Source of the DNA: Octopus vulgaris
Taxonomy: Eukaryota
Direction: 5' to 3'
Assembly (NCBI GenBank): GCA_951406725.2
Contig: OX597828.1
Span: 39,680,001-39,744,000 of the forward strand
Length of the DNA stretch: 64,000 bases
Position numbers and translations under genes: made by a program. The number at the start of each line of letters is the position of its first letter. Positions within the stretch are counted from its first letter, which is position 1. This document shows, piece after piece, positions 1-64,000 of the stretch. The notes under the pieces are model-generated. The model saw nothing but the letters and a program-made list of their open reading frames with translations, was not told the DNA's origin and did no database searches.

Positions 1-830
1 GGCGATGGAAGGACGAGCTCCCGATGCTGAAAAACAGAGTGAGCTGCTACCAGCATACTCTGAAAGGTCACGCCAGGGTGAGTTTGAAGACGAGGTGGAG
101 AGGTGGATCGAGGAAGTGGTCCTTGTCCTTTAGGAGGAGGAGGAGGTAGTGGGCGGAGTGCTACCCCTAATGGCGGTGGTGCAGCCGACGATGGGGAAAG
201 TCAGACCGGTGCTGGACTTCAGGGAGCTAAACGAGCATATATCGTGCCACACGGGAGGTGAGGCGTCGGACGTTTGTGGCGAGACGTTACGTGCGTGGAG
301 ACAGTCGACCAAGGCAGCGACGATTGTCGACTTGAAATCGGCATACTTGCAGCTCCATGTGAGCAACAAATTGTGGTGATATCAGCTGGTGCGGTACAAG
401 GGCCGGACGTACTGTTTAACCAGGCTGGGTTTCGGACTGAATTCTGCTCCGAAGAACATGGCACAGTACTTAAGTCCGTCCCAGGGAAAGAGGACAAGAT
501 TAGAAAGGCTACCAGTTCCTACATAGACGACATTTTGGTGGACGAAACAGTAGTGCCAGCCACGAGGTAGTGTGACATCTGGAGAAGTTCGGACTGATTG
601 CGAAGCCACCGGAGTCGATGGAAGGGGGAGTTGTTCTCGGTGTGTGGGAAGTTGGTCGGTCACTACCCGATCGCTGGATGGCTGCGCACGGCGTGCAGTT
701 ACATCAAGAGACGAGCGGAGGGGGAGAGTTGGGGCGACAAGGTGGGAGAAGGGACGGTGGCGATGATGCAGGAAATCCTAGAGAGGACGAGAGCGGAAGA
801 CCCGGTCAGGGGGAACTGGTATGTGCCCAA
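1..830 (+). mobile_element. Ty3/Gypsy-type LTR retrotransposon reverse transcriptase fragment, degraded
   Basis: Translations give VRPVLDFRELN, DLKSAYLQL, YCLTRLGFGLNSAP and SYIDDILV (YxDD), with stops and frameshifts. GC-rich relative to the window; truncated by a SINE at ~830. Confidence 0.85.
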
Positions 831-864
831 GACGGAACTCAGAACGTAATGGCAGACGAAATAC

Positions 865-1095
865 CTATTTCTTTACTATTCTCAAGGGGCTAAACACAGA
901 AGGCACAAACAAGGACAGACAAACGGATTAAGTCGATTACATCGACCTCAGTGCGTAACTGGTACTTATTTAATCGACCCCGAAAGGGTGAAAGGCAAAG
1001 TCGACCTCGGCGGAATTTGAAACCAGAACGTAACGGCAGACGAAATACGGCAACGCATTTTGCCCGGCGTGCTAACGATTCTGCCAGCTCGCTGC
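865..1095 (-). mobile_element. tRNA-derived SINE family A (Nin-domain-like)
   Basis: Reverse strand has A/B-box-like head (ggcgagctggcagaatcg...ttcaaattcc) and gcctttcaccctttcggggtcgattaaataagtaccag. Related copies at ~3445-3870, 8125-8250, 13575-13780, 27715-27910, 33730-33915, 34238-34465, 37060-37290, 45930-46100, 48750-48940, 60200-60960. Confidence 0.8.
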
Positions 1096-1671
1096 CTTCA
1101 CTCCGCCTTTTTTTCATTATAACAACACCAAACAATTCAGTAGTTTGTAATTGTTCCGTTATTTTCTTATTTATATTTGCATTTTTTCAAAGGAATAGCA
1201 CCTATATATACATTTCGCTCTTCTCCGCTATCTTAATACTTTACAAATAAATATTTCACTTTAAAAATTTATAGTTTAGTCTCTTTCTTCGGTTTAGAGC
1301 CTCCTATGTCCAGCTGCTTCTTTTCCATCTTCATTCTTTTCTGTTCCCGCTATTTCCCTTCCTTTCTTTCCTTTGTACAGTCATCGATGATTCATTGGAT
1401 TCATTTCAGATATTTACTGATCAAGTTTTTTCTTTTCATGTCACACAAGTGAGGCTTCGTCCAACAGTTACGGATTCCCGCCCCCAACCCACCCCTCTGT
1501 GACTTATATGTCTCAACAACTTTAGTTGTTGTGGATCGTTATAACAACATAATTTAGTTTTTCCTCACGAGGAAAAGCTTCCGTAAAATGCTCTTCTATT
1601 TCAGGTAACCAGGGCATGAACTCTAATGAACAAAAGGAATGAAAGAGACTAACGGGAGAGAAAAACAAAAC

Positions 1672-1675
<4 letters not shown>

Positions 1676-1731
<56 letters not shown>
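1676..1731. repeat. (GA)n microsatellite
   Basis: Direct reading. Confidence 0.95.
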
Positions 1732-1734
<3 letters not shown>

Positions 1735-2124
1735 GAAATAGAAAGAGACAGAGAAAGAAAACAATAAAGCATTGTATTCAGTTATCACCGACACATTTTT
1801 TTCTATTTGGAAAATTCTTTTAGCTCTAATCATTTACCTGTATGATGCATTTAAGAAGGTAAGGATGTGTTTTTGACTTTTTCATTTTTGCTACCTGCTG
1901 TTAACCAAAAAAAAAAAGAAGGAAAACCAACGCAAAAGAACACGTTTTGCTGCGATCATTGTAGGCTTCCTGAAATATTTAGTTTGTTCTTATATACCAA
2001 ATTACTGAGCAATGTATATATATATATATAAATATAAAATTTAGAGACAAAACCTCTACTTAGAATTTTAGAATAATATTTATAAAATATTTGGCATTCT
2101 TAAACAGAGGTTTTGCCTCTAAAT

Positions 2125-2189
<65 letters not shown>

Positions 2190-2284
2190 ATATATATATA
2201 TATATAATATATATTGTGTATGTTGATTTAGTATTGCTAAATTGAATTTTTCCCTGTTGGCTTGGAATTTTATATTCCATAACT

Positions 2285-2676
<392 letters not shown>

Positions 2677-3135
2677 GTTGAAAACGTATATGTGACTCAA
2701 GGGTTTATAGTTTCGTTTCTCAGATCTCTTTATTAAGTTACGAAAACGGAAGAACCCATTTAATAGATGTAGTTCTGGATACATTCTTGCGAAAAAGAAA
2801 AGAAGACGATATCCATGGATGGAATGTTTTGATCATGTGTCGTCTGTCTGCTCGACCAGGACTGACCTGGGGCAAGATAACACAAACACTTGCCCAAAAT
2901 TTCAAATGATTTCACATCGTGGTCTGGTTGTTGTTGGTTTTTAACCCCTTCATCCCCTTTCAGTTCTCAGTCTCTTATGTCCTCGTAGTGTCCCCCTCTG
3001 TATTTAAGGCTTTATGCCGATAATAAAGAAACGAGTCTCTTAGTCAGCATGTGTGAGTGGGGGATGCATCCTCCATAACAAAGTACGGCTTTGACGTACT
3101 CCCTGATTCCTAAAACTTATTTCCATCTCTATCAG

Positions 3136-3301
3136 TAACAGTTTCGGAGCAGATGATGATACTGATGCAACATGTCCTAATTGCTATACTGCACCTTGTA
3201 CGGCAAACTGCTGCCCAGCAGAGTGTGCATATTGCTCTCGCAATAACCCGAGGTACAACTTTTGCAGAGATATAGCTTGCCTTGGTGCTAAATCTCATTA
3301 G
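3136..3301 (+). other. Candidate Cys-rich coding exon
   Basis: After acceptor ttccatctctatcag it reads NSFGADDDTDATCPNCYTAPCTANCCPAECAYCSRNNPRYNFCRDIACLGAKSH*. Possible internal donor AG|gtacaa at 3252/3253. Confidence 0.35.
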
Positions 3302-4798
3302 TTTTTTTTAACGTTCAGCCCCAATCTCTTTCTCCAGTTTTTAAAAAATATATAATCTAGCGTCTAACTCTCAATTTAATTCCATCCTTTATAAATTGGC
3401 TCTTATTTGGCATTTGTTTTCCATCCACGCAAGTCATAACAGATTCAAATTTCGGCACATGGTCGGCAGTTTTAGTGGGAAGAGGTTAGTCGATTACATG
3501 AACTCAGTTATTGACAGGTACTTTATTTTATCGACCCCGAAAGAACGAAAGGCGGGATTTGAACTCAGAATGTAAAGAACCAGATGAAATTCTGACTAAG
3601 CATTTGTCCGATGCATAAGCTAGTCTCCTTGCTCGCCTGCCCTTTCTTTACAACTATAATCCGTCCAACAATAAGCACGTAACGCAAAATTATGTGGGTG
3701 GGGGCTATCGATTACATCGATCCGCTATTTGACTACTACTTATTTTATCGACCCCCAAAAGATGAAAGGTAAAGTCGAATTTGGTGAATTTGAAATCAGA
3801 GCACACAGATAGATGAAATACCCCCAAGAATTTTGCCCAGCGTGCTCCCAAGAATTCTGTCAGCTCGTTGCCTCATTCTTCACAAATCATAATTTTAGAA
3901 AATTTATTTGAGCGTGGTGTTACGTGTTTCAACGTATTCAGTTTCTGTATTAAGTTCAAATTGGCCTCTTGCTTTCTCAACACAAGAGGCCAATTTCTGT
4001 TTAAACGGACCAGTTTCACTTTGTCAAACTGCAACTGGCAGACAATTTTTCTTTCTGCAGAGCAATTTCATATATATATATGTATGTATGAGCACCTGGT
4101 AGTTTTCCTCAAAATTTTACCTGGGCCTATGTACATACACATGCCCAACTGCATGGTCAGCATTTAATGACAGAGACCCTACTATGCTTAAGATGGATAA
4201 AAGGGGTATGATTTGAGAGAGATTTGGTTGCTACTTCTAGTAGGTTGAGTGAGCATGCAGAGAAGCTCTCTCATTAGCTCAATCAAGAATCTGAAGGGCT
4301 CTTCATCATCATCATCATCATCATTGTTTAATGTCTATTTTCCATTCTGGCATGATGGTTTGACAGAAGCTGTCAAGGCCAAAAGCTGCACCAAGTTCCG
4401 TTGTCTATTTAAGCTAAGTTTCTATGGCTGGATGCTCTTCCTGACACCAACCACTTTACAGAGTGTATTGGGTTCTTTTTATGTGGAACCATTACCAGTG
4501 CCTCTTATGTGGTACCAGCACCAATGCCCTTCTCGGGTAAGCATTACCAAAGTGGTTAAATGATCTCAGTTCTGTTGTGGTGGGCTGGTTCTCTTGAGTA
4601 CATCAATGTGCCATATATCTTGGCCCTTTGTCATCTCCTTTGTAAGGTTCAGCATTTTGAAGTTGGTGTCTTGAACATAAAGATTCTTACATGGACTCAT
4701 GTGGTACAGATAAAATAAGATCCATAGGATAAAACCAGAGCTGGATCCTGGGTAGGTTAGTATTGAAGAAAAGCTTAGACTGATGATGGTGTTAGTCA

Positions 4799-4866
<68 letters not shown>

Positions 4867-5329
4867 CACCACCACCACCACCATCACCACCACCACTAGT
4901 ACTGTAACAAAAGCATAAACACCTAACAGTTGATCTGTCTGTGTGATTGACATACGGTGTTTTAGTTGTGTGATTGTGAAATCACATTTTTATGCCATTT
5001 TTTACAGATATCAATGTATGTATACACACACACACGTGCGCGCGCGAAAACAGCATATGGTAGGGTATTGATTTCTTTTTTTTTTATAATATTCATACCT
5101 TTTGTTTCCTTTCTTCTCTTCTGCTTTTCCTTTTCTCATTTTTATTTTTAAAGTTTGGTTCTTTAGTAGAGTTAGATTGTATAGAAACACTGGTCCCGAG
5201 CTACGGCTATGAGCTCTTCACTCCTCTTCTCCTGCAGTCTGTGGTCAATCACAGGTGGGTACTTCTATCGTAACTATCAAGTTTGTCAATTTGCTTTAGA
5301 TATTATTGAATTGATACACATGCAACACT

Positions 5330-6030
<701 letters not shown>

Positions 6031-6315
6031 TATATATATATATATATATATGAAGAAAATTAAGAAAAGAGATATAGCATTAATATAATTGCTTAACTGC
6101 AAAATAAACAGCTGTAAGAGAATATGTTGGATTTTTGCAGTTAATAAATTGTATTAATGCTACATCTCTATTTTCTTAATTTTCTTTTGAATGTTTATAA
6201 ACCAAGATTTATATTTAGAATATTATTATTCGCAAAAAATATTAGGTAATGAACTAGTAATTCATTGGATATTACTATCTCTTAATGATGCTATTTTAAC
6301 CTCCAATTGAATGTG

Positions 6316-6359
<44 letters not shown>

Positions 6360-6632
6360 CAAAGGACATAGTAAGTATGTCTACCTGCTTGAAATAACAG
6401 TCAAAACTCTTATGAAATCGCCAAAAATACACCGATGAAAACTACAGAAATCAAACAAAGGCAAAATCAGGTTAAGACAATCTACTAACATACATTTAAG
6501 TATCTGGACTCACGTGGACCAGTTTCTGCACTGGCAAAATAAGCCTTAGCTTTTTCAGCACGTGTTACCATAATTAGAGATTCTTATGGATAATAATAGA
6601 ATTAATGACACCTTTTCAAATTAATATGTATG

Positions 6633-6685
<53 letters not shown>

Positions 6686-6779
6686 GAGATAAAACTCCAA
6701 GGCTGTGAAAGATTTCAGAACATTTATAGATAGAAGGTCTTACAGCTGTTTCCGGGATATTTATCAAGTTATCTTCTTG

Positions 6780-7008
6780 AGCCATAAGGGCTGGTTTCCC
6801 CCCCGGTTTCCATGGCATGTATACTCCCCACCTGGATGGAATGCCAGACCATCGCAGGATTATTCATTTTTGCCAGCTGAGTGGACTGGAGCAATGTGAA
6901 ATGAAGTGTTTTGCTCAAGAACACAATGCATTGCCCAGTCCAGGAATTGAAACTACAATCTTAGGATCACGAGTCCAATACCCTAAACACTAAGCCATGC
7001 ACCTCCAC
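6780..7008 (-). mobile_element. tRNA-derived SINE family D (Meta-domain-like)
   Basis: Head ggtgcatggcttagtg...ttcaattcctgg and core ttgtgttcttgagcaaaacacttcatttcacattgctccagtccactcagctg. Copies at ~11805-12010, 13875-14035, 18540-18685, 21480-21610. Confidence 0.7.
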
Positions 7009-9589
7009 ACAGAGGGGATAAATGGCTATCACACATTAAATGGGAGTGGGTGAGAGTAGTTGGGAAAGAGGCAAAGATGGTATTGATAGCCTGCCAGAGT
7101 AAATGCTCAAGGTACAGGAAGGTGAACATGAGAGAGGATGCAGAAAGTGTGTCAGTAGAAAAGGAGAATGGGTACTTTCATAAGTGTGAAGTGAGGGGAG
7201 GAGAGAGTATTAGATAAAATATGTTTATAAATTTTTTTTTGTACTAAATGATTGAGAAATGTGAGTTCAGGATGTACATAATGATATTTTTGAATGAATA
7301 AGGTATAATTTCAGTTGACAACTGGAAGATAAATCAAGACGTTAGTATGATAAATTAAGCACTTAGGTATGTGTGGAATTATAGAATTCACTAAGGAGTG
7401 TCCTTATAGCTGAATAGTTGATATTAGTTTGACTGAATATGGGTTAGAGTGAGAAAGAGTATCCATGGGTGGTCAATTCATATTTTGTCTCGGCACAATT
7501 CATCAGACGATTCCTGCCATTTCTGCTGCAATCTTGTTTAACCCTTGTCTTCCTTTAGTCATAGTATGTGTGGTGTGACTGTGAAGTAAGAAGTTTGTTG
7601 CCCCAATATGTATTTATAACAGCAATCGGTGGGCATTACTGTTGCCCTCATTATTATCATATTGTATATCATTTCATCTCATTAGGTCCTTGTCCAGCCT
7701 GCAGCTTCCTTTCTTTGTAAGGCCCTTCTGGCCAATTGAATGAATAAAAGAAGCTAACTTATCAACCACATGGTTCTGGGTTCAGTCCCACTGTGTAATA
7801 CTTTGGATGAGTGTCTTCTACTACAGCCTTGGGCTGACCAAAACCTTGAGTAGATTTGGTAGACAGAAACTGAAAGAAACCCATTCATATATATATATTT
7901 TATCTATGTGAGTGTCTTTATGTCTGTGTTTGTCCACCCGCCCCACCAACACCACTTGACAACTGGTGTTGATGTGTTTATGTCCCCCGTAACTTAGCAG
8001 TTCAGCAAAAGTGACTGATAGAGTAAGTACCAGGCTTTAAAAAGAATAATGCTGGGGTTGACTTGTTTGATTAAAACCCTGCCAGGTGGTACCCCAGTCA
8101 AATGACTGAAACAAGTAAAAGAATCTTTTCTACTCTAGGCACAAGGCCTGAAAATTATGGGGAGGGAGCTAGTCGATTAGATCGGCCCCAGTACGCAAGG
8201 GGTACTTAATTTATCGACCCCGAAAGGATGAAAGGCAATGTCGACCTAAGAATAAAAGAATAAAACATGCAGGGGGTAACTGGGTCAAAACAGATTTCCT
8301 GATGAGCAGAAATGTCGATTTTGTTTGGAATGTTAACCCCTTTGCATTTAAACAAGCCATATCTGGCTTATGATCTATGTGCAAACTATTAAGTTTGTAC
8401 ATTCCCAGGCAACATTATACTATGTTTCTATGGCTGTTTGATATCAACAAAAATAGTGATCCTGTCTATAGGTGTCAAAATCATGTTGATATCTATTAGG
8501 CAGCTGAAGAGGGGATTTCTAATTTTGTTAACTTTAGTCAGTTATGTTTCTAAGGTTGATTTTATACTATATATTTCTAGATATGGTTGTTTATGTATGC
8601 CAAGTGACTCTGTAGAGGCTCCTTTCTCAACTCCTTAGTTTCATTGCTGCCACTGTTGCTTAATATTCAGGTCATTTCTGATAGAGCAGACCAATAAGTA
8701 AAGGTTCCCCTGCTATGATCATCCCATCTCTGAATATTTATGACACATTGAATAATGTGTCCTAAACATACATTATTCAGTGTGTCCTTTCTTTTTTAAT
8801 ACTATAGGGTGATTTTAGGGAGATTTAGTTGCTGTTTTCAGCAGATCTGTCAATTACACAAAGATTCTATTGTTGGCTTCTTGTTGCTTTCTTTCTCATT
8901 CTTGAACCCCAGATTAGCTTTTATTAAGCAGATCTATGACCAAAGGCATTTCAGATATGACCATCCCATATTTTTTCATTTATCAAAAGATTATGTTCTC
9001 CAATGTCTCTTTCCAATTTTCTTTGTTTCTACAGACAGTCAGAGTGTGAACTTGAAGCTATTTTACTGGTATTTCTAGCAGATTCAATGACCACATAGTC
9101 ATCTATTGAATTCTTGATATCATTGTTTATGCCTTACTATAATTTCAATGGGGCTGATTCAGCCAGTTATGATTTCAAATGCAGTATAATATAATACACA
9201 AAAGCTAAATCGATCGATTCTATGTATTTCTCTTTTATTACCCCAGTACGTGAGATAAACATGAATGTCATGAACAGACTTCGTTTATTTAACATGTTTG
9301 ACACTGAAAATAAATAAGAATCAACACAGAAAATAATAGCACATAACTGAGAAAAAACAAAATTGTTATTAAAAAGATATAAAGAATTGGTACAATAGAT
9401 AAGAAGGTAAACTTTCCCACTTGTACAACGATGACATATTAAAGAGCCTATATAACAATGGTAGATATTATATGTATGCGTGTATACATCCACATATGCA
9501 TACATAACACATGCTTGGTCCTTGGTGAAGATATTGGGGTGTAAGTTCAAATCATTTGAGCACCATTAAGTGTTTTCTATTCTTCTCTC

Positions 9590-9800
9590 TTTTACTCTTT
9601 TACTTGTTTCAGTCATTTGACTGCGGCCATGCTGGAGCACCACCTTTAGTCGAGCAAATCGACCCCCAGGACTTATTCTTTGTAAGCCTAGTACTTATTC
9701 TAGCGGTCTCTCTAGCTGAACCGCTAAGTGACGGGGGGGGGGAGTGTAAACACACCAGCATCGGTTGTCTAGCGATGTTGAGGGACAAAAAGATACACAA

Positions 9801-9841
<41 letters not shown>

Positions 9842-9995
9842 CGACAGGCTTCTTTCAGTTTCTGTCTACCAAATCCACTCACAAGGCTTTGGTTGGCCCA
9901 AGGCTATAGTAGAAGACACTTGCCCAAGGTGCCACGTAGTGGGACTGAACCCGGAACCATGTGGTTGGTAAGCAAGCTACTTACCACACAGCCAC
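9590..9995 (-). mobile_element. tRNA-derived SINE family B with internal (AT)/(GT) microsatellite
   Basis: Consensus gctgtgtggtaagtagcttgc...ggttcagtcccac...ccttgggcaagtgtcttc...cagtcaaatgactgaaacaagtaaaag. Copies at ~7750-8120(+), 12250-12645(+), 14270-14825(-), 15990-16355(-), 17715-17935(-), 28675-29290(+), 36090-36405(-). Confidence 0.85.
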
Positions 9996-10378
9996 ATTCT
10001 TTCAACCTTATCTCTTGATTCTACACACACACACACACATCTATATACATACATAGATACCATATTCGCTGATGTATAAGATACACTGTTGGATAAGAGA
10101 AACTCCAACATTTTTATGGGGAAAAGAAAAAAATTTTTAATATTTTTCATCATTTACTCATACACTCAGCATCTCACCTGTAATTTATTCTTAGTTTATC
10201 CATTATTGTTGACAATGACCAAGGACATCACATGGGAGGAGATGGGTCATGTTGTGTCCGGCTGTGGCCAATCAGTCCAATGCATGCGCGGAAGCCTCTG
10301 CTGGGACTGAAAGTAAGGAGTTGGCTTTGGACTTGCATAGTTTATGGTTTATTTGTGCCCTTGCAGTCCTGTTCTGTG

Positions 10379-11219
10379 TGTATTAATACATACTTGCATG
10401 CATACATACAGACAGCCAGTTAGGCAGACAGACAGAGATTTGAGATAAATAGACAGACTGATAGCTTGACAGATAAAACTAGACAGAAAGATAGGTAAAT
10501 AGATGAATCTACCATATAAGTCCATACATAAGACAGGGTTTTCTTAAATCTAATAAAAAATAAACTGCCATGCATCTAATGTGACCATAGAGAAAACTGA
10601 TGAAAATCTCCTGGCAAGACAAGGTCCCAGAAGCAGAGGTCCTCCCTCAATCTGATCTGCAAAGTATTAACACACTGCTAAGGAGAACAAAAGTCAGATG
10701 AGCAGGCCATCTGTTGATAGAACTTTGTCAGACAGGGTACTCTTGTGCTTGCATTTCTCGGGTGTCAAGGTTAATCTCAAAGCTTTTCAGTGAGGCTTTG
10801 ACTGTATCCTTGAAGTGCTTTTTCCATCCACCGTATGTGCACTTAAACTAGTTCTCTGTAAAACAGTCTCTTGGGGAGCTGCATTTCAGACATTCAAACA
10901 AGGTGGCCTGCATATCTGACTTGTGTTCTCCTTAGCAGATCAGATTGAGGGAGGACCTCTGCTTCTGGGACCTTGTCTTGCCAGGAGATTTTCATCAGTT
11001 TTCTCTATGGTCACATTAGATGCATGGCAGTTTATTTTTATTAGATTTAAGAAAACCCTGTCTTATGTATGGACTTATATGGTAGATTCATCTATTTACC
11101 TATCTTTCTGTCTAGTTTTATCTGTCAAGCTATCAGCCTGTCTATTCATTTATCTCAAATCTCTGTCTGTCTGCCTAACTGGCTGTCTGTATGTATGCAT
11201 GCAAGTATGTATTAATGCA
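10379..11219. repeat. Long inverted repeat (~320-bp arms) enclosing an RTE 3' fragment
   Basis: 10379-10710 is the near-identical reverse complement of 10903-11219. The spacer on the minus strand reads LPKRLFYREL...KHFKDTVKASLKSF (RTE-like C-terminus). Confidence 0.9.
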
Positions 11220-11469
11220 TTTATGGCTGAATGGATGGATTAACGGAATAATGGATAAATGGATGGATTAACGGAATAATGGATGAATGGATGGATTAAT
11301 GGAATAATGGATGAATGAATGGATGGACGGATGGACGGTTTGCTGGCTGGCTGGCTGGGTGGTTGCATGTATAGATGTGTCAGAAGTGTTTTTACTCTTA
11401 CCAGTAAAGTAGGCCATTCACTTCACTGTTTATTGTAGACAACAGTTTTTTTTATGAGATTTATTATAT

Positions 11470-12384
11470 TTGCCACTTCTGAAGTGAAGTTGGAACATAA
11501 AATGGTCTTTTGTATTTGGTGGAGGAAGAGCTTATTTTATTGTTTACTTATTCACTCAAAGCAGTTTAATTCTGAGATATTTTCCCTGGATGATTTCCTC
11601 ACATCTCTTCCCAGGTACCATAGAAGTTAAAGGTACAACACCCTTAATTTATTGAACTTTCACACACATTTATTTATCCTATTCTTTCTTCAGCTAACTC
11701 TTTACAATATTAAGTACTTCAGTGAGATGTTGATGTTGTTGTTGTTGTTGGTGGTGGTGGTGGGTTTGTCTTTGATTATAGTTCTGCATTATCAGGGCTA
11801 GTTGGGGTGCATGGCTTAGTGGTTAGGGTGTTGGACTCATGATCATAAGACTGTGGTTTCGATTCCTGGAATGGGCAATGCATTTTGTTCTTGAGTAAAC
11901 ACTTCTTTTCATGTTGCCCCAGTCCACTCAGCTGGTAAAAAGGAGTAATCCTGTGATGGACTAGTGTCCCATCCAGGGAGGAATGTATGTGTCAGAGAAA
12001 CCAAGAAACCAGCCCTATGCTCCTTATGAAGTCATGTGGACTAACCATTATCACGCCTGACCCAGGGCTAAACAACAACAACTCATCTGGTTGACTCTAG
12101 GAACACAGCTCCATTTTATGTGCTGATTACAAAACAGTGTTTCAACCCATCCATGGCCATCTCATCTTTTATTCAGACATAATATAGCCCATGTGAGAAA
12201 TCGGCAGAATCATTAGAGGGTTGGAAAGAATGAAGTGAAGAAATATTCATTCCAAGACCAACCACATGGTCCCGGGATCAGTTCCACTGCATGGCACCTT
12301 GGGCGAGTCTCTTCTACTGTAGCTTCGTGCCAAGCAAAGCCTTGTGAGTAGATTTGGTAGGCGGAGACTGAAAGAACCCTGTCA

Positions 12385-12437
<53 letters not shown>

Positions 12438-14035
12438 ATATGTTTGTGTGTCTGTGCTTGTCCCCTCTCCAACATTACTTGACAGCGGATGCTGGTGTGT
12501 TTACATCCCATAACTTAGCAGTTCAGCAAAAGAAACTGATAGAATAAGTATTTGGCTTACAAAGAATTTTGTTCTGGGGTTGATTTGCTCGACTAAAGGT
12601 AGTGCTCCAGCATGGCTGCAGTCAAATGAATGAAACAAGTAAAAGAAATTCTTCCTCTGTGCGTTCAGAGTTCAAATCCTGCTAAGGTCTTCTTTACTTT
12701 CATCCTTTTAGAGTCAATAAATACAAATCAAACGTGGTTGATTGACAGTATTTTTAGGATGAGATTATCTCATTGTAATATCTGTTCCAGCTCTTGTCAT
12801 TCTGAGTTCAAATTCTGCTTAGCTGTCAGTACTTAAACCTTTCTCTCTCTGAGGAGCATAGGCCCTCAATGGCTTTTCTCTTCTGTTCTTGACTGGGATT
12901 TCTTTCATTTCCAAACCTTGTTGTTTTTGAATTGTCATTGATGTTTCTGTGACTTTACATTTATTTGTAGGTAAGGGTGTTGGCCCTACACAAACCTATT
13001 TTTACCTCTAGTGATCCATATTATCTGACTTCTATCTTTGACCTGTCCAATATGGAGAGGCATACCAGGAGCTTGCACTCCACTGGTATAGCTCTTAGAA
13101 CCACTGATGCCAACATGCCACCTTGCCAAAACAAATAATGGACGTTGTGGTGTTTAGATGCCAATGGTTAAGCTTAATCACCTGACTATGAGAACCATCC
13201 ATCCAACATTCCATTGATCAGCATTGACAAGGAGGTCAACAATGAGTACAGATAAACTGCCATCAGCATGTTGACCCTTCATCTACCAGTTTCTTGAAAA
13301 TGGCTGGTTTATTGTATTTAGTTCTTCAGAAGTGAAATTGTAACATAAAATGGTTCTGTGATATGGTGGGTGTGATGGTAGGATAGGGTTGGGGTAGAGG
13401 GAGAGGTTATTTTATTGTTTACTTATACACTCAAAGCAGTTTAATCCCTGGCTGATTTCCTCACATCTCTTCCCAGGTACCATGTACAATATCCTTAACT
13501 TATTGAACTTTCACACAAGTTTATTTATCCTATTCCTTCTTCAGCAAACTCTTTACAATATCAAGTTCTTCAGCAAAGCAGCGAGTTGGTAGAAACATTA
13601 GCATGCCAGGCGAAATGCTTAGCGGTATTTTGTCTGTCTGAGTTCAAATTCCGCTGAGGTCGATTTTGCCTTTCTTCCTTTTGGAGTCTATAAATTAAGT
13701 ACCAGTTGCGTACTGGGGTCGATCTATTCGACTGACCCCCTTCCCCAAAATTTCGAGCTTTGTGCCTAGAGTAGAAAAGAATATTAAGTACTTCATCAAG
13801 ATGTTGTTGTTGTTGGTGGTGGTGATGGTGTTGGGCATGTCTCAGATTATAGTTCTGCATTATCAAGACTAGTTGAGATGCATGGCTTAGTGGTTAGGGT
13901 GTTGGACTCATGATCATTAGATTGTGGTTTCAATTCCTAGACCAGGTGATGCTTTGTGTTTTTGAGCAAAACACTTCACTTCATGTTGCTCCAGTCCACT
14001 CAGCTGGCAAACATGAGTAATTCTGCAATGGACTG
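11470..14035. repeat. Direct segmental duplication (~11470-11960 and ~13325-14035)
   Basis: Shared blocks such as gatttcctcacatctcttcccaggtaccat and gattatagttctgcattatca plus a SINE D head. The second copy carries an extra SINE A. Confidence 0.85.
12830..13135 (-). mobile_element. Probable internally deleted non-autonomous RTE element
   Basis: Minus strand resembles an RTE 5' region (agagctataccagtggagtgcaagctcctggtat...ggacaggtcaaag) joined to an RTE-like 3' end (gagggcctatgctcctcagagagagaaaggtttaag). Recognised from memory of RTE ends. Confidence 0.4.
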
Positions 14036-14507
14036 GCATAGATTCGTGCCATTAGCATGTTGACCCTTCACCTACGAGTTTCTTGAAAGTGGCTGAATGG
14101 AATATAAATTATAAAGACGACATTATCTAGCCCCTTGGGGACTCCATATAAGATTCTGTTTTTAAAATTTACTTGTAATAAATTGCTTATACTTTTGCAA
14201 TAAACAAAATATTTTAACAATTCCTTTATACAATTAAATGATAATGTTTAATTATAAAAATATTCTTTCTTTTATTCTTTTACTCGTTTCAGTCATTTGA
14301 CTGCAGCAATGCTGGAGCACTGCCTTTAGTCGAGCAAATCGACCCCAGGACTTATTCTTTGTCAACCTAGTACTTATTATATTAGTCTCTTTTGCTGAAC
14401 TGCTAAGTTATGGAGGTCGTAAACACACCAGCATTGATTGTCAAGCGATGTCGGGGACACACACATGGACAAACACACACACATATATATATGTATATAT
14501 ATATATA

Positions 14508-14556
<49 letters not shown>

Positions 14557-14623
14557 GTGTGTGTGTATATATATATATATATGTGTGTGTGTGTATATAT
14601 ATGTGTGTGTGTGTATATATATA

Positions 14624-14663
<40 letters not shown>

Positions 14664-15672
14664 CAACGGGCTTCTCTCAGTTTCCCTCTACCAAATCCAC
14701 TCACAAGGTTTTGGTTGGCCTGCAGCTATAGTAGAAAACACTAACCCAAGGTGCTCTACAGTGGGACTGAACCCGGAACTGTGTGGTTGGGATGCAAGCT
14801 ACTTACCATGCAGCCATTCCTGTGCCTATAATAGGATTTTTAAAATATCAAGTGGGTATGGGGTTCCAGTAGAGTAAACCATGACTCGAAGAGGCCCATT
14901 GGTAAAAATGGTTTGGCTGGAAATTTCAGCTGGTGTTTCTAGATAGAAGCCACATAGAGGCTCCTTTATTGGCTTAACCGGCTGCCTCATGTCACCATCT
15001 TTTAGATATTAATGGTGAAGCTAAATACTTTAGTTAAAGAAAAAAATACTCTTACAACATATTTTGTATCAGGGTGATGTACTACAAAGGCATGATTTTT
15101 CAGTAAATGGTAAATCCAATCTAATGTTTCAGGAATTTGTCAGAGCTTTCTTTGAGTAAAGTGATAGACCACTACTGAACCAGAATTGTATGGAGCATTA
15201 TTATTGAAATATGTCATGAAATACATTTTAAAAAAGGGACCACAGTTGATATTTCAAGATATACTTCATTCTTATCACTTTGTTTATCCCAAAACAGCTT
15301 TGTTGTTGGAGGTAATAAATCAATAGAATACAATATACAAGTTATTATTACTATTTTCATGTCTGATGTACCAGGTGAGCAACCTATATTTTGTGTGACA
15401 TGACTACTCCAGTTGGAATAATAATTATTTATGGAGAAACATGACTGCAATTAAACGTTTATTCTAATGACATTCATTACTTAATTACCACCCTCTTTAT
15501 TAACTAGTTGTTTAACGGAGAGTATGGAATCTGATTTCTGCAAGGGGAGAGACCTAAGGAAAAAAAAGTCTCAATTTGGAAATTCAGATATTAATGTGTC
15601 AGATGAACTTCATTTTGCTGTACAATATATATGTTGTACTTATCTACGTTGCCATATGTTTACATATATATG

Positions 15673-15725
<53 letters not shown>

Positions 15726-16160
15726 TTGCACACACCCTTGCCTTAGCATCAAGTGATGATAGCTAATGAGTAATACAGTGATACAGCAATGTAATACATT
15801 TTCTGTTTTCCATGGAAAACTTGTCTGATCATGGAGAAGTATTACTTTGCTTGGAAACAAGTGAAGGTTGGTGACAGGAAGGGCATCCAGCTTTAGAAAA
15901 TCTGTCTCAACAAATTCTAGCTAACACAGGCAAGCATGGAAAAGCGGGTATTAAAAGATGATGCTGATGGTGATGATTATATATATATTTGTTTCAGGCA
16001 TTTGACTGCAGCCATGCTGGAGCACTGCCTTTAGTCGAGCAAATCGACCCAAGGACTTATTCTATCGGTCTCTTTTGCCGAACCGCTAAGTTATGGGGAG
16101 GGGATGTAAACACACCAGCATCGGTTGTCAAGCGATGTTGGGGGGACAAACACAGACACA

Positions 16161-16201
<41 letters not shown>

Positions 16202-16917
16202 GATGGGCTTCTTTCAGTTTCTGTCTACCAAATCCACTCACAAGGCTTTGGTCGGCCCGAGGTTATAGCAGAAGACACTTGCCCAAGGTGCCACGCAGTG
16301 GGACTGAACCTGGAACTATGTGGTTGGTAAGTAAGCTACTTACCACGCAGCCACGGCTATGAGTTGTTTTGACTCTTATTTCTAGCAATACTGGTGCTGA
16401 CTAGCACCCTCAGTCACTTTAGTGATGTTTATATTTTTGCATTTCAGTTGAAAAATTGCTAACAAGCTACCCTTATTATTTATAATTTTCACTTTTACCA
16501 TTTATGAAATCAGCTGAAAAGGTAAGATGAGTTTAACCTTAGGTACCAGTAAGAGCCATTGAAGAGCATTAATGTAAATGCAAAATCACTGGTGATCTGA
16601 CTATGCCCAGTGCTTAGGGAGCTTGCCTTCGTTGTCAGTCATTAAGATAGTGCTTATCGTGGCTATGAGTTATTTTGACTCTTATTTCTAGCAATATTGG
16701 TGCTGACTAGCGCCCTTAAGCACCTTAGTGATGTATACATTTTTGCCTTTCAGTTGACTAATTACTAACAAGCCATCTTTATTATTTATATATAGGTGGT
16801 TGAGTTCCTTTGATCATTCGGCCTCATGGAGGCAAGTGGCTGAGTTCCTTTCGAGTGTTGGGCCTTATGGAGGCAGTGATATATATATATGTATATATAT
16901 ATGTATATATATATATA

Positions 16918-16992
<75 letters not shown>

Positions 16993-17974
16993 CCACTGCT
17001 ACATAAAAAAGCAGCCAACACACTATGTACAGTGGTTGGCATTAGCAAAGGGCATCATGCCATAGAAACCAAGCCATATCAGACTGGAATCTAGTGCAGT
17101 TTTCATGCTTTCCAGCTCTGATCAAGCTGTCCAACCCATGACAGCATGGAAAATGGACATTAAATGATAATGATGATGATTGAATTCTTCCTTACTCCTC
17201 ATTTCTTGTGGTCACATTCATTAAACATGCCACACATACCATTCTTGACTGTCCCACTCACTGCTTAAGTATGGCTGTCCACTCACAATTGGCACTCATA
17301 CCTGTGCTTGGCGTTCTTTGACAGTCACCATATCTGTAGCAGTAATAGTAGTAATTGCAGCAGCAGCAGCAGTAGCAGCAGTAGTAGTAGCAGCAGCAGT
17401 GGCTGTTCTGGTGAAATCAAATGGGGCTGGTGTTGCTATTCGTAAACACATCAGCTCTAATTAAGTGCAGTTCGCCTGGGATGTCCTTTCCTAAGACAGG
17501 AAACTGTGATTGAAAGGAGATTTGGGTATTATTTCTAGCATGTCAACCAACCATTCAGCTGACTCACAAATGGTAGTATAGTGAAAATTCCGTTGTCCAA
17601 CATAATGTAATTTAGTTCTATTTTAATGAAGAGTGGTATGATGTAGAAGGATCTAATATGGTGTATTATTCCGTGGTAGAGGGGTTGAGTAACAAGACAC
17701 ATCATATTTTACCTTTTACTTCTTTCTGTCATTAGACTCTGGCCATGCTGGGGCACTGCTCTGAAAAAATTTTGTTGAATGAATTGACACGTGTACTTCT
17801 TTTTTTTTTAAAGTCTGGTACTTATTCTGCTGATCTCTTTAACTGAACTGCTAAGTTACTGGGACGTAAATACACCAACATTGGTTGTCAAGTGGTAGAC
17901 GGGGACAAATGCAAGTACGGAGGACACACACACACACTTACATACCTGTATGCATGTATGTAATGTATACATAG

Positions 17975-18350
17975 TGGAAGATCAATGGCTCTGGTTAGGG
18001 CAGCGGACTCATGGTCGTGGGATTATGTTTTCGATTCCCAGACCAGGCATTGTAAGTGTTTATTGAGCGGAAACACCTAAGGCTCCATAAGGCTCCAGCA
18101 GGGAGTGGTGGTGAACCCTACTGTACTCTTTCACCACAACTTTCTCTCACGCTTTCTTCCTGTTTCTGTTGTACCTGTATTTCAAAGGACCAGCCTTGGC
18201 ACACTCTGTGTCATGCTGAATCTCCCCGAGAACTACGTTAAGGGTGCAAGTGTCTGTGGAGTGCTCAGCCACTTGCACGTTAATTTCACGGGCAGGCTGT
18301 TCCGTTGATCAGATCAACTGGAACCCTCGTCATCATAACCGACGGAGTGC
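17975..18350 (+). mobile_element. tRNA-derived SINE family C
   Basis: Head ggttagggcagcggactc...ttcgattcccagacc; opposite-strand copy at 48045-48338. Confidence 0.7.
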
Positions 18351-18750
18351 TACGAATATATGTATATAAATGGCATGCTGCTGGTTGCAGTCTCAAGCAT
18401 TCCAGTTGATCTGATCAATAGAACAACCTGCTCATGAAACTAATATGCAAGTGGCTGAGTACTCCACTGACATACTTACCATTAACATTGTTCTTGGGGA
18501 GGTTCAGGACGACACAGAGTGTGACAAGGCTGGCTCCTTTGAATTACAGGTACAACTCATTTTTGACAGCTGAGTGGACTAGAGCAACATGAAGTGAAAT
18601 GTCTTGCTCAAGGTCACAGTCAGCCACTGGTTATCAAACTCATGATCTTATGGTCGTGAGCTGAAAGCCCTAACTACTCAGTCATGTGCCTTCACACTCA
18701 CACACACATACATACACACACACACACATGTCTGTGTGTTTCTGTGTGTG

Positions 18751-18784
<34 letters not shown>

Positions 18785-18788
<4 letters not shown>

Positions 18789-18932
18789 GCTTGCTTACCA
18801 ACCACATGGTTCCGGGTTCAGTCCCACTGCATGGCACCTTGGGCAAGTGTCTTCTACTATAGCCTCGGGCCGACCAAAGCCTTGCGAGTGGATTTGGTAG
18901 ACGGAAACTGAAAGAAGCCCGTCGTATATATT

Positions 18933-18979
<47 letters not shown>

Positions 18980-19178
18980 ATTTGTGTGTCTGTGTTTGTC
19001 CCCCCAACATCGCTTGACAACCGATGCTGGTGTGTTTACGTCCCCATAACTTAGCGGTTCAGCAAAAGAGACTGATAGAATAAGTACTAGGCTTACAAAG
19101 AATAAGTCCTGGGGTCGATTTGCTCGACTAAAGGCGGTACTCCAGCATGGCCACAGTCAAATGACTGAAACAAGTAAA

Positions 19179-19180
<2 letters not shown>
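18785..19180 (+). mobile_element. SINE family B, well-preserved copy
   Basis: Near-complete match to other family B copies; CpGs largely retained. Confidence 0.85.
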
Positions 19181-19226
<46 letters not shown>

Positions 19227-19268
19227 CAATAATAATTCTCTAAAAGAGATATAGACAGTAACTGCTCG

Positions 19269-19570
19269 ATAACATAAGGGACTAAAGCCATCTGAATATG
19301 GCTAGGGACAGGGCAGGGTGGTGGGGGTGTTACTGTTGCATTTAGCCCCAGGCGAACATCGACGTCACCAGAAAGGCCCGACACCGTCACGGTGTCCTTA
19401 ACCTGCAAAGGGAGGTGGAATTACCTCCCTTTGCAGGTTAAGGACACCGTGACGGTGTCGGGCCTTTCTGGTGACGTCGATGTTCGCCTGGGGCTAAATG
19501 CAACAGTAACACCCCCACCACCCTGCCCTGTCCCTAGCCATATTCAGATGGCTTTAGTCCCTTATGTTAT
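19269..19570. repeat. Perfect 148-bp-arm palindrome with 6-nt loop
   Basis: 19269-19416 is the reverse complement of 19423-19570; spacer ggaatt. Confidence 0.95.
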
Positions 19571-20247
19571 ATATATATATATATGCATATATTCATATTT
19601 TATGGAGCAGTATACCATTAGTTATGGTTAGTATGTTACTAATAGTTTTGCACTGACTACTGTGTTCAGCAATATTCATAACTCTTCAGATATTCCGGTT
19701 GGAAGTGCATAGTCCCTGTTGTACCTGGGTAGCTTGATGTTGGTAAAAAGAACTGGAATGAAATAAAAAAAAATTGTAGCATTTTCTGAGAGAGAAAGAA
19801 GAGTTGCCTCCCTTGGATCAATGTCAACCTCTGCTAAAGAATGCCAGCTGTGTTTGAACACGTCCGTTTTCGGTTCTGAAAATGTTGCCATTCATGAGAA
19901 CAGTATCCAAATATTTTACATTTTGATTCCAGGAAAGATTCTGGATTGTGTGAGATTTTTTAAAACGATTCTTTTCATCATCTACTTCCATTCACGTATG
20001 GTCCATGCCATTCCAGCATTGCTTCCACTTTATACAGCATTGCTTCCACTTTGAATTATCAGATACAGCTGGTTAACATTGTAACATTGTGCTTCTCTTG
20101 AATTCTAAAAGAGGAGCCGTGATTATTTACTCTGACTTTACAGAGGCCATCTGTTACTCCGACATATTTCTCTGTGTGTGTTCCCATTATTGGGAGAAAT
20201 CATCTTCGCTCTGTAGATCATAACCTCTGTTTTGTATTGATTTTTCA

Positions 20248-20309
<62 letters not shown>

Positions 20310-20454
20310 TGAAATTATTGTATACAGTGCTCAGGTGCACCACAACTTGTCAAAAGTGCATATAAAGCATGTGCATTGGAAGCACTCCGTCGGTCACGAC
20401 GATGAGGGTTCCGGTTGATCCGAATCAACGGCGCAGCCTACTCGTGAAATTATC

Positions 20455-20785
20455 TGCTTAAGAACCTCACCAATGGAGAGGTTCTTAAGCAGATAAGGCC
20501 GAGAATGTCGCTAGAAGCTAGGATCACCAAGCATAGATTGGCATATTTCGGTCATATTATGCGGAGGGAATCCCCGGAGAAGGACATCATGCTCGGAATG
20601 GCCAGTGGCAAGAGAGGAAGAGGTCGACCAAGAACCCGCTGGCTTGATACCATCAGGAGTGATACTGGAATGGACATGGCCATTCTGAAGGAAGCGGCCC
20701 AGGATAGAACTGACTGGAGGACACTGATCCAACGAGTGACTGAGAGTCGATTCCAACTAAGCGGATAGAGAGAGAGAGAGAGAGT
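20455..20785 (+). mobile_element. RTE-clade LINE 3' end
   Basis: ORF RLAYFGHIMRR...GKRGRGRPRTRWLD...AAQDRTDWR followed by a (GA)n tail. Confidence 0.85.
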
Positions 20786-20907
20786 AATACGAATGCCGAA
20801 AGGTTAAAATAAATTGATGCTTGCAGTTATTATGTTGCATCTTGTTTCTGTAATTTAAATTTTGGTTTTATCTAATTTCAGGTTATAGGAGATAGAATAT
20901 TTCCAAC

Positions 20908-21005
20908 ATGACCCTTGGTATTGTAGCTGCACTGACAGCTGCCAGCACAATTGCAGTAATTAACTTCATCTTTGTCATTGCTATTATTGTTTGGAGATGT
21001 AAACG
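20908..21005 (+). CDS. Single-pass membrane protein, first intact coding exon (TM helix)
   Basis: Acceptor atttcag ends at 20881; ATG at 20908; MTLGIVAALTAASTIAVINFIFVIAIIVWRCKR; donor CG|gtaaat, phase 2. Confidence 0.75.
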
Positions 21006-21017
21006 GTAAATATAATT

Positions 21018-21325
21018 TACTAGCAGTATCGCCCGGCGTTGCTCAGGTTTGTAAGGGAAATAACTATATAAGCATTTTTAGAGAGTTACTTCCCTTATAT
21101 AAACCGAGCAAAAAATGCATTAAAAAAACCAAAAAATTATGGTAAATTTTTTTCAAATTGTAGACTCATTGTAGATGCACGCTAATACCCAGAAGGGCTC
21201 GATATGAATCACGACTATAAGATACCCGCTTTTGGTTAAACTGCACCGCAAAATGTGGGAGTAGTTAGGAATCTAAATCGGAGGAGACAGACTCTCACAC
21301 AACTTCAGTTTTATATATAAAGATA
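21018..21325 (+). mobile_element. Non-autonomous Helentron/HINE-like element
   Basis: 5' actagcagtatcgcccggcgttgctc, 3' acaacttcagttttatatataaagat. Related 5' ends at ~42260 and 53029; related 3' ends at ~40880 and ~54630. Confidence 0.5.
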
Positions 21326-21794
21326 TCCCTTTGTCACTGTGCCAACTAGACTATCAGATGTGGTTATACACCGCTAGTCACCATGCACTTTCTCGCATTA
21401 TTATAGCTTTCTAATGATGTCACTCTGTGGCCAACATTCTCTCTGAAAGGAAGGTCAGTACATCTCAGGGTCACCTGTTTACAGCTTACGGGACTGGAGC
21501 TATGTGAAATGAAATGTTTGGCTTAAGAACACAATGCACTACATGTCTGAGAATTGAAACCATGATCTTGTGGTTGTGAATGCAACACCCTAGCCACTTA
21601 GCCACATGCTTTCACATAATTTGTATAATTAATTAAATTCTCTTATTGAAACATAGGTAAAATATTCAGTCATAATATTTTAAATTTTAGCACAAAGCTG
21701 CCATGGTGACATTTGTTCACAACTTTCATGCGATGTCAAGACAAAATGGTACAAACACAAACAGATGGCTTTAGTCCCATATTCTTTTTTTTTC

Positions 21795-22165
21795 CTTTTA
21801 TTCTTTTACTTGTTTCAGTCATTTGACTGTGGCCATACTGGAGCACTGCCTTTAGTCGAACTAATCGACCTCAAGATTTATTCCTTGTAAGCCTGGTACT
21901 TATTCTGTCGGTATCTTTTGCCAAATTGCTAAGTTACGGGTTGTCAAGTAATGAAGGGGGGAGAAACACAGACACACACACAGACACAGACACACACACA
22001 ATATGACAGGCTTCTTTCAGTTTCCATCTACCAAATCTAATCACAAGGCTTTGGTCAGCCCGTGGCTATAGCAGAAGACACTTGCCCAAGGTGCCATGCA
22101 GTGGGACTGAACCCGAAAACATGTGGTTGGGAAGTAAGCTTCTTACCATACAGCCACTCCTGTGC
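21795..22165 (-). mobile_element. SINE family B copy
   Basis: Reverse-complement match to 18785-19180. Confidence 0.85.
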
Positions 22166-22171
22166 CCATAC

Positions 22172-22733
22172 CTCTCTACATCTCTGTACATATGATAAGC
22201 TTCTTTCAGGTTCCATCAACCAGATCCACCTACAAAGCTTTGGTCAGCCTGGAGTTAAGGTCCAAGATGCCATGCAGTGGAACTAAACCTAAAACCACAT
22301 AGTTGGAAAGTGAACTTCATAAGCACACAGGTATGCCTGTGTCTATCTAAAAATAACCAAGGACCTTAGTAAAATAACTAACTTTATAGATTATAGGACT
22401 TTCAACTCTTTAGCATTTAAACCAACTAAATATGGCCAAAATATTCTATCTCTGGCCATATTTAGTTGGTTTAAATGCTAAAGAGTTGAAAGTCCTATAA
22501 TCTATAAAGTTTGTTATTTTACTAAGGTCCTTGGTTATTTTTAGATAGTCACAGGCAAAGCTGTGTGCTTATGAAGTTAACTTTCCAACCATGTGATTCT
22601 GAGTTAAGTTCTGCTGCAAGGTATCTTGGACAAGTATCTTCTACTATAACTCCAGGCTGACCAAAGCCTTGTTGGTGGATTTGCTTGGTGGAACCTGAAA
22701 GAAACCCATCATAAGTACAGAGATGTATAGATG
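22172..22733. repeat. Inverted repeat (~270-bp arms, 13-nt loop)
   Basis: 22172-22438 pairs with 22452-22733; inner ~115 bp nearly perfect, outer part diverged SINE B heads. Confidence 0.9.
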
Positions 22734-23560
22734 TGTGTGTGTGTGTCTGCGTTTGCACCACTTTCTCTTGACATCATACAAGCAGTGTCATTCATTTCCA
22801 GTCTTCTACAAAAACATGTTTGGTTGCAGGAAGATGTTGCCTTGCTTAGAAACAAGTGAGAGCTAGTGACAGGAAAGGCACCCAGCTGTAGTAAATTTGC
22901 CTCAACGAATTCTGTCTAACCCATGCAAGTAAGGAAAAGTGAATATTAGAACAGTGATGATGATAATGAAGATGATGATGATGGTGGTGGTGGTGGTGGC
23001 GGCGGCGACGACGACGACGATAGGCTGTATATTTTGCTGGAAGTATAATCATGAAAAGATTAAAGTTTCAACTTTATATGAATCTGTATGGAATGACAAC
23101 AATCCCAATTGTAGTTAAGGCGGCAGCGTAACATTATGTTCAATGCATTAATACTTTAGCCTACCCAACCACTATATTAATGATGATAATGATATTGGTG
23201 GTGCTGATGGAATTCTTTTTTTTAACCTTTTAAGTGTGGTTACTCCAGTATCTCACAAAAAAGAAAAATATAGAGAATTGGTATTTTCTGCAAGTCACAT
23301 TGACTTAATAAACTTGACATATCTAAACAGAGAATAATTTCAAACATGAGATTCCTCAACAAAAGAGAGACTGGTATATAAAATTGCTTTCTGTAGTTAA
23401 GGGTTATCAAATTCTGAGTGGATATATCTGATTTGTGCAGCAAAAGGGTTAATTTTTAGCCTAATCTTTTCTGGATTGTCACACATTTAATTTCAAGCTG
23501 GTTTTTTTTTACCTTCATCAATTTATTCTTATATTTATTTTTTCCTTTCATCAACAACAG

Positions 23561-23856
23561 ATGGAAAAAATCAAAGCCTGTTCCAGTAACATCACTGTCA
23601 TCCCAACCAACCATTCTCAAAAGGAAACCTATAAATATCAGCCGATTGGATCTGAATCCGCAAAACTTAGCTGGGCAGCAAAATCCTGTCTATACAGTGC
23701 CAACTGTAATACAAGCAGTTCCGAACAGAAATCCAATTTCATATGAGAGGCAATCAAGCAGGTCCCCTAACAGTGTTTGGCCACCTCCTGGTCAGTTTTT
23801 AACGATGAATGATTCAGTTATGTGGCGTCCAATTGAGAATGATACTGTTGTCCCTG
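23561..23856 (+). CDS. Membrane protein exon 2 (cytoplasmic tail)
   Basis: Long pyrimidine tract ending caacag; phase 2 in, phase 1 out (G|gtaagt); open frame WKKSKP...QNPVYTVP...WPPP...NDTVVP. Confidence 0.75.
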
Positions 23857-24302
23857 GTAAGTAAGATAATGTAATTTTGATTGATTGATTCAATCGTATT
23901 TCCTGTGACTAATCAGTCATCACATAGTTGAGCTAAAATAGTTTCTTTGGTTCCTTAGTTTGGTTTAACCATTATAACTAAAGCTGAACATTACCTTCAT
24001 CTGAAATGTTGATGGAGAGGAGAATATTTAGGGTGTATTTTTGTTGTGTGTAAGCTAGTTAGAAGGGGAGGGAGCAGGCAGTACTCATGGCCGTTGCAGG
24101 ACTTCCCGGCCTGATGAGATTGATGCATTTGATGTTTTACATCAGCATTTTGTAGGTCGATGTTTGCAAGAAGGGCATGTTTGATGAAGGAATTCTAAGT
24201 GATTGCCATCCTGGGGAAGGAAGTGAGAATTTGGCAAAGTGTTTGGTGAGGCATCTTAAAAGTTAGACACAATGATCGAAGGAGGATCATAAATAGTTGA
24301 GT

Positions 24303-25105
24303 TGGGTGAGTTTGCATGGCAAGGGTGTGTATATGGTAAGGGTGAGCTTGCATGGCAAGGGTGTGTGTGTGGTAAGGGTGAGCTTGCATGGCAAGGGTGT
24401 GTGTGTGGTAAGGGTGAGCTTGTGTGGCAAGGGTGTGTGTGTGGTAAGGGTGAGCTTGCATGGCAAGGGTGTGTGTGTGGTAAGGGTGAGCTTGTGTGGC
24501 AAGGGTGTGTGTGTGGTAAGGGTGAGCTTGTGTGGCAAGGGTGTGTGTGTGGTAAGGGTGAGCTTGTGTGGCAAGGGTGTGTGTGTGGTAAGGGTGAGCT
24601 TGCATGGCAAGGGTGTGTGTGTGGTAAGGGTGAGCTTGTGTGGCAAGGGTGTGTGTGTGGTAAGGGTGAGCTTGTGTGGCAAGGGTGTGTGTGTGGTAAG
24701 GGTGAGCTTGCATGGCAAGGGTGTGTGTGTGGTAAGGGTGAGCTTGCATGGCAAGGGTGTGTGTGTGGTAAGGGTGAGCTTGTGTGGCAAGGCTGTGTGT
24801 GTGGTAAGGGTGAGCTTGCATGGCAAGGGTGTGTGTGTGGTAAGGGTGAGCTTGCATGGCAAGGGTGTGTGTGTGGTAAGGGTGAGCTTGTGTGGCAAGG
24901 GTGTGTGTGTGGTAAGGGTGAGCTTGCATGGCAAGGGTGTGTGTGTGGTAAGGGTGAGCTTGTGTGGCAAAGGGTGAGCTTGCATGGCAAGGGTGTGTGT
25001 GTGGTAAGGGTGAGCTTGTGTGGCAAGGGTGTGTGTGTGGTAAGGGTGAGCTTGTGTGGCAAGGGTGTGTGTGTGGTAAGGGTGAGCTTGCATGGCAAGG
25101 GTGAG
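24303..25105. repeat. 36-bp minisatellite, ~23 units
   Basis: Unit gggtgtgtgtgtggtaagggtgagcttg(ca/tg)tggcaa; one truncated unit near 24970. Confidence 0.95.
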
Positions 25106-26005
25106 ATTGTGTGGCAATGGTATGCAGTTACCTAGTTTACAAGTGTGGTGGTGGGACCACAATTGCCACATGTGTGAAGCAGATTGCAGTATACAGTAAT
25201 ATAGACAGTCTCCATTGGTCAAAAGCTAATCTTGTATCTGGACATGTATACCCAAGTCTGGCAAGATTTTTTGGCAAAAACTTGTCAGTTGCCTTTGCAG
25301 GCCTTTCCTTTCCATGACATCAATGTTTATCCAAGGAAAAGGTTGCCGAAATAATGCATTCCTAACTGATGAACTTGAAATAAGTTGAGAAAGCTATGAA
25401 TAATAGCATGGACATTTTCTATACAAAATTCGTTTTGAATAAAATGGGTGGCCTCTAACTTTTCCTAACCAAAATTGTTTTTAACTAATTTTTTTACCTT
25501 TATATGCTTTGAGTTCTACAATTTTGAATTAATATATACATGTGTGTGTGTGGGGTGTATGTATGTACATACGCATGTGTGTATGTATGTGTGTGTGTGT
25601 GTATATATATATATAACTTATAAACAAGGGCAAAAGAAAAAAAATTTCTCATGCCAAATATGCTGAAAACAGACACATCGTCAATAACCATATATTTCAT
25701 CACTATAAGCACGTGTTTCGAAGAAAGCTGACAGAAATTACTAAAAAATTCCGTTATTATCATATCGGACCCGATTTCAGAGTTAATTCATAAGAACCTT
25801 CTCTTCGTCAGTGATAAATGCGGCAAAGGAATAAATGAAATGCTTACTTATACCCATGGAAGAAGCAAACACTAAGTCATGAGCAGACCTAAGTACCCCA
25901 AATATATCCAAAATAGAAATTCTCCAGCACACCTCGAGACACGTGCGATCAGACTGAAAACTCTCATAGAGTGAGAGAGTCCAAAAGTGAACACTATTAA
26001 ATTTA

Positions 26006-26175
26006 CATCTGATATAGGATAAAATTTTCAAAAAAAAATTCTATCAATGGCCAGCATATTAAAAAATATCTTTAACGGTTAAATTTATAAACAACAATTT
26101 AACCTTTAAAGGTATTTTTTAATATGCTGGCCATTGATAGAATATTTTTCAAAAAATTTTATCCTATATTAGATA
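26006..26175. repeat. ~80-bp-arm inverted repeat
   Basis: ttctatcaatggccagcatattaaaaaata...ggttaaatt pairs with aatttaacc...tattttttaatatgctggccattgatagaa. Confidence 0.85.
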
Positions 26176-26292
26176 CACACACACACACACACACACACAT
26201 ACACACATTCTAAAAGTGAGGTTAACAACCTGGATAATTATAATTTGCTGTTTCTTTGTATTATGTTTATTTTTTATTTTTTTATTTTCCAG

Positions 26293-26308
26293 CCAGACAA
26301 CAAATTCA
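26293..26308 (+). CDS. Membrane protein 16-nt microexon
   Basis: Long T tract + ttccag|CCAGACAACAAATTCA|gtaagt. Confidence 0.6.
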
Positions 26309-26574
26309 GTAAGTAATATCTTATATATTTGTTTGTCATTTATTCTATAGCTTTTTTTGTATTTCCTTTTTTGTCTGCAACTGTTGTTAGAAGGTGTGTA
26401 GTGTGTGGTGGAATTTATTATCTAATTTTTTTTTTTTCATTTTTGTTAATAAATTAGACAATGGAGTACAACTGTGTATTGATGGCCTTTACTGTTCCTT
26501 ACAGACTAGATGGATATGGCCTGGGCACCTGCGGATAAATGTTTGCAGGATAGATGCAAGTAAAGAGGGATCTA

Positions 26575-27345
26575 CTACTACTAATAATAATAATGAAATT
26601 ATTGTATACAGTGCTCAGGTACACTACAACTTGTCAATAGTGCCTGTGAAGCGTATGCAGTAATGTACAAATGTCTGGAAAGTGAACAGTATATGAGTTA
26701 GATACATGCTTGCGTGTGTATGGAGGGAAGAAAATCAGGTGTAGTGTTGGTGATTCTCAGGAAGCATGGAAGTTTTGAAGGATGCAGTGCTCCAACAACT
26801 AACAACCGATGCTAGCAGTTTATTCCATACTTCAGCAACTCTTAGCATGAAAAAATGTTTCTGAAAGTCATGGGAGCTGTGCTGTTTTCTGACTTTGTAA
26901 ATATGTCCACGGGTGTTAGATGGGTGGAGTTTGAAAAGGTGCTCAGAGTTATTGTTAGTAAGATGGTTAATAATTTTATGGGTGTCTGCCAAGTCAGTTG
27001 TCAGATGCTGGAGTTTCAATGTATCCATGCTCAAGGACATAAGGCGTTCAGAATATGGCAAATGCCTGGAGGTTATTCTCTTGGTTGCACATCGCTGAAT
27101 GGTTTCCAGATGATTAATATCCCGGGCAAAATAGGGGTTCCAGACCGGTGATGCAAATTCCAGGTGAGGCTGCATATAGCTATATAAAGCCTCAGATAGA
27201 TAGCCGGAGAGCGGCTCGCAAAGGACTTGGTGAGTGATGCCAAGACACCCTCAGCCTTCTTGGCATTTTTAGCAATGTGTTTTGTCCAACGCAAATCACT
27301 GTTGACAATAATGACCAGGTCATGTTCACAAGAAGTCCTTTTGAG
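26575..27345 (-). mobile_element. CR1/L2-clade LINE 3' fragment
   Basis: PHLEFASPVWNPY...LPYSERL...NTRGH...KHFF.LRV...WNKL with an (ATT)n tail. The same 3' end recurs at ~20250-20375. Confidence 0.8.
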
Positions 27346-27435
27346 ATTAGTCAGGTTTTACTCACACAGTGTCAACATGAAGACATGTTGCAACACTCAC
27401 ATACACATACACACTCAGGTCTCTATGTGAGTGTG

Positions 27436-27466
<31 letters not shown>

Positions 27467-27987
27467 CTCATAATCATCATAATTTAACTTCCGTTGTCCA
27501 TGCTTGCATGGGTTGGATGGTTTAACTGGGCTGGCATGCTGGAAGGCTGCACCAGACTCCAGTCTGATCTGGCGGTGTTTCTACAGCTGGATGCCCTTCC
27601 TAATGCCAACCACTCTGAGAGTGTAATGGGTGCTTTTACATGCCACCAGCACAGATGCCAATTTGCGTGACACTATTGCCAAAATTTGAAATCAATATTA
27701 TACATCTTGAAAGTGTGGAGCTGGCAAAATTGCTAGTGTGTTGGGTAAGTGGTTTTTGTCCAACTTTATGTTCTGAGTTCATATTCTGCCAAAGTCAACT
27801 TTGCCTTTCATCCTTTTCAGGATCAATAAATAAGTACCAGCTGAGTACTGGGGTTGATGTGATTGACTTATCCCCTCCTTTGGCGTTGCTGGCCTTGTGC
27901 CAAAATTTGAAATTAATGTTACATATCTTGACTTTCATTAAAATAATTACTAAACAGTTTTTTCTTTTTTCTTTTTAATTCTTTCAG

Positions 27988-27994
27988 CAATTCG
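27988..27994 (+). CDS. Membrane protein 7-nt microexon
   Basis: Long T tract + ctttcag|CAATTCG|gtgagt; restores frame together with the 16-nt exon. Confidence 0.6.
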
Positions 27995-29630
27995 GTGAGT
28001 ACAATTTTATATTTTTCTCAAAATTCATAACTTTAAAAAATATGTTACTATATATAAATAGATTAAAAAAAAAACAAAAAAAAAACATTGAATAATTCTT
28101 GATTGGAGATAGCACTTGCTATCTCCAACAAGGCAGCCTCTACTTGAGTGCTTGCATGCTAGAAATAGCAGCTACATTTCCCCCAAACCACTTTCTATGA
28201 TTCTAATATAGGAAAGGACGCATTTAATAATGCAGTAATTTTGATATAGTTCTAAAAAGATGAGGTGGTCACTGATGGAATGTCTTTTATTGTAAATCTA
28301 TTTCATCAAGTTTAATATAGGGCTGAACAAAAACAACAAAAAGAGCAACAGTGACTAAACACTAAAAAGTGAGCCAATGAAGATGTTTCTTTACAATTGC
28401 TCAACTTGCTAGAAATAGCAGCCATATCGTCATAGAGTCTTATCTTAGTATCTTAGTAACTCGTGATTATTATACATAAATGAGTCACAGCTATTTGGTC
28501 AACAGACAAAAATAACAATGATGTACAAATAATACATGATGTTTATCACGGACATGTTAGTTCTACCTCAAAACCCAGTCTTTCTACAACAAACAATGAA
28601 AGAGAACAAAAGAGAGTTCGCTACACATCACAACAGATTATGTATAGACCACATTTGTGAACAACTTACACAATGGGAGCAGGAGTGGCTGTGTGGTGAA
28701 ATGTCTCCTTCCAAAACACATGGTTCCAGATTCAGCATTATGTGACACCTTGGGCAAGTGTCTTCTTGTATAGCTTTGGGCTGACCAAAGCCTTGTGAGT
28801 AGATTTGGCTGATGGAAACTGAAAGAAGCCCATCATATATGTATATATATATATATATATATATAGGGAGAATTCAGAAAAAAAAACAAAAGACGAAGAC
28901 AAGTGGTGTAGACAACAAACAGATGTATCAGTATAACGCTCAGGAAGTGAGAAAGTTTTTAATGTTTTGAGCCTACGCTCTTCTACAGGAAGAAACAAGG
29001 AGAGAAAATAAAGAAAGTGTGATGTCTAGCGATCTATCATGGTGATGTGTGTGTATGAGTGTGTGTGTGTGTGTGTGTGTGTGTATCTTTTTGTTTGTGT
29101 TTGTCCTCCACCACAGCTTAACAACCGGTGTTGGTGTGTTTATGTCCCTGTAATTTAGTGGTTCAGCAAAGGACCAATTGAATAAGTACCAAGCTGAGTA
29201 AAATATAAGTAGTGGGATCAATTCATTTGATTAAAATACTTTAAGGTAGTGTCCCAACATGGCCACAGTCTAATTACTGAATTGATTAAAAACAAAAATA
29301 CTGCAATTGAAAGTCACCTGGATATGAAAGAAGTACAGTTTGTTATTGAGCAAACTTCAACTCCCAAAGTCCACCTCCAAACAAAAGAAACATTTACAAA
29401 ACCCCAGAGAGCTGCTACAACAGTGTTAGGGACAAAATTCGTTTACAGGAGTCCCAACTTTGCAGATAGAATCATGGGAGGTTTTTTGAGACATTCTTTT
29501 GGAAAATAAAAAATGCATATTATCTGATTTTTAAGTGACTAAATTATTTGTATGACTTTCTTATTTAATTTTGTTTACTCAGATTGTTGATTTTAACATA
29601 ATTTATTTCATGTCTTTTTTATTTTTTCAG

Positions 29631-29723
29631 AATGAGAGACCTGAATACTTGAAGAGACAGAGAGATCCAGGCTTTGGATCAGTAGAAATCTTACCTGATT
29701 ATGATAATGATGTATGTTATTGA
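29631..29723 (+). CDS. Membrane protein last identified exon
   Basis: After ttttttcag only phase 0 stays open: NERPEYLKRQRDPGFGSVEILPDYDNDVCY*. Possible donor GAT|gtatgt at 29711/29712. Confidence 0.65.
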   Translation, partial: NERPEYLKRQRDPGFGSVEILPDYDNDVCY

Positions 29724-29830
29724 TATATGAATTGGTGTTAGATTTTAAGGAATAGCAGAGAGGAACAAGATGGGGTGGAGTGGAGAGAAAGAAATGTTTA
29801 AGGAGTTCACATGAATAATGTGAGAAAAAG

Positions 29831-29886
<56 letters not shown>

Positions 29887-29921
29887 ATGTATGTATGTAT
29901 GTATGTATGTATTGTTTTCTC

Positions 29922-29964
<43 letters not shown>

Positions 29965-31437
29965 GCATGTATATATATGTGTGTATGCATTGTGCATGTG
30001 TGTGTGTATATGATATAAAACATTACGGAGTACTCATCTAGAAGAGTGGAAAAGGAACATGAAAATGGTGTGAGTCAAATTTTTAGCTTCCTTATAATGA
30101 TATCATCTTCTTCCTCCTCATCATCACTATGTTAAGGTCCACTTCTCCATGCCCACATATGTTGGATGGAATTCACTGAGGCAGGCTCTCTATAGTTGGA
30201 TGCTCTTTCTGTCACCAACCCCCACCTGTTTCCAAGTAAAATAATATTGCCCCATGGCCAGGCATGTTTTCATGGATGACTGGAAACAAAGAACACCGTT
30301 TGCATGACAGTGACACTTATTCACAAATATCACACAGTATCAAGACAACACACACGCACACACATGCACATGCGCACTCATGCATGTGCACCCATGCACA
30401 CACACATGCATGTGCACTCATGCACACAGACATATGCATTCATGCACATACACATGCATGTACAAATGCACTCACATATGCATGCACACACATGCATGCA
30501 CACACTCATACATACATATGCACACTCATGCACTCACACACATACACACGTGCACTCACACACATGCATGCATGCACACACACACACACATGCCAGGATT
30601 CTTTCAATTTCAGTCTATTGAACCCATTTACAAGGCTTTGGTTGATCCGAGGCTGTTGTAGAAGACACTTGCCCCATGTGCCATTCTGTGGGACTGAACC
30701 TGAAAGCATGAGGTCTGGAAAGCAAACCCTTTTAACTGCACAGCCATGCATGTGTGTGAGTGTGTGTGTGCATGTGTGTGAGTGTGTGTGTGCATATCAT
30801 CATCATCATCATTTAATATCTGTTTTCCATGCTGGCATGGGCGGAATGGCTTGACAAGAACTGGCCAACCAGGGAACTGCCCAGACACCAAGTGTCTGTT
30901 CTGACAAGGTCTTTATACCTGGATGCCCTTCCTAATGCCAGCCACATTACAGAGTGTGCTGGGTGCTTTTTACATTCCACTGGCACGAGTACATTCATGC
31001 GCCACCGGCACAAATGCAATTTACATGACACTGGCACCTGTAAAGGATAAACCTGTATGTATGGATGACAGCAATGTTACTTAGCAGCTTGATGTATCTT
31101 CTCAAGTACAGCAAATCACAACAACTCTCAGTCCCTTGTCATTTCCTCAGTGTCTGAAGATCCTTTCTCACCACTTTGTCCCACATCTTCCTGGGTCCCT
31201 CCACAATTAGATGCAGCTGTCCTCATCCATATGCATCACATGACCAAACCAGCACAGTCTTCTCTCTTGCACACAACACCTCATGCCTCTTATACCCAAT
31301 TTTTCTCTGAAGTCATATACAGTGGCTGGACTTCATTCATATGTTCTTAAAATTTAAATCTACATCTTTGTATATCTACCTCCTCTATAATGTTGCCACT
31401 TGATTTGAAAACTTTTGTATTAATGGAAAACCTATAT

Positions 31438-31528
31438 AATTGGCTGATGAGCACTCAGCATCTTAAATCTGTTGTAATACTTACAACATTTAATAAAATG
31501 ATGTAGTGTGAAACAATTGTACCAAATT
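31438..31528 (+). ncRNA. Type I hammerhead ribozyme-like motif
   Basis: aattgg CTGATGA gcact...agtgt GAAA c-aatt-g TA ccaaatt: full core, stems I/II and palindromic minimal stem III. Confidence 0.6.
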
Positions 31529-31654
31529 ACCGGAGTAATTCTTGTTGCTTATTTTGATTATAATCACCCCACAAATTTTTATGGATAACACCATACAAAA
31601 TTCTGGTGCATCTAAATTAAGTACCATATTCATTCGAATCTAAATTTTTGCTGA

Positions 31655-31686
<32 letters not shown>

Positions 31687-32937
31687 CTTAGGCATAGCAA
31701 TACTAATAACCTGGTGTTAGAACTAAATATCTCTATGCTTCAGAGAGAAGCATTAGTTGAGTATAGAGCATAATAATAGATTAGAATGGTCGAAATTGTG
31801 TCATGTGCTTCATAAGCTCACAGCAGTTTCTGTTATAAGTTGCAATGCACTCATATTTGAGTGTTTGTGCATCACCTTATAGCTTCATCAGAGCTTTAAA
31901 AATGAAGTAGCAGAAAGAACCGCAACCTACCGAATTTTCTGACATGGTTTCTTGTTCTCTTGTCATCTATTTATCCATCTATCTGTTTGTCTGTCTGTCA
32001 TTATCATCATCATCATAATCGTTGTCATCATCATCTTCGTTTAACGTCCACCTTCCATGCTGGCATGGGATGGACGGTTTGACAGGTGCTGGCCAGGCAG
32101 GAACCTGCACCAGACTTCTGTGTCTCTCTGTCTATATATATGTGCACTCAACATTTTGTATCTTTAAATGACCTGACATCTCATTACCACCATCTCTACC
32201 TCCATTCCAGCTATTTCCACCAACTGTTGTATAAAATAGGGTAGCCATGTATCTCCTCTATAGACAGATAGCACTTTAGTTTCTCAACACCTAGCATAAA
32301 ACCACCCATCCCCTCTCAGTAACTCACCCCGAGGTGACATTTTCCTATTGCCTGTTCTTTTCTCATCCTGTAAGTTACATAGTGAAGTCACTACTGCTGG
32401 TGGCATGAAGAGAGCACCCCGTACACACTGTAGAATGGTTGACATTAGGAAGGGCATCCAGCTGTAGAAACCATACCAATGCAGACACTAGATCTTGATG
32501 CAGTCATCTGACTCATATCCTGACAAACTGTCCAACCCATGCCAGCATAGAAAACAAACATTTAACGACAACAACGACGACGATGATGATGATGATGATT
32601 ATACATAAGTGTATGTGTGTGTGTCTGTGTGTGTGTGTGGACTTGATCTGAGATTTTTGTGTACTGAACTTGAAACAATAACACTGACCAACTACAGACA
32701 CGTGTGTGTTATTATATATTCATTTACATACTTTATGATGGCATTATACATTATATGTGCACACTGAACATGCTGGTCAGTGAAGTGAAACTGAGTCAGT
32801 GATTAGGCTGTAGATGTACTTTTGATACTTTTTGACTTCTTGTAATATATAATATGATCCTGAAATTAATACAAATGCATGTACAGTGTATGTGTGTGTT
32901 TGTGAGAGTGTGTGTGTATATACAAAAAAGTATGTGT

Positions 32938-33350
32938 GTTCATATGTGGTGGCTGCCCCCTCGTTATCGAGTATGGCCATTGCGCGAAGCTTAATCAATG
33001 TTGTTATCGTGCAATGCCTGTGCAAGAAGATTTTTTTTAAAGTGAGGAAAGGCTGTGCACTGAGTCAATGCCACTCACTAAGCAACAGCAGCCATAATCC
33101 GAAAAGAAGAACAAATCAACATCATCGGTAACCACTGAGCTGCAGGTTTTATGTCGGAGTTATCCCAGTTACCAGAGTTACCTTCTCCTAGAAGGATGCC
33201 CTAACAAAGGCTAGGAGTCCTACACTCCCAACGGTTTAACTGCGCGATCGGGCATTCAGTCCATTTATTTCCATGTCCCCACGCATGAGACAGCCTTAAG
33301 ACACTTATTGGATGGCCGTTGACTCTCAAGAGTTCCTCCGTTCATATGTG
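32938..33350 (-). mobile_element. Short non-autonomous RTE-like insertion with 11-bp target-site duplication
   Basis: gttcatatgtg at 32938-32948 and 33340-33350; minus strand carries ctcctagccttt...ctaggagaaggtaactc, resembling RTE 5'-UTR sequence. Confidence 0.55.
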
Positions 33351-34005
33351 CACATGTATGTACATACATATGTATATACACACGCATATAGATATCTGGT
33401 AGTGTATACATGTATATCTGGTTAACTACATAACTTGAAGACCTTTTAACCAGATCATATTAGGTCATCAAAACATTTAGCTGAGGTATTGTCAATATGG
33501 GGACTTGGGTTTAAGTTACACATCTCTTTATTTCTTCACTTTTTATTTCCTTATATATTATTCCTGTTAGGGGAGATTATTTTATTTTCATTTCTTTAAA
33601 AATGTGAACATAAAAAACCTCAGCTATGAATGCCTCATCAAAAACAATATTTCTCAGTAGCTTATATAGTTTAACATTCATATAACATATAGTAATATAT
33701 ATCTATAATATAACAAGGATACAGCAATGAGTTGTTAAAATTGTTACTGCATCAGACAAAATGCTTAGCAGCATTTCTACTGACTCTTTATGTTTGTGAG
33801 TTCAAATGCTGCTGAGGTTAGCTTTGATTTTTGTCCTTTTGGGGTTGACTAAATAACAGTGTAATCAACATCTTCCACCTCTCAAAATTGCTGTCCTTGT
33901 GCTATAATTAGAAAGAATACACTTGTCTGGTTAAAGATAATTCTATTATCACTTTTTATTTTTACAAGAATATTTAAGGATATATACACACATATATATA
34001 TATAT

Positions 34006-35120
34006 ATGAGGTGGTATCAAAAAGTTCCTGGACTAGTTACGTTTAATACAAAATAACTTATTTGCCTAAGTTTTAACATCATCTCCTTTGAAATAGTCAC
34101 CTTGTTCCAGTGTTCTTGCCACCTTTGGAATCCAGTATGGAAGTTGTTTTCCGTAAGTGAGTTGAGGACTTTCTGCAATTTGCTCTTGATCTCGACACCA
34201 GTGTTAAAATGGCAACCTTTGAGCTGCATTTTCATCTTATTTCTTTATTGCCCACAAGGGGCTAAACATAGAGGGGACAAACAAGGACAGACAAAGGGAT
34301 TAAAGTGATTATATTGATCCCCAGTGCGTAACTGGTACTTAATTTATCGACCCGGAAAGGATGTAAGGTAAAGTTGACCTCGGCGGTATTTGAACTCAGA
34401 ACGGCAGACGGAATACCGCTAAGTATTTCGCCCAGCGTGCTAACGTTTCTGCAAGTTTGCCGCCTTTCATCTTGAGGAAGAGATGGAAGTCTGCAGGTGC
34501 TAAATCTGGTGAATAGGACAGGTGCGGAAACGATACCATGTTGGTTTGGGCGAGAAGCTCCTCAGTGAGGAGACGTCACTGACATGGTGCATTATCTTCA
34601 TGGAGAATCTGGTTCTTCATGTTCCAGAGATCTAATTGCTTTTACTGAATGTCCTCCCTCAAGCACTTCAAAACATCGTAGTAGAACTCTTAATTGACAG
34701 TCTGGCCCAGGGGGATGAATTCTCGATGCACAATACCATGGATGTTGAAAAAAAAAACAATAAGCATGCTCTTGGTTGAGTTGCACGCCACTGGAAAGCA
34801 TTGTGTACGACCCATTGACTCATCGCCATAAGCTTGCAGAAGCATCTTCAATGGCTCTGCAGCAGACTTCCCAAGTTTAATGCAAAATTTCACGTTGGCT
34901 CTTTGTTCCAACTTCCTGTCCATGACAAAAAATTGCAAACTACAGCATACATGTGATCACAAAAACACAAACTGCACAACTTGCGAAGTAAACACAGGGA
35001 TGTCACTTGGAACACTTTCTCATGAAGGTCACCGTTATCTCTCACTGCATACACAACCATGTGCTGTCATCTGTTGATGTGCTACAGAGTTAGTTCGGGA
35101 ACTTTTTGATACCTACTCCT
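34006..35120 (-). mobile_element. Internally deleted mariner transposon with TIRs
   Basis: TIRs ggtatcaaaaagttcc / ggaactttttgatacc; EQRANVKFCIKLGKS...KSMLIVFF..HGIVHREFIPLGQTVN. SINE A inserted at 34238-34465 with duplicated tttcatctt. Confidence 0.85.
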
Positions 35121-35140
35121 ATGTACATATGTATTTTTAG

Positions 35141-35176
<36 letters not shown>

Positions 35177-38100
35177 GAATATATATATTTATATATTTTT
35201 GTTTAATCTTTTGTATATCTTCAAATTTTTCCACCTCCATTTTTTAATATACTATGATACATATATTTAGCAATTCCAGCATAAAGGAAAATCCTGGGGT
35301 AAAAATATGTCTTTTATTATTATTATTATTATAGATTATAATTATGAATTATGAAAATAAAATTTGTTTAAAATTATTAAATAACTGTCATGACTTTTAA
35401 AATAATTTTATTACAATTTGTATACATCATTTAATGGAAGTATGATTAACTAGCATTATGAAACAAAAATCATACCTAATTATATATTGTAATGCTTTGC
35501 TTGTTTTTATCAATTACTTTTGGTGCTTTTTAAATATATATATATATATATACATATATATATAAAATACAAAATGGGACGAGAATGCAAAACATCCGGA
35601 CAACTAGGTGATACAAAAAGGGACAACAAAACATCCAGATAGATGATACAAAAAAAATACGGACGGGTTATTCAAAGTTTTTACTATCTTCAGTCAAGAA
35701 CCAGATTATCCTCGCAATTTTGGCTGATTATTCTTGAGATTGCTCCAATCTGGCCAGCCCCAAGGAAAAACTAAGCTAAGAGCATTAGCTTCCTTGGAAG
35801 AAAGCGACAAATGTATACAAAATCAAGGATGGAAAAAACGGACAATGTTACACAAATATAATACAATAAAAAATACAATAAGAATAATAACAGGACATAA
35901 CAACAGGTGTCTTTCGAATAAGGACGAATTGAATTAAGCTGGTGCATGTGGAAATGAAGCCCTACGGCAGAGATACAAAAGTTTCACAAATATATGCACA
36001 CACATATACACACACACACATATATATACATACACACATATATATACATGTATGTATGTGTGTGTATATATATATATTTATTTATTCCTTTATTTGTTTC
36101 AGTCATTTGACTGCGGCAATGCTGGAGCACTGCCTTTAGTCGAACAAATTGACCCTAGGACTTATTCTTTATAAGCCCAGTACTTATTCTATCGGTCACT
36201 TTATGGGGACGTAAACACACCAACATCGGTTGTCAAGTGTTTATGGTGGGGGACAATCACAGACACACAAACACACATATGACGGGCTTCTTTTAGTTTC
36301 CATCTAAAAAATTCACTCACAAGACTTGGGTCGGCCCGAGGCTATCATAGAAGACACTTGCCCAAGGTGCCACACAGTGGGACTGAATCAGGAACCATGC
36401 AGCTGGGAATATATATATATATGTATGTATATGTGTGTGTATATAATATATATATATATATGACTGTATGTATATCTTCATTTGTTCATTTTTCCTTCCA
36501 TTTTTACATACTGGCATGGGTTAGAAGAATATATTAATGAGGCACTGTTTTACACTCTGATGTCTATCCTGTTGATAACTCTTATCTATTTTCCAAGTTA
36601 AGGGATCTCTTATGCCGCATATCTTTAAAGGTGCAAAGTATTTTGTGTTGATGGTTTGAAGGAGATTTGGCTGTGAGTTTTCTTGGTCAGTTGACTGTAC
36701 AGAGGATTGCTTGCTTATTGACTCATGCCTTTGGTTCAGCACACAGCACACGAGGAATATTTGACTGCTATTTCTAGTGAGTCAAAACTTCTTCATAGGG
36801 CAAAAATGAACAGCAAAGTCATCTACAACAGCATTCAAGCTGAGACCCCACCGTCTCTGAAAAGAAAACACTGGATGTGGTTCCTGGGCGCACTGCCTTT
36901 GAAAACGAAAGGATGGTCATAGTAGGAATGCCTGACCATAGATTCACTGGACCAGAGTTGACCTGGGGTTAAACAACAACTCACAAGAGTTCGTAAATGA
37001 ACTACCAACAGTTGTTGTTTAATGTCAGGTCAGGCTTGGTCAAGCAGGCCCAACATGATATATTTCTTTATTACCCACAAGGGGCTAAACACAGAGGAGA
37101 CAAACAAGGACAGACAAAGGGAATAAGTCGATTACATCGACCCCAGTGCGTAACTGGTACTTAATTTATCGACCCCGGAAGGATGAAAGGCAAAGTCGAC
37201 CTCGGCGGAATTTGAACTCGGAACGTAACGGCAGACGAAATACGGTAACACATTTCGCCCGGCGTGCTAACCTTTCTGCCAACTCGCCATCACAGGCCCA
37301 ACATGATAGATAAGTCAACCATTACTCTCTCGTCTTTTCTTCCAGAGATATATGTAGGACCACATTATCCAAAGTGCCCTTCCTTCTTTGAAACTGGTAC
37401 GGTGTGATTTGAGAGAGATTTGACTGCTATTTCTAGTAAGTCAAGAAACCATGTGCTCCTCCCTGCTCCATCATACTTTACCCTCCTTGCTCTGCCTATT
37501 GTGTACTGAGTTTGATTTCATTGCCTATGCCTTTGCACCAAAGTCTTATCAGCTTTGAATGATGATGACGATGATTGTTGTTATATTTGAGCCCCAGGTA
37601 AACCTTAATCAAACAAAACCTGTGATGAAAAAAGGCTATCTTTGTTGTTGTTTCAGGTATAATGTCTTGAAAGTTACATTTTCCTAAATAGTCCAAGAAT
37701 TATTTCATTTTTGGATTTGGTTTCCAAGATTCTAGATGTGAATTTGCATGTTGGTGATTAGACAAACAATTAAACAATTGCTTTGGTTAATTGGCTAAAT
37801 TGTTATCTGATTAAGGAATTATAAAAAGTGAAATAGAACCAGTGCAAGAGTTTATTATTGGCAGAATGACCCTCACAACATACAACAAAACTAGAACTTA
37901 TTTGTTATAGAGTAAACAGTTATTAACTTCTCCAGTCTTAATGTTTTTTTTTTTACTATTATTATGTCTTAAAAAAAGATTAAGATTTTTCAATTTCTTT
38001 TTTTAACATCAGACTTTCAGAATTCACAAAATTTTCTTTTTAACTTTAAAAATATTGATTAAAGAAAGTCAGCCTTTAATGACTGGCTATGGTTAGATGA

Positions 38101-38809
38101 TTGTATGGCTACAATACTTAGGCATAACTACAGTTTAGTTTCCTCATAAATTTCTGAAAAGAGCATGTTTTTAAATAAAATTTTGCAGAGGTATATTTTC
38201 AAAGGTGTAAATAAGAATTGCAGCATGGAAGGTGTTTATAAGCCATTTAAGAAACACACAAAAACCATTAGATTCACTTCAACATATAAATTTAATTTGT
38301 CAAAATATTTTCGTCTCTTTGAGACCGCGACCTGTTCACTGACAAAATTCCATGCTGCATCTTCCACACTGCAATTGTTTTCGTTCTAGCAAATGATCTC
38401 AAATCAGGTCACTTGCTATGCAAGTGCATCTCCATAACAAATAAGAATTATTCTGCTAAAATGTTTGAGGAAAAGCATTTTTTACAACTGAACTACAGAA
38501 CTAGTTGCTCTCTATATTTCTGCTCCATTTTCCCTATAAATGCTATGGTGTTTTCTCAAAATATCACTTGTTCCACCATGATTGTTGATGAATTAGTCAC
38601 TTCTACTTCTGCTTTACCTGCTTGTATGTCTAAAATTTACCTGAAGATGGTAGTATTTTGCCATGATGCAATCTAAGAATGCACCAATAAAATATTGGCA
38701 AAACGGTTGTTATATACTATGGGAGAATAAATTGCCCCTCAAACACTGGCAGGAAAATGCATCAATGGCACATCATTCTTGAAGCAGCTGTAAAGGTCTA
38801 ACTGTACAT

Positions 38810-39580
38810 CTTTCTTCATACCAAGCTTTGGAAAATGGGTGCCTCATGAATTGTCTAAAAGCAACTGCAAATCCCGAGTTGATATCTGCTCTTCTCTCCA
38901 TTCTCGTGAACTCCTTTCACCCTTTTTGGATAGACTTGTGACGAAAAATGGATCTTCTATCGAAATGTTAAACGTCATAAACAGTGGCTTGGTAAAAGGG
39001 AAAAAGCTCAACCACAACTGAGAAGGGAACTTCATGGAAAAAAGGTTCTCTCAATCTGGTGGAATTGCAAAGGAGTAATTCACTTTGATTGTTACCACCT
39101 AATGCAACAATCAATGCTCAAGTCAGCAATTAGAGTGTTTGAACCAAGCTTTGAAGAAAAAAAAAGAACCGCTTTAGTGAATCGAAAAGGAGTGATGTTT
39201 CATTAGGGCAATGTGCGACTCCATACTGCAAAGATCACATCACAAAAGATTGAAGAGCTTGGTTGGGAAAAAATTCCTCATCCACCTTATTCTCCCGACT
39301 TTGCTCCTTCAAACTACCATTTGTTTCGTAGTTTACAGAATCATTTGGGGGACATAACTTTTGCAAGCCAGGAGGAGGTTGAAACTGGCATTTCAGAGTT
39401 CTTTGCTTTGAAACCAAAAGAGTTTTACATTGATGGGATTAAAAAACTTGTAAATAGATGGAAGCAAGTCATAGATAATCAGGGAAAGTAAATTGATGAT
39501 TAGATTTCAATTAAATATAACATTTGATCATTTGTTTTCTTTATTCGAAATTCGGACAGAACTTATGGGACAACCTGATA
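38810..39580 (+). mobile_element. Degraded mariner transposase, 3' two-thirds
   Basis: WVPHELS, HPPYSPDFAPSNYHLFRSLQNHL, GIKKLVNRWKQVIDNQG; frameshifts; terminal cagaacttatgggacaacctgata. Confidence 0.85.
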
Positions 39581-39623
39581 TTTATGAGTGGAGAGAGCTT
39601 TCGTTGCTAGCTTGTGGTTTTCT

Positions 39624-39664
39624 CACACTGAAGACAGGTAACCACCCAGAAACCTAGGTCTGTG
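39624..39664 (+). ncRNA. Minimal hammerhead ribozyme-like motif, probably decayed
   Basis: caca CTGAAGA caggtaaccaccca GAAA c-ctag-g TC tgtg; two stem II mismatches consistent with CpG decay. Confidence 0.5.
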
Positions 39665-40937
39665 TGTATCACGTGAGGCTAGAGATGGGAGCGATGACTT
39701 CACTCACAAATGCTATACAGACACAGACTGTGTGTTGATGGCCAGCAGGAAAAGATGTTTTCCTGGGGCTAAAATAACAGTAATATCATCCTTTATATGA
39801 CTGCCACATTCTGTTGATATATACTCAGTATTGTTACCCTATATCTCTTGCAGAGATTTAAAACAAATTCTTTTTCTCCACACAATATGTTAAAAAAGAA
39901 ATGTGTCATACACTGAAACAAACTTTGTAAACTTGACAAAAGAAAAAAGAAAAAGAAAGGAAAGAAATCTAAAATTTTAAAATGGTACAACACTAGAAAT
40001 ACAGGCTTTCAGATGCAAATGCCATTGTCAAGAGAGACTTCAATACATACAATGTTTCTAGGCTTTCAGAGCAAAAGAAGTGTGTCTTTCTTTTATAAAA
40101 CAGGTTATAATTTGAGAGCGGTCTGACCTCAATTTCTAACAAATCAAGCAACCATAAAGATGGTCTTTCATTGACTTGATACAGTAAACGTTTACCTGTT
40201 TTCTTTAGTGAGGGTGGTTTCTGACTGTATGAGCTCTATTACTAGTTTTCTTTATCCATAGATAAAGTGTAGTTGTTAAACAATAAAGGTGGCTCTACAC
40301 GACCAGTCAACTTGATGTGCTAGAAATAGCAATCAGATCACCTCCACATCACACCCAACTATCACATCATTGATATCTCAGAGCTACAATGTAATGCATG
40401 ATTAATTCAAATCAATGTGAATCAATAAGCATTACATTAGACAGTGAAATCTGAATACTAAAGAGTTAAGGGAATACTCATCTAAGATGGAAAAAAGGGA
40501 ACACGAATCAGACGAGAGTCAAATTATATATTCAACATCCATTAGCAGAACTTATGATAAACTGAGTTAAAGCTTTCTAATTCACAAATCTTGTAAATAT
40601 GCTAATTAGTTATTTTTTCTCTTTAACTTAATTTAACCATCACATATATAAACAGACGAGCAGAACGCATCCCCACCATCCAATGGACGGTGCTGAGTTG
40701 TCAAACATTTAAACCAAATCACATTCTCACCTGGAATCAATTTTTGTAATTTTTTCAAGACTTATACATGGCCTGATACCGTTGGTATCTACATATCAAA
40801 TTTGAGCGCAAGTGAATGGAGGATGCCTGAGATCCTAAAAGACACACACACACACAGACAGAACAGATTTTATATAATAGATAACCAGTTCCAGCTTGTT
40901 AAATTCTCTGAATCTCCTGATCAACAAATACTTCTGT

Positions 40938-41167
40938 TTAACCCTTTTGATAACAACCAGCCTGGAACTGCCTCTGGCTCTGTAATACAAGTATCATGTT
41001 TCCAGAAGTTTTGAATTAAAATCTTTCACCAAACCTTAGTCACAGTTTATGTTCCTAACACTAGCTGAATGATAACGAAGTTATTTGACTAAATTCTTTG
41101 TTAAAATTAAAATTAATTGAAAGAAACACTGAGCATCTCAACAGAAATATGGTAACAAAAGGGTTAA
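40938..41167. mobile_element. piggyBac-type MITE
   Basis: ttaa|CCCTTTTG...CAAAAGGG|ttaa; second copy at 50219-50433. Confidence 0.75.
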
Positions 41168-41196
41168 AAGCAATTAATGGAAGGCAGACTTTAAAC

Positions 41197-41248
<52 letters not shown>

Positions 41249-41376
41249 CTGATGATATAAGAAATAGAATTCATATTGTTACAGAATTATTCTGGTATTG
41301 TCTACAGAAAGTAATTTTATTGGTAGAAATGTGAAGAACATTATAGCACAGCAGCATTTCTTTGGCAAATTTCAGA

Positions 41377-41451
41377 TTATCGTTTTTCAGCCTTCAACCA
41401 TACTCCATTCACTGGATAAAGAAATATTTGCCCTCCTGTCTTAAGAGGAAC
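41377..41451 (-). CDS. P450 last exon
   Basis: ctttctag|VPLKTGGQIFLYPVNGVWLKAEKR*. Confidence 0.85.
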   Translation of the reverse strand, partial: VPLKTGGQIFLYPVNGVWLKAEKR

Positions 41452-44400
41452 CTAGAAAGAGAATTACCAGGAAATAAAGTCAGTGAGCATTAAGATATTT
41501 CAATTGTTGATCAACGATAAAGTGTGACAATCAATATCGTACAACTAATGATATTTCTTTAAAATTTCAGATTCAGTCAAAATATGAAATCTTCTAATAT
41601 TTATAACAGTTACAAAAACTCATTTATAAGAGAATTCTTACCTTGTTCAATCAAAATTTAGATTTCAAATGGTCAAAGTCATCACAATACACTTAAGATT
41701 CACTTCACTTTGGAAGATGCATTAATACTTCAAATGTCGATTTCCCATGTCCCCAGGTGGGTTACAAATTCATTTCTAACTATACTAGTGGGGCTGAGGG
41801 TACAGTAATAAATTATGCATTCAGCCAGCCAACATGCAATCCAGTTTCAATTCCCAGTTGTATTGTCTACACTTACCTCATTAATTGCATTGGAAAGAAA
41901 TCTTATGACTCTGCTGAAAGGAATGAAGATCACATCTTTCCTAAGATTATCTGAGGTGTCCATAATTCCCAAAGGAATAATGTGTTACATTTTATTTTGT
42001 TTGTGATTTTGCATTTAGTTAAAAGTAATAAATGTTTCATGAAAGACATTCTATTAAATAGGAGATTATTAACAACAATAACATTCTTCTACATGTTCAT
42101 CTCAGCTGAAGTTTGAAATAAAAGTAAACTTAAAATGCAGATAACCCAGCATTTAAGATGTAGACACTGGGCAAATATTTCACTCGCTGGAACAGTTTTA
42201 TGAGTAATGTAATGATTGACATTTTGTGAACAATAAATCATTGTTTGAAATTACATTATACTAGCAATGCACCCTGGCGTTGCCCGGGGGGGTTATTACC
42301 TACAGCCACATTGTATTATTTCTTCCTTTCTTATGGAAAGAACCAGCTTATGAGGAGTATGAAGCAAACAACTCTTCTTTATAAGCATGTTTTTCAGTCA
42401 TTTTCTGATGAACAATGCTGCAGTTTCAATCTACCAAATTCAGTCACAAGTCTGTGGTTGGCCTAGGGTTATAGTAGAAAACACTTGCTCAAAGTACCAT
42501 GCAGAGGGATTGAACATAGAACCATGTGGCTGGGAAGCAAACTTTTTAACCGCAGCCATTATTGCACTCAATATGTGTGTGTATTTACTTTTGTTGTTAA
42601 ATCGAGTATTGTGCCCCATTATGTCTCAAAGTTAGCAGTTCATCAAGCAGAGATCTATAAAATAAATAACAGATTGAAATACGTACAGAGCTCAGTATGG
42701 TCAATTACATTTTTGAAGGTGATACCCTATCATGGCGATAGTCAAAAGACTAAACCCAGTATAATAATGTTTAAAGACTTAATGGTTTCAAATTTAAGGT
42801 AATGGATTACTAACCACAAGATAACGAGTTCAAATTTCATATTGAACTTCCAATAACAGTATATGTACATCTCAGTCTACTTGACTTCCAGCAATTAACA
42901 ATTGTCTTTTGAAGCTGAATGGTTAGCAGTAAGAAAGATGTCCAGATTTCTTACAAAATTATTGTGCAAAATATTCTGAGAAAAAGTATTTTTTTCACTA
43001 CAACAAAACACACACACACACACACACAGGTGTGTCTGTAGTAACGTGTGCTACTACAGAAAGCAACCAAATCTCTCTTAAAACACAGCCTTTCTTCAAA
43101 AGAAAGACACAGATCTACAGTATTTCAGGAAGGAAAAAAAAGATATTCGATGGGTCTGCTATATCAGAGGTAACGCTGGGCTAAACAAAACACAAAAATA
43201 CTTCACATTAGATTATCTACTAAGTAATACTAATGAAGTTGACGGTATAACTTCAAAGTTTCATTCCCTGGTAAAATATTTTAAACATTTTCTCATTATG
43301 CTTGATGTAAGACATAAAGATAAGGGAGGCAGAGTTGCAAAAATCTTACTTTATTTGATTGATGAAAGATTATTGAATCATTTGATACCTCATATGCCAA
43401 AATCAGCAACTAGGTTTTCGAATCCATAAGGAACATATGTCCATGCACACACACACACACACACAAACTCTGTTTTATATATTAAGATTTCATATTCATA
43501 TTATCTTACCTCAGTTTTCGGAGATTTCACAAATTTATATTTTCTGATTATGGTAGCGATAGCAAGCTTAAATTCCAATCTTGCCATTTTTATGCCTATA
43601 CACATTCTTGGTCCAATGCCGAATGGTAAGAAGGTACAAGGATTCAATTTGCTTTTTGCTTCAGGTGCAAATCTGAATAATAGAGTACCGTTATAAGAAA
43701 ATACCAAATGATTCATAAATCATGACAGTTTTTTGATACATTAAAAGTAATATAAAACACATACAATTTTGGAACGAGAATTTACCTTGTAAGGTGCATA
43801 ATATATCGTTATTCATCTATGTGTATTTTGTATTGTAGCAAAGAACTATACCAGGTAGCTATGAGGGAGGTTAGAAGACAGGTATGCTTGGCCAGGGGAG
43901 AAGCAGAAAGGAGAAAGGCCTGTGATGTGAAGACCAGAAGCTTGAAGTATTTTGGATTGCAAAACATTGTCACAGAAGATCGTGCTGTGGTAGCAGAGCA
44001 ATGTGTTCTCATAGATGATGGCTCACTTGCAGTTAGTGATTTTGCAAAGAAGGAGGCTTGGAAGTGCCACTATGAAAGGTTGCTAAATGTAGAAAATGCA
44101 TGGGAGAAGGAGAGCCTGCTTAATGTGAACAGAACAGAGGAGCCAGCTATCTGGTTGACAGAAGCTTAGTAGATAAGGCAATTAAGGATATGGAGACAGG
44201 AAAAGCCTTCAGCCCATCAGGAATCACTGCTGAGATGCTTAAAATATCTGGCAGAGTGAGATATGACTTGGTCACCAGTATAGTTAATCAGGTTGTCCAA
44301 GTGGGAGTCATGCCCAATGATCAGAGAAGCAATATTATAGTCAACTGCTACAAAAACAAGGGTGATGTCCTAGACAGAAATAATTACAGAGGCATCAAAT

Positions 44401-47400
44401 TTCTGGCCCAGGTGATGAAAGTTGCAGAAAGGGATCAGTTCTTAACGTCCTCTGGTTTATCATGGTCCTCCAAGCTATAACCGAGGAATTTAAGACTAGC
44501 TTCTAATGTATGGGTGCATGAGGTTATCAGATGTGTGTATGTATGTGCAAAGGTATGGGTGAGTATACGCTTTATGTGAGTAGCATGTGTGTGTGCATGT
44601 GTTGCTTTTAGGTGTGTGTGTGTGTGTGTTAAAGGCATAAATGTATGTTTGTGCATAAAGTGTGTGTTCATGCATTATGTGTGTTTATGTGTGAATATTG
44701 TTTACGTTTGCGTGTGTCCCTTTTATCAGTTACTGTGTGTATATGGACCATTTTTAATCTCCCTGGCCACATAGTTGGCATGACTTTTGTTGTATGTGTG
44801 GGGTTGTAAATTTCACTATGTTCAATTATAATGAGTGTTGGGGATTTTGATTTTTAAGTTGCCAGATGTATTCAGCCAGTGAAGTAGTGGGCCAATTTAG
44901 GCTTTGTGTATGAGGGGATGTGTGTATAAATGTGCTTCTTAAAGTTGTTGGCTGTGGCATCAACATATTCTCTTGTAGTTGAACTGGTAATCACTTGACA
45001 TCTGTAAATGATGCTTCTAGCAAAGCAGTTTCTTTTCAAAGGGTACTCAAATGTATTTTTATAATAACAAGTTTTAGATGTAGAGGCTCCTCAGGTTGGA
45101 TATATCAGTGTCTGATATTTGTTCAGAGCAATTGTAGAAGTATGTGGGAGATATGAAACAGTGTTTGTAGTTAGAGCAGCCAGTTGGGTTTCATTGAAGG
45201 TCATTCTGCATGGATAGAAGAGGAATTGGGAATGTATGATGCTGGAATCAGGATCAGTAAAATTAAGAAGTTGACCATCAAATATCAGAGGATGTACAAC
45301 ATTTGTATTTTTTAGTGTAAAGTTATTATTCCCAGTCATGTTATCTGCAGGGTTGGGGTTGTAGAGTACAATAGCCTAACTATATGGTTATTAGATACTT
45401 GGTAAATGTGTGTGTATGTGCATACATGTTATGCATCCACATGCACACATGTGAGTTTATGTGTGTGTGTGTGTGTGCACGCATGCATGTAGAATGCTTT
45501 TATATAGATTTTTTTTTTTTAAATCACTATTTTATATGGCTATTCAAATATATTTTAACCTTTACCAAGATAAGTTCATTGATTATTATTCAGTTTATAT
45601 TTAAATATATCAATATTGGATTTCTTTGTTTTCTTATATCGAAATTTTAATAATTTGACCTACCTTTCTGGAATAAACTTATGTGGTTCTGGCCAGTATT
45701 CAGGGTCATGTTGAAGGCTATAAATAGATATGTCTATAGGAATGTCTTTCGGAATTATCCAGTCCTTTATCTTAACAGTTTCCTTGGCATACCTCTGAAG
45801 CCTGTATAAATGAACAATAGGGAAAATTCTTAATTAATTGCAATATTTAATACCTAAGAATAATTCCATAAAATATACAGATATATATTAAAGCGTCTAG
45901 CTGACACAATCATTAACAAAACAGGGAAAATGTTTTGTGTTGGGCAAAATGCTACATTCTGAGTTCAAATTCCTCCAGTCCAACTTTGCTTTTCACCCTC
46001 CCCGGATTCATTAAATAAATACTAGCTGAGCCCTGAGGGCCAATGTAATTGATTTACTGATCTCTGAAATTGCTGGTCTTGTACCAAAATTTGAAATCAA
46101 TGTACAGATATATTTACACATCAAAGGCAATAAAATATATTCCCATATTTTAGCAAACTCTTGAAAGTAAATGAAGCTAAAATTATTGACTCAGTACTTA
46201 AACAGAGTTTTGATCACTGTATATTTGAAGGTGATGGTCTGATATGGACACATCACAGCTGAATCACAGACACAATTCAGATATAATAAGAACACTGGAG
46301 AAACGCTTCTAGATTCTCACTTCATGTTTGTCTGAGACTGCCTCAATAATGTACAGACCATAATTGCAATAGAACACAATTATAAGCACATCATTACTTC
46401 ACTTTCGTTTGATAATGTAGCTTTCTCTTTGAGACAGGAATATGAACTTATACATTTTATGCACAGGATGTTCTGTTATTATGACAAAGACTGACTATTA
46501 CATTTATGTTAGTAGTAGGCATCTGTCGGTCTTGAGAGACCAGGGATCTATGCCTGAAGAAATCATGTCAGCTGCTGATGGTGATGCAGCGTGTGTTGTA
46601 GCTGTATAGGCCCACATGGGAGTGGCAATCATGCATACAACGATTGCATTTAAAGAAGCTTTCTACAGGTGCTACTGGTTTTTCCTTTCATCAAGTGCAC
46701 TTTTCTTTGGTTGCAAGTTCCTGTATCTCTTCCTCTTGCTTCACACACTTTTGCAATATTTGTCTCCAGCAAGGCGATCATTTTCAGTCTCCTCCCATCA
46801 CAGAATGTCCAGAACCATCAACTTCATATCTTTCTTGCAGACGTACTTGAAACAAAGATGAGGTTGTGCTCTTGTGCCAATGTCCAATTCTCCATACAGG
46901 ATGTCCTTTGGGGCTCCCCCTGTCTGGCATGCGATGTACATTTACATTATACAACAACAACAAAGTAGATTTTGTGCATGTAAACATATGATGTCATAAT
47001 TTGTTGTAATGAAAGGTTATAAAATTTGGTACTAATATATATTTCTTATGGAACATATTTTTAAAAACCAATCAGCGGAAGTATTGATATAAATAGGGAG
47101 TTACAGAACAGGAGATATGCCATTGCTATTATTATATATTTGGTAATATTATGTATTCCTTATGGAACATATTTTTCACACCAAGTGTAGAATATTGATA
47201 TGAACATTGGTACTATCATACATTTCTTATGCTACTATTATGTTATTTGGTACTGTTATGTGTTTCTTATCAAACACATTTTTGGTACTATTGTATATTT
47301 CTTGTGGAACACACTTTTCAAAACAATAAGGGAAGAATATTGATACAAATAAGAAGTTACAGAATGGGAGATATACCATTAAATATTGCAGCTTTCCTTT

Positions 47401-49629
47401 ATAATTTTCTCCTCAAAATTGTTCGTTCACTTTTCAATTACTTGCTCTCTTCTCTTAAAAGAAGGCCATCAACAACAAGTAGTCTTATATCCCTTCTCTA
47501 TAGTTTTCATTTGTATTTAAGTAGAATATATTCTATTAACAAACCATACAGTTGATACAATTTAATGTGGAATATTCCTGATAGTAATAAATAAAATTCA
47601 TAATGCATCACATTAGTTCACCTCTTTACAACAAACATTATTTAATTATTTCATGCAGATGTAAACATTGTAATACTACCTGAGTGATAGAGGATACATT
47701 CTAAGTAATTCAGACATACACATATCAAGGTAAGTTAGTTTGTTCAAATTTTCAACCATAGGTTCTTCCTGCAAACAAATAAATATCAAATTCAATTCAT
47801 GACACTGATTTGCTACTGAATCATAAATAAAATAAGTGAAATATAAGCATTTAACAAAATACAGTTTAGGATTATGTTGATATTAAATTCACAATAGCTA
47901 CTGTCATTTCCACACTTTTCTGAGTAATCACAATTGTCTTTGTTCATATTTTAATTTTGCAGTAAAAATAATTATTCTATCTACATTAACAATTAACATC
48001 CCAATAACATTAGTCAATATACATATATATATATATATATATATATCACGTGACTAACCAGTCCATCAGATGTTGTTACACATCGCTGGTCACAATGCGT
48101 TCGCATTGTTTTAGCCTTCGAATGACGCCACCCCGCTGGCTAAGCGACCAGGCCAACAGAAGAGTGGGAGAAAGAGTGGTGAAGGAGTACAACAGGGATC
48201 ACCACCCCCTGCCGGAGCCTCGTGGAGCTTCTAGGTGTTTTCGCTCAATAAACACTCACAACGCCCGGTCTGGGAATCGAAGCCACGATCCTACGACCAC
48301 GAGTCCGCTCCCCTAACTACTGGGCCATTGCGCCTCCACATATTTATATATATAGACACATACAAAGCAGTTATATCACAATCACCTCAGACATATGCAG
48401 CTGAGTAGCCTCTATAGTTAGAAATGTATCACTGGCTTAGATAGACTTCTAAAATAATTACTTTAGAAGTCTATCTAAACCAGTAATTAGTTATAATTAA
48501 TGCTAAATTTCTCTAATCATTTGTATTCACTATGACTGGAAGTTTTAAGTCACAGACAACCAAAGTTTTGGAGTCTCACTAGTGATGAGCTAACCAATTG
48601 CAGATCTCTTGCATTGTGTCTTAACCCAAGTGCAATTCTACAATACAATACATATTACTTGAACTCAAAACTGTTTATCACATAATACAGCAGTACACAT
48701 CACTACAACATCTCTGGTTTATGAATTATTCAGGTATTATTAGGTTACTGACTCGCCAGCACACCAGGTGAAATGCTCAGCAGCATTTTATCCATCTTCA
48801 TATTCTGAGTTCAAATTCCGCTCAGGTGTTTTTTGCCTTTCATTCTTTCAAGGTTGATAAAATAAGTACCAGCCAAGTACTGGGGTTGATGTAATCAACT
48901 TAGCCCCTCCCACCAAATTACTGGTCTTGTGCCAAAATCTTAGGGAAACTTACGTCACCAATGACATCCATCACTTCATCATATACCTTCTGCTGTATTT
49001 CTGGCTGAGTGACAAGGATATATGAAAAAAACGACAACGCAGTTGAAGTTGTTAAGTGTGCAGCAAATAAGAACAACACCACCTGTGCAACAATTTCTTC
49101 ATCTGTTAAACCTGCATTAATAAAAGATGATAAATTGTGCTTATGTTGCTATATAGTAAGATTGAAATATCCTGAACTAAGGATTCAGAAATTCTTTTTG
49201 GTAGAGACACATAGAACTTGCAGCTGGCAATAAATATATAGTAACGGAAGTGGGCAGATATAATTTTTGGGTGTTTATAAAGCCAGTAGGAATAATTATA
49301 AACAGAACAGTTGAGCAACTCACAAACGTTTTGATTATAACAATGCAGTCATATGTAGTAGACACCAGAATATCTTTAAAAAATACAGTCTTACTGAAGC
49401 AGTAAAAGCACGATACACTCTTGTGCATTGGTAAAGATCTTCACTGGCGTATGCATTGCCATCAAGAATGCATCATATGCTCTTTTTGATGGTAGTTATA
49501 AATTACTATTGTTCTTTCATGATTCAATGATAGATTTCTTCCTGGTCAACAGATCGGTTTGAGTGAGTGGTACTTATGTGCATATGTATAAAAACAATCA
49601 TGCACACACAGATATATTTGTGTGTGTGT

Positions 49630-49675
<46 letters not shown>

Positions 49676-52600
49676 CATTATACTCACAGTTATAAATATG
49701 TGTGTGTAAATATATATATATATATACAATCATACTTGGGAATGGATGCATTGCATTCATTTAAATAAATAAATAATATATATATACATACATACATATA
49801 TGGGTACAGGATGTGACCAAGAGTGCAAATAACATAAACACGAGAGATAGATTCAAGACGTGGACAGTAGTTACATGACAAAAATGAGTGAAATACATAA
49901 ACGAGAAAAAAATGGAAAACAGGACAAGTTAACACAGGGAAAGTACCCTTCATCAGTTGTTGGCTGTATATCTACTCCTCATTTCGAGCATTCAAACAAC
50001 AATATGAGTCTTCAAAGACTCCGATAAATTCTAAAATTAGGATTTATGGAAGGTCAAGGTAGGGAACAAATAAATAACAGTGGTGACATACAAGGAAAAC
50101 AAATGAAAACAGACATTCCTGGAAGCTGGTATGTAAATATTAACAACTTGTATGGAATGTGTTGAATATGTGAAATTAGTATCTCCAATAGCATCACACC
50201 TCTAGATTTCATGGCTATTTAACCCTTTTGAAACTGCCTATGGATCTGTAGTACAAATGTCTTGTTTTCAAATGTTCTGAATAAAAATCTTCCACCAAAC
50301 CTTAGTCACAATTTATGTTCCTAACTATAGTTTAATGATAACTAAGTTATTTTACTAGATACTTCGTTATATTTTAAATAAATTGAAAGAAACACAGAGT
50401 ATCTCAACAGGAATATAATAACAAAAGGGTTAAGCAATGTGTTTGTAGATGATTAATGGGTTGGATGGGTGCTGATTAAGGAGAAAAAATGCCTGGAATA
50501 TGTCATCCACGCCCATTACTGATTTTCCATCTTCGATCTCATTGTTGTTTACATGAGGCATGAGGGATATGAAATGTCATAGCAAAATAAGTGCTGGCTG
50601 TATTTTCTACAGAAAATCTCAAGACATGACCTTAACCTTAAGTGATGTTGTAGCACTGCTAACACAGTAGAACACAGTATTGACTTATCAAAATGTTTAA
50701 TATACTTTGTAGTATATTATGGTTGCATAATGAAATATGGTGTGCCCACAGATCATTACTATTCATATTTAGCTGATGAGACACAAAACTCTAATGTATT
50801 AGAATATTTATTTTATCAGATCTTAATAATGCCCAAATATTCTCACTGAGATCCATTATAGATTATTGCTCACATACCAAATATGGTGCTGGTACTACTA
50901 CACACACACATATATAGACATCCTAAACATTGTCCACAAAAAGGTCACCCAACTCACAAGCAGACTCCAGCCTCTGAAGCAAAGACATGCTGAGTTATAT
51001 TCCTCAGCTTTTCCTTTTGCTACTAAAATGATTCTTGCTTCTTTGAGCATCTCCTCTGAGCATTTCCGATTTACTCATTTCTTTTTCCCTCTTTCTCTGC
51101 CCAACCCCAATAGATCCAACACTAGTTATTGTGCCTTCAAAATCCCTTCCCTGCTCATGTATTTTCTGCAGATATTGATTTGCAAAAGTCATTTTCACTC
51201 TGTTCTATGTACACACTGACATTACCCTTCCAGTGGAGCATACTGGCTTTACTTCCTTCAAGATTTGCATGTCCTTTGTAGTCATAGCCCATGTTTGACA
51301 GCCATGTAGCATAGCTGTACATACACAGGCATCATACAATCTGCCTTTCACTTTGAGGGAGAAGTGCTTTGTTACCAACAAATGTAGTAGCTCTTAGAAC
51401 TTTACCCGGCCTATTCTTACTCTAGCAACTATGCTTTTAGAGCTTCCTCCATCACTGCTAACTTGGTCTCAAAGGTAACAGAAGCTATCTACTACTTCTA
51501 AGGATTCCTGGGCATTGCAGGAAGTCTGTTCTCTGCACATTCTTAGTGTTTATTGTACCCACACATTTGCTACACGCAAAGTCTATTTTCTCTGTTAAAC
51601 TTCCCATGACACCACTACACCTTCAATGTGTTCAAAGCTTGCACTAAGTAGTTTCTACTAACACATTTCTTACATATTGAGCAGGGCTGTCTCCTTGAAG
51701 GGATTTGTGATTCATCTGTTTTCCCACTTAATAAGGCTTTGGTCTTTTCTCAGTGAATTTCTGCAGAATACTGCATCTAAAGTGTTCATATATATTTTGT
51801 ATATCAAACCTATATTTCAAATAATCAAAATTTACTTGCCTCTTTTTGACCTCCAGTCACTCATGTTCTCAAATGTGAGTGTTTCCAGTTCGTGTTTCAT
51901 ATCATCATCAATTTTATCAACATTTTCAAGTTTTGCATCCAACAAAAGTTGGAGAAAATCCTGTCTTACCTAAAACCAACAAGAAAATCTAGAAATATTA
52001 AACAGCTGAATAAAATTACTGAGGTTTTAATATAAATATTAGGCATTCTAAGTACTAATTTTAGAAATATCCAATCACTGGATTTTACTGGTAGATTTTT
52101 TTGGACAAGTGGAACATTAATATGAATGAGATGTATATCGTGATATAGCAAAATTGCATTTTGGTATCATATAGACATATGATAAACAGAGCAGTAACAT
52201 AGAAAACTCCTTTTCAATTTCTTGTAAATTCAGTTAAATAGAAACTGTAATAAGGAAATGCAGAACATATATTTCATATTTTTCAGTAGATAGTATATAA
52301 TTCTAATTCTCACTGTCTAATCTCATTTCCTCACTAGAAAAAAATGTTTTTCTTGCTGGTTATAAAAAACATTTTAAAACACATTGACTGAAAACATACT
52401 ATGAAATGCTCAATAACATTAAATAAATTTCAAATATTACCGTTTTATTTTTTCTCCGTTCTGCTATAACATCTTTGGAAAACTTAGCGACAGACTGCAA
52501 TGAACTGGAAAAGTTACTTTTGATTCCGAATGTACCCAGAATTTTTGGAATTACTGGAAATAATGCTGAAACAACAAATGCTCAGTCTAATTAGTACTGT

Positions 52601-55600
52601 TGATTATATTGGCGATAAAAATTTGTATTCCATGTAATAAACCAATAAACCTTAGCAGTTTTCTTGAAACGAATGATATACATGTTAATAAATAAACTCA
52701 CTGATCAAAACTAGAAACTTATTGAGAGTTCCTTTGTTTTTAGTGAAATCAACAATTAAAACAGATCCAAATGTTCTCAACAAGCTTACATTCTATTTCA
52801 GATGAAACTGTTTTTGCCTGTTTTGTGTTGATTTTGTAGAGGTAAATATTGTAAATGCAATGAAAGATAGGCTAGGTGCCTTGCTATCTCTAGATTTGTT
52901 CAATAGAAAGTGGAATTTTCTGGAGAGAAAACAAAAGGCTTCAATTTAAGACTTTCTAGAGAGTTTCAAAAGGTTAGTGTTTTATAATTCATGTATCTGA
53001 AGAGTGAAGTGTAATGATTTATTCATATACTAGCATTATGACCGGTCGTTGCCGGGTCATAGTGCTAGTACATGTATATATGTGTATATATATATATGTA
53101 TACATATTACATGTACATCTATATATATACATCTACACATAAAATACAAAATACAAAGTTATATCTTGATATCGCTAGTGATAACAATACTCAAAATATA
53201 TAACAGACTGGAATTGTAGGCCTGTCTCTTGCAATTTAGATCAATTGTATCTTGTCCTCCCTCTTGTTTAGAAGTGTGGCTACAATCCAGCTTACCTCTA
53301 CTTCTGGGGGGACATTTTAAATTTTTATCCGGGACGTCCTACGTCCTAGATATAAAGGTAAAAATAAAATATTTCCACTTTGCGAGGTTCGAGTCGAGTA
53401 CTCTCTTGCACGCTCCGTTGACTTGAACCTTGCTTCTATTGTGTCGAATTTACTGCCTCTGGTTAGATATCTTTCATGGTCGCACCAAGACACTTTTCCA
53501 TGGTGCTTTCCTCCAGGTGTTTAAATCTTTTTTTTTTCTCTACATTGTATACTTTATAGACAATAGTCTTTTCTTTAATTTAATTTTTTATTTCGTTTGG
53601 TGGTGTTATCGTAGATTCACATCTTTGTCGGTGATCAATCCGAAATAGGTTTGTATGTCTTCCATTTTAATTTAAATAAGTTCGCGCCCGCCAACGGCTG
53701 CAGCGAAATTCATTTTTGGACTTTCCTATCAAAGGCATTCTAACAAAAATGCTTCCGTATAAATGGTGAAAATATTGTCAATTTCCCCAAACAAGGACAT
53801 AATTCAATTTTTAAACAATAACCAAAGCTCCTTCTCCCAAAGGGGGAGGGTTACATTTTACAATTATTTAACAAATGCAACACAACGTTTCCCTTACAAG
53901 GAACCAACAAATGTGATAACAATAGTTAAACAGTAATAATAATAACAACAAACCTTACGGTGAATCAAAAAGCAGTGCGCAGTTGAAGTTATAGTCCTTT
54001 ATGTATAAGAATAAACCAACAGCAGTACTTAGTAAGCGCGGCTGTTCATGAAAACAGACATTACATACAGCCAAACATTATATAGATACTTAATGCTAGC
54101 TAATTAGCAGATAATCTAATCTAAAAGCTGTGGTAAACGGTATGTGCACAGCTCCATCTGGACTATTCCATTTCTGCACACTAATTTTATTTTTTATTTA
54201 TTCCCATTCCTGTGAAACCACTTATTCAAGTTCAAGTCATTGATGCGATTTTATACCAATTGTTATTTTTACTTTTGTTATGTTACGATTATATTATACT
54301 TTAGCTTGATTTTAATTATTACTTACTACATATAATTCAATTGTTATTATTATCTCTAATTTTTATTGTTAAAGTGAAAGTATCTGACATAAAATAGAGA
54401 AATGTTTTTGTTTCACTTTTAACATGTAATAGTGAAATAGTGGAGAAGATATGATATTGCTATGGGCTCGCCTTAGGCAAGAAGTTGAACATTTTTTTTG
54501 CCCATGAAACTACATGGACTCTAAGTAAAGCATGTGTAAAATTTGAATAAAATTGGTTGTGTAGTTCTCAAGTTTTAGGGAAACACACAGACAGACAGAC
54601 ACACATTCTCAGTTTTATATATAGAGAGATAAAGCCAAAAAAAGGAGCTTAATTTCAGATTATTTTGTGACCAAAATAAAGGGATTTTGTGATATTATCT
54701 GTGTTATTAGGCAAATAACAGGAGTGCTCATTCCAACCTGTTATCTGCCCATATAGACAGGTGCACCAACATATAGCATAGATAAATTAACAACAACTAG
54801 CTGAAGCATCGTTCAGTGAGAGATGAAAATGACTGCAATGATGTCTGAGTTTGGCTTTTCTTTCTTTTCTGTATATTTATCATAAATACAGTCTTTTATC
54901 TAATGTATAGAGGTTAAAATTTACACACACACGCATACAGAAACTCATTTAAACATACATCGATACAAGCACACACATGATGTGTGTCACTGCAATACAC
55001 ACAGTTAACAACAATGAGGTCATATTCATTCAATAACATATCTTAAGAGAATAAGTAAATATTTACTTTGAACAGAAGTGATCGGGTCATAAAAATTGAC
55101 ATAAAAGAATTTGTCAAAGCATTTTATTAATGAATGATCTGGATTCTTCTGTGAATTAACTTCGATGCCAAACGCAGTAGATGCAATCATATCAACTGTG
55201 TAACATGAAAATACTCTGAAATGAAAATAGAGAAATAAGAAACTAAAATAATACTAAAACTCACTTTGTTCTACTCTTTTAAATACATTTTAATTGGGAA
55301 CTATTGTTGTGCATTGAGTACATTTTAAAACAAAAGCTATGCTACTAGTATGTGACGTGATGGTATAGATTCAATTTACAGGTTAAATTATTTCACATAT
55401 CTTACATTGATTATAATTATTGGAAATGTATCAATTCCAGTTTTTCTCTCCAAATACAAAGCTATCATGCATAGTGAGAAAGACATGATTTCTTTTTTCC
55501 TGCTTATTATAAAATTAACAAATTACTTGTAATTTTTCACTTGAATGGGTCAGATACCTACACTGGTGCTTTTTGGCATAGACAGTACAATCCTTACTCT

Positions 55601-58600
55601 GCTTCAGAATGCTGAACCTTTCAGAAAGAGAAGACAAAGGACCAAGATACCTGGCACCTTGCTGTACTCAAGAAGACCTATCCTCCACAGCAGAAGTGTT
55701 ATGGTAGCATTCGCTGGTGAAGGGGATTGGCCTGCAAAAGTCCTGTGCGGGTGCCATATAAAAGCGATTGTGTTGGTGCCATGCTAAAAGCACCCTACAC
55801 ACATTGTAAAGTGGTTGGCATTAGGAAGAGTATCCAGCTGTAAAAACCAAGCAAAATCAGACTGGAACCTGGTGCAGCTCTCTGGTTTGCAAGCTTTAGT
55901 CAAACTATCCAACCCATGCCAGCATGGAAAATGGACATTAAAGAATGATGATGATGCTATAATAGTTTATACAAACATGGTTGTGTAACTTGGTTAAGGA
56001 TAAACACTTTATTTGACATCAATATATAAACACTCTTACATACTTACACATAACAACAAGAACAACACAAAAGTAAACCAGTTTAAACAGAGTCACTCAC
56101 TGTTTCATTTCAACAGCTTTGTCACTGTCAGCAAAAAGAGAAAAGTTTTCTTCCAGGTTTTTCACAACTCTATTCATAATTCCCATTGTCTGAAAGAAAT
56201 TGAAATTCCCAAAATTGTTCTTATTCTTTTCTCATGGTTTTAGTTTTACTGCTGTAGACATTTAAGACAGTTGATTTTCTAATAATTCTTGAAAATATGA
56301 TTCATGTTATCTCCTCATTTTAACAATTCTCACTACATCTACGGTTTACATTGGTCTTCTGACAGAAGCTAGTTGTTGTATACTATCTCTGCTTAATGCC
56401 ACATGAAACACCTCCTCTTGTCACACCTACTGTATCTTTTCTTTAAGAGCTGCACTAACCATTCAGTCCAATAGCTTTCCCAGTGAACCAATAATCTGGA
56501 ATTCATTTCCTACCCTTCCTTTCCCATCAGTCATTGAATTACTGAAATACATTAATACCTCAGGTCGTTGAAAGCCAGCAAACATTTGTAAAGATCAATC
56601 CTCCTAAATAGGCCATTAGAAAAAAGGTATATTAATTAGTTGAATCAAATTCATTCTCCCCAACACAATTATAAAGTTATGTAACTGACATAAATAAATG
56701 TGGTGAAATCTTATGATGAAAATGTATATCTTATAGGCTTTTATTAAGTCAATGTGTCAGCATTGAAGACTTTCTCCATATAGTATATGGAAAATAAGCT
56801 TGGTAGCAACAATATCTCAGTTTGCTGTAAAGAGGAGTCTTGCCCTGAGAAAAGAACAGAATTTTCATTAAAATTAAGACTATATGAAATTAAATAGAAT
56901 TGATCTTACCTGTTTTAAGTGACTGATACTGAAGGTTGGGAGTAGTAGAGTACGGGTAAACTTCCAATGTAAGTCTGTGAGAAAGCTTAGGAATTTATCC
57001 CCAACTCCGTCTGGTGGAAACATATCCTATAAAGAACATGTGACATCTGATCAAAGTTTTCTAAGAAATCTCTGCAGCAATAAAATTTGAAAACACCATG
57101 AAGAAGATATTACAAAGAAATAATTCCATTTTACTTTGAAATGAAAATAAAGAGAAAAGAGGAGAAATATGTCACATTTTGAGGGGAAAATGAGAAAAGT
57201 CAAAAAGATTTCTCAATCTGCAAATCAAATTTTGGTGAGGATAATCCACTGACAAACAACATTGTCAGTGAATAAAATCTTTTTGCATTGGTAAAAGCTA
57301 TAGTCATATTAGCTTAATATCCAAGTAATTGAAAATCAATGATCCTGGTAATTGATGAGGACCTAGAAATTAACCCATTACCCTAGGGTCATGGCAAATG
57401 CTTTGTCATCTCAGACGTGTACAAAGTTTATTCTAAGAACCATGAATGATGATTAAACAATTTAGTGTTGTTGAATTTTATCAACATTGCTATCAGAGAT
57501 GATATGACCATGTTTACTGCTAGAAGTCTGGAGGGAAGCTTCAATTGATTCCATCAGCCTTTATCTTGAACAAGTGTAAAGAAAGATGTTTATGATAAAT
57601 GCATGTTTATCATGGCCAGAGGATTATACATGTCATAATAATCCATACTGATATCCTCACTCACAAACACTTCTCGCCTGATACAATCATCCCATCACAC
57701 TGATGCAATTGGGAGAGGAATTGAATTTTCACAAGTGTAACTTCAGTTACTCTCATCCCTGGTAATTACTATGATCAACACACAAATCCTCCACATACAC
57801 TTGATGTTTCTTTCATTTACAAACCCAACCTCTATCATAGCAGACACTAACTTTGTATCAATTTAGTGGTAAGAGAATTATATATCTCATAATAACCCAT
57901 AATAATCCATCATCACTCACAAATACTTCCTGGTTCTCACATTCATCTGAATATGCTGATAATGCTAGTGGAGTAACTGAATATTTTACATTTGTAAATC
58001 TTTTACATCAGTTAGTTTTGTCTTCAACAATTGTCTCTTTTCAACACGTGAATACTTCAAGTACCATCAATTTAGTTTTCAGCCACACACCCAACCACTG
58101 CCAAACCAAAACTGACTCTGTTCCCATCTCAAGACAAGGTCTCTTCCTTATCACAACTACCCATTACATATCTATGTACTATGCATCTATCCTCAGATCT
58201 CCAACTCCATAACATTTCAAGTCAACTGGTTCTACAATTCATATTCTAACGATGCATGATGGCACATGTACTTGTAACCTATCAGAAACAACTCATCTTT
58301 TCACTGAAACCATCTTCTTCAGTATATTTCTCCACATCCCACACGCAACAAAATTTCATAATTTAAAGTACCCAAAATCATTCACTCATTTTGGGCTATG
58401 CCACAGAATTGCAGCAGAGAAAATGACCTAGGCACAAACAGAATGGAAACTCTCATAATCAACAGACTTCTCCAACATGAATATCTCTCACTCCTTATTT
58501 CTTATGGCCAACTCAATGGGAGAACTTCTCTCTTATGCCATTCAGCTGTAGGTCCACATCTTATTGAAAATCTGTAAATGAGGCAAGAAAAGAAAGCTTA

Positions 58601-61600
58601 TGTTATTTAGATGCATGTCTGGATGTAAAACATCTTAAATTTTAAAAAGTAAACTTACGTATCTGTTTGTAAATACAGCAAATTGTTTGATGCAAATTTC
58701 TTTAACCATTTCTGGGTCACTGATGAGTATATGAGGTTGATTACAAATGTAAAATCTGTAAAAGTAAGAAAATATAGGAAAATTACAATTCAAATTTTCA
58801 TATCTGTTCACAAAATTGCATTGTATATCTTCCAGAAGTTATAACATGATTGGTTTTTGTGTCAACAGGATGGACATTAAAATGTCCACAACACTATCTG
58901 CATCAAAAAAATGGGCTGTTAGCATATTTAAAGTTGGAAATAAAACAATTAAGAAGAAATAACTATAAAAGAATAGAAGAAAATATTTACTAAAGATTAA
59001 AATTAAATGAAATTAAATAAAGCTACATTTCTAATGGAACAACAACGATCAATGATTAATAGAAAATATGAGAGAAACAGAAATATCACAGGCAATACAA
59101 CTGCACTGGACACATGGTCATAAATCCCTGACACTGTTACCAAATATGTAAGGACATGCATGTGTATGTATGTGGTGTGTATGTGTTTACGATCCTGTGA
59201 GTGTGGAAGCATTCCAGTATGTATATGTATCCAGGCTATGGACAAGGAACCAAATCAGGCACTGCAGTTGATGTGACCAGCCACATTAACACTGACACAC
59301 ACACACACACACTGAGAAAGGCTAAAGAGCTAGAAGCGTGCATGTGGGAATCTGCTAGATGGAAGCACTTAATTGATATGGTGTTTTTACACCTTTTATC
59401 ATAAGAGAGAATTATTTTCCTCCATGGTGACTGCAGTGAATTTGCCTTTTGAAGCTGAAATATGTGGCAAAAATATTTTAACTAAATTAAGGTTCATCTA
59501 TTCCTAATCACTGCCTGGTGCTGATACTGCTATTTTCATTCCATTCACTCATGCAAGGTAGTCACTGATATTCACTGCATTATTTGGTTAAAGCTATGGC
59601 TCTGAATTTGCCTAGGGTTATGTCTCTGTTGTATTTCCCTGTTGAGGAGGGCTAAAGAACCAGAAAAGAGCCAGAAATGTGCTTATGATAAAAGGTTTTT
59701 ACACTTTTAACATAAGAGAGAATCTTTTCCCCATTGCAACTGCAGTGAATTTGCCTTTGTAAGTTGGAATGTGTCACTAACATATTTTAACTATCCTAAA
59801 ATTCATATATATATATTTTCATGACCCCAATTGCACTTCAAGAGGTATAAACAATAAATGTACACATTTAGTCATCACATCAGAATGAGATATAAGCTGT
59901 TTAAAATGTTCGTACCCTAATACTTTTCCATATTTCTGTTTCATTTCTTTGTCAAACTTTGCCATTCTCTAAAAAAGAATAACTAAATTACAATTTCAAT
60001 ATAGAAAGGTTTAAATACTTGTTTTTTCACTCCTCCAAGATAATATTTTTATGAATAGTCCTGCATTAATAAACAAATCTAGTTTCATTTACATAAAGAT
60101 CCAATCACAATATTATTATAAAGAAACAAAGTAAAGAAAAAATTAATGGAGTGGGAGGGATTAAGCAGCAGAAAATGGGTGTGTGGAGAACACCCCTGGA
60201 ATAAAAGAGTACAATCAAATTCTGCCACCATTGACTTTACATTTCACCCTTTTAGGGTTGATAAAATAAGTACCAATCAAACACAGGGGGTGGGGTGGGG
60301 GAGAATAATCGACTTATCCCTCCCCAAAATTACTGGCTTTGGGCCAAAATTTGAAATCAATATTATACACACACACATACACACACACTCACATATAAAC
60401 CAAGAAAACGAAGAGTTTCTACTGGTTGGTAAATTTTAAAAAGTACAAAGAAGAAAATGCTCCAGTATGACCACAGCCATATGACTGACACGAATAAAAG
60501 AATACTATTTTCTTCATGGGATATCATGCACTCAAATATGAGCATTTCTAAATAGCAAAGTGTGTACAGCTCAAAATAATTGCAAATTGGGACCTTGAAA
60601 TTTCCTTGTTTAGCGGCATTTCATCTGTCTTCATGTTCCAATTTCAAATTCCAATGAGGTTGGTTTTGCCTTTCATCCTTTTGGGATCGATAAAATAAGT
60701 ATAAGTTCAATGCTGGGATCGATGTAATCAATTCATCCCCTCCCCCGAAATTGCTGGCCTTGTACCAAAATTTGAAATCAATATTAAGACATGGATCAAG
60801 GCTGCAAGCTGGCAGAAACCTTACCATGCTAGGCAAAATACATTTCATGTGTCTTTATGTTCAGAGTTCAAATTCTACTGAGATTGATTTTGCCCTTCAT
60901 CCTTTAAGGGGCAATAAAATAAGTACCAGGTGAACACTGAAATACTGGCTTTATGCCAAAACTTGAAACCAATCTTAAGACATGGAGCGAAATAGAAAGG
61001 AAATGCGAGGTTGTAATTTCCTGTTTTCAATGAGGGCATAAGAAGTGTGAAAGGATGGAATTGTTTGCAAGTGTAAAAACTTGTAATTTCCCTTCTGGAT
61101 CATTGATACGGGCTTAAAAAATTCTTTTCAAATTGTTATGTAGGATGATGGAGTTCTATAAGTGAGGAAAAATGTCAAATTGAATTGTTTCCAGTGTATT
61201 ACTGGTACTGATTTTACTGAATCAAAATGATAAAATACCAATCATTAAACCTTATTGTTTAAAGTAAAGAGAAAGATTATATGAAAATAACAAGAAATAT
61301 ATAAAAATATCTACTTTAATAAATGCCAAATCAACACCGACAACAATTATGTTTAGAATGCTGAGAAACCAATCACAATGCAAAAGTTTAACTACCGTAT
61401 ACACTCGCAGATAGGTGGCACCCTTAGTTTGGGGTTGTCAAAGTAGGTCACACTATAATCTGAGGAGTTACAATGGCCCCCTTTATAACATAAATATAAC
61501 TAATATTTCTTAAATATTATCAAATATACACCTTTATTTCAAAACTTTGCTTATAAATATTAAAATATTTTGTGGAAGTGATTTTATGAAGGTAGTCTGA

Positions 61601-61879
61601 TTGATAAATCTACTTGACCATTGATAACTTCAGATAAGTTGCAGCCCTGATTTTATCAAAAGTTTTGGTAAAAAAAAGTGCAACCTATATGCAAGTATAC
61701 GTGATAATTTTTTTATCACTCAGCCATCTAAGTCTATCAAACAAGGTACACATAGGGTATGAAAAATTCCAATGCCACCTACCTTCTTCATGAGTTGTAA
61801 CATATTTCCAAAAAAGAACCATGGCTCAGGGCCAGGAATATTGATGTTTTTGAAGTAATCATATGGTTTTTTTGCCAGT
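41377..61879 (-). CDS. Cytochrome P450, clan 3 (CYP3A-like); exons 2-14, 492 aa visible, N-terminal anchor exon missing
   Basis: 13 phase-consistent exons with no internal stops. Motifs IPGPEP, WKFTR, I-helix AAHLTT, ELLR (ExxR), FIPERF and FGIGPRMCIG (heme Cys). Confidence 0.95.
43510..43672 (-). CDS. P450 heme-binding exon (163 nt)
   Basis: FAPEAK...FLPFGIGPRMCIG...KSPKTE|gtaag. Confidence 0.95.
43815..44435 (+). mobile_element. RTE-like LINE fragment (start of RT)
   Basis: METGKAFSPSGITAEMLK...YKNKGDVLDRNNYRGIKFL.QVMKV. Confidence 0.8.
45664..45801 (-). CDS. P450 exon (138 nt)
   Basis: LQRYAKETVKIKDWIIPKD...HDPEYWPEPHKFIPER. Confidence 0.95.
46510..46930 (-). mobile_element. RTE LINE 3' fragment
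   Basis: MPDRGAPKDILYGEL...FKYVCKKDMK. Confidence 0.7.
47680..47768 (-). CDS. P450 K-helix exon (89 nt)
   Basis: EEPMVENLNKLTYLDMCMSELLRMYPLSLR. Confidence 0.95.
48431..48484 (-). other. 54-nt intronic hairpin
   Basis: actggcttagatagacttctaaaataa / ttactttagaagtctatctaaaccagt; 25 of 27 positions Watson-Crick. Confidence 0.8.
48954..49111 (-). CDS. P450 I-helix exon (158 nt)
   Basis: LTDEEIVAQVVLFLFAAHLTTSTALSFFSYILVTQPEIQQKVYDEV. Confidence 0.95.
50219..50433. mobile_element. piggyBac-type MITE
   Basis: TTAA-flanked CCCTTTTG/CAAAAGGG ends; internal identity to 40938-41167. Confidence 0.75.
50930..51780 (-). mobile_element. Degraded RTE-like LINE fragment
   Basis: Resembles the reverse complement of the RTE-type region adjoining 43815 (agaaaggagaaa / gagatgctcaaagaagcaag) plus post-RT sequence. 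Confidence 0.45.
51840..51969 (-). CDS. P450 exon (130 nt, GC donor)
   Basis: VRQDFLQLLLDAK...DWRSKR G|gcaagt. Confidence 0.9.
52441..52565 (-). CDS. P450 exon (125 nt)
   Basis: LFPVIPKILGTFG...SKDVIAERRKNKT. Confidence 0.9.
53029..54090 (+). mobile_element. Helentron/Helitron-like element with palindromic left end
   Basis: actagcattatgacc...gggtcatagtgctagt hairpin; end cagacattacatacagccaaacattatatagat resembles the other HINE-like ends. Confidence 0.4.
55067..55215 (-). CDS. P450 exon (149 nt)
   Basis: VFSCYTVDMIASTAFGIEVNSQKNPD. Confidence 0.95.
56101..56189 (-). CDS. P450 exon (89 nt)
   Basis: TMGIMNRVVKNLEENF...AVEMKQ|gtgagt. Confidence 0.9.
56910..57026 (-). CDS. P450 C-helix exon (117 nt)
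   Basis: DMFPPDG...HWKFTRTLLLPTFSISHLKQ. Confidence 0.9.
58659..58755 (-). CDS. P450 exon (97 nt)
   Basis: FYICNQPHILISDPEMVKEICIKQFAVFTNRY. Confidence 0.95.
59916..59968 (-). CDS. P450 exon (53 nt)
   Basis: RMAKFDKEMKQKYGKVLG. Confidence 0.9.
61783..61879 (-). CDS. P450 exon 2 (97 nt, proline-rich hinge)
   Basis: LAKKPYDYFKNINIPGPEPWFFFGNMLQLMKK|gtaggt. Confidence 0.92.
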
Positions 61880-63339
61880 CTAATATGTAATTGAAAAAAC
61901 ATTGCATTTAAAATTATTGTAGATAAATACTGTTTATAAAATTTAGAAATACTCGAACTAAAATAATTAAACTAGTTTATAATGGAATATAAAATAGATT
62001 CAATCATATAAATGCTCTCACTGCTTTCGATTTGAGAAATGTTGAAATATGAGAATTATCCATTGTGTTGTTTTAGAAGTGTGCACTTAGAATTTACAAA
62101 ATCTACTGACATTATTAACCTTTGTCTTTCAGTGAGAAAGTGGTCTGTTCATAAAAATCTCAAAGTATTATTTGAGTAATGATAAGTCATCATCATTACT
62201 ATTGCCAATTAAAGTTTGTTCTCCATGCTGGCATGGGTTGGATGTTTCAGCAGGAGCTGGCCAGCTACAGCACTTGCCAGTTGGAGGGCTGCCTGAACTT
62301 GTTTATCTGTTTTAGGCATGGTTTCTATGGCTTTACAGAGTGTACCGTGTGCTTTTAACAGGACACCGGCTCGAGTGCTCTTACATGGCACTGGCATGGA
62401 TGTTCTTACATGGCACCAGCTTGGATGTACATTTATGCAGTAGTGGCACATGTGTTTATATGTGGAACTTGGATGGTCACTCTTATGTGTCACTAGTACG
62501 GGTGCTTTTATGCAGCCCCAGCACCTGCGAGTCTGCTAGAGTAGGATCTCTTAGCTGAGAGACAGATGTAAAGGACAAGCCTGTATGTATGGATGGCCAC
62601 AATTTTACTTAGCTTCATGCGTCTTCCCTAGCACAATACACTGCTTAATGTCTCAGTCCCTTGTTGTCCCTTCTGTGAAGCCCAACATCTGAAGATCCTT
62701 TCTCAAAATTTCATCCCACATGTTCCTTCCTCAATTAGAGATTAGCAATTCTTGATGCAGCTGTCCTCGTCCATATGCATCATATGTCCATATCAGCACA
62801 ATCTTCTCGTTCACTACATCTAATGTTTTATATACCCAACTTTTTTTTCCAATCACTTACACCATCATACATGCACACTGACATTACCCATCCAGCAGAG
62901 TATGCCGGATTCATTTCATGTGTTGTCAGTGGTCACAGCCTATGTTTCACTGCCATGTGGTACATTGGATTTCAAAGATTGCCAGAATGTTCTGAAATGT
63001 TTCTCAAACAGACTTCTTTCATTGGATTTATAATTTCCAACCATCTACAACAGGTATTTTTTGAGTAATTCGAATATATTTCGACATATACATTAATTCT
63101 TGCTTTAAGAGTTTAGACAGTAGCTAAAATGAATGTTAGATGAATACATAGGTACAGTGCTGGCCTATAATGGATGAAATTGTTTAAAAGAAATGCAAAA
63201 AATTAGCTTCTAACTTCTCTCACAAAAGTCAAGACAAAACTGTTTATAAACTAGTGTAGTATCATGACAGGGTATTTTATGCTCAACAGGATGTTTGATA
63301 TGCATATTATATAGTAGAAGATTAGCATATTCAGAAGGC

Positions 63340-64000
63340 TCATCATCGTTTAACGTCCGCTTTTCATGCTGGCATGGGTTGGACAGTTTGACTGAGGACT
63401 GGTGAGCCAGAGACCACACCAGGCTCAATCTGATCTGACAAAGTTTCTGCAGCTGGATACCATTCCTAACGCCAACCACTCTGAGAGTGCAGTGGGTGCT
63501 TTTACATGCCCCCAGCATGAGGGCCAGTCAGGCAGTTCTAGCAATGACCATGCTCAAAAGGTGTTTTTATGTGCTACCTGCACAGGAGCCAGTCCAGCAG
63601 CACTGGCAAAGACCCTGCATGAATGTTGTGTTTCACGTGCCACCAGCACATGTGCCGGTAAGGCAACGCTGGCAGTGATCATGCTCGAATGGTGCTTTTC
63701 ATGTGTCACCGGTACGGGAGCCAATTCGTGGCCCTGGTAACGATCAGGTTTGGATGTGCTTTTAATGTTCCACTGGCAACGAGTGCCAAGCAGTCAGTAC
63801 TGTCATCGGCCAAGTCAGCGATTTAGATTTGTTTACACTTGCCTCAAAAATCTTTGCAAGCAAAGTTCATTGTCCAATGAATGAGGTGTACTTATAAGTG
63901 GGCTGGTTACACCCCACGTTCGGATATGCTTTTAACGTTTCACTGACATGAGTGCCAATCAGGCGGTACTGCCATCGGCCACGTCAGCGATTTAGATCTT
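63340..64000 (-). mobile_element. Dispersed retro-repeat with (ATG)n tail and degenerate internal tandem units
   Basis: catcatcgtttaacgtcc...catgctggcatgggttggac...cctaacgccaaccactc. Related copies at ~4310, 17000, 27470, 30800, 32030, 32400, 55780, 62190. Confidence 0.7.

Follow-up and report, generated by a model that had tools for sequence, protein, structure and literature searches.

The vertebrate transmembrane adaptors (TRAPs: LAT, NTAL/LAT2, PAG, LIME, SCIMP, LAX and GAPT) have few extracellular residues, a single helix, a juxtamembrane cysteine and a non-enzymatic tail with several tyrosines. In the palmitoylated members LAT, NTAL and PAG a CXXC motif lies next to the membrane, according to PMC3342071. 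A second group, the PY adaptors Comm, PRRG and Rcr1, consists of short single-pass proteins in which acidic and hydrophobic residues come after an LPxY, and which have an extra non-canonical xPxY and several tail lysines. Comm is a Nedd4 substrate adaptor (PMC12101832); the extended PY motif (LPxY, acidic, hydrophobic) has been described for Comm and PRRG4, and a non-canonical VPEY is reported to bind Rsp5 (PMC5578492). For invertebrate transmembrane adaptors a literature search found nothing relevant. The octopus protein described here shares the general layout of both groups. Its conserved tyrosine motifs are likely docking sites for partners in protein sorting, and not parts of an immune scaffold of the LAT type.

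The gene lies in a 64,000-nucleotide stretch of Octopus vulgaris DNA (the window), and a preliminary description had proposed it, from the letters alone, as a LAT/NTAL/PAG-like adaptor. The gene model of that description, five phase-consistent coding exons on the + strand giving a 169-residue product with all the motifs named, is recovered exactly (Table 1), and every intron begins with GT and ends with CAG. The RNA check of the four junctions bears it out: spliced contigs from four runs (X1, X5, X9 and X15, being four studies under three organism labels) carry the end of exon 2 and both microexons directly before exon 5, and extend over the predicted stop. In the three contigs covering both ends, 23 letters separate exon 2 from exon 5. 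The exon 1-exon 2 join is listed for two of the four runs compared over that region (X5 and X9), and the X1 contig is consistent with it, the X1 exon 1 piece not being among those listed; run X10 lacks a contig for 23588-24300 (most of exon 2) and was excluded from the evidence. All these runs carry the label "RNA, a guess"; their intron-exact joins nevertheless show that they are spliced RNA. Independent annotations of O. sinensis and O. bimaculoides contain the same 169-residue protein. This is a real, expressed and spliced octopus gene, already listed in databases as uncharacterised. Continuation of the gene from a possible GTATGT donor at 29712 into a kinase or phosphatase domain was rejected, as 4/4 contigs read through that site and over the TGA.

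Table 1. Features of the octopus gene (positions in the window)
Feature	Position	Strand	Remarks
5' untranslated part of first coding exon	20882..20907	+	in-frame TAG 20893-20895; X5 contig over 20880-21004, 0 other letters
Coding exon 1	20908..21005	+	ATG at 20908; Met, hydrophobic helix ~aa 3-29, Cys31, start of basic cluster
Coding exon 2	23561..23856	+	basic cluster, invariant aa 22-68, NPVY77/YTVP, YERQ94, variable linker; X1, X5, X9 contigs
16-nt microexon	26293..26308	+	letters at contig loose ends in 4/4 runs
7-nt microexon	27988..27994	+	contig letters; synonymous T>C at 27991 in 3/4 runs
Last coding exon	29631..29723	+	RPEY145, LPDY163, C-terminal VCY169, TGA; covered by 4/4 runs
Start of 3' UTR	29724..29832 (end not mapped)	+	X1, X5 contigs through 29832; X15 to 29755; X9 departs at 29727

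The near absence of an ectodomain, proposed from the start, also stands: the helix begins at residue 3, and the in-frame TAG lies 15 nt upstream of the ATG within the same spliced exon, so that together with the spliced exon 1 contigs it rules out a large ectodomain for the observed isoform. The protein could nevertheless be the stub of a receptor if another isoform used an acceptor at 20896, skipped the TAG and gained an ectodomain from upstream exons. From the phase-0 AG at 20894-20895 the frame is indeed open as far as the Met and includes an N-x-S sequon, and the 5' exons are unmapped (24 candidate 5' UTR exons ending in AG, none assignable); the EGFR tail may offer a parallel both for the basic flank and for the succession of QNPVY, PEYL and PDY. 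Such an isoform is very improbable, however, since the acceptor at 20882 is the one used in both of the exon 1 contigs listed, 4/4 database proteins begin at the same Met with an identical exon 1-encoded N-terminus, 0/26 candidates proved to be longer homologues (a weak search by the tool's own note), a PDB sequence search gave 0 matches at E<=10, and no second genomic locus appeared at E<=1.

The genes of O. sinensis (RefSeq LOC115220624, XP_029646630.1; 168/169 identical) and O. bimaculoides (LOC106870792, A0A0L8HHQ4; 153/169 identical, 91%) are the same gene, with the same length and start, and are labelled there only as uncharacterised. Protein searches gave this Octopus cluster only and no relatives beyond the genus, and the gene is single-copy, with no paralogue at E<=1 among 16 genomic candidates. 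In the local gene order it stands between INTS14 and a P450 gene. In Pfam no family passed the cut-off and there were sub-threshold helix matches only; no described TRAP family matched at E<=10, and protein and Pfam searches found no homology to the PY adaptors. Foldseek with the low-confidence model gave 0 matches at E<=0.001, a search that is not meaningful. Thus the claims that the protein is lineage-specific and resembles TRAPs by architecture, not homology, hold as far as searched. The five identifiers of the gene and protein are not mentioned in the full-text literature searched, and the gene identifiers are absent from the supplementary files searched for tissue or cell type in PMC9712504, PMC13230822 and PMC9815951.

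Hydropathy gives one peak (maximum 2.45) and structure prediction a single confident helix at aa 3-37, in agreement with the single hydrophobic helix first described. The N-terminus lacks positive side chains and six Arg/Lys lie in aa 30-38, an arrangement that by established rules argues for N-out/C-in insertion; the protein is thus likely of type III. Cysteines are found at 31 and 168 only, without a CXXC; the juxtamembrane Cys31 predicted earlier is present, is kept in O. bimaculoides and, by established rules, would be palmitoylated. The cytoplasmic tail is predicted to be disordered (pLDDT <50 for 117 residues, weak because of the two-sequence alignment), which with the absence of a Pfam family above the cut-off supports the proposed disordered, non-enzymatic tail.

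Substitutions in O. bimaculoides affect 0/47 sites in aa 22-68 and 1/27 in aa 143-169, and 10/15 of the changes fall in aa 99-142 (p 0.014). The longest invariant stretch, aa 22-68, contains no tyrosine, and the helix has small residues at 4, 8, 12 and 16 (a small-xxx-small repeat) as well as Asn19. These features would suit a small accessory membrane subunit or a membrane-cytoskeleton tether, in which the helix and basic juxtamembrane segment are functional and the tail motifs largely incidental, and several of the nearest feature neighbours are small type III proteins that are not known as tyrosine scaffolds. Such a role seems rather doubtful because the last 27 residues, holding three tyrosines, are nearly invariant too (26/27) and P-x-Y is enriched.

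P-x-Y accounts for 3/5 tail tyrosines (shuffle p 0.019), all three kept in O. bimaculoides. LPDY, at 160-163 in both species, is the sole canonical PY motif, with no PPxY and with NPVY and RPEY non-canonical. Shuffling yields a bare [LP]PxY in 12% of cases; for LPDY with an acidic residue after it and a hydrophobic one at Y+4 the shuffle p is 0.003 in both species (a post hoc pattern), and for NPxY and LPxY together it is 0.005 (patterns picked after the sequence was seen). At least two acidic residues precede each of three tyrosines (post hoc shuffle p 0.002); such acid-flanked tyrosines suit kinase substrates equally well.

Conservation of the tyrosine motifs, which the preliminary description had put forward as a check, is found in part. 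NPVY/YTVP, YERQ, RPEY, LPDY and all five tail tyrosines are kept in O. bimaculoides, although the chance of the five tyrosines and Cys31 all being unchanged is p 0.57 (two species at 91% identity, hence little power), the sparing of the tyrosine flanks is not significant (p 0.20, two species), and YxxP occurs in 51% of shuffled tails. The supposed Grb2 site in PDYDN is not conserved: N165D turns YxN, found in 37% of shuffled tails, into YDD and spares the PY motif. WPPP is likewise lost (WPPL). The conserved PDY fits instead an LPxY, a putative Nedd4-family WW ligand overlooked earlier, as was the P-x-Y form of three of the five tyrosines.

These motifs bear on a convergent LAT/NTAL/PAG-like scaffold, in which Cys31 would be palmitoylated and Src/Syk-type phosphorylation after receptor activation would recruit SH2 and PTB partners, with Crk/Nck at YTVP, STAT at YERQ and Shc at NPVY. 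The protein agrees with the architectural definition of TRAPs as given in PMC3342071 and PMC4861716, its five tyrosines equal the five motifs reported for LIME, three of them are in acidic context, and its neighbours by language-model features include A36 (0.92), SCIMP (0.88) and LIME1 (0.87). The neighbours listed thus include phosphotyrosine adaptors and no PY adaptor, an observation against a sorting function. The nearest cluster, poxvirus A36 (PF05950), is likewise small and membrane-bound, with tyrosines in an unstructured tail that is reported to bind Nck and Grb2, but it shows no alignment-level similarity, PF05950 is unmatched at E<=10, and with the tail alone there is no usable Atlas match and the likeness is gone. 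Atlas matches also include the non-adaptors Opalin, Stannin, FAM163 and C1orf185, and the top match has 163 common features (below the guide value of 170), the family being common to 3/10; the likeness therefore stems from membrane layout. Unlike LAT2, LAX and GAPT, which have four or five YxN, the octopus protein has one non-conserved YxN, and it has a single juxtamembrane Cys without CXXC. None of its five tyrosines is in a Yxx-hydrophobic context (74% of shuffles have at least one), and YxxP and YxxQ occur as often as chance would give (51% and 32% of shuffles). Of the LAT/NTAL/PAG-like architecture, the short exterior, single helix, Cys and non-enzymatic tail are present and the CXXC and a conserved Grb2 YxN are not, and a scaffold of this kind seems rather doubtful.

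The LPxY and the 3/5 P-x-Y point to a sorting adaptor at least as much as to such a scaffold. Our preferred reading, to which we give a probability of about 0.4, is that the conserved Pro-x-Tyr motifs dock WW (Nedd4-family) and PTB partners, perhaps switched by tyrosine phosphorylation. The helix, with its small residues and Asn19, and invariant aa 22-68 would engage a partner membrane protein; LPDY would bring in a ligase of the Nedd4 type, and NPVY a clathrin or recycling adaptor with a PTB domain; and the partner would be ubiquitinated and pass to endosomes, as happens to Robo through Commissureless. If the three C-terminal tyrosines with acidic flanks were phosphorylated, this docking might cease or give way to binding of SH2 partners. 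LPDY fits the extended motif of Comm and PRRG4, and RPEY is like VPEY. The genome has 22 WW matches, among them a cluster of three (C2) and another of four (C6) that resemble Nedd4-family ligases in pattern. Unlike Comm, PRRG and Rcr1, to which it is not homologous, the octopus protein lacks a PPxY and a luminal domain, and its ligase and cargo binding are predicted; Comm and PRRG have two or more canonical PY motifs versus one LPxY here, and PRRG has a luminal Gla domain where the octopus protein has neither ectodomain nor Pfam match.

Newer O. bimaculoides models of 143 and 135 aa have the form expected if the 7-nt microexon, or both microexons, were skipped, and the microexon-skipping isoforms predicted by RefSeq would lack the last three tyrosines. 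In the sorting adaptor such skipping would remove the docking module. A fuller proposal, which we think distinctly unlikely, is that of an independently evolved Commissureless/LAT-like octopus adaptor whose three-tyrosine C-terminal module is on only with both the 16-nt and 7-nt microexons, each combination giving another frame of the last exon. No UGC was seen by eye in the microexon acceptor tracts, and therefore no neuronal eMIC programme (PMC8797185) is claimed.

An annotated orphan, the gene has at present a common architecture and a putative function read from short motifs. Because they evolve fast, short adaptors of the membrane such as LAT or Commissureless are hard to detect by homology; PMC5578492 reports that no Comm homologues could be found beyond the insects. 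A verified, constrained adaptor restricted to Octopus would be a concrete candidate for the way in which cephalopods use new parts to sort receptors or to signal through tyrosines, and its pair of frame-shifting microexons offers a switch that can be put to the test.

The gene encodes an expressed, constrained single-pass protein without an ectodomain or folded domain. Its five coding exons join into 510 nt, giving a 169-aa protein and stop; all four introns have GT..CAG borders, and the motifs named in the preliminary description are all present on the + strand. When the whole window was searched under strict settings for short exons flanked by strong splice sites, six + strand candidates came up, including both microexons, and none on the - strand.

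Features in and near the window (window coordinates unless a contig is named)
Feature	Position	Strand	Basis
54-codon open frame, nine cysteines	3137-3298	+	good acceptor (3136), donor at 3253
Coding exon 1	20908-21005	+	exon joining, translation
Coding exon 2	23561-23856	+	exon joining, translation
Coding exon 3, microexon	26293-26308	+	exon joining, short-exon scan
Coding exon 4, microexon	27988-27994	+	exon joining, short-exon scan
Coding exon 5, ends in stop	29631-29723	+	exon joining, translation
Integrator subunit 14 exons	G000:C15 about 39655700-39666700 (L008, L009)	-	IntS14 beta-barrel and VWA matches below cut-off
Cytochrome P450 gene, multi-exon	41600-64000	-	exon 43510-43671 vs PF00067, E 5e-14

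A search of sequencing runs gave a list of 24, none recorded as RNA, and the transcript junctions proposed earlier as a check were found in contigs assembled from some of them. Among the matches listed for four runs over 17000-24300 (X1, X5, X9, X10), exons 1 and 2 are joined at the predicted sites in contigs of X5 (922 nt) and X9 (833 nt); the X1 contig (621 nt) spans exon 2, has a variant at 20957 and agrees with the same join, its exon-1 piece being absent among those matches, and X10 leaves most of exon 2 without a contig. Over 29480-29832 the end of exon 2 and both microexons lie directly 5' of exon 5 in all four runs compared (X1, X5, X9, X15; four studies, three organism labels). Contig letters agree with the model; exons 2 and 5 stand 23 letters apart in the three contigs common to both comparisons. 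In all four runs the sequence continues through GTATGT at 29712 and includes the TGA, and the gene therefore does not extend from that site into a catalytic domain. Exon 5 is represented by one contig per run, and contigs drop rare variants; microexon-skipping transcripts may thus be compatible with these data. The X9 contig (organism B) departs from the window at 29727, 4 nt past the stop, and resumes with identical letters from 30892, a 1.16-kb 3' UTR difference with no GT donor, probably genomic.

The near absence of an ectodomain and the single helix, both proposed from sequence, are borne out. The first coding exon starts at 20882, where the X5 contig is identical to the window and carries 249 further, unplaced letters upstream, and an in-frame TAG (20893-20895) precedes the ATG within the spliced exon, avoidable only through an unused acceptor at 20896; that the product is a receptor stub is very improbable. 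Hydropathy has a single peak. The AlphaFold model, built on two aligned sequences, likewise has one confident helix, at aa 3-37, and its pLDDT is below 50 for 117 residues. The positive-inside rule is an established guide to membrane-protein orientation, and because no basic side chain precedes the helix and six Arg/Lys occupy aa 30-38, it predicts N-out, C-in. A helix-centred accessory subunit is an unlikely alternative. Small residues at 4, 8, 12 and 16 plus Asn19 (20908-20994) form a possible helix-packing face.

The gene is single-copy in the 2.8-Gb genome. A search with exon 2 gave a single protein from 1.84 billion representatives, and again one from the 90% collection; the full-length query, among 19 candidates, matched the same one. 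It belongs to a cluster of four Octopus proteins, each uncharacterised. The gene thus appears Octopus-restricted within the collections searched, as far as these cover other cephalopods. The O. sinensis protein (XP_029646630.1) differs only by V17A, a polymorphic helix position changed likewise in X1 and X9; that of O. bimaculoides differs at 16 sites. Between these two species the 15 differences are clustered (p 0.014): aa 99-142 holds ten of them and aa 143-169 one, while aa 22-68 is free of change. Four of five coding variants displayed in contigs, among the rows listed, are synonymous (p 0.044 if 33% of transitions are synonymous). For O. bimaculoides, the newer models, 143 and 135 aa long, are what skipping the 7-nt exon, or both microexons, would produce; they may be real isoforms or microexons missed by the aligner. 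Comparing the two annotated frames by hand implies three base changes within the 21 nt that open the last exon; the long, 169-aa frame looks selected, since two of the changes are synonymous there (one of them in the codon for Tyr145) and none is so in the other.

Conservation of the tail motifs in O. bimaculoides, looked for as support, held in part: Cys31, NPVY77, YTVP, YERQ, RPEY145, LPDY163 and terminal VCY are shared, but YxN (N165D) and WPPP (P109L) are lost. At 91% identity, with all tyrosines and Cys31 untouched by chance at p 0.57, such conservation weighs little, and it is the losses that inform. Shuffled tails contain NPxY in 6%, YxxP in 51%, YxN in 37% and YxxQ in 32% of cases; a Yxx-hydrophobic motif is absent from the tail and present in 74% of shuffles. 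Two patterns, both post hoc, are notable. Pro stands at -2 of three of five tyrosines (p 0.019), LPDY among them fitting the extended PY motif of Comm/PRRG4 (p 0.003; PMC5578492); and at least two acidic residues precede three tyrosines (p 0.002, the shuffle ignoring C-terminal acidic bias).

We infer a membrane-tethered adaptor. The LAT/NTAL/PAG likeness first suggested stands for the single helix and missing ectodomain and fails for CXXC, which is absent, and YxN; a LAT-like SH2 scaffold is accordingly doubtful, although it retains the architecture of transmembrane adaptor proteins (TRAPs; PMC3342071, PMC4861716) and the language-model neighbours A36, SCIMP and LIME1. The tail alone has no neighbour. 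We narrowly favour, at a probability of about 0.4, WW/PTB docking by analogy: the tail motifs would dock WW and PTB domains, so that a partner membrane protein is sorted and ubiquitinated, and phosphorylation of the tyrosines might act as a switch. Comm has been shown to work in this way on Robo1 through Nedd4 (PMC12101832). Clusters of WW matches that look like those of Nedd4-family ligases are present in the genome.

Upstream, on the other strand, INTS14 (sub-threshold Pfam matches on two exons) is divergent from the gene and usable as a synteny anchor; the downstream P450 gene is convergent and CYP3-like by eye. The frame at 3137-3298 had no match in a Pfam search and one weak second match in the genome, carrying a stop; it may encode part of a small Cys-rich peptide, lie in the 5' UTR of the adaptor gene as an exon, or have arisen by chance. 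Intron 2 holds a 36-bp minisatellite of ~22 copies (24304-25121). By eye, a long near-perfect palindrome lies at ~19290-19550 and a broken LTR-retrotransposon-like pol remnant at 1-840 and just upstream; other inverted and direct duplications lie near 10400-11200 and 11560/13420, and a remnant at ~38700-39500, judged from one translated piece, we take to be a mariner-like transposase.

The gene is already annotated and its function undescribed; its identifiers are named in no paper of the full-text literature searched, though supplements may hold them. That the product works like a known adaptor class is a best guess by analogy, and membership in the TRAP or Comm/PRRG families is at best a candidate by likeness. 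The gene is a cleanly verified orphan whose microexons offer a possible frame switch that can be tested, but its function is read from short motifs in two closely related species.

What the first reader, a model, noticed from the sequence alone, without database searches (positions are those of the whole stretch)
26293..27994. Paired 16-nt and 7-nt microexons that keep frame only together
Seen: exon 2 ends in phase 1 and exon 5 stays open only in phase 0. 16+7=23 nt bridges them exactly (ARQQIHNS). Both have long T tracts and consensus donors (gtaagt, gtgagt). Skipping either or both, or using the tandem AG 4 nt into the 16-nt exon, gives a stop within a few codons and removes PEYL and YDN. 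Inference: a splicing switch controlling the distal Tyr motifs; most regulated microexons are multiples of 3, so this is unusual.
Basis: partly seen in the sequence, partly recalled or inferred. Interest (0 to 1): 0.7.

Follow-up and report, generated by a model that had tools for sequence, protein, structure and literature searches.

The report
Two real microexons, likely no switch
Two tiny exons of 16 and 7 bases are spliced together into the messenger RNA of a small octopus membrane-protein gene, but they are likely fixed parts of the gene rather than an on/off switch, and database gene models of close relatives already contain them.

Summary
Both microexons are real. In 4 of 4 runs laid on the last exon (4 studies), spliced contigs join exon 2, the 16-nt exon, the 7-nt exon and 'exon 5', with exactly 23 nt between; no skipping contig appeared (contigs hide rare forms). 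The gene encodes a 169-aa single-pass membrane protein with a predicted disordered five-tyrosine tail, found only in Octopus; O. sinensis and older O. bimaculoides models already include both exons. The 'switch' is not shown: 23 nt is not a multiple of three, so this is no frame-compensating pair; 'exon 5' is the last exon, so skipping would truncate the protein rather than likely trigger decay; the acceptors lack the near-AG UGC layout of neural microexons; YDN is YDD in O. bimaculoides. For a switch: current NCBI O. bimaculoides models (143 and 135 aa) match the skip forms, but that record set lacks the full form, which suggests microexon mis-mapping. Best reading: constitutive asymmetric microexons in an orphan adaptor-like gene (0.70); regulated tail truncation 0.22.

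The parts
20882..21005 (+).
   Evidence: junction 21005/23561 (GT..AG) in 4 of 4 runs; hydropathy; helix 3-35 in model
23561..23856 (+). Exon 2 (296 nt), residues 33-132, proline/serine-rich tail with NPVY (Y77) and Y94; ends in phase 1
26249..26292 (+). T-rich acceptor of microexon A: T 0.80 over the last 25 nt, AG-free zone 70 nt, nearest TGC at -47 (5' of the tract)
26293..26308 (+). Microexon A, 16 nt, phase 1 to 2, donor gtaagt; tandem acceptor at 26297 not used in any contig seen
27958..27987 (+). T-rich acceptor of microexon B: pyrimidines 0.92 over 25 nt, AG-free zone 28 nt, nearest TGC at -90
27988..27994 (+). Microexon B, 7 nt, phase 2 to 0, donor gtgagt; contigs have C at 27991 (synonymous Asn138)
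29631..29858 (+).
26007..26174 (.). Intronic inverted repeat (79-nt arms, 91% complementary) ending about 120 nt before microexon A; role unknown

Best explanation
The 16-nt and 7-nt segments are real exons that are spliced in together in the main transcript of a single-copy octopus gene, and they are likely constitutive rather than regulated. Shown: the junction order exon 2, A, B, last exon in spliced contigs; the 169-aa product; the same two exons in O. sinensis and older O. bimaculoides protein models. Inferred: strong T-rich acceptors right against the AG and consensus intronic donors drive default inclusion; because both exons are too short for simultaneous 5' and 3' site assembly, flanking introns are likely removed one after the other so that each microexon is first fused to a neighbour; skip forms, if made, are likely minor by-products, and the NCBI skip models are likely mis-mappings of the 7-nt exon. 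The protein is predicted to be a signal-anchored, tail-in membrane adaptor (no signal peptide, one helix, basic stop-transfer cluster with Cys31, disordered tail with five tyrosines) that would dock SH2/PTB-type partners; the microexons supply 8 linker residues and, above all, the reading frame of the last exon.
For:: 4 of 4 runs (studies P2, P5, P3, P6; labels A, C, B, C) have one contig each, all with both exons; runs were found with an exon-2 query, so not chosen for inclusion. X7 has the same 251 letters after exon 2 as X2 (indirect fifth run). P0002 (O. sinensis) differs from the window product at 1 of 169 residues and P0001 at 16 of 169; last-exon part 28 of 30 identical in the frame that needs both exons; the 4 sequence differences seen in exon 2, B and the last exon are all synonymous third positions in that frame. 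T tracts reach the AG, no TGC within 40 nt. Literature passages: constitutive microexons rely on strong splice signals (10.1101/2020.02.12.945683; PMC8831610); about 60% of rice micro-exons are constitutive and only 40.7% are 3n (PMC6600660); steric limit and ordered intron removal (PMC10250204); STAR/HISAT2 miss 1-15-nt exons without annotation (PMC8831610). Protein.
Against: NCBI O. bimaculoides isoforms X1 (143 aa, 3 accessions) and X2 (135 aa) equal the skip-B and skip-both products; a 23-nt skip is harder to explain as a short-read artefact than a 7-nt one. Contigs drop rare variants and tissues are hidden, so PSI was not measured; only 6 of 24 listed runs were laid and the letters were seen in 4. 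The exonic part of donor A is weak (6 of 9 U1 matches). UGC is not strictly needed for SRRM4 control. A CA tract before A and a TG tract after B could pair and loop both out, though about 10% of places in the window have such an arrangement (118 of 1142). Adaptor function rests on architecture only: no homologue outside Octopus.
Confidence: 0.7

Rival explanations
1. A regulated truncation switch: in some cells one or both microexons are skipped; because the new stop falls in the last exon the message would likely escape decay and give 132-144-aa membrane proteins without Y145, Y163 and Y169 that keep Y77 and Y94, a shortened or dominant-negative adaptor.
For: NCBI O. bimaculoides X1 and X2 match two skip forms exactly; stops lie 2-19 nt after the last junction; nonvertebrate bilaterians have a neural microexon program (PMC8797185 abstract passage); adjacent alternative exons are mostly mutually inclusive in human brain (PMC9287170 passages); CA/TG tracts flank the pair.
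Against: Only inclusion in 4 of 4 runs; no near-AG UGC and no displaced tract; the by-product tails differ between species (E* vs ERKT*, MRDLNT* vs KKDLNI*); the NCBI set with the skip forms lists no 169-aa O. bimaculoides form, as expected if the 7-nt exon could not be mapped; YDN not conserved.
Confidence: 0.22
2. Species difference: inclusion is fixed in the window's species and O. sinensis but O. bimaculoides has shifted to mainly skipping the 7-nt exon, so its tail is being lost.
For: Only truncated forms carry NCBI sources for O. bimaculoides.
Against: The older O. bimaculoides model P0001 includes both exons and keeps 28 of 30 last-exon residues; no O. bimaculoides RNA was identified among the runs laid.
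Confidence: 0.06
3. The two segments are chance matches and the transcript bridges exon 2 to the last exon through other sequence.
For: One base of the 7-nt piece differs between window and contigs.
Against: The 16-nt piece matches exactly once; the only AG-7nt-GT site with a good tract that fits with 1 mismatch is 27988; no exact copy of the RNA version lies in 20000-32000, and the acceptor-exon-donor pattern with either base occurs once in the genome.
Confidence: 0.02

Closest known systems
Octopus sinensis LOC115220624 (XP_029646630.1, XP_036365729.1) and O. bimaculoides LOC106870792 (XP_014772478.1, A0A0L8HHQ4; XP_052829278-81.1)
   Same: Same gene: 169 aa, 168 of 169 and 153 of 169 residues identical to the window product; the 169-aa models include both microexons.
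   Different: All are 'uncharacterized'; no paper held names these ids (0 hits for 6 ids). The O. bimaculoides records with NCBI sources are only the truncated 143- and 135-aa forms.
Constitutive (high-PSI) microexons of mouse, human and plants (10.1101/2020.02.12.945683; PMC6600660; PMC8831610; passages seen)
   Same: Very short, strong splice signals, not bound to multiples of three, often missed by annotation.
   Different: Here two in a row, in a gene with no relatives outside Octopus; PSI not measured.
eMIC / SRRM3-4-dependent neural microexons (10.1101/2024.09.17.613571; 10.1101/2021.02.24.432780; PMC10250204; passages seen)
   Same: Length under 27 nt; long AG-free zone before microexon A.
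   Different: No UGC between tract and AG, U-rich rather than UCUC tract, tract adjacent to the AG, both exons frame-shifting.
Transmembrane adaptor proteins LAT, NTAL, LAX, PAG, LIME, SCIMP (PMC3342071 passages; ESM Atlas feature neighbours)
   Same: Few residues outside, one helix, non-enzymatic tail with several tyrosines, juxtamembrane cysteine.
   Different: No sequence homology; single Cys rather than CxxC; phosphorylation and partners untested; Atlas scores 0.87-0.92 fail the tool's own family checks and fall to 0.78 or less without the helix.

Membership tests
Internal microexon (real exon) | Flanked by AG/GT and present in spliced transcripts | tested here: met
   4 of 4 runs
Constitutive microexon | Strong splice signals (tract next to AG, consensus donor) | tested here: met
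   pyrimidines 0.84 and 0.92 over 25 nt, equal to or above the gene's other acceptors (0.68, 0.72, 0.84); intronic donors gtaagt/gtgagt; no MaxEnt score computed; exonic donor part weak
Constitutive microexon | PSI above 0.9 in all tissues | tested here: inconclusive
   major form in 4 of 4 runs but contigs drop rare forms and tissues are hidden; NCBI skip models exist
eMIC/SRRM4-dependent neural microexon | Length of 27 nt or less | tested here: met
   16 and 7 nt
eMIC/SRRM4-dependent neural microexon | UGC close to the 3' splice site, between tract and AG | tested here: not met
   nearest TGC at -47 (5' of the tract) and -90; motif is common but not obligatory
eMIC/SRRM4-dependent neural microexon | Weak 3' site with tract displaced from AG, UCUC-rich | tested here: not met
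   U-rich tracts (T 0.80) run up to the AG
eMIC/SRRM4-dependent neural microexon | Neural-specific, eMIC-dependent inclusion | not testable with these tools
   no tissue labels, no raw reads
Frame-compensating, mutually inclusive exon pair | Summed length a multiple of 3 so that both-in and both-out are in frame | tested here: not met
   23 nt; skipping both stops 2 nt into the last exon
Splicing switch coupled to nonsense-mediated decay | Premature stop well upstream of the last exon junction (50-nt rule, recalled) | tested here: not met
   all stops fall in the terminal exon, 71-88 nt before the normal stop
Transmembrane adaptor proteins (TRAPs) | Short outer segment and a single membrane helix | tested here: met
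   hydropathy peak 2.46 at residues 10-28, at most 0.36 beyond 35; one helix 3-35 in a low-confidence model; prediction only
Transmembrane adaptor proteins (TRAPs) | Non-enzymatic tail with several tyrosine motifs | tested here: met
   no Pfam family at cut-off, no PDB hit, 117 of 169 residues pLDDT under 50, Y77/94/145/163/169 all kept in P0001
Transmembrane adaptor proteins (TRAPs) | Juxtamembrane CxxC palmitoylation motif (present in LAT, NTAL, PAG; absent in LAX) | tested here: not met
   single Cys31
Transmembrane adaptor proteins (TRAPs) | Tyrosine phosphorylation and SH2-partner binding | not testable with these tools
   YxN (Grb2-type) at Y163 in window and O. sinensis but YDD in O. 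bimaculoides
Transmembrane adaptor proteins (TRAPs) | Sequence homology to a named TRAP | tested here: not met
   only Octopus hits; TRAPs themselves share little sequence, so this lowers 'is a member', not 'works like'

The most novel reading that the evidence does not exclude
An Octopus-only membrane adaptor whose three distal tyrosines are switched off by skipping frame-shifting 16- and 7-nt microexons in front of the last exon: a decay-proof, tissue-regulated truncation switch giving full-length and tail-less receptors-side scaffolds, outside the UGC/eMIC code.
Probability: 0.2. Interest if true: 0.5.

Novelty: new member of a known kind. Interest (0 to 1): 0.24.

Why it matters
As most likely read, it is ordinary: two fixed tiny exons in an uncharacterized octopus gene. 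It has modest value as (a) a transcript-backed 7-nt exon in a mollusc, (b) a likely case where a newer database annotation lost a microexon and now lists only truncated proteins, and (c) a candidate invertebrate adaptor-like membrane protein. If regulated skipping were real, it would show frame-shifting microexons used as a protein-truncation switch placed where decay cannot act, and one RT-PCR would test it.

Tried and rejected
Other exons between exon 2 and the last exon: none needed, the insert is exactly 23 nt. Further coding exon after the gtatgt at 29712: rejected, 4 of 4 contigs read through. N-terminal extracellular domain: rejected, stops in all three frames between 20882 and the ATG, and all 4 contigs enter at 20882. 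Second copy of the 7-nt exon carrying C: none. A-to-I editing as cause of the T/C difference: rejected, the change on the spliced strand is T to C (own knowledge of ADAR chemistry); allele or assembly difference not resolved. Paralogues: 3 matches in the own genome, all exons of this locus, 16 of 16 candidates scored. Homologues outside Octopus: none (0 of 26 candidates; 1 of 1; 1 of 19; 1 hit, P0001); these searches are weak for a disordered, fast-evolving protein and squid or cuttlefish proteomes may be thin in them. Pfam: 4 weak hits on the membrane helix only, all under cut-off. PDB: 0. ESM Atlas: feature neighbours (poxvirus A36R family 0.92, opalin, SCIMP, LIME1) reflect the helix-plus-tail layout; structure rows all TM under 0.4. 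No fold search was run because the model is low-confidence (pLDDT 50.6, pTM 0.20). Papers: 'microexon'+'octopus' (3 listed), 'micro-exon'+'cephalopod' (2 listed), six gene ids: nothing on this gene; PubMed 30833759 not held. CA/TG loop-out: about 10% background, kept only as a lead.

Full report
What the locus is. The window lies in a 2.80-Gb genome. The gene's product differs from an Octopus sinensis protein at 1 of 169 residues and from an O. bimaculoides protein at 16 of 169, so the host is an Octopus species very close to O. sinensis (inference). The coding exons are 20882-21005 (ATG at 20908, stops in all three frames before it), 23561-23856, 26293-26308, 27988-27994 and 29631 onward with the stop at 29721-29723. 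The gene is single-copy: 3 matches in the own genome, all exons of this locus.

Check of the observation. A strong T-rich acceptor followed 3-27 nt later by GTRAGT occurs twice on the + strand of the window, both times these exons, and never on the - strand; 0.16 and 0.10 were expected, and a resampling control gave P = 0.011 for 2 or more of 11 acceptors. The thresholds were set after seeing the exons, so the figure is generous; the transcript evidence is what decides.

Transcript evidence. Runs were found with a query over exon 2 only (24 listed, 14 holders guessed to be RNA, none on record as RNA), so they were not picked for carrying the microexons. I laid 6 of the 24. In one search, 4 of 4 runs (X1, X2, X7, X11) have one contig joining 21005 to 23561 across a GT..AG intron, which shows spliced material. 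In one search, 4 of 4 runs (X2, X11, X6, X13; four studies; organism labels A, C, B, C) have exactly one contig on the last exon, and in all four the letters before it are the end of exon 2, the whole 16-nt exon from the upstream AG, and the 7-nt exon. Record coordinates give 23 nt between exon 2 and 29631 in X2 and X11. X7 has the same 251 letters after exon 2 as X2, an indirect fifth case; X1's contig ends 47 letters after exon 2 and its letters were not seen. Limits: these are assembled contigs, which drop rare variants; tissues are hidden; the joined form in DNA runs was not given (table 5b). All four contigs have C where the window has T at 27991; the change is synonymous in the both-included frame, no second copy of the exon exists, and I could not tell allele from assembly error.

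Protein evidence. P0002 (O. sinensis, two NCBI accessions) and P0001 (O. bimaculoides, UniRef/EukProt, named after XP_014772478.1) both contain the eight residues made by the two exons. Against P0001 the window product keeps 31 of 33, 88 of 98, 6 of 8 and 28 of 30 residues in the four segments. Of 6 base differences seen between contigs and window, the 4 in exon 2, the 7-nt exon and the last exon are synonymous third positions; the 2 in the membrane exon change residues.

The result against my reading. The same cluster holds two O. bimaculoides proteins with NCBI sources: isoform X1 (143 aa, three accessions) and X2 (135 aa). They leave P0001 after 137 and 131 residues and their tails fit the last exon read in the two other frames, that is skipping of the 7-nt exon and of both exons. 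They could record real skipping. But the 4-member cluster lists no 169-aa O. bimaculoides protein with an NCBI source, and X1 is the longer of the two NCBI forms, which is what one expects if the pipeline could not place a 7-nt exon; common aligners do poorly on 1-15-nt exons without annotation (PMC8831610, passages). How NCBI built these models was not checked; the artefact reading is an inference, weaker for the 23-nt skip.

Why the frame argument does not show a switch. 16+7 = 23 is not a multiple of three: both-out is as frame-shifted as one-out. This is not a compensating pair; any consecutive constitutive exons with uneven lengths 'keep frame only together'. About 80% of human microexons are multiples of three (PMC8831610 and 10.64898/2026.09.14.751627, passages), but in rice about 60% of micro-exons are constitutive and 40.7% are 3n (PMC6600660, passages), and mouse constitutive microexons are marked by the strongest splice signals (10.1101/2020.02.12.945683, passages). 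Neural eMIC/SRRM4 targets have weak 3' sites with the tract set back from the AG, a UGC near the AG and UCUC-rich tracts (10.1101/2024.09.17.613571 and 10.1101/2021.02.24.432780, passages). Here the tracts are U-rich (T 0.80 over 25 nt) and reach the AG; the nearest TGC is at -47 and -90; AG-free zones are 70 and 28 nt against 46-61 for the gene's other exons. UGC is present in only 74-79% of SRRM-dependent microexons and is not strictly required, so this lowers but does not exclude regulation. Because the stops fall 2-19 nt into the last exon, skip messages would probably escape junction-based decay (50-nt rule, recalled) and give 132-144-aa proteins; their short new tails differ between species, and the YDN motif is YDD in O. 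bimaculoides.

How it most likely works. Shown: joint inclusion as the main form in every run where letters were seen. Inferred: default inclusion through strong acceptors and consensus intronic donors; ordered removal of the flanking introns because U1 and U2 cannot assemble at once on so short an exon (hypothesis discussed for SRRM4 microexons in PMC10250204, passages); the upstream AG of the tandem acceptor wins as the first AG after the tract. The protein has one hydrophobic stretch (peak 2.46 at residues 10-28), a basic cluster with Cys31 right after it, and a Pro/Ser/Asn-rich tail; AlphaFold2 on a 4-sequence alignment gives a single helix 3-35 and 117 of 169 residues under pLDDT 50 (a shallow alignment also lowers pLDDT). 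It has five tyrosines, all kept in O. bimaculoides, one in an NPxY word (PTB/endocytosis-type motif, recalled). This is the layout of transmembrane adaptor proteins (PMC3342071, passages), and language-model neighbours include SCIMP, LIME1, opalin and the poxvirus A36R family, but scores do not pass the tool's family checks and drop without the helix. It works-like a TRAP by prediction; it is not shown to be a member of any family.

Novelty. The exons are already in public protein models of two relatives. Searches for six gene ids, 'microexon'+'octopus' and 'micro-exon'+'cephalopod' found no paper on the gene; most subscription papers are not in the library. Of 10.64898/2026.09.05.749416 I saw only microexon passages, of PMC9287170 and PMC8797185 passages; other papers only as listings. 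The scan has no note near this place but 13 notes on microexons elsewhere in this genome, 8 shown (unchecked), so tiny exons are not rare here. Verdict: real exons, ordinary most likely; interest 0.24; regulated truncation switch about 0.2.

Noticed in passing
window 1604 and 1858 (+): Two donor-like sites (one after CAG, one after AAG) in a repeat-poor stretch; contigs X1/X7 match back to CAG and X2/X11 only to AG at the 20882 acceptor, and NCBI lists three transcripts for one protein. Possibly alternative 5' UTR donors about 19 kb upstream; other candidates exist.
   Followed up: partly
window 27991: All 4 contigs, under three organism labels, have C where the window has T; allele or assembly difference unresolved.
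   Followed up: partly
window 20947 and 20957: Residue-changing differences in the membrane helix (T14A in X2; V17A in X2 and X11, also in P0001/P0002).
   Followed up: partly
window 24304-25121: 36-bp minisatellite, about 22 copies, 92-95% matches, G-rich on the + strand, in the intron before microexon A.
   Followed up: no
window 26007-26174; similar palindromes by eye near 19270-19570 and 22340-22550: Long intronic inverted repeats that could form hairpins in pre-mRNA; the first ends about 120 nt before microexon A (the other two read, not run).
   Followed up: partly
window 26170-26207 and 29045-29085: CA and TG tracts flanking both microexons could pair; about 10% background in this window.
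   Followed up: yes
window 26735-27380 (-), 38934-39491 (+), 43756-44480 (+), 1-850 (+), 20448-20768 (+): Broken mobile-element remnants by look of their translations (LINE-type, mariner-type, retroelement pol-type; labels recalled); of the three of these put to Pfam only 39207-39488 gave a weak DDE_3 hit.
   Followed up: partly
window 29727: Contigs of organism label C (X11, X13) leave the window sequence just after the stop codon, a likely species indel in the 3' UTR.
   Followed up: no
window 45091-45375 (-) and 29231-29509 (+): Open frames of 92-94 aa with ordinary-looking composition and no Pfam hit; no contig covered 29290-29509.
   Followed up: partly
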